This document shows, in pieces, positions 1-64,000 of a DNA stretch of 64,000 bases (positions within the stretch are counted from its first letter, which is position 1; the number at the start of each line of letters is the position of its first letter). A program made the position numbers and the translations under genes. The notes beneath the pieces are model-generated. The model was not told the origin of the DNA. It ran no database searches and saw only the letters and a list, made by a program, of their open reading frames with translations. The stretch is from an uncultured delta proteobacterium (GTDB taxonomy: Bacteria; Myxococcota_A; Polyangia; Polyangiales; B10-G4). The stretch spans positions 128,001 through 192,000 of the forward strand of contig CAVSGI010000014.1 of the NCBI GenBank assembly GCA_963727445.1. Direction: 5' to 3'.

Positions 1-235
1 AGCTGCGGTCGCAGGTGAAGCGGTCGTCCACCTCGGTCGGGGCGAACATCGCCGAGGGGTGCACGCAGAGCTCACGGGCGATGCGGCGCAAGCACTACGA
101 GATCGCCCGGGGGTCGGCGGTCGAGACGGTTGCTTGCTCGAACTGGCCGAAGCGACGGGGGATCGCCTGCCCGTCGAGGAGGTCCGGAGCCACGGCGCAG
201 CCATCGCCGCGATGCTCACGAGAATGCTGCGGTAG
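1..235 (+). CDS. Four-helix-bundle protein (23S rRNA-IVP/bAvd-like family), 5'-truncated by the window edge, one apparent frameshift near 137
   Basis: Frame 3 reads LRSQVKRSSTSVGANIAEG...HYEIARGSAVETVAC, the family signature (Q..R...S...NIAEG...ARGS..E). It continues after a 1-nt shift as LELAEATG...AAIAAMLTRMLR* (TAG 233-235). Confidence 0.8.
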   Translation, partial: AAVAGEAVVHLGRGEHRRGVHAELTGDAAQALRDRPGVGGRDGCLLELAEATGDRLPVEEVRSHGAAIAAMLTRMLR

Positions 236-241
236 ACATTT

Positions 242-276
242 GAGAGCCGGGAGGGTCCTTCGCCCTCCCGGCTCTC
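242..276. terminator. Perfect 14-bp stem hairpin between two convergent genes
   Basis: GAGAGCCGGGAGGG-TCCTTCG-CCCTCCCGGCTCTC. There is no U-tract, so termination is inferred from position only. Confidence 0.6.
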
Positions 277-280
277 GCAC

Positions 281-1943
<1,663 letters not shown>

Positions 1944-1947
<4 letters not shown>

Positions 1948-2586
1948 GCACCTTCGACGTCGTCGTCCTGGCTTCCGGCCGAGGATCGAACCTCGCCGCG
2001 CTCCTGGATGCCATCGACCAGGGGCGTTGCCAGGCGCGTGTGGTGGCGCTCGTCACCGACCGCCCGAAGGCCGGCGCGCGCGACATCGCCGCCGCGCGTG
2101 GGATCGAGAGCCGCGTCGTCTCCCCTCGGGACCACGAGAGCCGCGAGGCCTGGAACGAAGCGCTCTCGGACCAGATCGCCAAGAGCGACCCAGCGCTGGT
2201 GGTGCTGGCCGGCTTCATGCGCCTCGTCGCCGCGCCGCTGTTGACCCGCTTCGAGGGGCGGATCATCAACATCCACCCCTCGCTCCTTCCGGCGTTCCCC
2301 GGCATCGACGGCCCGGGGCAAGCGATCGCCGCGGGGGTGCGGAATCAGTGGCTGCACCGTCCACCGCGTCGATGCAGGCGTCGACAGCGGTCAGATCCTC
2401 GCGCAAGCCGCCGTCCCCGTGTTCCCGGACGACGACGCGGCGCGTCTGCACGCGCGGATCCAGAAACAAGAGCATCGCCTCCTTCCAGCGGTCGTGGATC
2501 ACATCGCCCGCGGCACGCTCGATGCCGCTGCCGGGCGCGACCGCGACGCCCTGCTCTCCCTCGAGCCGCGAGAGCCGACCTCGTGA
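1944..2586 (+). CDS. purN: Phosphoribosylglycinamide formyltransferase, apparent frameshift near 2343
   Basis: VVLASGRGSNL...LAGFMRL...INIHPSLLPAFPG, then shifted ISGCTVHRVDAGVDSGQILAQ...EHRL. GTG start overlaps the purM stop. Confidence 0.92.
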
Positions 2587-4115
2587 GCGGGAGCTACTTC
2601 GACGCCATCGTGATCGGCGACCGTCTCGGACCGCTGGTCTGTGCGGGGCTCCTGGCCAAGCGGGGCTTCCGCGTGCTCCTCGTCACGGGCGACACGCCGC
2701 CGCCTTCGTACGAGGTCGAGGGGGTCACGCTCCCCGCGAGCCCTTCACCTTCCTCGGAGCGGACACCCCCATCGCGCGCCGCGTCTTCTCCGAGCTGGCG
2801 CTCGGCCAGCGCTTTCGCCGGCGCGCAAGAACGGCCGACCCGCCCTTTGGCGTTGCCCTACCAGGACACCGCTTCGACGTCCCGTCCCAGGAAGCGCTTC
2901 TCGAGCGCGAGATCGAACGCGAGTTCCCGAACGTGCGGCGTCCAATCGAAGAGTTCTTCAAGAACCTCCGCGCCGAAAATGAAGCGCTCGACGCCTTCTT
3001 CGGCCGTGACCTGCCCTGGTCTCCCCGCGGCTTCCTCGAGCGGCGCGAGCTGACCCGCGCGAGCGCTCACCTGCCCTTCAATCAGACCGGCAGAGGCAAG
3101 AGCCCCCTCGCCGAGCTCCCTCGGTCGCACCCCTTCCGCATGGCGGTGCTGGCGCCCGTGACCCTGGCGAGCCATCTCGACCAATCGCCACCGACCGAGC
3201 TCGCCGTCTCGCGTCTGCTCGCGAGCTGGTGGCGGGGACCCGCCATCATCGAAGGCGGCTGGGCGCGGTTGTCGGCCATGCTCATCGAGAAGATCCGCAC
3301 CCTCGGCGGCGAGGTGCGCGAACGCGAGCGCTCGACCCGGGTCACCACGTCGCGCGGCGCGGTGAGCGGCGTCCTGCTCTCGAGCTCCGACGAGCCGCTC
3401 GGCGCCGGCTTCGTCATCTGCGGCCACGACCTGTCGCGCACGCTGCGTCTCTTCGAGGATCGCCGCGCCTTCGAGCGCACCTTCGAGACCAAGGGCGAGC
3501 CTCAGACCCGCTACTACCGATTCACGCTGAACCTCGTCCTGCCGAAGAGCGCCATTCCTCAGGGCCTCGCCCGCGACACGCTCTACGTTCGCGATCTGGA
3601 AGGACAGCTCTGGGGGGAAGACCTGCTGCGCATCCATCGAGCCCCGGTGGGCGAGAGCGACCACGGCGTGCTCTCCGTGGAGTCGCTGCTCCCGCGACGC
3701 GGCGTGGAGGAGGTGACCGGCTACCTCGACGGCGCGCGAGAGCGGGTCCTCGCGTCGCTCTCGGAGCTGATGCCCTTCCTGCCCGAGAGCGTCACCCTCG
3801 TCGACTCCCCCCACGACGGCCGTCCACCGACCGACGGGCAGGGCAACGAGAATCTCCGACGCCGAGCCCTGGGGTCGCGGCCCCCGCTCCATGCGCGCCG
3901 TGCACGGCTATCCGGTCCCGGGGGTGCTCGGCGTCAGCGCCCTTCCCTCGCGCACGCCGATCAAACGCTTCCTCTGGGCCAACACCCAGGTCCTTCCCGG
4001 TCTGGGCCTGGAGGGCGAGCTCCTGAGCGCGTGGGAGGCCGCCCGCATCGTCACCAAGAGCGACCGGCGCAAAGACAAGATGCGCCGTGGCCTGTGGACC
4101 AAGGCCGAGATCTGA
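2583..4115 (+). CDS. FAD-dependent oxidoreductase-fold protein (phytoene dehydrogenase-like), apparent frameshifts near 2735 and 3851
   Basis: N-terminal FDAIVIGDRLGPLVCAGLLAKRGFRVL (degenerate Rossmann motif), internal IEGGWARLSAMLIEKIRTLGGEV, C-terminal PGLGLEGELLSAWEAA. Pieced together from three frames. Confidence 0.65.
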
Positions 4116-4151
4116 CGGCTACCAGCGCTCGGAGTAGTTTAGACTCGCTGA

Positions 4152-5249
4152 ATGCAAGCCGAGGAACGCCCGCGCATCACCCTCCACCAGCTCTTGCGCG
4201 TGATGATCGAGCGCGGAGCCTCGGACCTCCACGTGACCGCGGGCACACCGCCGCAGCTGAGGCTCGACGGCAGCCTGGTGCCGCTCAAGACGGCGCCCTT
4301 GTCGCCGATCGAGACCAAGCAGCTCTGTTACTCGGTGCTGACCGAAGAGCAGAAGGTGAAGTTCGAAAAGGACAACGAGCTCGACCTCTCCTTCGGGGTG
4401 AAGGGGCTGAGCCGTTTCCGAGCGAACGTGTACATGCAGCGCGGCGCGGTGGCGGGCGCCTTCCGCGCCATCCCGTTCAAGATCTCCACCTTCGAAGATC
4501 TGGGTCTTCCGCCGGTGGTGCAGGAGCTCTGCGGCCTGCCCCGCGGCCTGGTGCTGGTCACCGGACCCACCGGCTCGGGGAAGTCGACGACCCTCGCGTC
4601 GATGATCGACAAGATCAACAGCGAGACGCGCCAGCACATCATCACCATCGAAGATCCGATCGAGTTCCTCCATCCGAACAAGCTCTGCGTGGTGAACCAA
4701 CGCGAGATCGGCATGGACACCTCGAGCTTCTCCCAAGCCCTCAAGTACGTCCTACGTCAGGATCCGGATGTGGTGCTGGTCGGCGAGATGCGCGACCTGG
4801 AGACCATCCAATCCGCGCTGACCATCAGCGAGACGGGTCACCTGGTCTTCGCCACCCTGCACACCAACGGCGCCATCCAGTCGATCAACCGCATCATCGA
4901 CGTCTTCCCACCGCACTCCCAGTCGCAGGTCCGGGCCCAGCTCTCCTTCGTGCTTCAGGCGGTGATCAGTCAGATCCTGGTGGCGCGCACCGACGCCCCG
5001 GGCCGGGCGATGGCCTGCGAGGTCATGATCCCGAACGCCGCCATCCGAAACCTCATCCGCGAGGACAAGGTCCACCAGATCTACTCCGCGATGCAGACCG
5101 GTCAGGGACGCAGCGGCATGCAGACCCTCAACCAATCCCTGCTCCTGCTCTTCCAGCGGGGGATGATCAGCCTCGAAGACGCCCTCGGCCGCTCTCCCGA
5201 GCCCATCGAGCTCCAAACCATGATCGAAGGGGGCCGGCGGCGCCGCTGA
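4152..5249 (+). CDS. pilT: Type IV pilus retraction ATPase
   Basis: ASDLH, Walker A GPTGSGKST, TIEDPIE, LRQDPDVVLVGEMRD, TGHLVFATLH and AIRNLIRE motifs. Confidence 0.96.
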   Translation: MQAEERPRITLHQLLRVMIERGASDLHVTAGTPPQLRLDGSLVPLKTAPLSPIETKQLCYSVLTEEQKVKFEKDNELDLSFGVKGLSRFRANVYMQRGAVAGAFRAIPFKISTFEDLGLPPVVQELCGLPRGLVLVTGPTGSGKSTTLASMIDKINSETRQHIITIEDPIEFLHPNKLCVVNQREIGMDTSSFSQALKYVLRQDPDVVLVGEMRDLETIQSALTISETGHLVFATLHTNGAIQSINRIIDVFPPHSQSQVRAQLSFVLQAVISQILVARTDAPGRAMACEVMIPNAAIRNLIREDKVHQIYSAMQTGQGRSGMQTLNQSLLLLFQRGMISLEDALGRSPEPIELQTMIEGGRRRR

Positions 5250-5395
5250 TGTAGGCTCTGCGCCTACACGCCCAAGTCCGGGGGCCATCCGCGGGTCCAA
5301 GAGCACCGGATCGGCGAGCTCCGCGACGGCGCGGGCAGGTCCGACTCCTTGACGATGATTGTCCCAAGCCGCCAAGATTTCGCAGGGGTTCGTCC

Positions 5396-6367
5396 GTGAC
5401 GCGCGGCATCTTCACCTGGGTCTTCCTCGCGCTCTTGCTCAGCGCCGTCTGGGCACCGTTCGCCTGCGCCCAGAACGCCGAGGAAAGGCGGGCGGCCGGA
5501 CGCGCATACAACCGCGGCTCCACCGCCTACCTCGCCGAGAACTGGGCGGAGGCGGCCCGCTGGTTCGAGACGGCGCACCGACTGGCCCCTGCGGCCCCCG
5601 CGCTCATCCAGGCGGTGCGCTCTCACCGCCTGGCCGATCACCGCCTGCGCGCCGCGACCCTCTCCCTCAGGCTGCTCGCCCTCTACCCGAACGACGAGAG
5701 CGCCACCGCCACCGCGGAAGAGGTGCTGGGCGAAGACGCCGACCGCTTCTTTCGCGTGGACGTCGTCTGCGACGGCTGCACGGTGGACCTCGACGGAACG
5801 CTCCAGGAGCATCCGTCCTTCTTCGTGACGCCGGACGAGCCCCACACCATCACCGCGACCTTCGAGACCGGCCCGGTGAGCGAGACCATCCACGGTGAAG
5901 CGGGTGAGCGCCGGGAGCTCACCTTCGACGCGCCGCCCCCGAGCATCGGCGAAGAGCTGGGGACGATTGAGACGCCGACGGGCGGGGGCAACGCAGACGA
6001 CCAGGTCGTGATACAGCCACCCGACGACGAGGTGGACTCGGGCGGCGGTGGGCTCAATCCGCTCTTCTTCATCAGCTCGGTGGTCCTGACCGCCGGCGCC
6101 GGCGGCCTCCTCATCTGGTCCGGCGTCGACGCCCTCTCCGGAGTCGACGCCTACGAGGCGGATCCGACCGACGCTCGCCTCGCCGAAGGGCAGAGCAAGG
6201 AGCTCCGCACCAACATCCTGATCGGTGTGACCGGCGGCCTCGGCATCGTCAGCGCGGTCCTGCTCTTCCTCACGGATTGGGGCGGCAGCGACGACGAGGA
6301 GGAGCTCGACGTCGCCCTCGCCCCGATCGCCGGCGGCGGCGCGGCCTTCGTCGGAGGGCGCTTCTGA
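5396..6367 (+). CDS. Exported TPR/PEGA-like protein with C-terminal hydrophobic helices (typical partner of myxobacterial Ser/Thr kinases)
   Basis: Signal peptide, TPR-like helix pair (AYNRGSTAYLAENWAEAARWFETAHRLAP), beta-rich middle, Gly-rich hydrophobic C-terminus ending GGRF. Stop overlaps the kinase ATG. Confidence 0.6.
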   Translation: MTRGIFTWVFLALLLSAVWAPFACAQNAEERRAAGRAYNRGSTAYLAENWAEAARWFETAHRLAPAAPALIQAVRSHRLADHRLRAATLSLRLLALYPNDESATATAEEVLGEDADRFFRVDVVCDGCTVDLDGTLQEHPSFFVTPDEPHTITATFETGPVSETIHGEAGERRELTFDAPPPSIGEELGTIETPTGGGNADDQVVIQPPDDEVDSGGGGLNPLFFISSVVLTAGAGGLLIWSGVDALSGVDAYEADPTDARLAEGQSKELRTNILIGVTGGLGIVSAVLLFLTDWGGSDDEEELDVALAPIAGGGAAFVGGRF

Positions 6368-7989
6368 TGGCCCAGCCGGCCCCCATGGGCGACGTCATGT
6401 CCCTCGCGGGCCAGCGGCTCGGGCGCTACGAGATCCTCACGCAACTGGCGTCGGGCGGCATGGCGAGCGTCTACATCGCGCGCGCGCAGGGGGTGGCCGG
6501 CTTCGAGCGCCTGGTCGCCGTCAAGGTGATGCATCCCCACCTCGCCCACGAGGAGGAGTTCATCCAGATGTTCCTCGACGAGGCGCGGCTGGCGGCGCGC
6601 ATCCGCCACCCGAACGTCGTGCCCACCCTCGACATCTCCGACACCGACGGGCGCGGGTTCTACCTGGTGATGGACTACGTCGAAGGCGATCACCTGGGCG
6701 CGCTCCTGCGTGGGGCGGTCACCAAGCGAGAGCGCCTCGATCCTGGCGTCGCGGTCCGCGTGGTCCTGGACGCGCTCGCTGGGTTGGCCGCCGCGCACAC
6801 GCTCACCGGTGTGGACGGCAATCCGCTCAACCTCGTCCACCGCGACATCTCACCGCACAACATCCTCGTCGGCGCCGACGGCGTCTCGCGGCTGACGGAC
6901 TTCGGCGTCGCGAAAGCAGAGGTGCGCCTGTCCTCCACGCGCGATGGGCAGTTCAAGGGAAAGCTCGGCTACATGGCGCCGGAGCACGCCTCGACCGGCC
7001 TCGCCGACCAGCGCTCTGACATCTTCTCGATGGGTATCGTCCTGTGGGAGTGCCTCGCGTCGAAGCGCCTCTTCCGCGGCGAGAACAACGCGGCGACGCT
7101 GAGCAAGATCCTCAGCATGCCGGTGCCGATCCTGGCGGAGCTCTCCCCCGTCCTCGCTCCCTTCGACGACGTGTTGGCGCGTGCGCTCGCGCGGCCGCCG
7201 GAGGAGCGCTTCCAGACCGCCGACGCCTTCCTCGAGGCGCTCGAGGAAGCCTGCGCTTCGGGGAACATCTCCCCCGCGAGCCCGCGGCAGGTCGCCAAGG
7301 CGGTGATGGAGCACGCCGGCGAGAAGGTCGACGCCGAACGCGCGCGCATCAAGGAAGCCATCGCGACCTACGGCGCGAGCTCGCTGACCGAGACGCCGCT
7401 GCCCCGCCCCTCCGATGGCTCGTCCTCGAAGACCTACCGCAAGGACGGCGTCGACCACGGCCAAGACGTGGTCACGATGGCCGCTCGGCCCTCTGCCGTC
7501 ACCGGAGAGCAGGAGCAGCAAGCGCCGAAGCGGGGATGGGTGCTCCCGGTCGCGGTCGTGGGCGGCCTCTTGCTGGTGGGTGGTGCGATCGCGGCCGCGG
7601 TGATCCTGATCCAGCGTGCCGACGCGCCCCCACCCGACGCCCAACCGACCTTCCACGTGATCGAGGGCAACGCGCCCAGCGCGGGAGCGGAGCCGGAGGC
7701 CGAGCCGCCCGAGGGGACGACCCCGCCCCACCTGGACGAGATCGCCCCCGAGCTGGAAGCGGCCGACTCCGAGGGCACGGAGGGACAGCCGAGCGAGGGC
7801 GGGCCCGAGGAGGCCAGGGAGGGGCAGAGCGGCGAGGAATCGGTGGCCCAGACCTCTGCCCGCCGGCGCGCCCACGGCATGCGCCGCACCGCCATGGCCC
7901 AGCACGACATGGGCATGGCCGAAACCGAGCCTCCCGCGATGGGGATGAGCCCGGGCGGCGATCTCATCGCCAACCCCTACACCCAGTGA
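6367..7989 (+). CDS. Hanks-type Ser/Thr protein kinase, single TM, acidic extracytoplasmic tail
   Basis: LASGGMASVY, VAVK, HRDISPHN, DFG, GKLGYMAPE and DIFSMG motifs; TM WVLPVAVVGGLLLVGGAIAAAVILI; ends NPY. Confidence 0.95.
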   Translation: MAQPAPMGDVMSLAGQRLGRYEILTQLASGGMASVYIARAQGVAGFERLVAVKVMHPHLAHEEEFIQMFLDEARLAARIRHPNVVPTLDISDTDGRGFYLVMDYVEGDHLGALLRGAVTKRERLDPGVAVRVVLDALAGLAAAHTLTGVDGNPLNLVHRDISPHNILVGADGVSRLTDFGVAKAEVRLSSTRDGQFKGKLGYMAPEHASTGLADQRSDIFSMGIVLWECLASKRLFRGENNAATLSKILSMPVPILAELSPVLAPFDDVLARALARPPEERFQTADAFLEALEEACASGNISPASPRQVAKAVMEHAGEKVDAERARIKEAIATYGASSLTETPLPRPSDGSSSKTYRKDGVDHGQDVVTMAARPSAVTGEQEQQAPKRGWVLPVAVVGGLLLVGGAIAAAVILIQRADAPPPDAQPTFHVIEGNAPSAGAEPEAEPPEGTTPPHLDEIAPELEAADSEGTEGQPSEGGPEEAREGQSGEESVAQTSARRRAHGMRRTAMAQHDMGMAETEPPAMGMSPGGDLIANPYTQ

Positions 7990-8075
7990 AGCCACCCCAT
8001 CTGGACGGTGGTCCAGGGCACGTTCTGCTCCGCTTTTGACCGCGTGCTCGGCCCTGGCTTAGGATCGGCGGGACG

Positions 8076-9287
<1,212 letters not shown>

Positions 9288-9318
9288 CGGCGAGACGCGG
9301 CGCCGGGACACGACCCGA

Positions 9319-10979
9319 GTGAGCACCGCAGTCGACACCACCGGTGGTCTCGCCCCCGGCCTCGACGACCGCGCGGTCGTCCGGCGTCGCCTGCAATGGC
9401 TGATGCTGGCGCGCCTGCTCTCCGCCAGCATCCTGCTCGGGGGCACCATGGTGCTCGCCGTCGCCGAGCGACGGCAGCTTCGCGCGCTTCACGCCCCAGG
9501 TGCTCCTGTGGCTGATCGTCAGCACCTTCGCAGCGTCCCTCGGGTTCGCCATCTGGCTGCCGCGGGCGGCCTCTCTGAGGCGGCTGGCAGCGGTACAGAT
9601 CGTCACCGACCTCCTGGTGGTGACCGGGTTGGTCTTCGTCTCGGGGGGCGTGGCGAGCGTCTTCACCTTCCTCTACGGCGTGGTGATCCTGATGGCCGCG
9701 CTCCTCATCGGGCCGAGCGCGAGCCAGAAGGTCGCGGTGGTCGCGGTGCTCGGCTACACGGTGATGGGCGTCTCGATGGCGACCGGATGGCTGCCCCACC
9801 CTCCCGATCAGGCCGCCGACCGCTACCTCCTCGACCTCGAGGACATCGGCTTCTCCCTGGTATCCAACATCGTCGGCCTCAGCCTGGTCGCGGCGCTCGC
9901 CGGCAACCTGTCGCAGCGGCTGCGTGCCGCAGGCGGTGAGCTGCGCCGCGCCACCGAGAGCGCCACGCGCCTGCAGCGACTCAACGACGACATCGTCCGC
10001 TCCATCAGCTCGGGCCTGTTCACCGTCGACGCCGACGGCCTCGTCGTCTCCGCCAACCCAGCGGCGGCGATCATCTATCGCACCAGCGCCGACGCGCTCG
10101 TGGGGAGGAAGGTGGACGGGCTCCTGCCCCTCGACGGAGACGCGCGCAGGGGCGAAGGCGAAGGGTCCCGTCCCGATGGAAGCGTCTTCATGGTCGGTTG
10201 GAACAGTGCGCCGCTCGTCGACGAGGCAGGAGAGTCGACCGGAACGCTCTACTCCTTCCAAGACCTGACGGAAATCGTGGAGCTGCGCAACGCGGCGCGC
10301 AAAGCGGAGCGCCTGGCCACCCTCGGCGGCCTCTCCGCCGGCCTCGCCCACGAGATCCGCAACCCACTCAGCTCGATCTCGGGCTCGGTGGAGCTCGTCC
10401 GCGAAGCCGAGGGGCTGTCGGAGGTGGACCGGCGGCTGCTGAGCACCGTGATCAGCGAGGTCGATCGCCTCGAGGATCTGGTGACCACCATGCTCTCCGT
10501 CGGGCGCCCGCGGCCCCTCGACCGCGCGAACCACGACCTGTCGGAGATCGCGGCGCAGGTGGCGACCATGGCCGAGCAGGGGCCGGCGCCAGCGCGGGAC
10601 GTCGCCATCGCGCTCGAGACGCCCGACGAGCCCGTGCACGCCTTCGTCGACGGGGCCCAGGTGCGGCAGGTGATTCTGGAACCTCCTCAAGAACGCGCTC
10701 AGCGCCACACAGCCGGGCGGCACGGTCACCCTCGGTGTGGCGAGCCTTCCGGACGGGCGCGCCGAGATTCGGGTGCAGGACCAAGGCGCCGGGATCGACG
10801 AAGAGGCTCGAGGACGTCTCTTCGAATCGTTCTATTCCGGCCGCCCCCACGGCGTGGGCCTCGGCCTCGCGCTGGTGAAACAGATCATCGATGCACACGA
10901 AGCGGAGATCCAGGTCGACAGTGAGCCCGGGAAAGGCTCGCGCTTCGTGGTGGTCTTTCCCGCTGTTCGCGAACGCTAG
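9319..10979 (+). CDS. pilS: PilS-like membrane sensor histidine kinase with PAS domain, apparent frameshifts near 9465 and 10675
   Basis: Multiple TM helices, PAS (ISSGLFTVDADG), H-box LAHEIRNPL, shifted N-box WNLLKNA, DQGAGI, GVGLGLA. Lies directly after pilC. Confidence 0.8.
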
Positions 10980-11662
10980 CGCAAGTGACGCGTGATCAGG
11001 TCGTGAACGCGCGGATGAAAGAGAATCTCGTTGTGCCCCACGCCCTCGACGCGGTGCACCTCGGCGCCTGCGAGGGCGCCGGCGCTCTCGGGTGGATTGC
11101 AGAGGCGGTCGGCGCCGGCGACGATCGCGACGTGTCTCAGATCCGGCCGCTCGGCGTGGCGCGCGTCGAGGCGCCGCAGCACCGCTCCCCCGGGCCGGAG
11201 GACGGTGGCCGGACCAGCGGGGAGATGCCGAACGGCGGTGGTCCCGGCGTGCGGGGTCGCGATGGTCAGGACGCGGTCTACCCGGTCCCCGAAGGGCGTT
11301 TCGTGAACGAAGGCGCGCGCCACGATGCCGCCCAGGGAGTGCCCGACGAGAGAGATCTTCGCGTCTTTCGGAACGTGGGCATCGACGTGCGCGACGAAGC
11401 GCTCGAGCACCGCCTCGAAACGACCCAGGGGCCCGTAGGTGAAGTCGAGGGTGACGACGCCCAGCTCCCGCTCCACCCGCTCGCGCAGCGGATCGAAGAC
11501 GGGCCCGGCGGCGAGGTAGCCGTGCACGAAGACCGCGACGCGCTCGGCCTCGATGGCCTTCGGACGGCGCAACAGGCCTCGCGCGATCAGGGATCCCTGT
11601 CGCGCGAGTGCGGCGAGCTCACGTCGGCGTTCACCGTACATCGGGCCAATGGAGGCTAGCAT
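10976..11662 (-). CDS. Alpha/beta-hydrolase (lipase/esterase-like)
   Basis: VFVHG, nucleophile elbow GHSLGG, IATPHAGT, GHNEIL. Confidence 0.85.
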   Translation of the reverse strand: MLASIGPMYGERRRELAALARQGSLIARGLLRRPKAIEAERVAVFVHGYLAAGPVFDPLRERVERELGVVTLDFTYGPLGRFEAVLERFVAHVDAHVPKDAKISLVGHSLGGIVARAFVHETPFGDRVDRVLTIATPHAGTTAVRHLPAGPATVLRPGGAVLRRLDARHAERPDLRHVAIVAGADRLCNPPESAGALAGAEVHRVEGVGHNEILFHPRVHDLITRHLR

Positions 11663-11692
11663 CGTCGGTGCGGAACGGCACCTGAGGCGCCT

Positions 11693-12514
11693 TCAGCCGC
11701 TCAGGAGCGCCCTCAGCGCCGCCCCAGGATCGGAAGCCCGCATCAGCCCCTCGCCGATCAGCACCGCGTCGGCTCTTCCCTCGGCCGCGTGCAGGAGATC
11801 CGCCCGCGTCTTGATCCCGCTCATGAAGACCGCGACGCGACCGATGGGCACCGCCGCGAGCGCTTCGCGCGCCTTTTGAGGATCGACCTCGAAGGTCATG
11901 AGGTCGCGCGCGTTGACGCCCACGATCTTCGCCTTCGTCTCGAGCGCCAACTCGACCTCCTCGGGGTCGGCGGCCTCGACCACCGGCTCCATCCCCGCCG
12001 CCTGCACCGCGGCGACCAGCGCAGCCAGCTGCTCCGCCTCGAGCGCGCGCACCAGGAGCAGGACCAGCGACGCGCCGCAGGCGCGCGCCAGCTCGACCTG
12101 GGTCTCGTCGAGGACGAAGCCCTTGAAGAGCACCGGACGTCGGACGACCTGCGCGACGCGTCGCACGTCGAGAGGGCTCCCGCAAAAACCGAGTCGATCG
12201 GCCAGCACGCTGATCGCCGATGCGCCGCTGTCTTCGTAAGCGCGCGCGACACGCACCGCTTCCCCCGGCGTACGCTCGCGGATGATGCCGCGGCTGGGAC
12301 TGGCGAATTTCACCTCGGCGATGACGCGTGGCATCTCACCTTCGGGTCGGCTGAGCGCAGAGAGCGCGTAGCGCCCGCGCTCCGGGTCGTGGGTGACCTC
12401 GGCGAAGATCGCCGCCGACGCAGCGACGTGCGCGCGCCGCCGGCGCACCTCTTCGCGCTTTCGCACCAGGATCTCCGAAAGATAGGTCTTCTTCTCGCCC
12501 GAGGAGTCGCTCAT
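11693..12514 (-). CDS. trpC: Indole-3-glycerol phosphate synthase
   Basis: VIAEVKFASPSRG, ASAISVL, VGVNARDL, AVLIGEGLMRA. Overlaps the trpD stop. Confidence 0.9.
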   Translation of the reverse strand: MSDSSGEKKTYLSEILVRKREEVRRRRAHVAASAAIFAEVTHDPERGRYALSALSRPEGEMPRVIAEVKFASPSRGIIRERTPGEAVRVARAYEDSGASAISVLADRLGFCGSPLDVRRVAQVVRRPVLFKGFVLDETQVELARACGASLVLLLVRALEAEQLAALVAAVQAAGMEPVVEAADPEEVELALETKAKIVGVNARDLMTFEVDPQKAREALAAVPIGRVAVFMSGIKTRADLLHAAEGRADAVLIGEGLMRASDPGAALRALLSG

Positions 12515-13542
12515 GTGCTCTGGCCGTGCGCGATGAAGCGCTCCAGCACGCGCAAGGCGTCGCCCTCGTCGAGGACCCTCGCGGTGCGAGCCGCGGCGGC
12601 GCGCGCATCCGTTTCGACGCCGGCAGCGAGGAGGGCCGCCGCTGCGTTGAGGATCACCGCGGCGCGCTGCGGGACGTCTCGTCCTTCGAGCACCTGGCGC
12701 GCGATGGCCGCATTGTGCGCTGCATCGCCCCCGGCGATCGACTCCGGCCCTCGCCGCGCCACGCCGAAATCCTCCGGGGTCACCTCGCGCTCTTCGACGA
12801 TCCCGTCGCGAAGCTGCGCCACACGCGTCGGACCCATCGGCGAGATCTCGTCGAGCCCGCCCTCCCCGTGTACGACCCATGCTCCCTCGACACCGAGGCG
12901 TCCCAGGACCTCCGCCACCTGTGAGAGGCGCGCCGGGTCGTAGACACCGACCAGTTGGTGCGTGGCGGCCGCAGGGTTCGACAGCGGTCCCAGCAGGTTG
13001 AAGAAGGTCCGCATGCCCAGAGACCTTCGCACCGGGGCGGCGTGGCGCATGGCGCCGTGGTACGCGGGCGCGAAGAAGAAACCGATCCCGTGCTCCTCCA
13101 CCGAGCGGGCTACGACCTCGGGCGGCAGCGCGAGGTTGGCGCCGAGCGCTTCGAGGACGTCGGCGCTCCCGGAGCGCGAGGAGACAGCACGGTTGCCGTG
13201 CTTGGCGACCTTCAGACCCGCGCCGGCCACGACGAAGGCCACCACCGTCGACACGTTGAAGGACCCGGCGCCGTCGCCCCCGGTGCCGCAGGTGTCGATC
13301 AGCACCTCGCCCTCGGCCCTGACGAGGGGCACCCTCAGCGACCGCCGCCGCATGACCCGCGCCGCCGCCGCGATCTCGGTCGCCGTCTCGCCCTTCATCC
13401 GAAGCGCGATCGCCAGGCCCGCGATCTGCGCCTCGGGCGCCTCACCGCCCAGGATCGCCTCCATGGCGGCCTCCATGGTCGGCGCGTCGAGATCACGACC
13501 CTCGACCACCGCGGCGAGCGCCGCGCGAAGCGCCTCGCTCAT
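12511..13542 (-). CDS. trpD: Anthranilate phosphoribosyltransferase
   Basis: DTCGTGGDG, NVST, KHGNRAVSSRSGSAD, FNLLGPLSNP, GLDEIS. Confidence 0.97.
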   Translation of the reverse strand: MSEALRAALAAVVEGRDLDAPTMEAAMEAILGGEAPEAQIAGLAIALRMKGETATEIAAAARVMRRRSLRVPLVRAEGEVLIDTCGTGGDGAGSFNVSTVVAFVVAGAGLKVAKHGNRAVSSRSGSADVLEALGANLALPPEVVARSVEEHGIGFFFAPAYHGAMRHAAPVRRSLGMRTFFNLLGPLSNPAAATHQLVGVYDPARLSQVAEVLGRLGVEGAWVVHGEGGLDEISPMGPTRVAQLRDGIVEEREVTPEDFGVARRGPESIAGGDAAHNAAIARQVLEGRDVPQRAAVILNAAAALLAAGVETDARAAAARTARVLDEGDALRVLERFIAHGQST

Positions 13543-14141
13543 GCGGCGCGTTCTCCCGGACGGCGCCCGCGCTCGGGGAGCTTCTCGAGGAAGCGCTCGA
13601 GCAGCGCGTGACCGTGCTCGGTCAAGAAGGACTCGGGGTGGAACTGCACGCCGAAGGTCGGGTGCTCGCGGTGCCTCAGGCCCATGAGCTCGCCCTCTTC
13701 GGTCCACGCGGTCTCGACCAGGGCCTCGGGCATCGAGTCGCGCTCGACAATCAACGAGTGATAGCGGGTCGCGGTGAAAGGCGAAGGGAGCCCCTCGAAG
13801 AGGCCTTCGCCGTCGTGCTCCACCTTCGACGTGCGCCCGTGCATCAAGCGCTCGGCGCGCACCACGCGGGCTCCGAAGGCTTGCGCGATCGCTTGATGGC
13901 CGAGGCACACGCCGAGGAGCGGCAGCTCGCCGCTCAGCTGCTTCGCGCACGCGAGCGTGATGCCGGCGTTCTCTGGCCGTCCGGGCCCGGGAGACAGCAG
14001 CACTCCCTCCGGGGCTCGTGCGCGGAGCGCGTCGACGCTGATCTCGTCGTTCCGATACACCTCGACGACGGCATCCAGCTCCAAGAGGTACTGGACCAGG
14101 TTGTAGGTAAAGGAGTCGTAGTTGTCGACGACGGCGATCAT
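13539..14141 (-). CDS. trpG: Anthranilate/aminodeoxychorismate synthase glutamine amidotransferase subunit
   Basis: DNYDSFTYNL, SPGPG, GVCLGHQ, RYHSL, QFHPES; directly upstream of trpD. Confidence 0.93.
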   Translation of the reverse strand: MIAVVDNYDSFTYNLVQYLLELDAVVEVYRNDEISVDALRARAPEGVLLSPGPGRPENAGITLACAKQLSGELPLLGVCLGHQAIAQAFGARVVRAERLMHGRTSKVEHDGEGLFEGLPSPFTATRYHSLIVERDSMPEALVETAWTEEGELMGLRHREHPTFGVQFHPESFLTEHGHALLERFLEKLPERGRRPGERAA

Positions 14142-14208
14142 CGGGTCAGAGCGCGTAGGCTAGTGCCTGGTCCAATGACGTGGAAGGGGAGATCGCGACG
14201 GGCGTCGG

Positions 14209-14856
14209 TCACGTCGCAAGGAGGGAAACCGAAGGACGTGCAGCGTACATTCGAGGTCTCCCGACGCCGCGAGGCGGCCGACGAACGAGCGACAACCCTT
14301 CGACGTCATTGGACCAGGCACTGGCAGCGATCAGCGCATGTCGGGCGGCGAACGGCGCCGCCTGCCCTCCTCTGCCTCGGTTTCGGGGAGCGGATCGGAT
14401 CTCCGCGATCTCGTCGTCGACCTCGGTGATGGCGTTGATGGCCTCGCGCAGGCCGCCCATCGCCTCGACCAGCGCGAGGTCCTCCATGAAGCCGCGGCTC
14501 AGCACCTCCTGATAGCGTTCGAGCGCTTCGACCCGCTGCTCGTAGGCGCGCGCCAGACGGCGACGCAAGAGCCGTCCTCTTCGCGTCGACAGCTCGACCG
14601 CCCGCACCGCCTCGACCTGCCGCTCCGCGGCGGGAATGCCTCCCTGCTCGAGGAGCTCGGCGGCCAGGGCGTGCCGTTCGTCGTCCACCATGGCCTCGGC
14701 ATCCTCGATGGGCCCGAGCGCGGGATCGGCGGTCACCGCGTCCTGCAGCCTGACGGCATCCGCGACGAGGTCCGGCGGCGGTCCCGCCTCTTCGGCGTCG
14801 TCGCCGCACGCCACGAGCAGCGACAGGGCGATGACCACCGCGAAGATGCGCCTCAA
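14209..14856 (-). CDS. Hypothetical helical lipoprotein
   Basis: TTG start overlapping the upstream stop; lipobox LLVAC; helical body. The 3' end is uncertain. Confidence 0.6.
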   Translation of the reverse strand: MRRIFAVVIALSLLVACGDDAEEAGPPPDLVADAVRLQDAVTADPALGPIEDAEAMVDDERHALAAELLEQGGIPAAERQVEAVRAVELSTRRGRLLRRRLARAYEQRVEALERYQEVLSRGFMEDLALVEAMGGLREAINAITEVDDEIAEIRSAPRNRGRGGQAAPFAARHALIAASAWSNDVEGLSLVRRPPRGVGRPRMYAARPSVSLLAT

Positions 14857-15755
14857 GCTTCCTCGCCGCCGAGATCGCCGCCGGTGTACCCGCGCTCGCG
14901 CAAGAACTTCTCGATGCGGAGGTTCACGAGCTCCGGATACTCGACCGCCACGTAGTGGGTTCCGCCGGGGACGACCATCAGCTCGGCGCCGTCGATGCGA
15001 CGCACCATCGCCTCCGCAGCCCGGCGCGGCGTCATGACGTCGCGATCGCCGGCCACGACCAGGGTGGGCACGTCCACGTCGGCGAGCACGTCCCACGCGT
15101 CGTGCTCACCGAGGAGCTCGAGCATGTGAACGTAGAGGTCCATGTCGAGATCCTCGAAGGAGCCCGCGAGCTCGGCCCACAGCTCCTCGTCGAGGGTGTT
15201 GCTCGCGAGCCCGAGGCGCTTCGCCCAGGTCACGGTCTCGGGCCACCGCACCATTCTTCGCGTCAACCCCTGGACGACGGAGGGAATGCTTCGCGCGCCG
15301 CGCAGCACCGGTGGGACGACGCGCTGCATCACGGGCAGCCCCAGCACCGACTCGTAGGGCCGACCGGCGACGCCGTTGATCAGCACCATCAGCGCGAGTC
15401 GCTCGGGGGCTTTTCGGAAGAGCTCCAGGCTCAGCTGCACACCCATCGACCAGCCGAAGATCGCCGTCTGCTCGATCTCCTCCGCCTCCATGATCGTGAG
15501 CGCGTCGCGCACCTGGTCCTCGATGCGGAGCGCGTCGCGATCGACGGGCGGCCCCGAACGGTAGAGCCCCCGGTAGTCCCAGGAGATGAAGCGGTAGCGG
15601 TCCGAGAGGTAGCCGATCTGGTGCTTCCAGGCGCGCCAGCTCCCCCCGAGCCCGTTCGCCAGCAGGATGGGCGGCCCCTCGCCCACCACGTGGTACGCGA
15701 GGTCCGTTCCGTCGAAGGCGACCGCGCGCCTCTCTTCCACACGAAAGGGCTTCAT
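14853..15755 (-). CDS. Alpha/beta-hydrolase
   Basis: NGLGGS, WDYRG, GWSMG elbow, AGDRD, GTHY. Confidence 0.88.
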   Translation of the reverse strand: MKPFRVEERRAVAFDGTDLAYHVVGEGPPILLANGLGGSWRAWKHQIGYLSDRYRFISWDYRGLYRSGPPVDRDALRIEDQVRDALTIMEAEEIEQTAIFGWSMGVQLSLELFRKAPERLALMVLINGVAGRPYESVLGLPVMQRVVPPVLRGARSIPSVVQGLTRRMVRWPETVTWAKRLGLASNTLDEELWAELAGSFEDLDMDLYVHMLELLGEHDAWDVLADVDVPTLVVAGDRDVMTPRRAAEAMVRRIDGAELMVVPGGTHYVAVEYPELVNLRIEKFLRERGYTGGDLGGEEA

Positions 15756-15909
15756 GGCCGGCGGGAAGTGTACTTGAGCCTGGACGATTGGAGGCCAACC
15801 CCCGCGAATTTCCGCGCCTTGACGAAGAGAGCCCCCCCCGGATATTTTGCCCGCCCAGCGCCGCTCCTCCCCTCGGATGGGGGCACTTGGCGGCGGCCGA
15901 GGCCCGTAC

Positions 15910-17109
15910 ATGGCACAAAAGAAGAAAAAGAGAGATCTGAAGGCACGTCTAGGCAAGACGATCTCACCCGGCGGCGCCAAGGGTGGCGCTGTCGTCCCGC
16001 CGCCCTCTGGCGGAGGCGTGGTTCCTCCCCCGTCCGTTGGAGGCGCTGCCCCCGGAGGCGGAGGCGTCGTACCGCCTCCCTCGATCGGCGGCGCGCCCGC
16101 TGGTGGCGGCGCGGTCCCTGCCCCGCCCTTCGGTAAGAAAGAGGAGCCCAAGAAGAAGTCGGCGGATCCCTTCGGCCCGAAGTCGCCGGCCGCGGATGGC
16201 CCCCGTGAGGTTCGCCTCGTCATCGACGACAAGACCGCCGTCGACGACAAGGAAGTCGGACGCAAGAAGAGCGGCCGCAACTTCATCCTGATCGCCATCG
16301 GCCTGGTGGTCGGCCTCCTCGTTGGCTACGGCGGCGGCAACATGATGAGCGACCGCCAGCTCTACAACCTGGCGGTCCGAGACGGTAAGGACATCTACGA
16401 GGCCGTCCGCAACGCGTCGGACGTGGTCACCAAGGCGCAGCGCTACGTCGACACCGCCACGAGCGCGGCGCGCGGCGGGCCGGGCAAGCAGCCTTCGGTC
16501 GACTACGAGGCCATCGAGGGCCTTCGCGCGCTCGAGAAGCCCCTCGACGCCAACGCCTTCGCACGCAAGCGTTACGGTGCGTTCCAGCCGCAGACCGTCG
16601 ACGCGCTCTTCGAGTACTACAACAACGTCAATCTGCTCTGGGATCACTTCGAGCGGATCGCGAACCGGACTTTGCCCGAGGCACGAAGAGCCGCCCTGAA
16701 CGACGCCGCGCAGGCCACACAGGGCATGACGAACCCGACGGGGTGCGTCCCGGCGATCGTGGAAGACAAGCTCGTCTGCGGCCTGGTCTTCCTGAGAGCG
16801 CACGACGAAGATCCTGCGCTGATGATGGTGCGTTCCAGCCTGACGACGACGCACGAGTTCGAAAAGACGCTCTTCCTCGGGCAGGAAGACGCGCAGTCAG
16901 CCTTCTTCGAGTCTCCGGACAACTTCGTGATCCTCGTCCACCCCGAACGTAGCCAGGGGGTGCTGGGCGAACAGGCCAGCCTCTTCGCCAACTACGTCGG
17001 CTCTCTGTCGGAGACCAAGGGCCTCCTCGACCGGACGGTCGAGCTCCAAGGCCGCCTCGAGACGGATCTGGGCCAAATCGCGCGCCTCGAAGAGGTCATG
17101 GCCTTCTAG
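15910..17109 (+). CDS. Hypothetical bitopic membrane protein with Gly/Pro-rich N-terminus
   Basis: MAQKKKKRDLKARLGK, GGxVVPPPS repeats, one TM (FILIAIGLVVGLLVGYGG), helical C-terminal part; host-like codon usage. Confidence 0.75.
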   Translation: MAQKKKKRDLKARLGKTISPGGAKGGAVVPPPSGGGVVPPPSVGGAAPGGGGVVPPPSIGGAPAGGGAVPAPPFGKKEEPKKKSADPFGPKSPAADGPREVRLVIDDKTAVDDKEVGRKKSGRNFILIAIGLVVGLLVGYGGGNMMSDRQLYNLAVRDGKDIYEAVRNASDVVTKAQRYVDTATSAARGGPGKQPSVDYEAIEGLRALEKPLDANAFARKRYGAFQPQTVDALFEYYNNVNLLWDHFERIANRTLPEARRAALNDAAQATQGMTNPTGCVPAIVEDKLVCGLVFLRAHDEDPALMMVRSSLTTTHEFEKTLFLGQEDAQSAFFESPDNFVILVHPERSQGVLGEQASLFANYVGSLSETKGLLDRTVELQGRLETDLGQIARLEEVMAF

Positions 17110-17187
17110 GGTCCTCCAACCGGCCCCACCACGCCGCCTCGGTACGGTCTACCGGGCGGCGTCTTTCAATTGTGCAGGCGGGCGGTG

Positions 17188-18105
17188 ATGGCCCATCATC
17201 CGGTCAGCGCCGTGCCCAAGTACCGGCTTCGTTACCAGTCGACCGACCTCGAGCTCACAGCGGGCGACTTCGTCATTGGACGGAGCTCTTCGTGCAGCCT
17301 GTCGCTCGACGATGGGTTGGTGTCGCGCAAGCACGCCCTCATCCACACGACGCCCGATCGTGTGACGCTGGAGGATCTCGGCAGCCGCAACGGCGTGCTG
17401 CTCAACGGTGAGAAGATCAAAGGCCTCGTGCAGCTCAAGCACGGCGACCGCGTCTCCATCGGCGGTCAGCAGATGACGCTGATGGAGGTCGGCAAGAACC
17501 TGAAGATGCCGCGGGACACCTCGATGCTGACCCGTTGCCACAAGTGCAACGAGTTGCTCGATCCGTCCGACTCCTTCTGCAAGGGCTGCGGCGCGCCGGT
17601 CGTCTCGGCGTCGGCGACCTTGCCGGGCGCTACCCTCGAGCTGAAGCTCAACCAGCTCTCTCCTGACGAGGAGACGCGCCAGGCGAGCGGCTTCTCCCTG
17701 CTCACCGGCATCGCCGACAAGGCGCTCGCCCTGAACCGCTTCTCCGAAGCGGAGCGCATCCTCGGCACCCACCTCGATCGGATGCTCGACAAGGCCGTTC
17801 GCGGCAAGAAGATCAGCACCGATCAGGCGAGAAAGGGAACGACCTACGCCCTGAAGCTCGCGCGCGGGCTCAAGGCCGGCAAGTGGGTGGACTGGGTCTT
17901 CAAGCTCAACGGGGCGCTTCGCTTCGTTCCCTCCAGCGAGACCGTCGACGAGCTCCACGCGGTGGTGCGCGACATCTCCCATCGCGATCCGCGCGCGCTC
18001 CGCGCGTACCTCGAAGAGATCAGGGTGAGTCGGAGTGACCTCGGTCCCGCCGAGCGCTTCGTCATCTCCCGGCTGGAGAGCCTCGAGCGCGTGATCAGCG
18101 CGTGA
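17188..18105 (+). CDS. FHA-domain protein with zinc ribbon
   Basis: IGRSSSC...VSRKHA...DLGSRNGV (FHA); CHKC-x10-CKGC. Confidence 0.88.
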   Translation: MAHHPVSAVPKYRLRYQSTDLELTAGDFVIGRSSSCSLSLDDGLVSRKHALIHTTPDRVTLEDLGSRNGVLLNGEKIKGLVQLKHGDRVSIGGQQMTLMEVGKNLKMPRDTSMLTRCHKCNELLDPSDSFCKGCGAPVVSASATLPGATLELKLNQLSPDEETRQASGFSLLTGIADKALALNRFSEAERILGTHLDRMLDKAVRGKKISTDQARKGTTYALKLARGLKAGKWVDWVFKLNGALRFVPSSETVDELHAVVRDISHRDPRALRAYLEEIRVSRSDLGPAERFVISRLESLERVISA

Positions 18106-18946
18106 GCGCTTCGAGCCGGGACAGGCCGGCGAGATCGGCGTCCGGTTTGCTCGCCGCGGTGTCGCGGAAGAACTCCACGAACTCCGAGACGGTCGCCTTG
18201 AACGTGTCCGAAGGCTCGATCTCCTCGAGCCGATCGATGACCGTCGTCGTGGGCATCAGCGACTGCTGACGGTGCACGTCCAGCGACCAACGCACCCACT
18301 CCTCGCCGTTGGACAGCCGCGCCAGCCGTAGCGCGAAGCCGGTGATCATCGCGACCTGGTTCGGATCGAGCTTCTCGCCCTGCGCCAGGCGCTCGTCGAT
18401 CTCGCGGACCGCGCGACGCATCAGGCGATCCGCCTCGGTGCCGCGCCCGGCGGCGATGGCGCGCTCGATCACCTCGCCGAGGAGCTGGAAGGTCCAGCTG
18501 CGCTTTGGCTCGACCACCAGTCCGCTGATGGTGTCTTCCTCGGAGTCCGGACCGTTGTCGACATGTCCACAGTGCGGGCACTGAGGCGACTTCTCCGGGT
18601 ACGGCGTGTTGCACTCTTTGCAGACCTTCATGAAGCCGGTGGGCCGCGCCTCGCGCGCCCGCTGCTTCACCACGGAAAACACCAGCTCCTGCGTACCGAG
18701 GCGAATGCGATCGCCGTCTTCGAGCGGATGTTCGCCTTCCGTCTGCCGACCGTTGATGCGCACACCGTTGCGGCTTCCGAGATCGCTGATGCGCGCTTGC
18801 GTCCCCTCGATCACGATGCGGGCGTGGCGTCGGGACACCAGCGGGTCCTCGATCGTGATCTGACAGTCCGGGCTCCGACCGAGGACGACCTCGGGTCCGG
18901 ACAAATCGAATTCCTGCAGCAGGAATCGCAGGCGAAATCGCGCCAA
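18095..18946 (-). CDS. FHA-domain protein with zinc ribbon (paralog of the convergent gene)
   Basis: LGRSPDC...VSRRHA...DLGSRNGV; CKEC-x10-CPHC. Confidence 0.88.
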   Translation of the reverse strand: MARFRLRFLLQEFDLSGPEVVLGRSPDCQITIEDPLVSRRHARIVIEGTQARISDLGSRNGVRINGRQTEGEHPLEDGDRIRLGTQELVFSVVKQRAREARPTGFMKVCKECNTPYPEKSPQCPHCGHVDNGPDSEEDTISGLVVEPKRSWTFQLLGEVIERAIAAGRGTEADRLMRRAVREIDERLAQGEKLDPNQVAMITGFALRLARLSNGEEWVRWSLDVHRQQSLMPTTTVIDRLEEIEPSDTFKATVSEFVEFFRDTAASKPDADLAGLSRLEALTR

Positions 18947-19038
18947 AATTCTACCTCTTCCGGCGGCTCGCCGGTCGATGGAAGCATAGCAACCCACGGG
19001 GCTGGAAATCGACCTTTGTGCGAGCTAGCGTGACGGCG

Positions 19039-19284
19039 ATGACCATGGAAGAGGTCGAGGGTGTCCTCGAGCAGGTGGTGCGCCCCGTCGTGGAGGCGGA
19101 CGGCGGGACGATCGAGCTCGTGGCCGTCGAGGACCTGCGGGTGGTCGTCCACCTCGAGGGCGCCTGCGCGGGCTGCCCTGGCCGCCCCTACACCCGCGCC
19201 GGCCTCATCGAGCCGGCCCTGAGGCAGGCCCTCGGCAAGCGGGTGGAGGTGGATATCGCGCCTCGTAGGACCAGCCAGGTCTGA
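19039..19284 (+). CDS. NifU/NfuA C-terminal-domain Fe-S carrier
   Basis: VRPVVEADGGTIELV...LEGACAGCP. Confidence 0.85.
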   Translation: MTMEEVEGVLEQVVRPVVEADGGTIELVAVEDLRVVVHLEGACAGCPGRPYTRAGLIEPALRQALGKRVEVDIAPRRTSQV

Positions 19285-19323
19285 AAAAAGAAGATCGGGC
19301 GTGGGATTTCCACCCACGCCCGA
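19284..19323 (-). terminator. Intrinsic terminator, probably for the minus-strand gene and possibly bidirectional
   Basis: 11-bp stem TCGGGCGTGGG/CCCACGCCCGA with adjacent AAAAAAGAAG (U-rich on the minus strand), between convergent genes. Confidence 0.7.
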
Positions 19324-19355
19324 ATCTCGCGCTGGAAACCGCGTCTAGGCGGCCC

Positions 19356-20324
19356 TCAGAAGTCCAACCCTCTGAGCGGGTCCTCGTCGTTCGAGGAGCT
19401 CATCGAGGAGGAGGAGCCGCTGCTGCTCGACGAGGAAGACGAGGAGCCACTGCTGCTGCCCCCCATCATCCCGTCGTCGGGCGCCTGCGTGCGTCGGCGG
19501 ATCATGCCCGTGAGCCGGTCGACGATGTCCTGGTTGGCCGTGGACGCCTCGCTGTCGTCGTTGACCACGGCGTCGACGAGCGCGTGGCCATCGTCGTCTC
19601 GGTTCTGGGTGTTGGTCCGAAGCTGGTCCAGCTGCCCGAGCGTGTTCTTGTCTTCGAAGACCATGCAGTAGAAACCGTAGAAACGGTTTTCGTCGATGGC
19701 TCTGAGGCGCGTGGACTGGTCCTGCCATTCGAGCCATTGCTTCTCCTGCCCGCGTTCGGTCATGCGGCCGGTGCGTTGGAGCGCGCGTCCGAAGCGGCCC
19801 TGCAGAGCGCCGGCGAACTGGTCGAAGCTCTGCCCCGCGAAGACGTCGGCGTCGAAGGCCTTGTACCACTTCCACAGGCGGTTCCTGATGAAGAAGTAGA
19901 AGTTCTGCGAGTTGGAATCACGGTAGACGAGCATCGCCTCGCCGTTGCCGTGGGTGAACTCGTCGCGCAGGAAGCTCACGTCCCAGCCGGTGGTCTGACC
20001 ACGGAACCGGACGTAGCTCCGCCGGATCCGCTGGATCTCCTCCCGCTCCTGGTGGCGCAGCTGGTCCTCGCGCATGGCATCCCGCGCCTTCGCGATCCGA
20101 GGGCGATACCGATCGCGGATCTGCTTCACGAAGTGGTCGTAGACCTCGTCGCGCGTCATCCCCCAATGCAGGTCGCCGAGCGCTGGCGCGATCTCCGCGC
20201 TCATGGGCGCCGCCTGCTGTCGTGGCTGACGATGCCGCCGGCGGCGTCGCTGCGCATCCGCGTTCACGACCAATGCCCCGACGACGAAGGTCGATAAGAG
20301 TACGCCGATGATCACCCGCTTCAT
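19356..20324 (-). CDS. Hypothetical exported protein with Ser-rich tail
   Basis: Signal peptide (..VNADA), 322-aa ORF with host codon usage. Confidence 0.75.
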   Translation of the reverse strand: MKRVIIGVLLSTFVVGALVVNADAQRRRRRHRQPRQQAAPMSAEIAPALGDLHWGMTRDEVYDHFVKQIRDRYRPRIAKARDAMREDQLRHQEREEIQRIRRSYVRFRGQTTGWDVSFLRDEFTHGNGEAMLVYRDSNSQNFYFFIRNRLWKWYKAFDADVFAGQSFDQFAGALQGRFGRALQRTGRMTERGQEKQWLEWQDQSTRLRAIDENRFYGFYCMVFEDKNTLGQLDQLRTNTQNRDDDGHALVDAVVNDDSEASTANQDIVDRLTGMIRRRTQAPDDGMMGGSSSGSSSSSSSSSGSSSSMSSSNDEDPLRGLDF

Positions 20325-20449
20325 TTAGGCCTCCGTCCCGATTTTACTCACATTTCCGGGCCTCCGGGACGATAACACCCCCCGGACACTGGCAACAAGA
20401 GTGAGAGGTGAGGTCTGACGAAGACAGACCCTCATCCATTCAAGATGCC

Positions 20450-21292
20450 TCAGGAAGAGGCTTTCTTGGCTTCTGCCTCCCCTTCGAGGTCCAAGAAGAG
20501 AAGCGTGCCACCGGCGACGGCTGCCGGCATGAAGAGCAGATTGAGGAGCGGGACGAAGAGGAAGAGCCACACCCCGGTGCCGAAGCCCAGCATCGGGAGG
20601 AAGTGCTCGCGAAGCAGGGAGAATCGGTAGGCGATCCCGCGATTGCGACGCGCGGCGGGCCAGTCGACGTAGTCGATGGACCAGTAGGCCGCGGTGAAGA
20701 AGAAGCCGAAGATGGTGTAGATGATCTGGCCCGCCACCGGCAGGACGAGGCTGAGCACGAAGAGCGGCAGCATCACCACCGCCCAGAGCCCGAGCTTGGC
20801 CATCTCGATGAGCACGGTGCGCACGGCGTCACGGGCGACCGCCGCCCAGGAAAAGGGCGGCCCCTCTCGCCCGGTGGCGAGCCGCTCCACCTCTTCGGAG
20901 AGGGCGTCGTTGAAGGGGGCGGCGAAGATCGGCGACAGGAACGTGACCACCACCAGGCCGACGATCAGCAGCAGCACCGCCACCAGCACCTCGACGAAGC
21001 CGTGGAGGAAGCGGAGCACCGAGTCCCAGAAGCTCTCCCCGGCTGGCTCGGACCAGAAGGCGTCGACCGCCGCGCCGTGAAAGTGCCACACCCCGGCGAG
21101 CACGAAGCCGATCACGACCAGGGTGATGAAGATGGGGAACACCCAGTACCGAACGAGACCGGGCTCCTTCAGGTAGACGAGCTTCGCGCCGCGGAAGGGA
21201 TAGGTGAGCCCGCGCCAGTAGCCCACCACCACCTTCTTGGGCGCCCCCGCAATCGCCCCGGCGGCCTTCTTGGCCGTGTCACCCACGCTCAC
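20450..21292 (-). CDS. EI24/CysZ-family membrane protein
   Basis: IFAAPFNDALSEEVE and VPLLNLLFMPAAVAGGT motifs. Confidence 0.85.
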   Translation of the reverse strand: MSVGDTAKKAAGAIAGAPKKVVVGYWRGLTYPFRGAKLVYLKEPGLVRYWVFPIFITLVVIGFVLAGVWHFHGAAVDAFWSEPAGESFWDSVLRFLHGFVEVLVAVLLLIVGLVVVTFLSPIFAAPFNDALSEEVERLATGREGPPFSWAAVARDAVRTVLIEMAKLGLWAVVMLPLFVLSLVLPVAGQIIYTIFGFFFTAAYWSIDYVDWPAARRNRGIAYRFSLLREHFLPMLGFGTGVWLFLFVPLLNLLFMPAAVAGGTLLFLDLEGEAEAKKASS

Positions 21293-21299
21293 GACGACC

Positions 21300-22778
21300 T
21301 CAGAGGCTGCTGCCCGACGGGGCGAAGGGAAGGATGCTCTTGAGGTCCTCGTCGTTGAAGCGCAGCTGCGCGCCGAGGAAGAAGTCCGCCGTCTCGTTGA
21401 AGGCGTCGTCGATGCCGCCGAGGATCCACAGACGCGAGACGACCTCGTAGGCGACGCGGGCGCGGAAACGCGGGTAGGTGTTGTCGCCGAAGGCGAAGAG
21501 GTCGAGGTTGGCTTCGAGGTCGTCGTCGAAGAGGTGCAGGTCGACGCCGATGCCGCCCGTCGACTCGAGAACGCCGAAGCGGAAGGTGGCGAAAGCGATG
21601 CGCTTGGCGAACTGCAGGGAGAAGCGGAAATCGTCCGTGGTGCTGATGCGGGTCTCGGTATACGAAGCCGGCTCTCCGTCGGCCGGCGGGCTGCGGCGCA
21701 CGGTCGTCTGCGAGAACTGGGTGAAGCCGCGCGGATCGTCGATGAGCTGGATCAGGTAGTAGCGGTCCTCGCGTGGCTGCAGGCGCAGCGAGACGTAGTT
21801 CTTGAAGGTGTTGGCGAGCATGTTGTACTCGCTGCGCAGCTCGACGATGGTCTGAAGGCGCGCGATGGGCCCGACGATGTCTCCCACCCCCTCGGCGATC
21901 CCCTCGATCTCGTCGATGAGCTGCTCGTCCGAGGTCAGCCGCCCGATGGTGCCTTCCCCCGCGGCCGTGCGTCCGGTGATCTCCTCGAGATCACCCATCA
22001 CGCCCTCGAGCTGGTGCGCGGCGCGGTTGATGGAGGCCACCGTGTCGTTGACCTGTCCGCCCGCCTCTGTCAGCCCGTCGCGGTTCTCGCCCACGATCTC
22101 CCGGACGTCGGAGGTGACCGTCTCGACGTTGTCGAGGATGCGGACGATCTGCGGGCCGGCGACGTCGGTGGTCTGCTCGATGTCGCGCAGGGTCGCGGCG
22201 ATCACCTGCTCGTTCTGCTGAATGGTTCGGTTGACGCCCTCCAGCGCCTCGCTGAGGTTCTGCAGGGCGCTCGCCATCTGGTCGCCGCCCTCGTCGGTGC
22301 CGAAGACCCGCTCCACCTGCGCGGCGACCCGCTCCACCGACCGGGCGGTCTGGCCGACGCTCCGCAGGATGTCGTCCGTGGAGGGCGCGTCCTCCAGCAC
22401 CATGATCTGCTCGCCGTCCTCGACGACCCGGTTGCCCTCCGTCCCGGGGAGGATCGCCAAGAGGGATTCGCCGAGGATGCTGGCGGTGCGCTTCGCCACC
22501 CGCGCGTCCTCGTAGAGCGTGATCCCCTCGTCGATGTGGATGTCGACCCGAGCCTGGTCGCCCCAGAGGCGGATGCTGTCGATGTAGCCCACGTCGATGC
22601 CGGCGATGTGGACCCGCGACTTCGGGACCAGCCCCTGGGCGTCGTCGAAAACGGCCCAGACCCGGTAGCCCCCGTCGCCGCCCGCCCGCTCGTCGACGAA
22701 GCGCCAGACCCCATAGGTCGCGCCCACGGCGAGGGCGACCAGGAGGCCGACCTTGGCTGCTTTGACAGAGTCGCGCAT
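21300..22778 (-). CDS. MlaD/MCE-family protein with long helical region
   Basis: N-terminal TM, FDDAQGLVPKSRVHIAGIDVGYI, SILGE, coiled region, GEGTIGRL, beta-rich C-terminus. Confidence 0.88.
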   Translation of the reverse strand: MRDSVKAAKVGLLVALAVGATYGVWRFVDERAGGDGGYRVWAVFDDAQGLVPKSRVHIAGIDVGYIDSIRLWGDQARVDIHIDEGITLYEDARVAKRTASILGESLLAILPGTEGNRVVEDGEQIMVLEDAPSTDDILRSVGQTARSVERVAAQVERVFGTDEGGDQMASALQNLSEALEGVNRTIQQNEQVIAATLRDIEQTTDVAGPQIVRILDNVETVTSDVREIVGENRDGLTEAGGQVNDTVASINRAAHQLEGVMGDLEEITGRTAAGEGTIGRLTSDEQLIDEIEGIAEGVGDIVGPIARLQTIVELRSEYNMLANTFKNYVSLRLQPREDRYYLIQLIDDPRGFTQFSQTTVRRSPPADGEPASYTETRISTTDDFRFSLQFAKRIAFATFRFGVLESTGGIGVDLHLFDDDLEANLDLFAFGDNTYPRFRARVAYEVVSRLWILGGIDDAFNETADFFLGAQLRFNDEDLKSILPFAPSGSSL

Positions 22779-22916
22779 GCGGGGGCTTTTCGATCGTAGC
22801 GGGTCAGCCCTGAGGGGCGCCACCAACCGACATGGAACGGCACAATTGTGGAGCGAAATTGCGGCCCCCGGGAGCGACGTCACGATTGACCGGACGCGCG
22901 CCCAGAGGGCACTCTG

Positions 22917-23381
22917 ATGCCCGTGCGAGGTCCGTATCTGTTCAGTTGTTTCGCGGTGCTGGTCGGCCTGGGCTGCGGCACCGTCGACCCGGGCGACAAC
23001 TTCGTGAGCCCCACCCTCATGCTCGACGAGGATTTCTTCTACTGCCGGATCCAGCCGGAGGTCATCACCCCCCAGAGCTGCGCCTCGGGTGCGGCTGGCG
23101 AAGGGGGTGATTGCCACTCCGCCCGTTCGGCTCTCCGCCTCGACCCCATGGCCGAGATGGACGCGCCCCCCGAATGCGACGGGAACTTCCTCGTGGGCAC
23201 ACCGCCCGCGAGCTACCGCGACAACTTCCAGAGCGTGCAGTTCACGGTGCAGACCGACCCGCTCTCCAGTCCCTTCTATCGCCGCCCGGTGGGCCTCGAC
23301 TCCCACCCGCGTCAAATCTTCCCCGAAGGCAGTCCGGAAGCAGACCTGATCATCGAATGGATCGGGGCCGGAGGGATGTGA
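22917..23381 (+). CDS. Cys-rich lipoprotein, putative c-type cytochrome-like domain (CX10CH)
   Basis: Lipobox GLGC; FFYCRIQPEVI..SCASGAAGEGGDCH...DPLSSPFYRRP...SHP..IF...IIEWIGAG. Confidence 0.6.
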   Translation: MPVRGPYLFSCFAVLVGLGCGTVDPGDNFVSPTLMLDEDFFYCRIQPEVITPQSCASGAAGEGGDCHSARSALRLDPMAEMDAPPECDGNFLVGTPPASYRDNFQSVQFTVQTDPLSSPFYRRPVGLDSHPRQIFPEGSPEADLIIEWIGAGGM

Positions 23382-24172
23382 AGCCGCGACTCCTCATCCT
23401 CGCCCTCGCCTGGGGGCTCAGCATCACGAGCATCTCTTCTTCGGCCGCGGCTGACGACGACGTGGAGCCCTACGCGCGCGTCATCGTCGATCGCACCATC
23501 CTCCGCTCGGGCCCAGGCGCGAGCTACCGGCGGGTCTACGTCGCGGAACGCAACGAGGTGTTCCCGGTGCACGCCCGCTCGACCCGCGGGGGCTACTGGT
23601 TTCAGGTCGAGCTCCCCGACGCGACGCTCGGTTCGATCCTCGGCGACACCGTCTACGTTCACGAGGTCACGGACGAGGAGGCGAGCGGGGGCCGCTTCTT
23701 GCCGGGTCTCTTCGCGCCCCCTCCCCTGCCCGACGCGGTAGGCGAGCTGGCGGTGGTCGGGGGCGCCCTCGGTACGCGCTTCGGTTTTGGCGGCGGCGGC
23801 GGCTTCATGGCCATCCGCCCCACCATCTACCTGGTCCCGCAGTTCGGCTTCGAGGCCACCCTGTCGGCGACCGTGTCGCAACAAGGGCGCATCTACATGG
23901 GCACGCTCGGCGCGATCATCAATCTCTTCCCGCGCTCACCCATCGTCCCCTACCTCGTGGTCGGCGGCGGCGGCTCCATCAGCGACCCGAACGCCGACAC
24001 CTTCCTCCTCGAAGGAGGCACCACGGCGGTCGCCTATGGCGGCGGCGGACTGCGCTTCGGCTTCCTCTATCGAATCACGCTCCGTATCGAGGCGCGTGCG
24101 TACGCCTTCTTCACCCCCGACCTCTACGTCCCTCAGGAGGAGTTCAGCGGTGGCTTCACTGTTTTCTTCTAG
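23378..24172 (+). CDS. SH3b-like domain fused to a small outer-membrane beta-barrel
   Basis: Signal peptide, ILRSGPGASY..WFQVELPD (SH3b-like), amphipathic strands (PYLVVGGG, YGGGGLRF), terminal Phe. Confidence 0.7.
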   Translation: MKPRLLILALAWGLSITSISSSAAADDDVEPYARVIVDRTILRSGPGASYRRVYVAERNEVFPVHARSTRGGYWFQVELPDATLGSILGDTVYVHEVTDEEASGGRFLPGLFAPPPLPDAVGELAVVGGALGTRFGFGGGGGFMAIRPTIYLVPQFGFEATLSATVSQQGRIYMGTLGAIINLFPRSPIVPYLVVGGGGSISDPNADTFLLEGGTTAVAYGGGGLRFGFLYRITLRIEARAYAFFTPDLYVPQEEFSGGFTVFF

Positions 24173-24383
24173 AACGCTCGCATCGGCAGTGCTCGTCGTC
24201 GTCTCCCTGTTCGGCATCACCGGCTGCGTCACCGTGCGCCCCGAGGACAAGGAGTTCCTCGCGCAGCCCTCCATGACCTTCGGCGGCGGACCCACCAAGG
24301 CCCACGACGAGCACATCTTCTCGAACCGCGAGGGTTCCTACGGCGCCGGCGGCGTGACGGGAGGCGGCTGCGGATGCAACTGA
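24150..24383 (+). CDS. DUF4266-family small lipoprotein
   Basis: AGGAGG SD before the GTG; GC-VTVRPEDKEFLAQPSM...[13 protein letters not shown] signature. Confidence 0.88.
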   Translation: MASLFSSRTLASAVLVVVSLFGITGCVTVRPEDKEFLAQPSMTFGGGPTKAHDEHIFSNREGSYGAGGVTGGGCGCN

Positions 24384-25648
24384 GCACCCGGAAAGCTCCG
24401 GGTCGCCACGCTCCCACGCGCTCACCCGGGCGCTGGCCGTGGACGAACGCCCTCGCGCTGTGGGCCGTGGCCGCCCTGGCCGCGGTGCCGGCGTCCGCGC
24501 GCGCGCAGAGCTCGGCCGACGTCACGGGCACGGTCTTCTACGAGTCCGGCGGACCGCTCAACATGCTCGTCATCAACCCCGGGGTGGACGTCAACGGCAA
24601 TCTCGGGCCGGTGGACGTCTCGGTCGGCTACGAGGCGGACATCGTCAGCGGCGCGAGCGTGGCGGTGGTCGACGCACCCGCGCCCGAGGTCGACGCCATC
24701 TCCACCGCCACCCAGCTCAACGACGTTCGCCACACGGCCAAGGGCGCCCTCACCCTCGAGTCCGACTTCGCCACCCTCACCGGTGGGTACAGCTTCGGTC
24801 GTGAGAACGATTACCGGTCGCACAGTATGTTCCTGGCGGCCCGGGCCGAGATGTTCGAGCGCGACACGGCCTTCGACATCAGCTACGCGCGCGGCTGGGA
24901 TTCGGTCTGCAACATGCCGATCTCGGACAACCCCGAGGCCGTGGACCGACCCCGCATGCCGAACTCCCAGGGGTGTTTCGACGACAGCGATCCCACGCGC
25001 GTCGAGCTCCCACTGAACCTGCAGACCTTCCAGGGTGGGTGGACCCAGGCCTGGACGCCCATCTTCACCACCCAGGCGACCTTCACCGCGCAGGTCCTCG
25101 AGGGCTATCAAGGCAATCCCTACCGCGCGGTCTGGCTCGGAAGATCGGCAGCTCAGGAGCACCACCCCGACAACCGAACGCGCTACGCCATCGGCATCGA
25201 CTCGCGCCTCTACCTCGAGCCACTCGCAGGCACACTGTCGGCGACGGTGCGCGGTTATCGCGACACCTGGGACATCCTCAGCATCACCGCCGAGCTCGGC
25301 TACTACCAGCAGATCGGTGAAAACCTGAGCCTCAAGGTGCGCGGTCGCTACTACAACCAGACGAGCGCCATCTTCTTCTCGGACAATTACGCGCTCATGC
25401 CGCGCGGCGAATACTTCACGGGCGACCGTGAGCTGTCGGCGATGAGCAGCTGGGTCATCGGCGGCACTCTGAAGCTGGACATCCCTGCCAGCGACGGAGG
25501 CGCGGTTCTCGGATTCATGGAGACCTTCGCGTTGGTCGGCAAAGCAGACGTGATGTTGATGGACTTCCCCGACTTCCACTACGGGCGCGTCGCGGTCCCG
25601 AACACCACGGCCATCACCGGCACCCTGTCCCTGGAGTCGACCTTCTGA
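24374..25648 (+). CDS. DUF3570-family outer-membrane protein
   Basis: ADIVSGAS, DAISTA, ENDYRS, GYQGNPYRAV, EHHPDNRTR, YRDTWDI, RYYNQTSA.FF, DRELS, terminal Phe; follows DUF4266. Confidence 0.85.
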   Translation: MQLSTRKAPGRHAPTRSPGRWPWTNALALWAVAALAAVPASARAQSSADVTGTVFYESGGPLNMLVINPGVDVNGNLGPVDVSVGYEADIVSGASVAVVDAPAPEVDAISTATQLNDVRHTAKGALTLESDFATLTGGYSFGRENDYRSHSMFLAARAEMFERDTAFDISYARGWDSVCNMPISDNPEAVDRPRMPNSQGCFDDSDPTRVELPLNLQTFQGGWTQAWTPIFTTQATFTAQVLEGYQGNPYRAVWLGRSAAQEHHPDNRTRYAIGIDSRLYLEPLAGTLSATVRGYRDTWDILSITAELGYYQQIGENLSLKVRGRYYNQTSAIFFSDNYALMPRGEYFTGDRELSAMSSWVIGGTLKLDIPASDGGAVLGFMETFALVGKADVMLMDFPDFHYGRVAVPNTTAITGTLSLESTF

Positions 25649-26580
25649 TGCGTGCGCGCGCCGCTCTCCTCGCCGCCGTGCTCGCCGCCGGCTGTGGAAA
25701 CCAGGTCAACGGTCAGGCGCCGGCGCAGGAGACAATCGACGAGGGGCCGCCGCCACCGGCAGGCTCCACCTGCACCGACCGCTGCCCGCACGGCCAGCTC
25801 TGCGTCGAAGGCCACTGTCGCTATCGCCAGAGCAGCACGGCCGGCGAGATCCAGGCGGCGGGCGCCGCGGCTCAGCTGGCGGTGGGCGACGCCGCCGGCG
25901 CGCTCGCGAGCTACGAGCTGGCGCTCGAAGCCTTCGCCGCCGCCGAGGTCGCCGTGCCACCCGAGGTGCTCTGCGGCGCGGCCAAGGCAGCCCTCCGCGT
26001 GGCGACCAATCAGGAGACGAAAGAAGCCGCCGCGCGGCGCGCGGACGCGTGCTTCCGGGGCTCGCTCCCGGGCGACCCGCTCCGCGTGGAGGTGGAGGCC
26101 ATGATCTCGCGGCTGCGCTTCGACGGGCTCGACATGGGCGCCTTCGATCGCGCCGAGCCCGCCGATGCGTTCTTCACCCAGGCCCCGAGCCGCCCCACTC
26201 TCGATGCGGTCGAGGTCGCGCTCTCGATCGGCGACAGCGAGGAGCGCGGCTTCACCGAGCTGAGCGAGCGTCTGCTGGGCGAGTCCGCTCACCACGCCAT
26301 CGCCGGCTGCTTCGTCGAGGAGTGGGAGCGGACGCACGAGCGCCAACAGCACGCGAACTTGCTCCTGAAGTTCCAGACGCATCTGCGCGACATGGGTGAC
26401 TACGACCTCTACACGCCGGAGGTCGAAGTGGTGGCCGGCTCCGGTGAAGGCGAATCCGAGGCAGACGCCTTCGCGACCTGCCTGGCCGAGCACCTCGCGA
26501 CGGCGGTCGGCGCCGATCTGTCGAGCTTCCGCGGCAGCGTGAGCGCCTGGGAAGAACCTTCGAGATCACGGCTCGCGTGA
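25648..26580 (+). CDS. Hypothetical Cys-containing lipoprotein
   Basis: Lipobox LAAGC; CTDRCPHGQLCVEGHC module; start overlaps the DUF3570 stop. Confidence 0.7.
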   Translation: MRARAALLAAVLAAGCGNQVNGQAPAQETIDEGPPPPAGSTCTDRCPHGQLCVEGHCRYRQSSTAGEIQAAGAAAQLAVGDAAGALASYELALEAFAAAEVAVPPEVLCGAAKAALRVATNQETKEAAARRADACFRGSLPGDPLRVEVEAMISRLRFDGLDMGAFDRAEPADAFFTQAPSRPTLDAVEVALSIGDSEERGFTELSERLLGESAHHAIAGCFVEEWERTHERQQHANLLLKFQTHLRDMGDYDLYTPEVEVVAGSGEGESEADAFATCLAEHLATAVGADLSSFRGSVSAWEEPSRSRLA

Positions 26581-26597
26581 ACTGAGCGGTCTGTCCG

Positions 26598-27689
26598 TCA
26601 GAGGCCGCCGAGGCGGTACTGAGTGATCAGCCCTGCCAGGACGCTGAAGCTTCCCGTGCGGAACTCGTGGGCGAAGTAGAGACCCGAGCGGACGAAGAGG
26701 GTGAAGTCCCACACCGCGGGAAAGGGTTTGGGCCACCAGGCCATCACGAAGAGCCCCGCCTGGTGCCCGGTGTAGCCCGCGTTCGGGACGTGACGGTACG
26801 AGTCGAACAAGCCGTAGCGAAAGGCGAAGGCATCGGTGACGCGTGTCTCGACTCCGAGGAAAGCCTCGTTGGCGATGATCCAATCCTGCTTACGCATGAT
26901 CGCATCCCATCGCATGTTGAAGTAGTAGCTCGCGTCGCCGATGTCGTAGTAGCTGACGTTGAGGATGCTCAGAAGCAGGATGGCCCAGATGGGGCTCAGC
27001 GCGACCTTCGCGCGAAGGACGGCGTAGAGGTTGAGATTGAAGCCCGTCGCGGTGGTTCCCGCGCCGGCGGGCAGGTCCTCGTTCCGAAAGCCCCCGTGAT
27101 AATCGGTGCGGGGATAGTAGCCGGCGCGGTTGGTGGGAAGCGGCCAGTAGACGAGACCGCTCGCCTCTGCGCGGAACATCAGAAACGACAGCGGTGAGAT
27201 CTGCGCGTAGCCGCCGAGGTGGCTGAAGGCCGGCGAGGTCTCGTTGAGGATCCCGATCTCGACGTTCGTGTAGTCGAAGAGCACGCCCGGCTTTCGGACG
27301 AGCGGAAAGCACATGCCCAGACGCAGCTGGCTGAGCGCCCCGGTCGGATTCGTCTGCACCGCAAAGAGCTGGCTCAACACCCACTGCTCTTTGTATTGCC
27401 CCGCGCAATGACGCCCGTTCTCGCGCAGATACTCAGCGGCGCTGAGATTCTCGCGGCGCAGCACCACGACGTCCTCACCGGATCCCGTTCCCGCTGTCGT
27501 GTTCGGCGTGGACGCAGTCGGCGCGGGCCCCTCTCGTTGGGTATCCGGTGGCCCTTCACCCCCGTGGGGTTCGTCCCCCTGGTCCGCAGGAACCGTTCCC
27601 GTTCCCGTTCCCCTCGGCCCCTCCTGCGCGCGGGCGTTGGTCGCGACCATCAGAGCCAACGAAAGACAGAGTCCCAGCGTCCGAACCAC
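26598..27689 (-). CDS. Hypothetical exported protein, probable outer-membrane beta-barrel
   Basis: Signal peptide (NARA), low-complexity linker, alternating aromatic/hydrophobic strands. Confidence 0.65.
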   Translation of the reverse strand: MVRTLGLCLSLALMVATNARAQEGPRGTGTGTVPADQGDEPHGGEGPPDTQREGPAPTASTPNTTAGTGSGEDVVVLRRENLSAAEYLRENGRHCAGQYKEQWVLSQLFAVQTNPTGALSQLRLGMCFPLVRKPGVLFDYTNVEIGILNETSPAFSHLGGYAQISPLSFLMFRAEASGLVYWPLPTNRAGYYPRTDYHGGFRNEDLPAGAGTTATGFNLNLYAVLRAKVALSPIWAILLLSILNVSYYDIGDASYYFNMRWDAIMRKQDWIIANEAFLGVETRVTDAFAFRYGLFDSYRHVPNAGYTGHQAGLFVMAWWPKPFPAVWDFTLFVRSGLYFAHEFRTGSFSVLAGLITQYRLGGL

Positions 27690-27746
27690 CGCGCGAGTCT
27701 ACATGGGCATGGACGGGGCGTCGCCGCCTGATATGGTCCGCGCGCG

Positions 27747-28544
27747 ATGCATCCCGCTCTCGCCGCCGCCCTGGGAGCGGTCCAAGGTCTGACCGAGTTC
27801 CTGCCGGTCTCCAGCAGCGGCCACGTCTCGGTCATGGCCCTGTTCTTCGGCATTCCGGACATGCCGCTGTCGATGGTGATCGTCGTCCACGCCGGTACCC
27901 TGGTCGCGACGCTCCTGGTCGTGGGGCGGGACGTGGGGCAGCTGACGTCGCAGAGCCTGCGGTCCTTCACCCGGCCCAAGGCGTTCCTCGCGACCGACCA
28001 GGGCCGCCTGGTGGCCGGCGTGGTGATCGCCACCCTTCCGACCGCGGTCATCGGCCTCGCGATCAAGGACCTGGTCGAGTCCTGGTCCCACGTGCCCTGG
28101 ATCGTGGCCCTCTGCTTTCTCGGCACAGCCGGCATCCTCTGGACGACACGCGGCACACAAGCGGGCCAGAAGGTCACCCTCTCCTACGGCGCGTACTTCC
28201 TCATCGGCCTGGCCCAGGGTCTGGCGGTGCTGCCGGGCATCAGCCGGAGCGGCACCACCATCGCGGTGGCGATGCTCCTCGGGATGAAGCCCGGAGAGGC
28301 CTTTCGCTTCTCCTTCCTCCTGTCCCTGCCCGCCGTCTTCGGCGCGGTGGTCCTCGAGCTGCGCGACCCCGCGGTGCTCGCCCAGCTCGGCAACGCGGCG
28401 TGGATCGCGGGCACCGTCGCGTGCGTCGTGGGTTGGGGCTGCCTCCTGCTGCTCCGGCGAGTGGTCGACAGCGGACGGCTGTGGATCTTCTCGCTCTATC
28501 TGGTACCCGTCGCGACGGGCCTGCTCATCTGGGACCTCCTCTGA
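27747..28544 (+). CDS. uppP: Undecaprenyl-diphosphatase (BacA family)
   Basis: GAVQGLTEFLPVSSSGH, PGISRSGTT, FSFLLSLP. Confidence 0.96.
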   Translation: MHPALAAALGAVQGLTEFLPVSSSGHVSVMALFFGIPDMPLSMVIVVHAGTLVATLLVVGRDVGQLTSQSLRSFTRPKAFLATDQGRLVAGVVIATLPTAVIGLAIKDLVESWSHVPWIVALCFLGTAGILWTTRGTQAGQKVTLSYGAYFLIGLAQGLAVLPGISRSGTTIAVAMLLGMKPGEAFRFSFLLSLPAVFGAVVLELRDPAVLAQLGNAAWIAGTVACVVGWGCLLLLRRVVDSGRLWIFSLYLVPVATGLLIWDLL

Positions 28545-28554
28545 AGATCACGAC

Positions 28555-29634
28555 ATGGCAAACGACGACGCACACACCCACGCGGTGATCATGGCCGGCG
28601 GCTCGGGCAAGCGCTTCTGGCCCGCATCCCGCCGCGCCCGCCCCAAACAGCTCCTCCCCCTCGCGGGGGGAGACGAGCCGTTGATCGCCGCCACGCTCCG
28701 GCGCCTCGAGGGCCTCGCGACGGCGGAGCACAGCTGGATCGTCACCAGCGAGCTCCTCGCCGAGGCCACCGCGAAGGCCGTTCCCTCCCTGCCGCGCGAC
28801 AACGTCCTGGCGGAGCCGGTGGGACGCAACACCGCGCCGTGCGTGGGCTGGGCCGCTTCGATCATCGCGCGCACCGATCCCGAAGCGGTGATCGCGGTTC
28901 TGCCCGCCGACCATCACATCGGTGATGAGGAGGGCTACCGGGCGGTGCTCGCGCGCGCCATCGCCGCCGCGCGACAGGGCGACGTCGTCACCGTCGGCAT
29001 CACCCCCACCCGCCCCGAGACCGGCTACGGCTACATCGAGGTCGGCGAAGAGATCGCCGCCGGCGTGAACCGCGCCCAGCGCTTCGTCGAGAAGCCGGAC
29101 CGGGCGCGCGCCGAGGAGTATCTCGCCCAGGGACGCTTCCTCTGGAACAGCGGGATGTTCTTCTTCCGCGCCGACGTGATCCTCGCTGCCATCCGCGAGC
29201 ACCTGCCGGAGCTCGGAAGCGCCCTCGCCGACTTCGATGCGGCGGCCGCGGAAGGCAAGGAGACAGCGGTCGTGACCGAGCGCTACTCCTCGCTTCCCTC
29301 GATCTCGATCGATCACGGCGTGATGGAGAAGGCGGAGCGCGTGGCTGTGGTGCCCGGCGACTTCGGCTGGTCCGATCTCGGCAGCTGGACCACCGCCTGG
29401 GAGCTCGCCGACAAAGACCAGCATGACGACGCCGGGCCCGAGGACGCGATCTTCATCGACGCCTCCGGCAGCTACGTCCGCGCGCCCGCCGGCAAGCTCG
29501 TCGCCCTGGTGGGCGTGAAGGATCTGGTGATCGTCGATACCGAAGACGCCCTGCTGGTGGTGCCGCGTGACCAGGCGCAGCGGGTCCGCGAGGTGGTCGA
29601 GGCCCTCGAGGCGCGAGGCGACCGCCGGCTCTGA
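28555..29634 (+). CDS. manC: Mannose-1-phosphate guanylyltransferase
   Basis: VIMAGGSGKRFWPASR..PKQ, EPVGRNTAP, LPADH, ETGYGYI, FVEKP, WNSGMF, WSDLGSW. Confidence 0.95.
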   Translation: MANDDAHTHAVIMAGGSGKRFWPASRRARPKQLLPLAGGDEPLIAATLRRLEGLATAEHSWIVTSELLAEATAKAVPSLPRDNVLAEPVGRNTAPCVGWAASIIARTDPEAVIAVLPADHHIGDEEGYRAVLARAIAAARQGDVVTVGITPTRPETGYGYIEVGEEIAAGVNRAQRFVEKPDRARAEEYLAQGRFLWNSGMFFFRADVILAAIREHLPELGSALADFDAAAAEGKETAVVTERYSSLPSISIDHGVMEKAERVAVVPGDFGWSDLGSWTTAWELADKDQHDDAGPEDAIFIDASGSYVRAPAGKLVALVGVKDLVIVDTEDALLVVPRDQAQRVREVVEALEARGDRRL

Positions 29635-29692
29635 TCCGATCGCGCCGTCGTCCGCGTCGACAGGGGTGGGTCTGTGGGGGTAAATAGCCGCC

Positions 29693-31060
29693 ATGACCGC
29701 CCACATCTTTCGCCAGTACGACATCCGGGGGGTCGCCGAGCGCGACATGCCGAGCGAGCTCGTCACCGATCTCGGCCGCGCCATCGGCACCTTCCTCTCG
29801 CGAAAGGGCGCGGAGCCCGGACGGCCGCCCCGCATCGCTGTCGGCCGCGATTGCCGGCTGAGCTCGCCCCGGCTGCACGAGGCGCTCACCGAGGGTCTGC
29901 TCGAGACCGGCGTGAGGCTGGTGGACATCGGCGTGACCCCCACCCCGCTCATGTACTTCAGCGTCTTTCAGCGCGAGCTCGACGGAGGCGTGCAGATCAC
30001 CGGAAGCCACAATCCGCCCGAGGACAACGGCTTCAAGATGATGGCCGGCAAGGGCACCCTCCACGGCGAAGACATCCAGCGCCTGCGCGAGATGATCGAC
30101 GCCCGCGACTTCGATCTCTTGGGCGGCGGCACGGTGGAGACGGTCGATCCCCTCCCGGCCTACGAGGGCTTCGTCCGCGGCAACGTGCGCCTTCGTCGGC
30201 GCGACATCCGCTTCGCCATCGACGCGGGCAACGGCGCCGCGGGTCCGGCGGCGGTCGCGGCTCTGCGCGCAGCGGGTCTGGACCCCATCACGCTGCTCTG
30301 TGAGATGGACGGCGCCTTCCCAGTGCACCACCCCGACCCCTCGCTCCCCGAGAACCTCGAGCTCCTCAAGAAGAAGGTCCTCGACGAGAACCTCGAGCTG
30401 GGCGTTGCCTACGACGGCGACGGTGACCGCATCGGCGTGATCGACGCGAAGGGCAACGTGATGTGGGGCGACAAGCTGATGGTCGTCTACTCACGCGCGC
30501 TTCTACGCGAGCGTCCCGGTGCGCCGATCCTCGGCGAGGTGAAGTGCTCGCAGACGATGTACGACGACATCGCCGCGCACGGCGGCCGCCCCATTCTCTG
30601 GAAGACCGGCCACTCCCTCATCAAGTCGAAGATGAAGGAGGAGAAGGCGCTCCTCGCGGGCGAGATGAGCGGACACGTCTTCTTCGCCGACCGGTACTTC
30701 GGTTTCGACGACGCGATCTACGCCACGCTCCGCCTCCTGGAGATCATCGCCGCCGAGGACCGCCCGCTCCACGAACTGATCGCGGATCTCCCCGATACCC
30801 ACGTCACCCCGGAGATCCGCGTGCCCTGCGCGGACGAGGCCAAGTTCCAGGTCGTCGACGAGGTCCTCGCGCACTATCGAAAGTCGCACGACGTGGTGGA
30901 CGTCGACGGCGCCCGGGTGCGTTTCGACGGTGGTTGGGGCCTGGTGCGCGCCAGCAACACCCAGCCCGTGCTGGTGATGCGCTTCGAAGCCGAGAGCGCC
31001 GAGCGACTCGACGCCATCAAGAAGGAAGTGGAACAGGTCGTCGACCGCGCGCAGGGATGA
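29693..31060 (+). CDS. Phosphomannomutase/phosphoglucomutase (AlgC/ManB-like)
   Basis: IFRQYDIRG, ITGSHNP, DGDGDR, GEMSGH, RASNTQP. Confidence 0.95.
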   Translation: MTAHIFRQYDIRGVAERDMPSELVTDLGRAIGTFLSRKGAEPGRPPRIAVGRDCRLSSPRLHEALTEGLLETGVRLVDIGVTPTPLMYFSVFQRELDGGVQITGSHNPPEDNGFKMMAGKGTLHGEDIQRLREMIDARDFDLLGGGTVETVDPLPAYEGFVRGNVRLRRRDIRFAIDAGNGAAGPAAVAALRAAGLDPITLLCEMDGAFPVHHPDPSLPENLELLKKKVLDENLELGVAYDGDGDRIGVIDAKGNVMWGDKLMVVYSRALLRERPGAPILGEVKCSQTMYDDIAAHGGRPILWKTGHSLIKSKMKEEKALLAGEMSGHVFFADRYFGFDDAIYATLRLLEIIAAEDRPLHELIADLPDTHVTPEIRVPCADEAKFQVVDEVLAHYRKSHDVVDVDGARVRFDGGWGLVRASNTQPVLVMRFEAESAERLDAIKKEVEQVVDRAQG

Positions 31061-33357
31061 ATGGCGAGACGGCAGAGGAGCGAGCGGCGGGCGCAAAGGC
31101 CCCCGTGAGATCACGCGCGCGCGCATTCTTCCGCGCATGCGCCCTCGCCTTTTTCCGCGCGCTCGGCGCCTTGCTCCTCGTGGTGGGCGCGTTCTGGCTC
31201 TCGGACCTCTTCGTCATCCTCGCCATGCACGGCGCTAGCGTCCGCAGCGCTCACGGGCTCATCGCCGCGCTCGGCGCCGCCTCCATCGTCGCCGTGCTCC
31301 TGGCGCTCGTCGCCACGCCGGTGAACGTGCTGCTCCCGGCGCCCCCTGGTCCCACCGTCCTTGCGCGCGTGCGGGGCTGGTTGGCGGAGGGAGACGCCGA
31401 GATGCGTCGCGCGCGCGCCACCGAGGCCGTCGCGTGGCTTGGCCTGTCGGGAGTCTTCTGCGCCGCGCTCTTCGTGATGGAGAGCCAGATCCTCGAGCGG
31501 GTGGTGACCGACCGCTTCCGCGCCGTGACGACCGCCCTCGGCGCGCTCGGGCTCTCGGTGATCGTCCTCTCGCTCCGGCGGCAGGCCATCCGCGTCGCCA
31601 CCCTCTTGCTCTCCCCGCTGCGTCGCATTCCGCGGCTCGGGCGCCTCTTCGACACGCCCAACCGTGCGCTCGGCACCCTGGTCGGTGTCGCGCTGATCGG
31701 GATCGCCATCTTCCTCGCGCTCGGCTGGGCGGTGTATCGCGCCCTTCCTTGGCTCGTCGTCAGCCGCCTCGCGGGAGCGGCGCTCGCGGGGCTCGGGCTC
31801 TTCTGGCTCTCTCGCAGGCTCTGGGACCGCGCTCGCAGGAGCCGGATCGTCACGCTCGGCGCCGCGGCGGCGCTCCTCCTCGCGAGCGTGCTCACGGCGT
31901 TCCTCCTCGAGCCCGACGCGTACACCGTCCGGCGCATCGCCTCCGAGGACACCCTCAGCGGCGAGATCGCGTACGGGTCACTGCGCTACGCCTTCGACTT
32001 CGATCACGACGGATACCTCGCGGTGCTCGGCGACGGAGACTGCAAGGAGCTGTCCTCGAGCATTCACCCGGCGGCCATCGACATCCCGGACAACCACGTC
32101 GACGAAAACTGCGACGGCTCCGACGCCACCTTCACCGCACTCGGCGCGCAGGCGTGGTCGGTCCCGCTGCCGGAAGAGGCGCCCCACGACCCGCCGGTGG
32201 TGCTCATCACCATCGACGGCGCCAGCCCCTACCACCTCGACATCGGCGGCCCGGGAGGCGGAAGCGATCCCGAGGACCGCGCGGACACACCGAACATCCG
32301 CGCCTGGGCCGAGAGCGGCCTCGCCTTCGATTACGCCTTCGTCGAGGGGCCTTCCACCCGCCTCTCTTTCCCGTCGCTCTTCACCTCGCGATGGGACAGC
32401 GAGCTCGAGCGCTCGCGCGCACCGCGTCTGCCCCACGCATTCTCCTGCGAGCACTGCCGCCTGGCGACGCTGGTGCAAGAGGCGGGCTACGACACGGTCG
32501 CCGTGGCTTCCGACGTCTACTTCTCACGCGCGCGCTGGAGCAGCCTGCTTCAGGGCTTCGCGACCGTCGACGAGAACGCGATCGGCCACGGCACGCACAA
32601 CGCCGAAGAGGTCACCGAACGTGCCATCGAGCACATCCGCGAGGAGCGCGACCGCCCGCTCTTCTTGTGGGTGCATTACTACGACGCGCACCAACCCTTC
32701 ACCCGCGTCGAAGGCGACACCGTCCAGGCAGACTCGCCTCTCGAGCTCCACCACCGTGAGCTCGCGTTCATCGATCAGCACATCCAGCCGCTCTTCGACG
32801 AGATCGAAGAGAAGCTCCCCGAGGCGCTGGTCATCCTCACCGCCGACCACGGAACCGTCTTCCGCGCACCCACCGACCGGCGGCGAGGCGCCTATGGCTA
32901 CGATCTCGACACCGCGGCGCTCCACGTCCCGATGCTCGTCCACGCGCCCTGGATCGCGCCCCGCCGCTCCGACGCGCTGGTGGCCTCCCTCGACGTGGTG
33001 CCGACGATCCTGAACGCCCTGCGCGTGGAGGACGAAGACATCGTGCTCCGGGGGCAGAGTCTCTTCCGTCACGTGACCAACGGGGACGCGCCGGAGGAAG
33101 GCCGCATGCTCTTCCATCAGTTCTTCCTGCCGGAGAAGGCGATCCGGGGAGAAGACGCCCTCGAGCAGGTGAGTGTTCGAACCGATCGCTACAACCTCAT
33201 CTTCAATCGCAAGGCGGCGCGTTGGGAGATGTACGACTGGCAGGCGGACTACTTCGAACAGGACGACCTCCTCGACATCCACCCGCCGCCGGCCGAGCGC
33301 GGCCCGCTCACGCGGACCCTCGAAGGCTTCGTCTACGCGATCTACGAGGAGCCCTGA
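31057..33357 (+). CDS. Membrane-anchored sulfatase/alkaline-phosphatase-superfamily protein
   Basis: About 7 TM helices, DFDHDGY...DC...IHPAAIDIPDNHVDENCDG metal-binding repeat, LITID, WVHYYDAH, LTADHG, LHVPM. Confidence 0.82.
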   Translation: MNGETAEERAAGAKAPVRSRARAFFRACALAFFRALGALLLVVGAFWLSDLFVILAMHGASVRSAHGLIAALGAASIVAVLLALVATPVNVLLPAPPGPTVLARVRGWLAEGDAEMRRARATEAVAWLGLSGVFCAALFVMESQILERVVTDRFRAVTTALGALGLSVIVLSLRRQAIRVATLLLSPLRRIPRLGRLFDTPNRALGTLVGVALIGIAIFLALGWAVYRALPWLVVSRLAGAALAGLGLFWLSRRLWDRARRSRIVTLGAAAALLLASVLTAFLLEPDAYTVRRIASEDTLSGEIAYGSLRYAFDFDHDGYLAVLGDGDCKELSSSIHPAAIDIPDNHVDENCDGSDATFTALGAQAWSVPLPEEAPHDPPVVLITIDGASPYHLDIGGPGGGSDPEDRADTPNIRAWAESGLAFDYAFVEGPSTRLSFPSLFTSRWDSELERSRAPRLPHAFSCEHCRLATLVQEAGYDTVAVASDVYFSRARWSSLLQGFATVDENAIGHGTHNAEEVTERAIEHIREERDRPLFLWVHYYDAHQPFTRVEGDTVQADSPLELHHRELAFIDQHIQPLFDEIEEKLPEALVILTADHGTVFRAPTDRRRGAYGYDLDTAALHVPMLVHAPWIAPRRSDALVASLDVVPTILNALRVEDEDIVLRGQSLFRHVTNGDAPEEGRMLFHQFFLPEKAIRGEDALEQVSVRTDRYNLIFNRKAARWEMYDWQADYFEQDDLLDIHPPPAERGPLTRTLEGFVYAIYEEP

Positions 33358-33372
33358 GGGGCCGCAAGCAGC

Positions 33373-35103
33373 TCACTCCTCTTCGTCGATCTCCACGCCT
33401 TCGAGCGGCTCGAGGGTCACCGAGACGCTGGCGTGCCGGCCTTCGGCCTCGCCGGTCCAGTCGCTCGGCCCGACCATGACTCGCTGGGGCACGTGATCCT
33501 CCGCCCACACCAGAAGCTCCACCGGTTGATCGGTGCGCTGGTTCTGCACGGCCACGCCGGGGGCGAAACCGATGAGCATGTACACCTTCGCTTCACGGGG
33601 CGCGGTCACCACGCGAATGGTGCCGAGCTCCCCCGTGGGCGCACCCATGTTGTCGCGCGGCAGGGTGGTCTCGCCGAGCACCAGGTCTTCGAAGGCCACG
33701 TCCTCGGAGCTGCCCTGGACCGGTAGCTCGTAGAGCGCGCCGTCATCGCCCGTCTCCCAGGTGCCGTCGGCTGGTACGACCGCGCGCGTCGGGCCCTTGC
33801 CCTCCGGGATCACCAGGAACTCGCGCGCGACACCCATGGGCTGCTGCTCCACGAGGGCGGGTCCCCGTCCGACGTAGAGAAAGACCTGCGCGCCCTCCGG
33901 CACGACATCGACCTGGAGATCTCCGAAGCGGGCCGAGTGCTCTTCGAGGAGGCGCGCTTGCTCGTCGAGGCGCGCCTCCTCCTGCCGCTCGTGCTCGAGC
34001 TGCTCAGGCGTCGCGTTGCCGAGGAATCGATCCACCGCGTCCGGGCGGAGGATGGCGACCCCAGCCAACAGGCCTCCCGAGAGCACCAAGAAGAGCAGCG
34101 CCCACCAGATCCCCTTGCCCTTCTTGGCGAGGGTGACCTCCTCGATGCCCGACAGGTCCAGCTCACTGCTGCGGCCGCGGGGCTCGAAGCGCGGTGCCTC
34201 CGGCTCTGGGCTCGGCGCACGCGGCGGCGGCACGGAGGAAACCTTCTGACGCGCGAGCGCGTCCGTCTCGGCGTCGAGCTCGTCGAGCAGGTCGTCCTTC
34301 ACCGGCGAAGGCACCGGCCCGTCCTTCACGAGCGTGGCCTGCTCCTCGAACTCGTAGTCCTCCTCCTCTGCGGCGGGCGGAGCCGTGATGACCGCGGAGG
34401 CGGGCAGCCCTCGGTCGAGGGTCTCGGCGAGGGAGTCGTCGCGACGTGGCTTCGGCGGCGCGTTGTTCCAGATCTGATCGCCGCGGGCACGGGAATCACC
34501 GACGGACTGCTGCGCGGGTGCGTGACCCCGCGCCGTCTGGACCCGCGGCCTCATCTCCTTCGGAGGCGCGGGGGCGCTCAGAACCTCGTCGGCCCCGAGC
34601 AGTCCGTCGAGCGCCGCGTCCACGTCGTCTTCCTGTGGCGGTGGCGGCAGGCTCGACTTGCGCACCTCGCCGTCGCGCTGCGCTTCGCGAAGCATGCGGC
34701 TGAGCACGCGCCGAGCCGCTTGGCGATTGAGCGGCACGAGCGAGGCCTCGAGCTCGTCGCGGAGCCGCGCCAGATCCCAACGGCCGTCCGCGGGCCCGCG
34801 CTCGACGAGCTCGATGAGCACCGGCGGCACGCCAGGTCCGGCGGCGACGAGCAGATGCGCCAGCACCTGAACCACGCTCTTGGCGGCGTCCTCGTTGCTC
34901 GCGCTGTTCGGGGGCGCGAAGACCGAGACCGCGCCGTCGTCTCCGATGCGAACGTCACGCACGCCGATGCGCGCGGGCCCCTGGAGCATCGCCTCGCACG
35001 CCTCGAGCGCGACGAAAGCGCCGATCTCGAAGGGGACGCGCGCCTTCTTGCCGCGCAGCACGGCAACCAGCTCCTCCACCGTCAGGCCGAGCAGATCAGC
35101 CAA
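33373..35103 (-). CDS. Hypothetical bitopic protein with degenerate kinase-like N-terminus and PEGA-like C-terminus
   Basis: Overlaps the hisF stop; Pro/acidic linker, one TM, then [10 protein letters not shown] and [10 protein letters not shown] beta-repeats. Confidence 0.65.
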
Positions 35104-35893
35104 GGTTCGCCTCCACCGGCCGGACGACGACCCCGTGCGCCGCGAGGTAGGACTTCGCCTCGGCGATGGTGTGCTCGCCGTCGTGGAAGATCGACGCGGC
35201 GAGCGCCGCGTCCGCGCGGCCTTCGATCAAACCCTCACGCAGATGCTCGAGGGTCCCGACGCCGCCGGAGGCGATCACCGGGATGGACACGGCGTCCGCC
35301 ACCGCCCGGGTGAGCGCGAGGTCGTAGCCATCGCGGGTGCCGTCGCGATCCATGCTGGTCAGCAATATCTCACCTGCCCCCAATTTGGCCACCGTTTGAC
35401 ACCATGAGAGGGCATCGAGGCCGGTCCCCTTGCGGCCGCCATGCGTGAAGACCTCGAAGAATGGCGCATCTTCGGCGCCTTTCGGCGCCGCAGCGCGTCG
35501 AGCGTCCACCGCCACCACCAGGACCTGGCGCCCCCAGACCGAGGCGATCTCGCCCACCAGATCCGGATTCGCCACCGCCGCCGAGTTCACGGCGATCTTG
35601 TCGGCGCCGGCGTGGAGGAGGTCACGCACGTCGTCCCTCGAACGGACGCCGCCGCCGACGGTCAGCGGCACACCGACGCGCGCCGCCGTGCGCTCGACCA
35701 GGTCGAGTAGGATGGGTCGCTCCTCGTGACTCGCGCCGATATCGAGGAAGGTGATCTCGTCGGCGCCGCCCGCGGTGTATCGCGTGGCGCACTCGACGGG
35801 GTCGCCGGCGTCCCTGAGCCCGACGAAGTTCACGCCCTTCACCACGCGCCCTTCCGCGACGTCGAGGCAGGGAATGATGCGCTTGGCGAGCAT
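35096..35893 (-). CDS. hisF: Imidazole glycerol phosphate synthase cyclase subunit
   Basis: [45 protein letters not shown]. Confidence 0.97.
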
Positions 35894-36621
35894 CACCCCA
35901 CCCCGGCGAGCGCCGAGAGCGCTTCTGCGAGGGTGAAGGCGCCCGCGTAGAGCGCGCGCCCACAGACCGCCGCGCTCACACCGGCGCGCGAAAGCGCTTC
36001 GAGGTGCGCGAGACTTCCGATGCCGCCCGAGGCGATCACCGTCGCGCCGACGGCGCGCGACATCGACGCCGTGCCCTCGACGTCCGGTCCCTCGCGCGTG
36101 CCGTCGCGATCGATGTTCGTGTAGAGGAAGCCCCACGGCCCCGGTTCCCAGCCGTCGATCTCGGTCGCCAGCGCCATCGCCGGTCGCCCCGTGCCCTCGA
36201 GCCAGCCCTCTACCGCGACCTCTCCGTCTCGCGCATCGATCGCCACCACTACGGCGCTCGGCGCGCCCGCGCACATCGCGCGCACCCACGCGGGGGACTT
36301 CACCGCCGCCGTGCCGACGACGACGCGCGAGGCGCCAGCACCGAGCCAGCGCTCCGCCGTCTCAGCCGCGCGGATGCCCCCGCCGACCTGCACCCGGAGT
36401 CCGGTCGCGCCGAGGATCGCCTCGACCGCAGCCACGTTCACGGGCGCGCCGTCCCGCGCACCGTCGAGATCGACGACGTGCAGCCAGCGCGCGCCCTCGT
36501 CCGCGAAGCGCCGCGCCATCTCCGCCGGATCGTCCGCGTAGACCGTCACCTCGTCGTAGCGGCCCTTGTGCAGACGCACGACCTTTCCATCGAGAAGATC
36601 GATCGCAGGGATCAGCTCCAT
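35893..36621 (-). CDS. hisA: ProFAR isomerase
   Basis: [38 protein letters not shown]. Confidence 0.95.
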
Positions 36622-37241
36622 CACCCCACCTCCAAAAAGCGCCGCAGAAAAGCCTCTCCGGCGGCCTGGCTCTTCTCGGGGTGGAACTGGCAGGCGAGAA
36701 CGTTGTCCCGCGCGACCGCTGCGCAGATGGGCCGGCCGTAGTCGGCCTCTCCGGTGATGATCGACCGGTCGCTCGGCACGCAGGCGAAGCCGTGGACGAA
36801 ATAGAACCACGACTCATCGGGGAAGCCGCGGCCGCGCACGCGATTCCAACCCATGTGCGGCACCTTGAGGCGGCCGCCGTCCCGCGGGTCGACCAGGTCC
36901 TCCTCGAGCGCCACCACCGGACCCTCGAAGTGCGCGAGCCCGCGCCGCCCGGGCGCCTCTTCGCTCTCTTCGAAGAGCGCCTGCATGCCGAGGCAGATCC
37001 CCAGATAGGGCGTGCCGCGGCCGAGCGCCTCGGTCAGCGCGTCGCCGTGGCCCTCGTCGAGCGCGTCGGCGAAATCGCCGAAGCCGCCCTGCCCCGGCAC
37101 CACCAGGCGCTCGGCGCGGGCGACCTCGTCGGGGTCGCGCGAGATGCGGGGCTCGGCGCCGACCGCTGACAGTGCGCGCCTCACACTGCCGAGGTTCCCG
37201 AGGCCGAGGTCGACGATGACCACGGAGGGGCTGTGGATCAT
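36621..37241 (-). CDS. hisH: Imidazole glycerol phosphate synthase glutaminase subunit
   Basis: GNLGSV, PGQG, GICLGMQ, KVPHMGWN, FYFVH, QFHPEKS. Confidence 0.95.
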   Translation of the reverse strand: MIHSPSVVIVDLGLGNLGSVRRALSAVGAEPRISRDPDEVARAERLVVPGQGGFGDFADALDEGHGDALTEALGRGTPYLGICLGMQALFEESEEAPGRRGLAHFEGPVVALEEDLVDPRDGGRLKVPHMGWNRVRGRGFPDESWFYFVHGFACVPSDRSIITGEADYGRPICAAVARDNVLACQFHPEKSQAAGEAFLRRFLEVG

Positions 37242-37245
37242 CGCC

Positions 37246-37842
37246 TCAGCCGCCTCCCAACGTCCCCTTGGTCGAGGGGATGCCCGCGACGCGGGGGTCG
37301 TGCTCGATGGCGACGCGCAGGGCGCGAGCGAAAGCCTTGAAGCAGATCTCGATGATGTGGTGAAGGTTCTCACCGCTGATCAGGTGGAAGTGGAGGTTCA
37401 CCTTGGCGGAGCGCGCGAAGGCCTCGAAGAAGACCTCGGCCAGCTCGGTGTCGAAGTCGCCCACGCGCGCTTTGGGGATGGGCACATCCCAGACGAAATG
37501 GGGACGCCCGGATAGATCGAGGGCGCAGGTCACACACGCTTCGTCCATCGGCAGTGTCGCCGAGCCATAGCGACGGATCTGCACCTTGTCACCGAGCGCC
37601 TCGTCCACTGCCCAGCCGAGCGCGACGCCCAGGTCCTCGGTGGTGTGATGACCGTCGATGTGCGTGTCGCCCTGCGCGTCGACCTCGATGTCGAGCAGAC
37701 CGTGACGCGCGATCTGTTCGATCATGTGGGTCAGAAAACCGATGGGCGTCTTCACCTGGCTCTGGCCCGCCCCGTCGAGGGTGAGAGCGACGTGGATGCG
37801 GGTCTCGCCGGTCTGGCGCTCGACCTCGGAGTGACGTGTCAT
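37246..37842 (-). CDS. hisB: Imidazoleglycerol-phosphate dehydratase
   Basis: RQTGET, DGHHTTED, PMDEA, NLHHIIE..FKAF, PSTKG. Confidence 0.96.
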   Translation of the reverse strand: MTRHSEVERQTGETRIHVALTLDGAGQSQVKTPIGFLTHMIEQIARHGLLDIEVDAQGDTHIDGHHTTEDLGVALGWAVDEALGDKVQIRRYGSATLPMDEACVTCALDLSGRPHFVWDVPIPKARVGDFDTELAEVFFEAFARSAKVNLHFHLISGENLHHIIEICFKAFARALRVAIEHDPRVAGIPSTKGTLGGG

Positions 37843-37865
37843 GGGGCGAGAGGGTACCCCAAAAG

Positions 37866-38381
37866 CTAGCGTTTCTTCGCGTCCCTGAGCGCCTTCTCCA
37901 CCGCGGCCAGGCGCGCCATGATCAGCTCGTTGTCGGGCTCGTGGCTCTGCGCGATCCGCAAATTCAGGCGCGCGGTCTGCCAGTCCTTCTTCTTCATCGC
38001 CTGCATCGCCTTCTGGAAGAAGGGGCGCGCCTTGGTGGAGCGCACCGAGAGGATCCCCGAACCCCGGCTCCCCGGCGTCTTCGAGCGCCGGAGATCGTCC
38101 GCGTCGGGATCGTAGCGGAGCTTGCCCTGCGCCAGCTGGCCGTCGTAGCGGCGGCGGGTCTCGGGATCGAGGAGCACCCGATAGGCCTCGGCGCCCCGCC
38201 GGAAGATGTGTGCGGCGCGGCTCACCTTGGGATCCGGTCCGCCGACGTGGCGGTCGGGATGGAACTTGAGCGCGAAGGTGTGCCACGCCTCGCGGATCTG
38301 ATCGGCCGTCGCGTCCTGCTCGATCTGGAGCAACGTGTAGTAGTCGAGGAGATCGAGCCGGTCCTGCTCCCCCGAAGCCAC
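37866..38381 (-). CDS. J-domain (DnaJ-like) co-chaperone with C-terminal TPR-like helices
   Basis: DYYTLL...FALKFHPD...AYRVLLDPETRRRYD. Confidence 0.9.
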   Translation of the reverse strand: MASGEQDRLDLLDYYTLLQIEQDATADQIREAWHTFALKFHPDRHVGGPDPKVSRAAHIFRRGAEAYRVLLDPETRRRYDGQLAQGKLRYDPDADDLRRSKTPGSRGSGILSVRSTKARPFFQKAMQAMKKKDWQTARLNLRIAQSHEPDNELIMARLAAVEKALRDAKKR

Positions 38382-38382
38382 G

Positions 38383-40416
38383 TCACCCCTCGCGCGACAG
38401 CATCTGTGCCTGGCGATCGACCATCGCCTGCACCTCGTCCTCGGCCATGCCGCCGACCAGCTTGATGCGAACGCTCTGTTCGCGGCCGGTCTCGAGATCC
38501 TTGGCGCGAACGCCGAGCGTTCCGTCGGCGCTGATCTCGAAGGTGACGCCGATCTGCACCTTGCCCCGCGGCGCAGCGCGAAGGCCCGCGAGCTCGATCT
38601 CACCGAGGCCCTGGTTGTCGTCGAGGCGGCGCGACTCGCCCTGAAAGATGCGGACGCGGACGATGCGCTGATTGTCCTGCGCGGTGGAGAAGATGCGCGT
38701 CTGCTCGACCGGGATGGCCGCGTTGCGCTTGATCACCGACTCGCAAAAGCCGCCCACGGTCTCGATGCCCAGGCTGTGAGGCGTGACGTCGAGGAGCAGC
38801 GGCATCGACGGCTCGGGCGGCGCGCTCACCACCGCGGCCGACAGATCGGGCATCGGCAGATCGGGCGGCTCGAGGCTTTCGAGCTCGAGCTCCGGCTCGA
38901 TCTCGGGCTCCACCGGGCGGTCGGGCGCGAAAGCAGGGCCGGCGGGGAGCGGGCCCACGCGAGAGGAGCCGAAGGAGGGCAGCGGTGGAGGCGGCGGCGC
39001 GTGCGCGAAAGCCGGCCCCTCGAGGGTCGTGGCGCCGGGGCTCTTCGCTCGCTGTGGAACCGGCGGGGGGCCGCCGGGCGAGGCCGGTTGCGACTGATAG
39101 CGCTGGGTCTTGTCCGGCTCGAGGTTCACCGCGGTGTCGCCGTCGAGATCGTACTCGGGGTGAACCGAGGCGGTGCGCGGCGGCGGGGTCTCGGAGGGGC
39201 GCTTGAGCTGATCCCGGGTGACCTTCCTGAGGCGGACCCGACCGAGGGCGGCGCGCTCCGCGGGAGCGGTCAGGGCCCGACCCTGAATCGCGGCGCCCTG
39301 CGCCACCACCAGGTCCGGATCGATGTCCTTCATCGGCTCGCGGCCGAAGTACTCGGCGACCATCCGCTGGACGAGGGGCATCCGGGTCGAGCCGCCCACG
39401 AGGATCACGTTGTCGAGCTGGGTCGGCCGGATTCCCGCGACGCGCATCGCGTCCTCGCAGACGTCGAAAGAGCGCGCGATGAGCGGCTGCGCCATCCGCT
39501 CGAGCACCTGGCGCGAGAGCGCGAAGGTCAGGTCGAGGCTGGCGCCTCCGGCACCGTAGGCGAGCTCCTCGATGCGCAGCTGCACCTCGGGCTGCTCGGA
39601 GAGCTGGCACTTCGCCCACTCGGCGGCGGCGCGGAGGCGCTCGTAGGCCTGGGGATCGTCGCGCGGGTCGTAGCGATGATGCTCGAGGAAAGCGTCCGCC
39701 ATCTGCTCGGCGATCAGGACGTCGATGTCGTCACCGCCGAGATAGGTGTCGCCGGCGGTCGCCATCACTTCGAAGACCTCGCCCGACAGCTCGAGCAGGG
39801 TCATGTCGAAGGTGCCGCCGCCGAGATCGAAGACCGCGACGCGCTCGCGCGAGCCGCGACCGTAGCCGTAGGCGAGCGCGGCGGCGGTGGGCTCGTTGAG
39901 GATGCGCAGGACGTCCAGGCCCGCGACGCGGCCGGCGGCCTTCGTCGCCGAGCGCTGGAGCTCGTTGAAATTGGCGGGGACCGTGACCACCGCCCGGGTG
40001 CAGGGCTCGGCCACGTTGTACTCGGCCACGCTGCGCACCTGGCGCAGCACGAAGGCGCTGATCTCGCTCAGGGTGTAGGTCTCACCGCGCGCCCCCACCA
40101 GCACGCCGCCGGTGGGTCCGGCGCTCAGCTCGAAAGGGAAACGCTCCTGGGCGGTGCGCACCTCCGGGCTCCGAAAGGGGCGCCCGATGAGCCGCTTGAC
40201 CGAATAGATCGTGTTCCTGGCGTCGAGGAGGCGCCGGTCGCGCGCCGCGCGCCCGACGAGGATGTCGCCCGAGGGATGGAAGCTGACCACCGACGGGATC
40301 AGCTGATAGCCGTCGGGATCGGCCAGAACGCGCGCGCGACGGCCGTCGGCGACGGCGACGACGGAGTTGGTCGTTCCGAGATCGATACCGAGGACGGGGG
40401 CAACCACGGGGGCCAA
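38383..40416 (-). CDS. Hsp70-family protein (non-canonical DnaK paralog)
   Basis: [56 protein letters not shown]; Pro-rich insertion; no lid. Confidence 0.93.
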
Positions 40417-40544
40417 GGGTACCCCCTGGACGGGGGCCCGTCAGCTTGCTTGTCACGTGTCCATCACGGGGCTGGCGCACGGCGATTTGGGCGTCATGAT
40501 GAAGACGAGTGGCATCGGATCGTCAGGCGGTTTCAGACGACAGA

Positions 40545-41405
40545 ATGCGCCGGCCGAAGCTGGCGCCCGCCACACACCACGAGCAGCGCGATGCGCTCGT
40601 CTACGGCCTCAGGCTCCGCTACATCGACGTCCGCCCCACCAGACTCGAAGAGGATCTGCCGCTGCTCCTGATCCACGGGCACAGCTCGCGCCTCGAGGAG
40701 TACGACGCGCTCCTGCCCCATCTCACGCGTCGCCGCCGGGTGCTGGTGCCGGACCTGCCGGGCAGCGGCTACTCCGACAAGCCCGACTGCCGCTACGACC
40801 TGCGGCTCTTCGAAGACGCGCTCCTCGGGTTTTTGGACGAGCGGGGCATCGACAAGTGTCACCTCGCCGGGGGCAGCCTCGGCGGCAACCTGGTGCTCAG
40901 GCTCGGCCATCGCGAGCCCGAGCGCTTCAAGCACCTGGCGGCATGGGCCCCGGCCGGGGCGTGGGATCGGATGCCCTTCACCTCGGCGATCATGCGCGGC
41001 GTGCGCCACCTGCGTTTCCTCTTCTGGCCGATGCTGCGCATGCAGTCGCGCTTCTGGTACTCGAAGCGCTGGGCGGGCCGACACGAGGCGCTGACGAACG
41101 CGTGGAAGTACTACGGCGAGGTCTACGGACGCGGCTTTCATCGCATGTACTGGGACATCGCCCTCGATCAGATCGAGAACACGCTCTTCGACCACGCGCA
41201 CGAGATCGACCACCCCACCTATCTCGCCTACGGCGACGAGGACCACGGCCTGAGCCTCGACGAGGGCACTCAGCGCCTGGCCAAGATGATGAAGCGCGCG
41301 AAGCTCCGCTGCTTCCGCGGCGCCCGTCACTCGCTGGCGAACGAGATCCCCGAAGCGCTCGGCAGTGACGTGGACGCGTTCCTGGCGGATCCGAGCGCGA
41401 GCTAA
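40545..41405 (+). CDS. Alpha/beta-hydrolase
   Basis: LLLIHG, DLPGSGYSD, GGSLGG elbow, GDED, ARHS. Confidence 0.88.
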   Translation: MRRPKLAPATHHEQRDALVYGLRLRYIDVRPTRLEEDLPLLLIHGHSSRLEEYDALLPHLTRRRRVLVPDLPGSGYSDKPDCRYDLRLFEDALLGFLDERGIDKCHLAGGSLGGNLVLRLGHREPERFKHLAAWAPAGAWDRMPFTSAIMRGVRHLRFLFWPMLRMQSRFWYSKRWAGRHEALTNAWKYYGEVYGRGFHRMYWDIALDQIENTLFDHAHEIDHPTYLAYGDEDHGLSLDEGTQRLAKMMKRAKLRCFRGARHSLANEIPEALGSDVDAFLADPSAS

Positions 41406-41775
41406 AGGGTGTCGCGCGCGCGGCTCGCTGCGCGCGTCGCGTCCGCCGTGCGCGGGATACTCGTTTCGCTGCGCTCACTCAGTTTGAGATGGGGGGGTGG
41501 CGTGCGCGCGTTTCGCTGCGCTCACGCGCTTGCGGGGTCGCTGGGCAGGGGGCCGGAGAGGTTTAATTGTAGTCGGGGCTCCGCCCCAACACCCCGGGGG
41601 GGACAAGCCCCCCGTCGCCTCGCGCTTCGCGCTCGGCTCTCACGGCTGCCCGCCCGGTGTGGAACAGATGGGCTCGCCGTACTCATTGGCAATGAGCTGA
41701 TGGTCTGCGGGCAGCGTTCGCCCCCCCCTCGGCGCCTGCGGCGCCGAGTCGCGGCCTGGCGGCCGCTCCGCTACC

Positions 41776-42116
41776 GGGGCCAACGGGCGGGGCCAACGGG
41801 GACGGTCTACACTTTTAAACTTTCGTTCCGCCCCCTCGAGGACGGCCAACGGGGACGGTCTACACTTTTAAACTTTCGTTCCGCCCCCTCGGGTTCCATC
41901 GCGCATGCGCGCGGCCCAGCGAAAGTTGAAAAGTGTAGACCGTCCCCATCAAGCGCTCGTAACCCTGACGACCCGGGCGGGGCCAACGGGGACGGTCTAC
42001 ACTTTTAAACTTTCGTTCCGCCCCCTCGGGTTCCATCGCGCATGCGCGCGGCCCAGCGAAAGTTGAAAAGTGTAGACCGTCCCCATCAAGCGCTCGTAAC
42101 CCTGACGACCCGGGCG
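41776..42116. repeat. Cluster of a 97-bp inverted-repeat element (REPIN/MITE-like), locus 1
   Basis: 28-mer GGGGACGGTCTACACTTTT(A/C)AACTTTCG forward at 41798, 41851 and 41988; inverted at 41920-41947 and 42057-42084; 137-bp tandem duplication. Confidence 0.92.
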
Positions 42117-42243
42117 CCGTCAGGCGCCCGCGACCGCCTACCGCCTCGACAAGACCCCCACCATCAACTGCACGAGCGCAGCGAAGCGCGCTCGCCGCCG
42201 CCCGCCTCCGCCTCGCCAAGACCCGCGTCACCACCCCAACACG

Positions 42244-42768
42244 TCAGAGCCCCCCCACCTCCTCCGCGATCCACCGCTCCACCATGCGTGGGAAGGGCCA
42301 CATCCATCCATACGCCGGCCCTACGAACTGCTTCACGATGTGCGCGTGCAGGGTCGGGTCGCGGGCGGCGTCCTCTCCTTTGAGCTCGGCGGTGGCACGG
42401 AGGGTCTCGGCGTAGGCCTCCCACTCGAGACGCGCCCGACCCCACGCGAGTCCGAGCGGCAGGATGGGCAAGAGATACATCGCGCTCATCCCCACGAGGG
42501 TGTAGCGGCGGAACTGGCGCAGGTGCACCGCCTCGTGCCGCAGCGTCACCACCTTGTCGATCTCGTCCCGCCCCGCCCAGCTCGTCGGCAGGTAGATGCG
42601 CTGGCCGATGGTCGTGACGTAACGCGTGGTGTACGCGCTCTGGCCGCCGAAGGTCAGGACGTAGAGGACTCGGTCGATCAACCGCGAAAGCGGGTCGTCG
42701 GCTTTGTCGATGATGCGCAGCCTGGGGAACTCGCGCCGGAGCTCGTCGAGATAGTCGGCGCTCGTCAC
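42244..42768 (-). CDS. Hypothetical protein with HExxH zincin-like motif
   Basis: YVTTIGQRIY...TLRHEAVHLRQ...LEWEAY; 9 bp downstream of gyrA. Confidence 0.75.
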   Translation of the reverse strand: MTSADYLDELRREFPRLRIIDKADDPLSRLIDRVLYVLTFGGQSAYTTRYVTTIGQRIYLPTSWAGRDEIDKVVTLRHEAVHLRQFRRYTLVGMSAMYLLPILPLGLAWGRARLEWEAYAETLRATAELKGEDAARDPTLHAHIVKQFVGPAYGWMWPFPRMVERWIAEEVGGL

Positions 42769-42777
42769 CAGATCAGT

Positions 42778-45423
42778 CTAGCCCTCGTCGGTCTCGTCCG
42801 GCGGGACGTCGTCGTCCTCGGGCGGGTCCTCCGCGGTGGCCGGCGGGACCGTGCTCGCCGGGGGAGGCGAGACGAGGCCGGTGTCGTCGTCCGGGTCTTC
42901 GACCTCCACCGGCTCGACGTCCACGACCTTTTCGCCTTCGTTGAGCCGAATGACACGCACGCCCTGGGTGTTGCGGCCCGCCACGCGGATCTCCGAGACG
43001 CGCGTCCGGATGACCTGGCCGCCGTCCGTGATCACCACGAGCTGATCGTCCGGTCGCACCAGGCGGAGCTTCACCATCGGCCCGTTTCGCTCCGAACAGT
43101 CGATGGCGATGATGCCCTTGCCGCCGCGGTTCTGCGGCCGGTGCTCTTCGACCTCGGTGCGCTTGCCGTAGCCGTGCTCGCTGACGGTGAGCACCTGCTG
43201 GGTGTCGTCCTCGATGACGTCCATGCCGACGACCTCGTCGCCTTCGCGCAGGTCGATGCCCTTCACGCCGCGCGAGTCGCGGCCCATGGCGCGCACGTCT
43301 TCGACGTCGAAGCGGATGCTCATCCCGTTCTTGGTGCCGAGGATGACGTGCTGCCCCGCGGTCACCACGCGCGCGGAGAGGAGCTCGTCGTCGTCGGCGA
43401 TGGCCACTCCGATGATGCCCGTCTGCCGCACCTTCGCGTAGGCCGAGAGCTCGGTGCGCTTCACCCTGCCGCCCTTGGTGCAGGTGAGCAGGAACGCGTC
43501 GTCGGCGAACTCCTGCACCGGCACGATCGCCGCGATGGTGTCGGTGGGATCCATCCCGACGAAGTTCACGATGTTTCGACCGCGTGCCGTCCGTGACCCG
43601 GAGGGGATGTGATAGACCTTCTTCAGGTACACGGTCCCCTTGTCGTTCAGGAAGAGCACGTGGGCGTGCGTGTTCGCGACGAAGACCGAGCTGATGAAGT
43701 CCTCGTCGTGCGTGTCCATGGCGCGCAGGCCCTTGCCGCCGCGCCCCTGGGCTCGGTACTCGCCCAGCTGAACGCGCTTGATGTAGCCCTGGTGGCTCAC
43801 CGTCACGACGACGTCCTCGTCCGCGATCAGGTCTTCGATCGAGATGTCGCCTTCGGCCTGGACGATCTCGGTGCGCCGCTCGTCCCCGTAGCGCTCGCGC
43901 ACCTCGAGGAGCTCACCCGTGATGACCTCCATCAGTCGCTCGTCGGAGCCGAGGATCTCGCGCAGGCTCGCGATGAGATCGCAGATCTGCCCGTATTCGG
44001 TGGCGAGCTTCTCGCGCTCGAGGCCGGTCAGCCGTGCGAGGCGCATGTCGAGGATGGCCTTGGCCTGCCGCTCGCTCAGGAAGTAGTCGCCCTTCGCCTT
44101 CGCCTCTTCGATCTCCGACTCGGGCCGGCCCGCCCGGCGCACGAAGTCCTCGAGGCCCTTCAGCGGCAGCTTCATCAGCTTCTCGCGCGCCTCCTCGGGA
44201 TCCTGCGACTTGCGGATGGTGTCGACCACCAGATCGACCTCGGTCACCGCCATGCCGAGACCTTCGACGAGCTCCTGCTGCGCGAGCGCCTGGCGCAATT
44301 CGTAGCGCGTGCGGCGAAGCACCACCTCGCGGCGGTGGACGATGAAGTGCTCGAGCGTCTCCTTGAGGTTCAGGAGCTTCGGCTGACCGTTGACGATGGC
44401 CAGCATGTTCACGCCGAAGGTGCTCTGCAGCGGCGTCATCTGATAGAGCGAGTTGAGGACGATCTCGCCGTGCGCGTCCTTCTTCAGCTCGATGACGATG
44501 CGCATCCCGCTGCGATCGGACTCGTCGCGAATGTCGCTGACGCCCTCGAGTCGCTTCTCCCGGACGAGCGCGGCGATCTTCTTGAGCGTCTCGGCCTTGT
44601 TCACCTGATACGGGATCTCGGTGATGATGATCTGCTCGCGATTCGACTTGCCCTTCATCTCCTGGATGTCGGCGCGCGCGCGCATCACCACCCGGCCGCG
44701 GCCGGTGTGCAGGCCCTGGCGGATCCCCGAGGTGCCGTAGATGAAGCCCGCGGTGGGGAAGTCGGGCCCCTTCACACCGAGGCGACCCTGATCATCGTCG
44801 ACCATCAGCTGATCGATCGTGAGCGTCGGGTCCTCGATCAGGCGGATGGTCGCGTCGATGATCTCGCGCAGGTTGTGCGGCGGGACGTTCGTCGCCATGC
44901 CGACCGCGATGCCGCCCGAGCCGTTGACGAGAAGATTCGGGAAGCGGCTCGGCAAGACGAGCGGCTCGTGCTCGGAGTCGTCGTAGTTCGGACCGAAGTC
45001 GACGGTCTCCTTCTCGATGTCGGCGAGCAGCTCCGAGGTGAGCCGCGACATCCGCACCTCGGTGTAACGCATGGCCGCGGCGGGGTCGCCGTCGACGGAG
45101 CCGAAGTTCCCCTGGCCGTCGACCAGCGGGTAGCGCATGGCGAAGTCCTGCGCCATGCGCACCAGCGCGTCGTAGACGGCCTGGTCACCGTGCGGGTGGT
45201 ACTTGCCGAGGACGTCGCCGACGATGCGGGCGCTCTTCTTGTAGGAAGTGTTCCAGCGAACCCCCTGCTCGTGCATCGTGTACAGGATCCGACGATGGAC
45301 GGGCTTGAGCCCGTCGCGCACGTCCGGGATCGCGCGCCCGATGATGACGGACATCGCGTAGTCGAGATACGAACGGCGCATCTCGTCTTCGATGGTGACT
45401 GGGAGCTTTTGGGACTCGGCCAT
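42778..45423 (-). CDS. gyrA: DNA gyrase subunit A
   Basis: [25 protein letters not shown], catalytic AAMRYTE, GyrA-box QGRGGKG, acidic tail. Confidence 0.98.
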
Positions 45424-45447
45424 GTGGGCTCTGGCCCTATCACGCCT

Positions 45448-45499
45448 CGCGCGCGCGCGCACGCGCGTACGCACGCGCGCGCGTACGCGCGCGTGCGCG
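45448..45499. promoter_or_regulatory. 52-bp perfect purine/pyrimidine-alternating tract upstream of gyrA (Z-DNA/cruciform potential)
   Basis: CGCGCGCGCGCGCACGCGCGTACGCACGCGCGCGCGTACGCGCGCGTGCGCG. The sequence is certain; the regulatory role is inferred. Confidence 0.55.
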
Positions 45500-45600
45500 A
45501 GGCCCCGCCTGGCAACGTCGTTTCCACCCCCGCCAACTGAGTTGATGGCTGTGGGGCCCGATGGGATTGGAAAAGCCAGTCATTCCCATCGACTCATCCT

Positions 45601-45615
45601 CGGCACCACCCTTGC
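45601..45615 (+). promoter_or_regulatory. Possible sigma-54 -24/-12 promoter
   Basis: CGGCAC-CACCC-TTGC versus consensus TGGCAC-N5-TTGC, correct GG-N10-GC spacing, about 25 bp before the ATGs at 45637/45643. Confidence 0.4.
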
Positions 45616-45642
45616 GTGGTAGTCTGCCGGGGAAGCATGCCC

Positions 45643-45984
45643 ATGAACCGTTTCAGCCTCTCGATCGTCCTCATCGCGGCTCTCGCCGTGGGATCGAGCG
45701 CCGTGGGATGCGCCACCCCGACCCTTCCCCTTCCGCCTCCAGCAGCCCTGACAGCCGGCCCGCCGGACGCCGACGGCATCGTCACCATCCGTGGCGAGTC
45801 GCTGGCCGAAGCCTACGTCTTCTGCCTCAATCTGGACTTGGATGCGGGCGTCATCGTCCGCGCCGATACCGACGGCAACTTCACCTGCCAACCGCGGGCC
45901 GAAGTGGGGAATTACGTCAGTGTTTGGCAGGAGTTGGGGTCCGACAGCGGCCCCCCACTGGAGATCCGCATTCCCGCCCCCTGA
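45643..45984 (+). CDS. Small hypothetical lipoprotein (Ig-like beta sandwich)
   Basis: Lipobox AVGC followed by TPTLPLPPP; ADTDGNF. Confidence 0.7.
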   Translation: MNRFSLSIVLIAALAVGSSAVGCATPTLPLPPPAALTAGPPDADGIVTIRGESLAEAYVFCLNLDLDAGVIVRADTDGNFTCQPRAEVGNYVSVWQELGSDSGPPLEIRIPAP

Positions 45985-46075
45985 ACCACGCGCCGCCAAA
46001 ATCAGCCCACTTCTTTGACCTCGTGTAAGAGGTTGTCCTACATGCGAGTACAGGTAGGCGCTTGTAGGAGGGCTC

Positions 46076-46930
46076 ATGGACACGGCGATGCGGGATCTGG
46101 AGCGACTGGAGGAGCAGGACGATGCTCCCGGGCGGCGAATCGGCACCCTGATGATGGCGGCCCTCGCGACCGTCGGTTTGATCTTCGCGATGGCGATCCT
46201 CCTCGGAGGTACGGGGGAGTCCGAGGTGGAGGCCCAGGACGATCCCCTCTCGGTGCTCGACCGGGCCGCCGGCTTCGAGGTCGACGAGGAGGTGCTGCCC
46301 GAGGAGGACGAGGCCCCCGAGGTGGACCGTCGCAATCTGGCCTTTCCCGAGACCCTCGCGGAGTACGACACCCGCCCCGAGGTCGAGGCCGCGCTGGCCG
46401 CCGCGGCGGCCGAGCTCGAGCATCCGGAGCCGATCCCCTCGGGTGTAGCCCTCGGAGACATCGCCTCGGGCAGCATCGAGGACGCGCCGGTCCCCTCCCC
46501 CGACGCCCCGCCGATCCGCACCGAGCATCCGGTCGACGACACCCTGCCCTCCGCCCTGCCCGCGGCCTCCGCCTTCGGTGGCACGCCCGAGGTCCTGAGC
46601 CGGGCGCGCGCCCACGATCCGCTGGTCGCCGCCGCGTTCCCGCCCGAAGCCCCTGGCCGTCCCGTCGCCTCCGGCATGAACGGCAAGTACACGATCCAGG
46701 TCATCAGCTATCAGCATCCGACCGACGCCGACGTCTTCGCTCAGGGCCTTCGCGCACGGGGCCATCACGCCTTCGTCGTGTCTGCCGACATCCCAGAGCG
46801 CGGGCGCTTCTATCGCGTTCGCATCGGCCCCTTCGACACCCAGCGTGAAGCGGATGCCTACCGCCACCAGTTCGAAGACGAAGAGCGGATGAACACCATC
46901 GTCATCCGACGCCGAGACGAACGAGGCTGA
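46076..46930 (+). CDS. SPOR-domain (peptidoglycan-binding) membrane protein
   Basis: One TM, acidic linker, C-terminal YTIQVISY...FYRVRIGPF..REA. Confidence 0.88.
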   Translation: MDTAMRDLERLEEQDDAPGRRIGTLMMAALATVGLIFAMAILLGGTGESEVEAQDDPLSVLDRAAGFEVDEEVLPEEDEAPEVDRRNLAFPETLAEYDTRPEVEAALAAAAAELEHPEPIPSGVALGDIASGSIEDAPVPSPDAPPIRTEHPVDDTLPSALPAASAFGGTPEVLSRARAHDPLVAAAFPPEAPGRPVASGMNGKYTIQVISYQHPTDADVFAQGLRARGHHAFVVSADIPERGRFYRVRIGPFDTQREADAYRHQFEDEERMNTIVIRRRDERG

Positions 46931-46939
46931 GCGGCTCGG

Positions 46940-47707
46940 CTACTCGATGAGCGACCAGGTCACCCCTGGTCGCAGCTCGAGATGCAGATGGTTTTCGTGA
47001 TGCTCGTCGTGATGGGGTGTGAGCACGACCTGGAAGAGCTCTCGCTCGTACGCCCCACAGACCAGGTCGCGTAAGAGGCGTAGATCGTCCGAGTCGCCAT
47101 CGCGCGAGGGACAAGGGTTCACGCCGCGCCGCCAATCGGTCCATGCGTCCTCGACGACGACGCGCCTCCCGTCATCGAGGAGGAGGTCGCCCACGTCGAT
47201 GGCGAGGCCCGTCGCGTGGCCGCTCGGCCGGCCGCTCCCACCCACGCGGGCGCCCGGGCGATAGACCGAGTAGTGCTCGAGGCGTGCGACGCCAGCGCCG
47301 CGCAAGGTCGGCGCCCAGGCCAGCACCGCCACCGCCAGGCGGCAGTCGAGGATGCTCAGGCGCTCGATGCGGCGTCTGCGGCGGCGATTGCCTTCGCCAT
47401 GGCTTCGATGGCGGACCTCGACGCCCGCGAGCGGGCCCTCGAGGCGAATCGGTTGCTCGACGCCCGGCGCGTCCTCGGCGGCGAGCGCGGTGAAGCGGAC
47501 GCGACGGCTGCGTAAAATGGCCTCACAGCGGCGTTTCGACAGCTCCCCTATCGCCCGGCCCTCGGGGATCGCAGGGCGCCGACGGCGCCGCTGAGCGGGC
47601 GGGAGATGGGCCCGGCCCTCGCCGGCCGTAGGGGCCAGGCTCTCGCGGGCCGCGGTGGGGGCGGGCAGCAAAGACGAGAGGAGCAGGAGCGTGGCCGCCC
47701 ACCTCAT
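46940..47707 (-). CDS. Extensin-like C-terminal domain protein (peptidase M15-like fold)
   Basis: Signal peptide; LDCRLA, SGHATGLAIDV, VLTPHHDEHHENHLHLE. Confidence 0.78.
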   Translation of the reverse strand: MRWAATLLLLSSLLPAPTAARESLAPTAGEGRAHLPPAQRRRRRPAIPEGRAIGELSKRRCEAILRSRRVRFTALAAEDAPGVEQPIRLEGPLAGVEVRHRSHGEGNRRRRRRIERLSILDCRLAVAVLAWAPTLRGAGVARLEHYSVYRPGARVGGSGRPSGHATGLAIDVGDLLLDDGRRVVVEDAWTDWRRGVNPCPSRDGDSDDLRLLRDLVCGAYERELFQVVLTPHHDEHHENHLHLELRPGVTWSLIE

Positions 47708-47751
47708 CCGCCGCACCCATCGACGCAATTTTTCTCTATCATCGCTCCCAC

Positions 47752-48798
47752 ATGGACGAAGCGACCCTGCACGCTCTTCTGACCAAAGGGCAACAACACG
47801 GCGCCAGCGATGTCCTCTTCAAGGTCGGTCAGCCCCCGGCCTTCCGCGTGAACGGGGAGCTCCACTACCTGCAGGCGGAGAAGCTCAAGCCCCCGCAGAC
47901 CCAGGCGCTGGCCGAGCTGGTGCTGTCGAGGACGCGCTTCGACGACCCGATCTCCAAGCTGCTCCAGTACGACACCTCGTACGGCGTACACGGCATCGGC
48001 CGCTACCGCGTCAACATCTACCGCCAGCGCGGCACCCTGGCGCTCGCGATGCGCTCGATCCCGCTGACCATCCCGAGCTTCGACGACCTGCTCTTGCCGC
48101 CGGTGGTCGAGACCCTCGCCGAGCTCGAGCGCGGCATGATCCTGGTCTGCGGCGCCGCCGGTAACGGCAAGAGCTCGACCCTGGCGTCGATGATCGGTCA
48201 CCTGAACAACACCCAGCGCATCCACGTCGTGACGATCGAAGACCCGATCGAGTTCATTCACCAGGACAATTTGGCCTCGATCTCCCAGCGTGAGATCGGG
48301 CTCGATTGCCAGAATTTCGCCAGCGCCCTGCGCGCCGCGCTGCGGCAGGACCCGGACGTGATCCTGGTCGGCGAGATCCGCGACGAGGAGACGATGGACA
48401 TCGCCCTCAAGGCGAGCGAGACCGGTCACCTCGTGATGAGCACGCTCCACACGCCGGACGTGGCGCGGACCGTCGGCCGCGTCATCTCGCTCGCCGCCGG
48501 CCAGACCCGCGACACGTCGGAGACGCGCGAGCGCTTCGCGGACAACATCAAGGCGATCATCGCGCAGCGCCTGCTCCCGCGCGCGGATGGACAGGGGCTG
48601 GTGCTGGCGGCGGAGATCCTGGTGGTCACGGGGACGGCGCGCGAGAGCCTGAGGCGCCCGGAGAACAACCTGCCGCTCAAAGACGTGATGGAGCGCGGCG
48701 TTCACCCCTACGGGATGCAGACCTTCGAAATGGCCCTACGTGACATCGTGAAACAAGGTCTGGTCGACGTGGAGGTCGCCCGGGCCGCCCTCTCCTGA
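47752..48798 (+). CDS. PilT/PilU-family ATPase paralog
   Basis: ASD, GAAGNGKSST, TIEDPIE, LRQDPDVILVGEIRD, TGHLVMSTLHT, GMQTF; lacks AIRNLIRE. Confidence 0.92.
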   Translation: MDEATLHALLTKGQQHGASDVLFKVGQPPAFRVNGELHYLQAEKLKPPQTQALAELVLSRTRFDDPISKLLQYDTSYGVHGIGRYRVNIYRQRGTLALAMRSIPLTIPSFDDLLLPPVVETLAELERGMILVCGAAGNGKSSTLASMIGHLNNTQRIHVVTIEDPIEFIHQDNLASISQREIGLDCQNFASALRAALRQDPDVILVGEIRDEETMDIALKASETGHLVMSTLHTPDVARTVGRVISLAAGQTRDTSETRERFADNIKAIIAQRLLPRADGQGLVLAAEILVVTGTARESLRRPENNLPLKDVMERGVHPYGMQTFEMALRDIVKQGLVDVEVARAALS

Positions 48799-48825
48799 CC
48801 GCCGCTGCCCACGAAGGAGGCGCCC

Positions 48826-49377
48826 GTGGCTCACCCCTGGCACGACCTACCGAACAACCCCGACACCGCGCACGAGTTCTTCAACGCGGTGATCGAGATC
48901 CCCCGCGGCTCGAAGGTGAAGTACGAGCTCGACAAACCGACGGGCCTGTTGCGTCTCGACCGCATCCTGTACAGCGCGGTTCATTACCCGGCGAACTACG
49001 GCTTCATCCCGCGGAGCTACTGCGAGGACGGCGATCCACTCGACGTGCTGGTGCTCTGTCAGGAGGCCGTCTTCCCGCTGACGATCCTTCGCGCCCGCGC
49101 GATCGGCTTTCTGCGCATGAGCGATCAGGGCAAGGACGACACCAAGATCATCGCCGTCCACGTCGATGATCCCTCGGTCAGCGACTACCGGGACATCAGC
49201 GAGGTCCCCCAGCACGTCTTCGCCGAGATCAAGCGCTTCTTCACCGACTACAAGCAGCTCGAGGGCCTCGAGGTGAAGGTCGAGGAGTTCCAGAACGCCG
49301 ACGCGGCGCTGAAGTCGGTGAAGGACGCGCTGAACCTGTACCGCCAGAAAGAGAGCCAGCTGCGCGGCTGGGGCTGA
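48826..49377 (+). CDS. ppa: Inorganic pyrophosphatase (family I)
   Basis: HPWHD, IEIPRGSKVKYE, YPANYGFIP, DGDPLDVL; SD AAGGAGG. Confidence 0.96.
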   Translation: MAHPWHDLPNNPDTAHEFFNAVIEIPRGSKVKYELDKPTGLLRLDRILYSAVHYPANYGFIPRSYCEDGDPLDVLVLCQEAVFPLTILRARAIGFLRMSDQGKDDTKIIAVHVDDPSVSDYRDISEVPQHVFAEIKRFFTDYKQLEGLEVKVEEFQNADAALKSVKDALNLYRQKESQLRGWG

Positions 49378-49407
49378 GGTCGACGCGCCGCGCGAGCGCA
49401 TCTCTTC

Positions 49408-50682
49408 TCAGAGGCTCTCGGCTTCGGCCGCCGCTCGGGCGGCCTCTTCCGAGGGGCGCTCGACGAGGTAGTAGCGCAGCGCTTCGCGGGCGATGTAGGC
49501 GGCCTTGATGCGCCAGAGCGGCGTGTTCACGGCGAGGGCGGCGACGGCGATGGTGGGATGGTCTGCCGGAGCGAAGCCGACCCACCAGGTGTAGCCGCGA
49601 TAGGGACGCTCGCTGCTCAGCGTTCCGGTCTTGCCGGCGATGCGGACGTCGGGGATGAAGGGCCGACCGTGTTGGTCGTGGAAGGTGCGGCGCGCGGTGC
49701 CCTGCGACACGGTGTTCTCCATCATCGCCCCGACGGCGCGTGCGGTGCGGCGGGAGATCACCGCGCGGAAGATCTCCGGCTCGTGACGCCTCAGCACCTC
49801 GCCGCTCGGGCTGACGATGCGGTCGATCATCGACGCGCGAGGCATGCGGCCGTCGTTGGCGAAGGTCGAGGCGATGAGCGCGCCGTGAAGGGGCGACATG
49901 TGCATGTGCCAGAAGCCCGCGGCGGTTCGCGCGAACTCGAGGCGATCGCTGTCGTGGTCGGGTACCTCGCCCGGGCTCGCGTTCGTCGGGACGTCGAAGG
50001 GAAGCGCGTGTCCGAAACCGAAGGCCGACGCGTAGCGCTCGAGGGTAGCGGTGTCGAGATTGCGGTCGGCGAGCTTCGCGAACACGCAGTTGATCGAGCC
50101 GCCCACGGCCTCGGCCAGGGTGCTGCAGCGGTTGTCGCTCGCGGCGTCTTCGAGGTGACGCGCGTGAAGCGCGCTCGAGCCGCCCGAGTAGCAGACGCTC
50201 GTCTCGGGACCGACGCCGGCATCGATGAGCGCGGACGCGGTGACGATCTTGAAGACCGACGCCGTCGGCGGCGTGGGGTCGCGGGCGAGGTCGGGCGCGT
50301 CCGGGTTCGCCGTCGAGTGGCTCACGTAGGCGAGCACCCGCCCCGTCGCCGGCTCGATGGCGACGACGGATGCGTAGGGTACTTCGTAGGTCTGGAGCTC
50401 GTGCTCGAGATGCTCTTGAAGCCCGGGGTGCAGCGTGAGGATCGCGGTGTTGCCACCGTCGAGATCCGCGACGAGATGGTCGCCGTCGAGCCGGTGCTCT
50501 CGCGGGTCGAAGCCGACGAGGAGATCGGGCTCCGCCGCGTCGGCCGCGGGCGGACTGTCGCCACGCTCCGACGCGCTCCGGTCCTCGCCCCCACCGCTCT
50601 CCGCGGAGAGGACTCCGACGCCGCCGCCGGCGAGGAGGAGCGCGAGGATCAGCGTGAGGACGGTTCGCTTCGAACGGGCCAT
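49408..50682 (-). CDS. Penicillin-binding protein (compact transpeptidase-domain protein)
   Basis: SxxK (ASVFK), SxN (SIN), KTG (GKTGT); N-terminal anchor. Confidence 0.9.
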   Translation of the reverse strand: MARSKRTVLTLILALLLAGGGVGVLSAESGGGEDRSASERGDSPPAADAAEPDLLVGFDPREHRLDGDHLVADLDGGNTAILTLHPGLQEHLEHELQTYEVPYASVVAIEPATGRVLAYVSHSTANPDAPDLARDPTPPTASVFKIVTASALIDAGVGPETSVCYSGGSSALHARHLEDAASDNRCSTLAEAVGGSINCVFAKLADRNLDTATLERYASAFGFGHALPFDVPTNASPGEVPDHDSDRLEFARTAAGFWHMHMSPLHGALIASTFANDGRMPRASMIDRIVSPSGEVLRRHEPEIFRAVISRRTARAVGAMMENTVSQGTARRTFHDQHGRPFIPDVRIAGKTGTLSSERPYRGYTWWVGFAPADHPTIAVAALAVNTPLWRIKAAYIAREALRYYLVERPSEEAARAAAEAESL

Positions 50683-50769
50683 GGTCCGAAGGTACGGAGG
50701 GGCCCGCCAGGGACAAAGAAAGTGGCGAAGGTCACAGTCGAGGCGCCGCCGCGGATCCGGGAGGCGGTC

Positions 50770-51519
50770 TCAGGTGGCGCGCCAGATCCAGAAGCGCCGC
50801 GTCTCTTCAGGCGTGCGCGTCGCGGCGCGCACCGCACGGAGCACCGGGGGCGAGCCGAGAAAGTGGCCGAGACAGAGCGCGCCGCCGAACATCGCCACCC
50901 AGCTCTCCATCGGCGCCGCGACCGCGATCGCCGTGCAGAGCACGGCGGTGCAGAGATGCGTCACGCCATAGAGCGTCCACTTACGGAAGTGCTTCACGAT
51001 GTGCAGGTGCGGATCGATCGTGGAGACGAAGCCCGGCGCAAACCAGATGGAGTCGCCCGCTTTCACCTCGAGGGTGATCGGGCGGCGATAGCCGCGCGGC
51101 GAGGTAGCGCGCTTGACGCAGGCCTCGAAGTCCTCCGGATGCTCGGCCCCGACCTCGAACGCGTCCTCCGAGAGCCACACCAGACCGTCCTCGTCCGCGT
51201 CCAGGTGCTCCTCCTCGCCGTCGACGCGAACCAGACCGCCGTAGAGCGCGTGTTGGGCCAGCCCGTGGGAGACGTCCACCGCCGGCGTTTCCCCGTCGAG
51301 GGCGTGGCCCCGCTGCTCGAAGGCGAAGGTCGCGAGGGCGCCACCCTCCCCGTCTGTGGAGACCACCTCGCCCTTTCGGACGCCCGCGAGGCTTCGGCGC
51401 AGACGAAGCAGGTCGCGCATCTCCGACCAGACGTCGGCGCCGACCAGGAGCACGCAGATCCAGAACGCTGCGAGACAGCCGAGTCCCATCAGCTCGTTCG
51501 ACAGGTGCAGGGCGTTCAT
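50770..51519 (-). CDS. Hypothetical membrane protein coupled to the desaturase pair
   Basis: ATG overlaps the desaturase stop; one N-terminal and two C-terminal TM helices. Confidence 0.65.
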   Translation of the reverse strand: MNALHLSNELMGLGCLAAFWICVLLVGADVWSEMRDLLRLRRSLAGVRKGEVVSTDGEGGALATFAFEQRGHALDGETPAVDVSHGLAQHALYGGLVRVDGEEEHLDADEDGLVWLSEDAFEVGAEHPEDFEACVKRATSPRGYRRPITLEVKAGDSIWFAPGFVSTIDPHLHIVKHFRKWTLYGVTHLCTAVLCTAIAVAAPMESWVAMFGGALCLGHFLGSPPVLRAVRAATRTPEETRRFWIWRAT

Positions 51520-52484
51520 CGGGTCGCTCCGTTCGCTGTCGCCGGCGCGGCCCCGTCGCCGTTCTCCATCGCGCTTTCGCCGTTCTTGGGGGGCTGCTCG
51601 CCCCCCTCGTCGCCCCCTCGCAGACCACGCGGCAGCACCAAGCCGCGCACCTTCCCGAGCAGGAACGTGCGCGCGAGATAGAGCACCATGCTCTTCTCGT
51701 TCAGACGCGCGTCCATCCGCGGCACGCACTCGCGCTCGTGCAGCTCGTCGAGCTCCGACCAGTGCACGTTCGGCTGGTTGTGATGGATGGTGTGGTAGCC
51801 GTTGTTGCACATCACCCAATTGAAGAAGCGTCCGACGAAGTTGCGCGAGTGGTTCCACTTGCTGCCGATGTCGGCGCCCTGATGCTGAATGAGGTTGATG
51901 CGCAGGATGCATCGCGCGCCGTAGAGCTGCGGCACCAGGATGAAGAAGAGGGTCGTCCAGAAGTCGAACGCCATCATCACGCCGGTCAGCCCGAAGGCGA
52001 AGATCATCTCGTTCCGATACTGCTTCCGAAACCGACCGCGGCCCCTCCGCTTCGCCCAGCGCCCCACGCCGTCGAAGGTGTTGGGGCCCGCGACGTTGGG
52101 GAAGTGGATCAGGTTGAGAAGGTTGTGGCGAAAGCGAACGTGATCGGGTGACGCCCAGTCCGGCTGCCCCTCGTCGTCGAAGGTGTGGTGGACGAGGTTG
52201 TGAGAGGGGACGTTGGCCGAGGCGGGGTAGAGGTTCCCGAAGCTCAGCACCCACCGCCAGAGGCTGTTCACCGCACGCGCCTTGAACGGCGGCTTGTGCA
52301 TCGAGTTGTGGATGACGACCGCGTTCAGGAAGCTGAGGTAGCAAGCCGCCGCCAAAAACAGGAGGTTCCGGCACTCGGGCAGGAAGTACATGGCGAAGAG
52401 AACCGCCATGTAAGCCGTGATCAGCCCCACCTGCCGAACGTCGGCGGGATGCTTGAGCCCGAGAGCGGTGGCGGCGAAGGACAT
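51516..52484 (-). CDS. Membrane fatty-acid desaturase family protein
   Basis: His boxes HNSMH, HNLVHH, HTIHH. Confidence 0.9.
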   Translation of the reverse strand: MSFAATALGLKHPADVRQVGLITAYMAVLFAMYFLPECRNLLFLAAACYLSFLNAVVIHNSMHKPPFKARAVNSLWRWVLSFGNLYPASANVPSHNLVHHTFDDEGQPDWASPDHVRFRHNLLNLIHFPNVAGPNTFDGVGRWAKRRGRGRFRKQYRNEMIFAFGLTGVMMAFDFWTTLFFILVPQLYGARCILRINLIQHQGADIGSKWNHSRNFVGRFFNWVMCNNGYHTIHHNQPNVHWSELDELHERECVPRMDARLNEKSMVLYLARTFLLGKVRGLVLPRGLRGGDEGGEQPPKNGESAMENGDGAAPATANGATR

Positions 52485-52495
52485 CGCGGCGCCCC

Positions 52496-53392
52496 CTAAG
52501 GCCGCATTCGTTCGATCTTCTCCTCGACCCGCCCCGCGCGCTTCTCGTCGAGCTTCAGCGGATTGAAGACCGTTGCGTACGCGTGGTGGTTGGCGTGCAT
52601 GTACGCCCCGAAGAGAAGCCGGTTCCCGAGCCAGAAGATGCCTTCGTCTCGATTGACGGGCCGGAAGTCGTCCGAGCGATCCGCGTCGTGCGTCGCCCAG
52701 TTGAAGTGGGTCAGGTGCAGCACGCCGATGATCGCGGCGGGCACGAAGAGGCCGAGGAAGCCGACCGGCCCGAGAATCACGAACCAGAAGAAGAACAGTG
52801 AAGCCCCGGTGCCGACGCTGATCACCGTCTTCACGGTCTCGCGACGACGCATCGCGGGCGTGTCACCCCAGAGCTCGTAGTACTGCTGATGCAGGTTCCG
52901 CTCGAGGTTGACGGCCATCTTCTTCCAGAGGAACGCCCAATAGCTCCGGAGCATCGGATGCGGGTCCTTCTCCTCGTCGTCGGAGAACATGTGATGGCGA
53001 CGATGGAGGATCTCCCACGAGGCGAAGCGCGTCATGACCCACACCCCGATCACCTCGCCCACGAGGCGATTGATCGGCTTGGGGAAGTTGCCGTGGGATG
53101 CGTTGTGGATGAGGGCGTTGCCCAGCATCTGCAGGTACGCGGCGATCACCACCAGGGGCAACAGGTGCAGCCCCCAGCTGAGCCCGAGCCCACGCCAGCC
53201 CACCGACAGCAGGAGTGCGGAAGTCCCTAGGAGCAGCGACGCCCAGATCAAGTCGTACTTGATGTAGAACCAGGGGTCGCGGAGGAAGTCGGACGACGGA
53301 AGGCGTAGCCACCACGATTTCGTGGGCTTCCGTGTCGTCGCGGCTTCTCGCGCGGCAGGCGCGAGCTGGTTCGTCGCAGCGGGTTGTCCCAC
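52496..53392 (-). CDS. Membrane fatty-acid desaturase family protein
   Basis: His boxes HNASH, HRRHH, HANHH. Confidence 0.9.
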   Translation of the reverse strand: MGQPAATNQLAPAAREAATTRKPTKSWWLRLPSSDFLRDPWFYIKYDLIWASLLLGTSALLLSVGWRGLGLSWGLHLLPLVVIAAYLQMLGNALIHNASHGNFPKPINRLVGEVIGVWVMTRFASWEILHRRHHMFSDDEEKDPHPMLRSYWAFLWKKMAVNLERNLHQQYYELWGDTPAMRRRETVKTVISVGTGASLFFFWFVILGPVGFLGLFVPAAIIGVLHLTHFNWATHDADRSDDFRPVNRDEGIFWLGNRLLFGAYMHANHHAYATVFNPLKLDEKRAGRVEEKIERMRP

Positions 53393-53740
53393 CTAGTCCC
53401 TCCTACTGGCCGCGGACCCTAGCAAGAGCAATTTACCCAGGCAAACCGGCGGCCTGCAGAGCGTGAGAGCCCACAACGGACGGGGGCTATTGTCCAACGA
53501 TTTCGTGTCGGTGTTTCTGGCGCGCCCCGAATTCGACGATCGCGCGACGCCTTCGGGGGCTGAGCGCCCGTGCGCCGTGACCGTCGGGGCCGGCCGAGGC
53601 GACGCCGGCTCCCCTCGCCCCGGCCCGTCCGAGCCACCCCCCGGGGAAGCGCGAGACGGCCGCGCAGTGCTGGCTTTTCGGCGTTCATGGGACGCACTGT
53701 CGGCTTTGGGCAATCGCCGGCGAAAGGTACAATGCGCGGC

Positions 53741-54637
53741 ATGGGTGAGGAGGACGCGACGACCAATCCGAACAAGACGGTCGTCACGGTCATCACTCCA
53801 CCGAACCCCAAGAAGGACAGCCGGGATGCGTGCCTGGTCGTCATCTATGGAGACGACCTCGGGCGCAGGGTTCCCCTGGGCACCGACCCCACCATCCTCG
53901 GCCGCTCTTCCAAGTGCGACGTGCAGGTCGATCAGGAGAGCGTCTCCCGAAACCACTGCCGCGTCTCCTTCAACGGCAAGCACTACACCATCCGCGATCT
54001 CGGCTCGACCAACGGCACCTACGTCAACGACGAGCTGATCGACGAAGTGAACCTGCGCGACGGTGATCAGATCAAGGTCGGCCGGACGATCATCAAGTTC
54101 ATCACGGGTGGCAACATCGAGGCGAGCTACCACGAAGAGATCTACCGGCTCATGACCATCGACGGTCTGACCGAGATCCACAACAAGCGCTACTTCCACG
54201 AGATGCTCGAGCGCGAGGTCTCACGCTCGCAGCGCTACGAGCGCGTCTTCTCGATCGTCATCTTCGACATCGATCACTTCAAGAAGATCAACGACACCTT
54301 CGGCCACCTGGCGGGCGATGCGGTGCTCCGTCAGCTGGGCTCGATCGTCAAGCACAAGGTGCGACGCGACGACATCATCGCCCGCGTGGGCGGCGAAGAG
54401 TTCGCCATTCTCCTGCCCGAGGTCGGGCTGGAAGGAGGAGTGGAAGCCGCCCGCAAGCTGCGTGCGGCCGTCGAAGGCACCTCGTTCCAGTTCGAAGGCA
54501 CCACCATCGACGTGACGATCAGCCTGGGCGTCGCGCAGTGGGAGCAGGGCGTCGAGGACGCCGACGAACTCATCAAGAACGCCGACGACAAGCTCTACGA
54601 AGCCAAGCGCAGCGGACGCAACCGCGTCTGCAGCTGA
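53741..54637 (+). CDS. FHA-GGDEF diguanylate cyclase
   Basis: LGRSS...VSRNHC...[26 protein letters not shown], RxxD I-site (RRDD), GGEEF. Confidence 0.93.
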
Positions 54638-54652
54638 AGCGCCTCGAGCCCG

Positions 54653-55360
54653 TCAGCCGAAGATGAGCTTCTTGACCTTGCGGCCGACGCCGCGGGCGAC
54701 TTCCTTCGCCACCGCATAGGCCAGAGCCATCACGGAGTCGTCATCGGGGGGCGGGGCCGCGTGGTGGGGGCGGGGAGGCTCGGGGCGCGCCGGGGGCCGC
54801 TCGGGTTTGGCCTTCGGCGGATTCTCGGCGGCGCGGGGTGACGATGAGGTGGCCGCGGGCTCGGCGGCGGGACGCTTTCGACGCTCGGCGACTCGGGCGG
54901 CGGCATCCGCCGCGGAAGGAGCGGAGCCGCCCGGCTGCTTCTTCGCACCCGCCCGCGCCGCTGCAGCTCTGATGTTGGCCTTGCTCGGCAGGAGCTCTTC
55001 GGACGCGCCGCGCTTGCCGGCGGTCTTCGTGACCTTCTTCTTCGCCGACTTCTTGGTGGGCTTCTTGGTGGGCTTCTTGGTGGGCTTCTTGGCGGGCTTC
55101 TTGGTGGCCGTCTTGGCGGCCTTCTTCGCCGGTGCCTTCTTCGCCGACTTTCGGGCGGCCTTGCCCCTGGGGGCGCGGGCGGTCGGCGCCTTTTTGCCGG
55201 CCGCGGTCTTCTGCTCGGCCTTCTTCTTCGGGGCGGTCTTCGCGCCCTTCTTGGGCGCAGTCTCCCGCTTCGAAGCCTTCTTGGCGGCTGCTTTTTTCTT
55301 TTTCGCCGGCTTCCGCTTGGCGCGGGCAGCGGGCTTCCGGCTCGATTCACCCTTGGCCAT
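54653..55360 (-). CDS. Lys/Ala-rich histone H1-like protein
   Basis: AKKK/KKPT/KKAA repeats; five 12-bp units at 55049-55108. Confidence 0.65.
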   Translation of the reverse strand: MAKGESSRKPAARAKRKPAKKKKAAAKKASKRETAPKKGAKTAPKKKAEQKTAAGKKAPTARAPRGKAARKSAKKAPAKKAAKTATKKPAKKPTKKPTKKPTKKSAKKKVTKTAGKRGASEELLPSKANIRAAAARAGAKKQPGGSAPSAADAAARVAERRKRPAAEPAATSSSPRAAENPPKAKPERPPARPEPPRPHHAAPPPDDDSVMALAYAVAKEVARGVGRKVKKLIFG

Positions 55361-55504
55361 CGCTCCTCAATTGTCCCGGGCCGGGGCGGTCAGCGTCAAA
55401 AAAGGCACCTGACTCCTCCACATCGCCCAGCCGACGTCGAGCCCATAGGGGCGAGCGATCCTCCCGTCGACAGCCCCTCCGGCGGCGGCTAAGGTCCGCC
55501 CGCC

Positions 55505-57166
55505 GTGATGAGGAGCTTCAGCGCAGCATGGATCTGCGCCGCCGCCCTGCTCTACGCGTCTCCGTTCTTCCCAGACGTCGACGCGGGGGAGGAGCGAGCT
55601 CATTTCTACACCACGGCCGCTCTCGCCGAAGAAGGCACCTACGACGTCCGCGACTACACGGAACGCTGGGGCATGGTCGACGGGCTGGTGGAGCGGGACG
55701 GCCGCATCGTCGCCGAGATCGCGCCCGGGCCGAGCCTGTTGGGCACGCTCGGCTATGCCGCCTACGCGCGCGTCGCCGGTGACGACGGGGGGCGGCCGAG
55801 CCGCGTCACGGCGCTGCGCGTCTGCCGCACCACGGCGGTGATCCTCCCGATGCTCTTCTTTCTCTTCGGGCTCCACCGCTTCTTCACGCGGAGCGGCGCC
55901 TCGCGCACGATCGCCGAGGCGGCCTTCTTCTCCGTGGCGCTCGGCTCGCTCCTCTACGGCTATGGGATCCTCTTCGTCGGCGAAGCCCTCGGCGCGGCCG
56001 CGGCTTTCGGCGCCTTCATGGTCATCCACCACGTACGGCGCGCCCCGCGCGTGGAGCCCAAGCTCGCGGTGTGGGCGGGGCTCCTCGCGGGCGCCGTGCC
56101 CTTCTTCGAGGTGACCGGCCTCGCGGTCGGGCTCGTGCTCCTGGTCGCGGCCGCCCTCGCCGTGGGGCGCCGGCGCGCGCCGTGGGTCCTGGTCGGCGCA
56201 GCCCTTCCCATCGCGCTCGTCGTGCAACACAATCTGTCGGCCTTCGGCGTCATCTATCACCTGAGCGAAGCGCGCACGCCCTCGAGCTTCTCAGCGTCGG
56301 CGCTCCTCACTCTGCTCTTCGATCGCGGCGTCGGGCTCTTCCCCCTCACGCCGCTTCTGCTCTTCGCGGTGCCCGGTTTCGTGCGCTACCTGCGCGCGCC
56401 CGGCACGCGCGCCGACGCGCTCCTCGCCCTCACCTGCGTGCTCGTCACCATGCTCTGGGCCGTCTGCATGCCCGGCTGGCGTGGCGGTTGGACCGTGGGG
56501 CCGCGCTACCTCGCGGTGGTCGTTCCCTTCCTGGCCTGGGTCGCCATCGGAGGGCTCTCCCTCGTCGCGGAGCGCTTCCCCCGCATCGCCGACGTGGTCG
56601 CCCTCGGCACCACCGCCATCGCCATCGGCGCCTCCGGCCTGCCCTCGGTCTACTACCCTCACCTGCCTCCGGATCTCGACCGGCCCCTGGTGCAGATCTT
56701 CGGCGTCCTCACCGGTCACGATTACGCGCCCGACAACGTGATGAACCTCTGGAACGTGTGGGGGAGCAGCTCGATGTTCCCCCTCTTCGCGCTCTGGTTC
56801 TTCGCGATCGGTTGGGCCGCCTGGCAGCCGCCGCTGCCGGTCGCCGATCGCGTGTCGATCGTGGCCGGCGCTGCGCTGGTGGGTGGCCTGCTCCTGGGCC
56901 CGCTCCTCTCAGCGCCCGAAGAGCCCAGCCCCGAGGTGCGGGCTCAGGTCGCGTTCGTGACGCGTCACTGGTACCCCGAGGGCCACGACGAGGCCACGGA
57001 ATTGGCCGAGCACCTCGCCGCCTCGGGAGACGCCACGCCCGAGGGTTATGGACACCTGGCCATCCTCTACGAGGAGGAAGGCCGCGACGCGGAGGCCCGC
57101 GCCGCACGGCGGGCCGGAGAGCTCCTGAGTGAGCGCCTGGAGATCCTCGGCGCTCGCGGCCCCTGA
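55505..57166 (+). CDS. Polytopic membrane protein, possible GT-C-fold glycosyltransferase
   Basis: More than 10 TM helices; GLFPLTP and WRGGWTVGPRYL motifs. Confidence 0.6.
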   Translation: MMRSFSAAWICAAALLYASPFFPDVDAGEERAHFYTTAALAEEGTYDVRDYTERWGMVDGLVERDGRIVAEIAPGPSLLGTLGYAAYARVAGDDGGRPSRVTALRVCRTTAVILPMLFFLFGLHRFFTRSGASRTIAEAAFFSVALGSLLYGYGILFVGEALGAAAAFGAFMVIHHVRRAPRVEPKLAVWAGLLAGAVPFFEVTGLAVGLVLLVAAALAVGRRRAPWVLVGAALPIALVVQHNLSAFGVIYHLSEARTPSSFSASALLTLLFDRGVGLFPLTPLLLFAVPGFVRYLRAPGTRADALLALTCVLVTMLWAVCMPGWRGGWTVGPRYLAVVVPFLAWVAIGGLSLVAERFPRIADVVALGTTAIAIGASGLPSVYYPHLPPDLDRPLVQIFGVLTGHDYAPDNVMNLWNVWGSSSMFPLFALWFFAIGWAAWQPPLPVADRVSIVAGAALVGGLLLGPLLSAPEEPSPEVRAQVAFVTRHWYPEGHDEATELAEHLAASGDATPEGYGHLAILYEEEGRDAEARAARRAGELLSERLEILGARGP

Positions 57167-57340
57167 TGAGGCCGGGAGCCCCATCCGGATTCGCCCTGAA
57201 ATTTCGGGCATGGACGCTCTCCTCGGCTCACCCCTGCTGCGCCCGGGCGCCCTTGCTTTCCAATTTTCAGGTGACTATGTTCGCCCAAGCCTACCTCGCG
57301 GGTTGGGCGCGCGTCCGACCCGCTTTTTTCACAGGAAACC

Positions 57341-59776
<2,436 letters not shown>

Positions 59777-59799
59777 ACCGCGAGGGACACGACAGTCAC

Positions 59800-59831
59800 C
59801 GAGGGCCCGACGAGAGAACGTCGGGCCCTCG
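59800..59831 (+). terminator. GC-rich hairpin downstream of lon
   Basis: CGAGGGCCCGACG-AGAGAA-CGTCGGGCCCTCG; no U-tract. Confidence 0.55.
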
Positions 59832-59835
59832 CGAT

Positions 59836-60090
59836 GGGGACGGTCTACACTTTTCAACTTTCGGCTGGGCCGCGCGCATGCGGATGAAACCCGGGCGGAG
59901 CGGGATGGGGACGGTCTACACTTTTCAACTTTCGGCTGGGCCGCGCGCATGCGGATGAAACCCGGGCGGGCGTGGCGAAAGTTGAAAAGTGTAGACCGTC
60001 CCCGTTAGCCGGTCCCCGTTAGCCGGCGTGCGGATGAAACCCGGGCGGGCGTGGCGAAAGTTGAAAAGTGTAGACCGTCCCCGTTAGCCG
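59836..60090. repeat. Cluster of the 97-bp inverted-repeat element, locus 2
   Basis: 28-mer forward at 59836 and 59907; inverted at 59976-60003 and 60055-60082; internal spacer homologous to locus 1. Confidence 0.92.
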
Positions 60091-60171
60091 GCGGCGCCCG
60101 CCGCGTCCTGTCCGAACGGGAATGGGGTGGGGGCGGGAAGCCTCCGTCCTCTGGGGGCGTATGATGTGTGT

Positions 60172-60786
60172 ATGACCGCCTATCGCAGTACGGATACCTG
60201 CGTCAGCTGTGGGCGGGCCATCGACGTCAAGACGGCTGCCTACACGGCGGACGAAATGATCTGCACGACGTGCGAAGCGGGCGAGATGCTCCGCGAGGCG
60301 GATCATCAGAGCGCCGCGAGCTCGGGGGTCGGGGCGCTCGGTTGGGGGATGCTCAGCCTCGTCTGCAATCCCTTCTTCATCCCTTCCATCCTCGCCATCA
60401 CCGGCGGCGTGCGAGAGCTTCAGACGCTCGCCATCGTCGCGCCCGAACAGCGCAGCGGCCGTCAGGTCCAGGGCATCATCGCCATCGGGCTGGGCGCCTT
60501 CTGGCCGGTGATCTTCGTCGGGATGATCGGGCTCGGCGTCCTCGGGATGATCGCCGGCGCCTTCACCGCGGGATCCTACGACGACCCATACAGCGACCCG
60601 TACTACGACGATCCGTACTACGACGACTACGCCTACCCACCCGTCTACGACGACAGCCAGGATCCTGCCTACGATCCCTACGCGGACCCCGCCTACGAGC
60701 CTCTCGAGGGCGGCTTCATCGACGACGACACGCTCGACGACCTCGGCGCTGAGCCCGAGCTGGGGCAGCCGACCGAGCCCCACTGA
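60172..60786 (+). CDS. Hypothetical membrane protein with CxxC pair and Tyr/Asp/Pro-rich tail
   Basis: CVSC...CTTC, hydrophobic helices, YDDPY repeats. Confidence 0.65.
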   Translation: MTAYRSTDTCVSCGRAIDVKTAAYTADEMICTTCEAGEMLREADHQSAASSGVGALGWGMLSLVCNPFFIPSILAITGGVRELQTLAIVAPEQRSGRQVQGIIAIGLGAFWPVIFVGMIGLGVLGMIAGAFTAGSYDDPYSDPYYDDPYYDDYAYPPVYDDSQDPAYDPYADPAYEPLEGGFIDDDTLDDLGAEPELGQPTEPH

Positions 60787-60796
60787 TCAGCGGGCG

Positions 60797-61774
60797 TCAG
60801 GGGATCGGGCCGTCGGTGATCCAGGTCGGGTCGGCCGAGTCGGGCATGGTGAAGAGGCCGAGCACTCCGTCGTTTCCGCGCAGCGTGCGGTCGAGGACGA
60901 TCTGCCCCGACTCCTCGAGCGGCCAGTAGGCCACCATCCCCGGCGGGGGCGGACGGAGCCGCCGGTTCATCGCGTCGCGGATCGCGGCTTGTGAACGGAC
61001 GACGCCGAAGATCCGCACCTCGTCGATGTCCCCTTCGAAGCCGCCCATGATGAGGGGCTGATCGTTGATCGCGTCGAAGAGGGTGTTCTCGTAGAGCTGC
61101 GAGTCGGCGACGAAGCCGTTCACGTAGAGCGTGAGCTGCACCGACATCGGATTGGCATCCACCACCACGGCGATGTGGGTCCACACGTTCATGGGGACAG
61201 GCCCACGAACCAGCGCCTCGCTCCCCTCGGTCGCCCAACCCGCGAGCACCAGGCCACCGAGGACCCGGACGAGGTAGTGGTAGCGCTCCCCCATCACCAC
61301 CGTCCCCTTGGAGACGACGACACCCTCGGTGCGCGGACGGATCCACAGCTCGTAGGTGTGCGCGCTCGTGATGTCGAGGCCAACCGACGGAGCGACGAAG
61401 ACCCGGTCGCCGCGGCCGAAGCGCAGCGCGCGCGAGGGAGGTCCCGCGTCGACCGGAGGCGAGGTGTCCCGCGGAGGCCGGCTGTCGGCCGGGCCGCTGT
61501 CGGGCGGGGTGCTGGTGTCGGGCGGCGTGGTGCTGTCCGGCGGCGTGGTGCTGTCCGGCGGGAAGGTGGAGTCGAAGGGCGCGCTGTCGCGAGGCCGAAC
61601 GCTGTCCGGAAGATCCGAATCACTGACCGTCGTGTCGAAGAGGCCGCTGTCCGGAAAGGTCGTGCTGGTGTCGGGAAACGAGCCGGGCGCGCCGTCGTGG
61701 CTGACGTAGCAGCCGGCGGTTCCCATCGCGCTGGCGACGAAGAAAAAGAAGAAGCGAAAGGGATGGCGGGCCAT
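60797..61774 (-). CDS. LamG/concanavalin-like domain lipoprotein
   Basis: Lipobox TAGC, PPDST repeats, TYELWIRP, WTHIAVV, LYVNG, FEGDIDEVRIF, VAYWPLEE. Confidence 0.85.
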   Translation of the reverse strand: MARHPFRFFFFFVASAMGTAGCYVSHDGAPGSFPDTSTTFPDSGLFDTTVSDSDLPDSVRPRDSAPFDSTFPPDSTTPPDSTTPPDTSTPPDSGPADSRPPRDTSPPVDAGPPSRALRFGRGDRVFVAPSVGLDITSAHTYELWIRPRTEGVVVSKGTVVMGERYHYLVRVLGGLVLAGWATEGSEALVRGPVPMNVWTHIAVVVDANPMSVQLTLYVNGFVADSQLYENTLFDAINDQPLIMGGFEGDIDEVRIFGVVRSQAAIRDAMNRRLRPPPPGMVAYWPLEESGQIVLDRTLRGNDGVLGLFTMPDSADPTWITDGPIP

Positions 61775-61835
61775 CTGCCTCAGGCGTTTAGCACGCTGGA
61801 TTGCAAGGCGCCCCCGAAAGCGTAAGAGTCTCGCC

Positions 61836-62846
61836 ATGGAAGAGCAGAAGATCGCGGTCCTCGGGGCGGGCTCGTGGGGGACCGCGCTCGCCAAGCAGCT
61901 CTCGGACCAGGGCCACGAGGTCCGTCTGTGGTCACGACGTCCCGAGCACGCCGAGGCCATCAACCAGACCCGGCAGAATGAACGCTACCTGCCCGGCTTC
62001 GAGCTCGCGCCGAGCCTGAGGGCCACCAGCGACCTCGCGGACGCCATCCCCGGCGCGGACATGGTGCTCGCGGTGGTCCCCTCTCACGGCGTACGCCAGA
62101 TGCTGGACAACGCGGCGCCGCTCTTCGGCGACGAGGCGCCCATCTGCGCCGCCATCAAAGGCATCGAGAACTCGACGCTGATGACGGTGAGCGAAATCTT
62201 CGAGGAGAAGCTCCCGAAGGAAAAGCATCACCTCCTCTGCTTCCTGGGCGGACCGAGCTTCGCCAAGGAGGTCGCGATGGGCGTGCCCACCGCGGTCTCC
62301 GTCGCGGGCAAGGACGACCACGTCACCGAGAAGGTGCAGCACATCTTCAACACCGACCGCTTTCGCGCCTACGCGACTGAAGACGTGGTCGGCATCGAGC
62401 TCGGCGGCGCGCTCAAGAACGTGATCGCCATCGCCGCCGGTATCAGCGACGGGCTGGGCTTCGGCCACAACACGCGCGCCGCGCTCATCACCCGCGGACT
62501 CCACGAGATCTCGCGCCTGGCCGTGCAGATGGGCGCCAACCCGCTCACGATGATGGGCCTCGGCGGCATGGGCGACCTGGTGCTCACCTGCACCGGCGAC
62601 CTGTCCCGCAACCGCACCGTCGGCCTCAAGCTCGGTGAGGGCATGAAGCTGCAGGAGATCCTCGACGGCATGAACATGGTCGCCGAGGGTGTGAAGACGT
62701 CGAAGAGCGCCTACGATCTGTCGAAGCGCGAGGGCGTCGACATGCCGATCGTCGAGCAGGTCTATCAGGTGCTGTACGAGGACAAGGACGCGCGGCAGGC
62801 GGTGACCGACCTGATGACCCGTCCCCTCAAGCGGGAACGTCACTGA
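61836..62846 (+). CDS. gpsA: NAD(P)H-dependent glycerol-3-phosphate dehydrogenase
   Basis: GAGSWGTALA, GPSFAKEV, GGALKNVIA, GDLVLTC..SRN, AEGV. Confidence 0.97.
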   Translation: MEEQKIAVLGAGSWGTALAKQLSDQGHEVRLWSRRPEHAEAINQTRQNERYLPGFELAPSLRATSDLADAIPGADMVLAVVPSHGVRQMLDNAAPLFGDEAPICAAIKGIENSTLMTVSEIFEEKLPKEKHHLLCFLGGPSFAKEVAMGVPTAVSVAGKDDHVTEKVQHIFNTDRFRAYATEDVVGIELGGALKNVIAIAAGISDGLGFGHNTRAALITRGLHEISRLAVQMGANPLTMMGLGGMGDLVLTCTGDLSRNRTVGLKLGEGMKLQEILDGMNMVAEGVKTSKSAYDLSKREGVDMPIVEQVYQVLYEDKDARQAVTDLMTRPLKRERH

Positions 62847-62856
62847 CGCACACGCG

Positions 62857-64000
62857 ATGACCCGCCTGCGCTTTCGGCTCCTGTACCTGGTGCTCCTGCC
62901 GGCCATCGCGGTGGCGGCCGGCATCCTCGGGTACTACAGCTGGCAGGCCGCGACGCAGTACACGCGCCTCGGTGAAGAGACCATCGCCGAGTCGACGCTC
63001 CTCCTCGTCAGCGAGAAGGTCGACCAGGTCGAGCAGGAGCTGATCCGCACCGACAACGCCGTCTTCGCGATGGTGCGGCTGAGCGACCCGGCAGCCATCG
63101 AGGAGACCTGGCCCGAGGTGGCCGAGGACGAGACGCCCTCGGTGCGTGCGGTGATGGTGCTCGACGATACCGGCAACGTGCTCGGCTACGCCTATCGCGG
63201 CAGCGCGGCCGCCCGGCGCGAGTACCTCAAGGTCTTTCAGGAGCTCGATCCTCCCCGACCTCGAGCTCGAACGGCAGCGGCTCTGGCGCCTCAAGCATCT
63301 GCACGCGACCTACGGTGACACCCCTTATCTCATCTCCTACAAGGCGGTCCGCTGGGAGGGGCGCCGCTTCTACGTGGTCGCGCAGCACGACACCGCCTGG
63401 ATCGTCCGCGACCTCTTCCCCGAGCTCTTCGCCACCGAAGAGGGCAAGCGGCTCTACAACGTGGTCGATCGAGAACGGCGACCGCGTCTACGGACCCAGC
63501 CTGGCCCGCGCGGGCGATTACCTCGTCGGCCGCCGCTTCCCGACCACGCTCTACGAGTGGCGCCTTCAGCTCGCGCCGAAGCAGGCACCGCTGCTCGAGC
63601 GCCAATCGCAGACGCGGCGGTGGAACGAGACCGCGCTGGTCGGCATCGCCGTTCCTGATCGTCCTGCTCGGCGTCGGCTTCGTGATCTACGCGGCCGACA
63701 AGGAGCGCCGCCTCAACGCGCTCAAGGCGGAGTTCGTCGCCAACGTCTCCCACGAGCTCAAGACGCCGCTGTCGGTGGTGCGGATGTTCGCCGAGCTCCT
63801 GCTCACCAAACGCGTGCGGAGCGAGGAGAAGCAGGAGCAATACCTCGAGCTCATCTGTCGCGAGTCGGAGCGGCTCTCGGCGCTGATCGAAAACGTCCTC
63901 GACTTCGCCGCCCTCGAGCGCGGCAAGCGCGAATTCCAGATGCGCGAAGGGCGCCTCGAGGACGTGGTCGCACGGGCGATCGACACCTTCCGCTATCGCA
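62857..64000 (+). CDS. Membrane sensor histidine kinase, 3'-truncated by the window edge, apparent frameshifts near 63247, 63470 and 63650
   Basis: TM1, periplasmic domain, TM2 (FLIVLLGVGFVI), H-box EFVANVSHELKTPL, ESERLSALIENVLDF. Confidence 0.85.

Follow-up and report, generated by a model that had tools for sequence, protein, structure and literature searches.

A predicted Z-DNA-forming tract at the likely gyrA promoter of an uncultured Polyangiales bacterium and its relatives

Introduction

In Escherichia coli, supercoil sensing by the gyrase genes maps to the −10 region and to FIS, and in Mycobacterium smegmatis the relaxation element of gyr is a short downstream palindrome. A natural alternating tract, the RY box, is reportedly present in the bop promoter of Halobacterium, where it is said to form supercoil-sensitive non-B DNA and the promoter to be stimulated by supercoiling. 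The gyrA tract described here shares with the RY box its natural origin, its alternating sequence and its location at a core promoter, although the bop promoter is an archaeal TATA promoter and does not serve a topoisomerase gene. Transcription from gyrase promoters is higher on relaxed DNA (PMC6639932). The E. coli gyrA and gyrB and the M. smegmatis gyr loci have both the gene and the expected logic, namely, gyrase being turned up on relaxed DNA, in common with the locus studied here; in the portion of that source used for the comparison, neither the E. coli nor the M. smegmatis element is described as a Z-forming tract (PMC6639932).

With respect to the proposed mechanism, the nearest counterpart is an engineered one. 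A (CG)13AATT(CG)22 insert placed upstream of ilvPG in E. coli delays the activation of this promoter by the 13 turns that it absorbs (PMC10783518). As would be expected of the gyrA tract, the CG tract at ilvPG takes up 10–13 negative turns and can shift the supercoil response of a promoter with no protein bound to it. Unlike this insert, which is artificial and lies 449 bp away (PMC10783518), the gyrA tract is natural, conserved and located in the likely core promoter, and it sits at a gene that sets supercoiling. In E. coli, Z-prone sites are depleted in 5′ flanks, according to the same source (PMC10783518), and a 2026 review considers the direct in vivo evidence for Z-dependent regulation in bacteria to be limited (PMC13463272). 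We found no report of a natural Z-prone tract at a bacterial gyrase promoter in the open-licence literature in PMC and bioRxiv, supplements aside.

Results

An exceptional alternating tract upstream of gyrA

The window, that is, the whole stretch of 64,000 nucleotides analysed here, comes from the genome assembly of an uncultured member of the Polyangiales and includes the following features:

42778..45423, minus strand: gyrA, DNA gyrase subunit A, 881 aa (PF00521 and PF03989), with the ATG at 45423–45421
45448..45499, no strand: alternating pyrimidine-purine tract of 52 bp, i.e., 26 whole YR units; predicted Z-DNA former
45447..45447, no strand: T-A pair at the promoter-proximal end of the tract; B–Z junction predicted from the sequence
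45500..45500, no strand: A-T pair at the promoter-distal end of the tract; likewise a predicted B–Z junction

The initial annotation had described a perfect purine/pyrimidine alternation over 52 bp, consisting mostly of CG steps with a few CA, TG and TA steps, starting 24 bp upstream of the gyrA ATG and without any match elsewhere in the window. These observations hold: the tract is made up of 21 CG, 2 CA, 2 TA and 1 TG units, 24 bases separate it from the ATG, and no other alternating run exceeds 15 bp in the window or 23 bp in the 9.47-Mb, 69% G+C assembly, where the 52-bp tract (a length that stands as assembled, in an assembly with frameshifts in other genes) is the longest of all. Only 10 runs in the genome reach 20 bp. 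Up to 21 bp, each additional base cuts the number of such runs by about half; beyond that, there are only a single run of 23 bp and the single run of 52 bp, which places the tract far beyond chance. Equally long tracts in unrelated intergenic regions, which would have argued against a special role, are thus not common in this genome. The frameshifts affect gyrB, topA and parE (G000:C13:271800-274300, C2:208000-211100 and C14:241500-243500) and are probably sequencing errors.

The identity of the downstream gene as gyrA is based on the Pfam matches and on the presence of a separate parC-like paralogue located beside parE elsewhere on the same contig. Its product contains the sequence QGRGGKG, which we take to be a GyrA-box-like motif. 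Public sequencing runs yielded a best share of 0.12, with contigs that matched only gyrA coding DNA of other organisms, and a pattern search of metagenomes for genus-level relatives found none. Tracts of comparable length, 42, 43 and 54 bp, are present upstream of gyrA in relatives.

Patchy distribution of the tract among gyrA loci of the order

We examined 130 gyrA loci of the order, originating from 129 of 150 matched genomes and one other (the 21 genomes left out belong mostly to well-sampled families). Within 300 bp upstream of gyrA, alternating runs of at least 14, 18, 24 and 30 bp occur at 42, 35, 22 and 12 of the 130 loci, respectively, three of which had less than 300 bp of upstream DNA; related genomes being non-independent samples, these counts are descriptive. 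Absence of the tract from orthologous loci, which would have spoken against the initial annotation, is thus not what is seen. The 35 loci with a tract of at least 18 bp span 10 families and 21 of 74 genera. Elsewhere in the same loci (380 kb, mostly coding), only four runs of at least 18 bp and none of at least 24 bp were detected, i.e., 0.003 per 300 bp. Among the genomes with a gyrA tract of at least 26 bp, this tract is the sole run found in 10 of 18, and the others contain one or two more; the anchored pattern used here, which recovers runs that start with a pyrimidine, misses some runs, and a 19th genome was added because of a tract at topA. Long tracts found elsewhere in relatives are mostly coding repeats or low-complexity DNA (12 inspected, in addition to the topoisomerase-linked one at L286).

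When mapped on a quick GyrA tree (129 rows, one short row having been dropped, and with one unreliable long branch), the distribution of the tract requires 13 gains or losses, at least seven of which are forced by strong branches. No tract of at least 18 bp is found in 95 of the 130 relatives, including all members of families f3 and f17 and of genus g9. Many of these retain the extended −10 element and the gene order described below, and the tract is therefore dispensable.

Anatomy of the likely gyrA promoter region

Further elements of the intergenic region and the divergently oriented genes are:

45434..45442, minus strand: extended −10-like element TG-A-TAGGGC (family consensus TGnTAnnnT, the last base here being C)
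45511..45525, no strand: proximal copy of the palindrome GYCAAC-N3-GTTGRC, conserved; likely protein-binding site
45532..45546, no strand: distal copy of the same palindrome, 21 bp from the proximal one
45643..45984, plus strand: small lipoprotein-like gene, divergent from gyrA, no Pfam match
46076–46930, plus strand: SPOR-domain gene following the lipoprotein-like gene, divergent from gyrA

In the direction of gyrA, the two palindromes (45546–45532 and 45525–45511) are followed by the tract, 5 bp, TG-A-TAGGGC (45442–45434), 10 bp and the ATG. A scan for sigma-70 −35/−10 elements and terminators gave no match and did not pick up the extended −10 either; the promoter assignment comes from conservation. 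TGnTAnnnT occurs within 250 bp of gyrA at 29 of the 35 tract loci (1.2 expected) and at 42 of the 95 others (4.8 expected), and a motif of this kind lies within 45 bp of 30 of the 35 tracts, downstream of the tract in 27 cases and upstream in three. We infer that TG-A-TAGGGC is the extended −10 promoter element of gyrA. The start site would then fall at about 45426–45428, and the predicted mRNA would be nearly leaderless. With +1 placed in this way, the tract would span approximately positions −21 to −72, including the −35 region, and hence would remain untranscribed. A TTG in the −35 slot is seen in none of the 29 tract promoters that were aligned. The seven bases 3′ of the −10 element are 92% G+C in the aligned tract promoters, and the discriminators of tract-less relatives are equally G+C-rich.

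The gene order around gyrA is also conserved. Among the loci with enough upstream DNA, the lipoprotein-like gene and/or the SPOR gene is transcribed away from gyrA in 32 of the 34 with a tract and in 50 of the 90 without one. Divergent transcription of this kind would load negative supercoils into the DNA between the genes. The small lipoprotein-like gene itself (45643–45984 in the window) occupies this divergent position at 52 of the 124 loci examined.

Conserved and variable features of the tract

Across the order, the tracts differ in sequence and range in length from 18 to 54 bp. Most of them abut the extended −10 element and overlie the −35 region or the spacer, with a distance to the −10 that varies from −2 to 32 bp upstream; in genus g7, the tract lies 18–19 bp downstream of it. 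What is conserved, instead, is the dinucleotide register. Of the 69 tract ends, 60 complete a pyrimidine-purine unit (36 of 42 when one tract per genus is considered), compared with 43% in a background of 579 chance runs of the genome, and an A follows a terminal G at 40 of 51 ends (24 of 32 with one tract per genus), compared with 45% in the background. The initial annotation had pointed to substitutions that preserve the phase, and these are real: the register is kept across 13 of 14 interruptions, as opposed to 40% in the background, the sole exception being found in a run of 12 bp from a family without tracts. The interruptions comprise single substitutions and phase shifts in a ratio of 10:1, the corresponding background figures being 69:142. 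At B–Z junctions, base extrusion occurs only at an A-T pair adjoining the Z unit, as seen by crystallography and fluorescence in the data taken from PMC6212838, and the bias towards A after a terminal G matches this restriction (PMC6212838). Both the register and the A-T junction pairs are those expected of a Z-DNA element. In the gyrA tracts of the 35 genomes, AT steps are avoided (1% versus 7%) and TA units favoured (7% versus 4%) relative to chance runs, a preference that goes beyond what Z energetics explain.

Alternating DNA might also work without leaving the B form. Pyrimidine-purine steps are flexible, and the tract could be a flexible or twist-sensitive segment which tunes RNA polymerase binding without a Z flip. 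Such a role would fit the overlap of the tract with the spacer and the −35 region in most carriers, and it gains from the bias of TA over AT that Z energies leave unexplained. It fails, however, to predict the whole-unit ends, the A-T junction pairs and the strict register across interruptions, and does not anticipate tracts as long as 54 bp or those located downstream of the −10 element; overall, we regard it as unlikely.

Length variation raises the further question of a slippage-prone dinucleotide microsatellite, either neutral or tuning gyrA through the spacing between the upstream sites and the −10 element. Within a single genus, the tract ranges from 24 to 54 bp in even steps, transitions, which are the commonest mutations, preserve alternation by themselves, and the distribution is patchy. 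Yet slippage does not explain why a genome's one long tract should lie at gyrA in 10 families, nor the tracts at archaeal gyrB (see below), and it leaves the junction bias unaccounted for; moreover, with about 27% of their units being other than CG, these tracts are poor microsatellites. A microsatellite origin is thus very improbable.

Predicted energetics of the B–Z transition

The constants of the energy model were K = 2220RT/N, a B-form twist of 10.4 bp per turn and 0.4 turn per junction. Z-Z, melting and cruciform states are not part of the model. Dinucleotide and junction energies are those given in the relevant part of PMC3024258.

The genome-wide ranking of Z-prone sites proposed in the initial annotation, when carried out with this simplified model, puts the 52-bp tract first at σ of −0.04, −0.05 and −0.06, with ΔG values of −6.6, −19.5 and −32.4 kcal/mol compared to −1.9, −8.7 and −18.5 kcal/mol, respectively, for the runner-up. 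Flipping the tract is predicted to cost 33.6 kcal/mol and to absorb 10.1 turns, with a whole-tract midpoint that moves from σ −0.028 in a 20-kb domain to −0.052 in a 2-kb one. In a 5-kb domain, the predicted onset is near σ −0.034 for the window tract and falls between −0.033 and −0.040 for all 35 tracts; in 300 random windows, the median onset is −0.048 and the 99th percentile −0.041, the gap being due in part to how the tracts were selected. The tract is thus long, CG-rich (21 of 26 units) and low in predicted B–Z energy, as a Z-DNA element should be. A search for the Z-alpha domain (PF02295) produced no match in this genome, nor in any of the control genomes.

Self-complementarity of the tract

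That the tract is self-complementary, as the initial annotation had remarked, is correct insofar as it folds as DNA into a long hairpin, with an energy of −36.9 kcal/mol when the flanks are included and a z of −2.2 relative to dinucleotide-shuffled sequences. There is no excess, however, over shuffles that keep the alternation (z +0.77), and palindromy appears to be a by-product of alternation. The same is observed across the order, where the mean z against such shuffles is −0.22 over 21 genera, none of them below p 0.05, and the flanks of the tracts are not complementary (58 of 168 positions, p 0.19). The best Rfam score was 26 bits against a cut-off of 98, so that no family came near its threshold.

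These results bear on the suggestion that the tract works through a cruciform in the DNA or through a hairpin formed by the leader RNA of gyrA. The long hairpin that the window tract can form, in DNA or RNA, is what speaks in its favour. Without excess self-complementarity, the cruciform is left unsupported, and so is the 5′-UTR hairpin, because a conserved extended −10 element separates the tract from the ATG and, in most carriers, the tract lies upstream of that element, outside the leader as delimited by the predicted start, and would stay untranscribed. We consider this explanation, in either form, to be exceedingly improbable. An RNA role is possible only in genus g7 and at L346, a locus outside the order, where the tract is downstream of the −10 element.

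The tandem palindrome

Altogether, 63 GYCAAC-N3-GTTGRC sites were identified upstream of gyrA across the order, mostly with a tandem spacing of 21–22 bp, and they are found in many families, tract-bearing or tract-less. The tandem palindrome is likely to be the site of a transcription factor. A genome-wide search for the palindrome did not reveal a clear regulon. Two further tandem pairs in the genome (G000:C21:190673 and C21:210108) precede lipoprotein-like genes.

The location of this conserved palindrome just upstream of the tract lends some weight to the possibility that a repressor or activator of gyrA docks on the tract, whether in its Z or its B form. Candidates would be gyrase or topoisomerase IV, a Z-DNA binder or a partner of the factor that recognizes the palindrome. 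Eukaryotic topoisomerase II is proposed to contain a Z-binding domain (PMC10341724), which counts in favour of a protein site; however, the part of that study drawn on here shows no Z binding by bacterial gyrase (PMC10341724). Furthermore, the two elements occur independently of each other: the palindrome is present without a tract at 11 of 11 loci of family f3, whereas the tracts of family f7 come without a palindrome (0 of 7 loci). The fixed sequence and the helical phase relative to the promoter that characterize a protein operator are absent, given the tract lengths of 18–54 bp and the variable distances. Because the position of the tract floats around the −10 element, a topological effect fits better than a phased protein site, and we hold a protein landing site of any kind to be improbable.

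Tracts at other topoisomerase genes and in other prokaryotes

The initial annotation proposed looking for alternating tracts at the gyrase and topA genes of relatives, and the outcome depends on the gene. For gyrA, the expectation is borne out by the 35 of 130 loci described above. For gyrB, it is not: in 29 tract-positive genomes, no tract of at least 18 bp was found within 600 bp, the longest being three of 17 bp. These three (L267, L268 and L273) include two from genus g7, in which they lie downstream of a −10-like motif, as is the case at gyrA of that genus. Among the type IA topoisomerase loci, one of 11 has a tract (35 bp, 240 bp upstream of a topA-like gene; L286:2042-2076), with topA being under-sampled, as the Toprim search reached 11 of 30 genomes at threshold. 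In the window genome, gyrB, topA, parC/parE and a second type IA topoisomerase gene lack a tract at their starts. One type IA topoisomerase gene and its neighbours (G000:C8:18500-22400, L033) encode proteins that look out of keeping with the remainder of the G+C-rich genome and might represent a mobile element or contamination.

Outside the order, tracts of at least 18 bp were detected at two of 60 gyrA loci (of 69 matched). At L306, a 20-bp tract fills the 17-bp spacer between TTGACT and TAAAAC of the gyrA promoter, and at L346 the tract follows TATAGT. Shorter runs are present at L305 (15 bp, in the spacer between TTGACA and TATATT of gyrA) and L302 (17 bp). L305 and L306, which belong to other classes of the phylum, have near-consensus −35/−10 gyrA promoters. 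Among gyrA loci from diverse metagenomic bacteria, none of the 77 with enough upstream DNA (of 80; median 55% G+C) carries a tract of at least 18 bp.

A pattern consisting of a 22-bp tract followed by TGnTAnnnT had 119 matches across 185,579 species. Eighty of these could be broken down into 11 at gyrA, two at archaeal gyrB and 67 that are not beside a gyrase gene. The 11 gyrA matches are labelled mostly as Sandaracinaceae, Polyangiales or Myxococcota; because the pattern was tuned on the order's gyrA loci, with which several of these 11 share tracts, they are not independent, whereas the two archaeal ones are. The remaining 67 lie close to genes for plasmid Rep proteins or sigma factors, to a mixture of other genes, or to repeats, as judged from 102 of the 118 ORFs that flank 61 of the loci. 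Since 67 of the 80 matches do not adjoin a gyrase gene, such tracts evidently also serve other ends or none. In gut bacteria, for instance, long alternating tracts lie upstream of plasmid Rep3 initiator and sigma-70 factor genes (L138, L152, L172 and L175), and a Prevotella MAG carries a repeated alternating palindromic tract of 25–28 bp with a shared A+T-rich tail at no fewer than seven sites (L145, L158, L164, L165, L187, L194 and L214).

At archaeal gyrB, a 36-bp tract (1195–1230) is located just upstream of a TATA-like box in L139, and a 29-bp tract (about 1197–1225) just downstream of one in L210. The tracts are of the same kind as in the window, where the setting is a stand-alone gyrA with an extended −10 of the sigma-70 type. 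The similarity between bacterial gyrA and archaeal gyrB in the presence of such tracts suggests convergence of the two domains on the same physical solution, as far as can be judged from the sequences.

Discussion

The distribution, register and position of the tract, all read from genome sequences, support the view that it is a selected, Z-prone element at the likely core promoter of gyrA. As to its function, we favour a B–Z supercoil switch that damps gyrA, which we consider somewhat more probable than all other readings together. In a highly underwound chromosome, the tract is predicted to flip into the left-handed Z form, absorbing about 10 helical turns. This would remove the torsional energy needed to melt a promoter with an approximately 92% G+C discriminator and/or block the contacts of RNA polymerase with the −35 or early transcribed region, so that gyrA transcription would fall. 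Upon relaxation, the tract would return to the B form and gyrA would be expressed again, closing a feedback loop that would require no protein. Relaxation is expected to repress promoters that have a G+C-rich discriminator (PMC8422995), and the gyrA promoter may therefore need an extra device for homeostasis. The direction of the effect could also be the opposite. Furthermore, the lack of a tract of at least 18 bp at gyrB in 29 tract-positive genomes sits awkwardly with such a switch, as gyrase needs both subunits.

In a broader perspective, it appears an evenly balanced proposition that a protein-free thermostat made of Z-DNA, a natural switch in the gyrase core promoter that shuts off gyrase transcription above a set superhelical density, has arisen in prokaryotes repeatedly and independently, as exemplified by myxobacterial gyrA and archaeal gyrB. 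For experimental work, the 35 natural variants, with tract-less sister promoters as controls and a clonable element of 100 bp, constitute a ready resource. The question of a native role for Z-DNA in bacterial gene regulation is an old one, and evolution marks the gyrase promoter as a locus where a Z switch makes mechanistic sense. If the thermostat is real, it would represent a clear native regulatory function for Z-DNA in bacteria.
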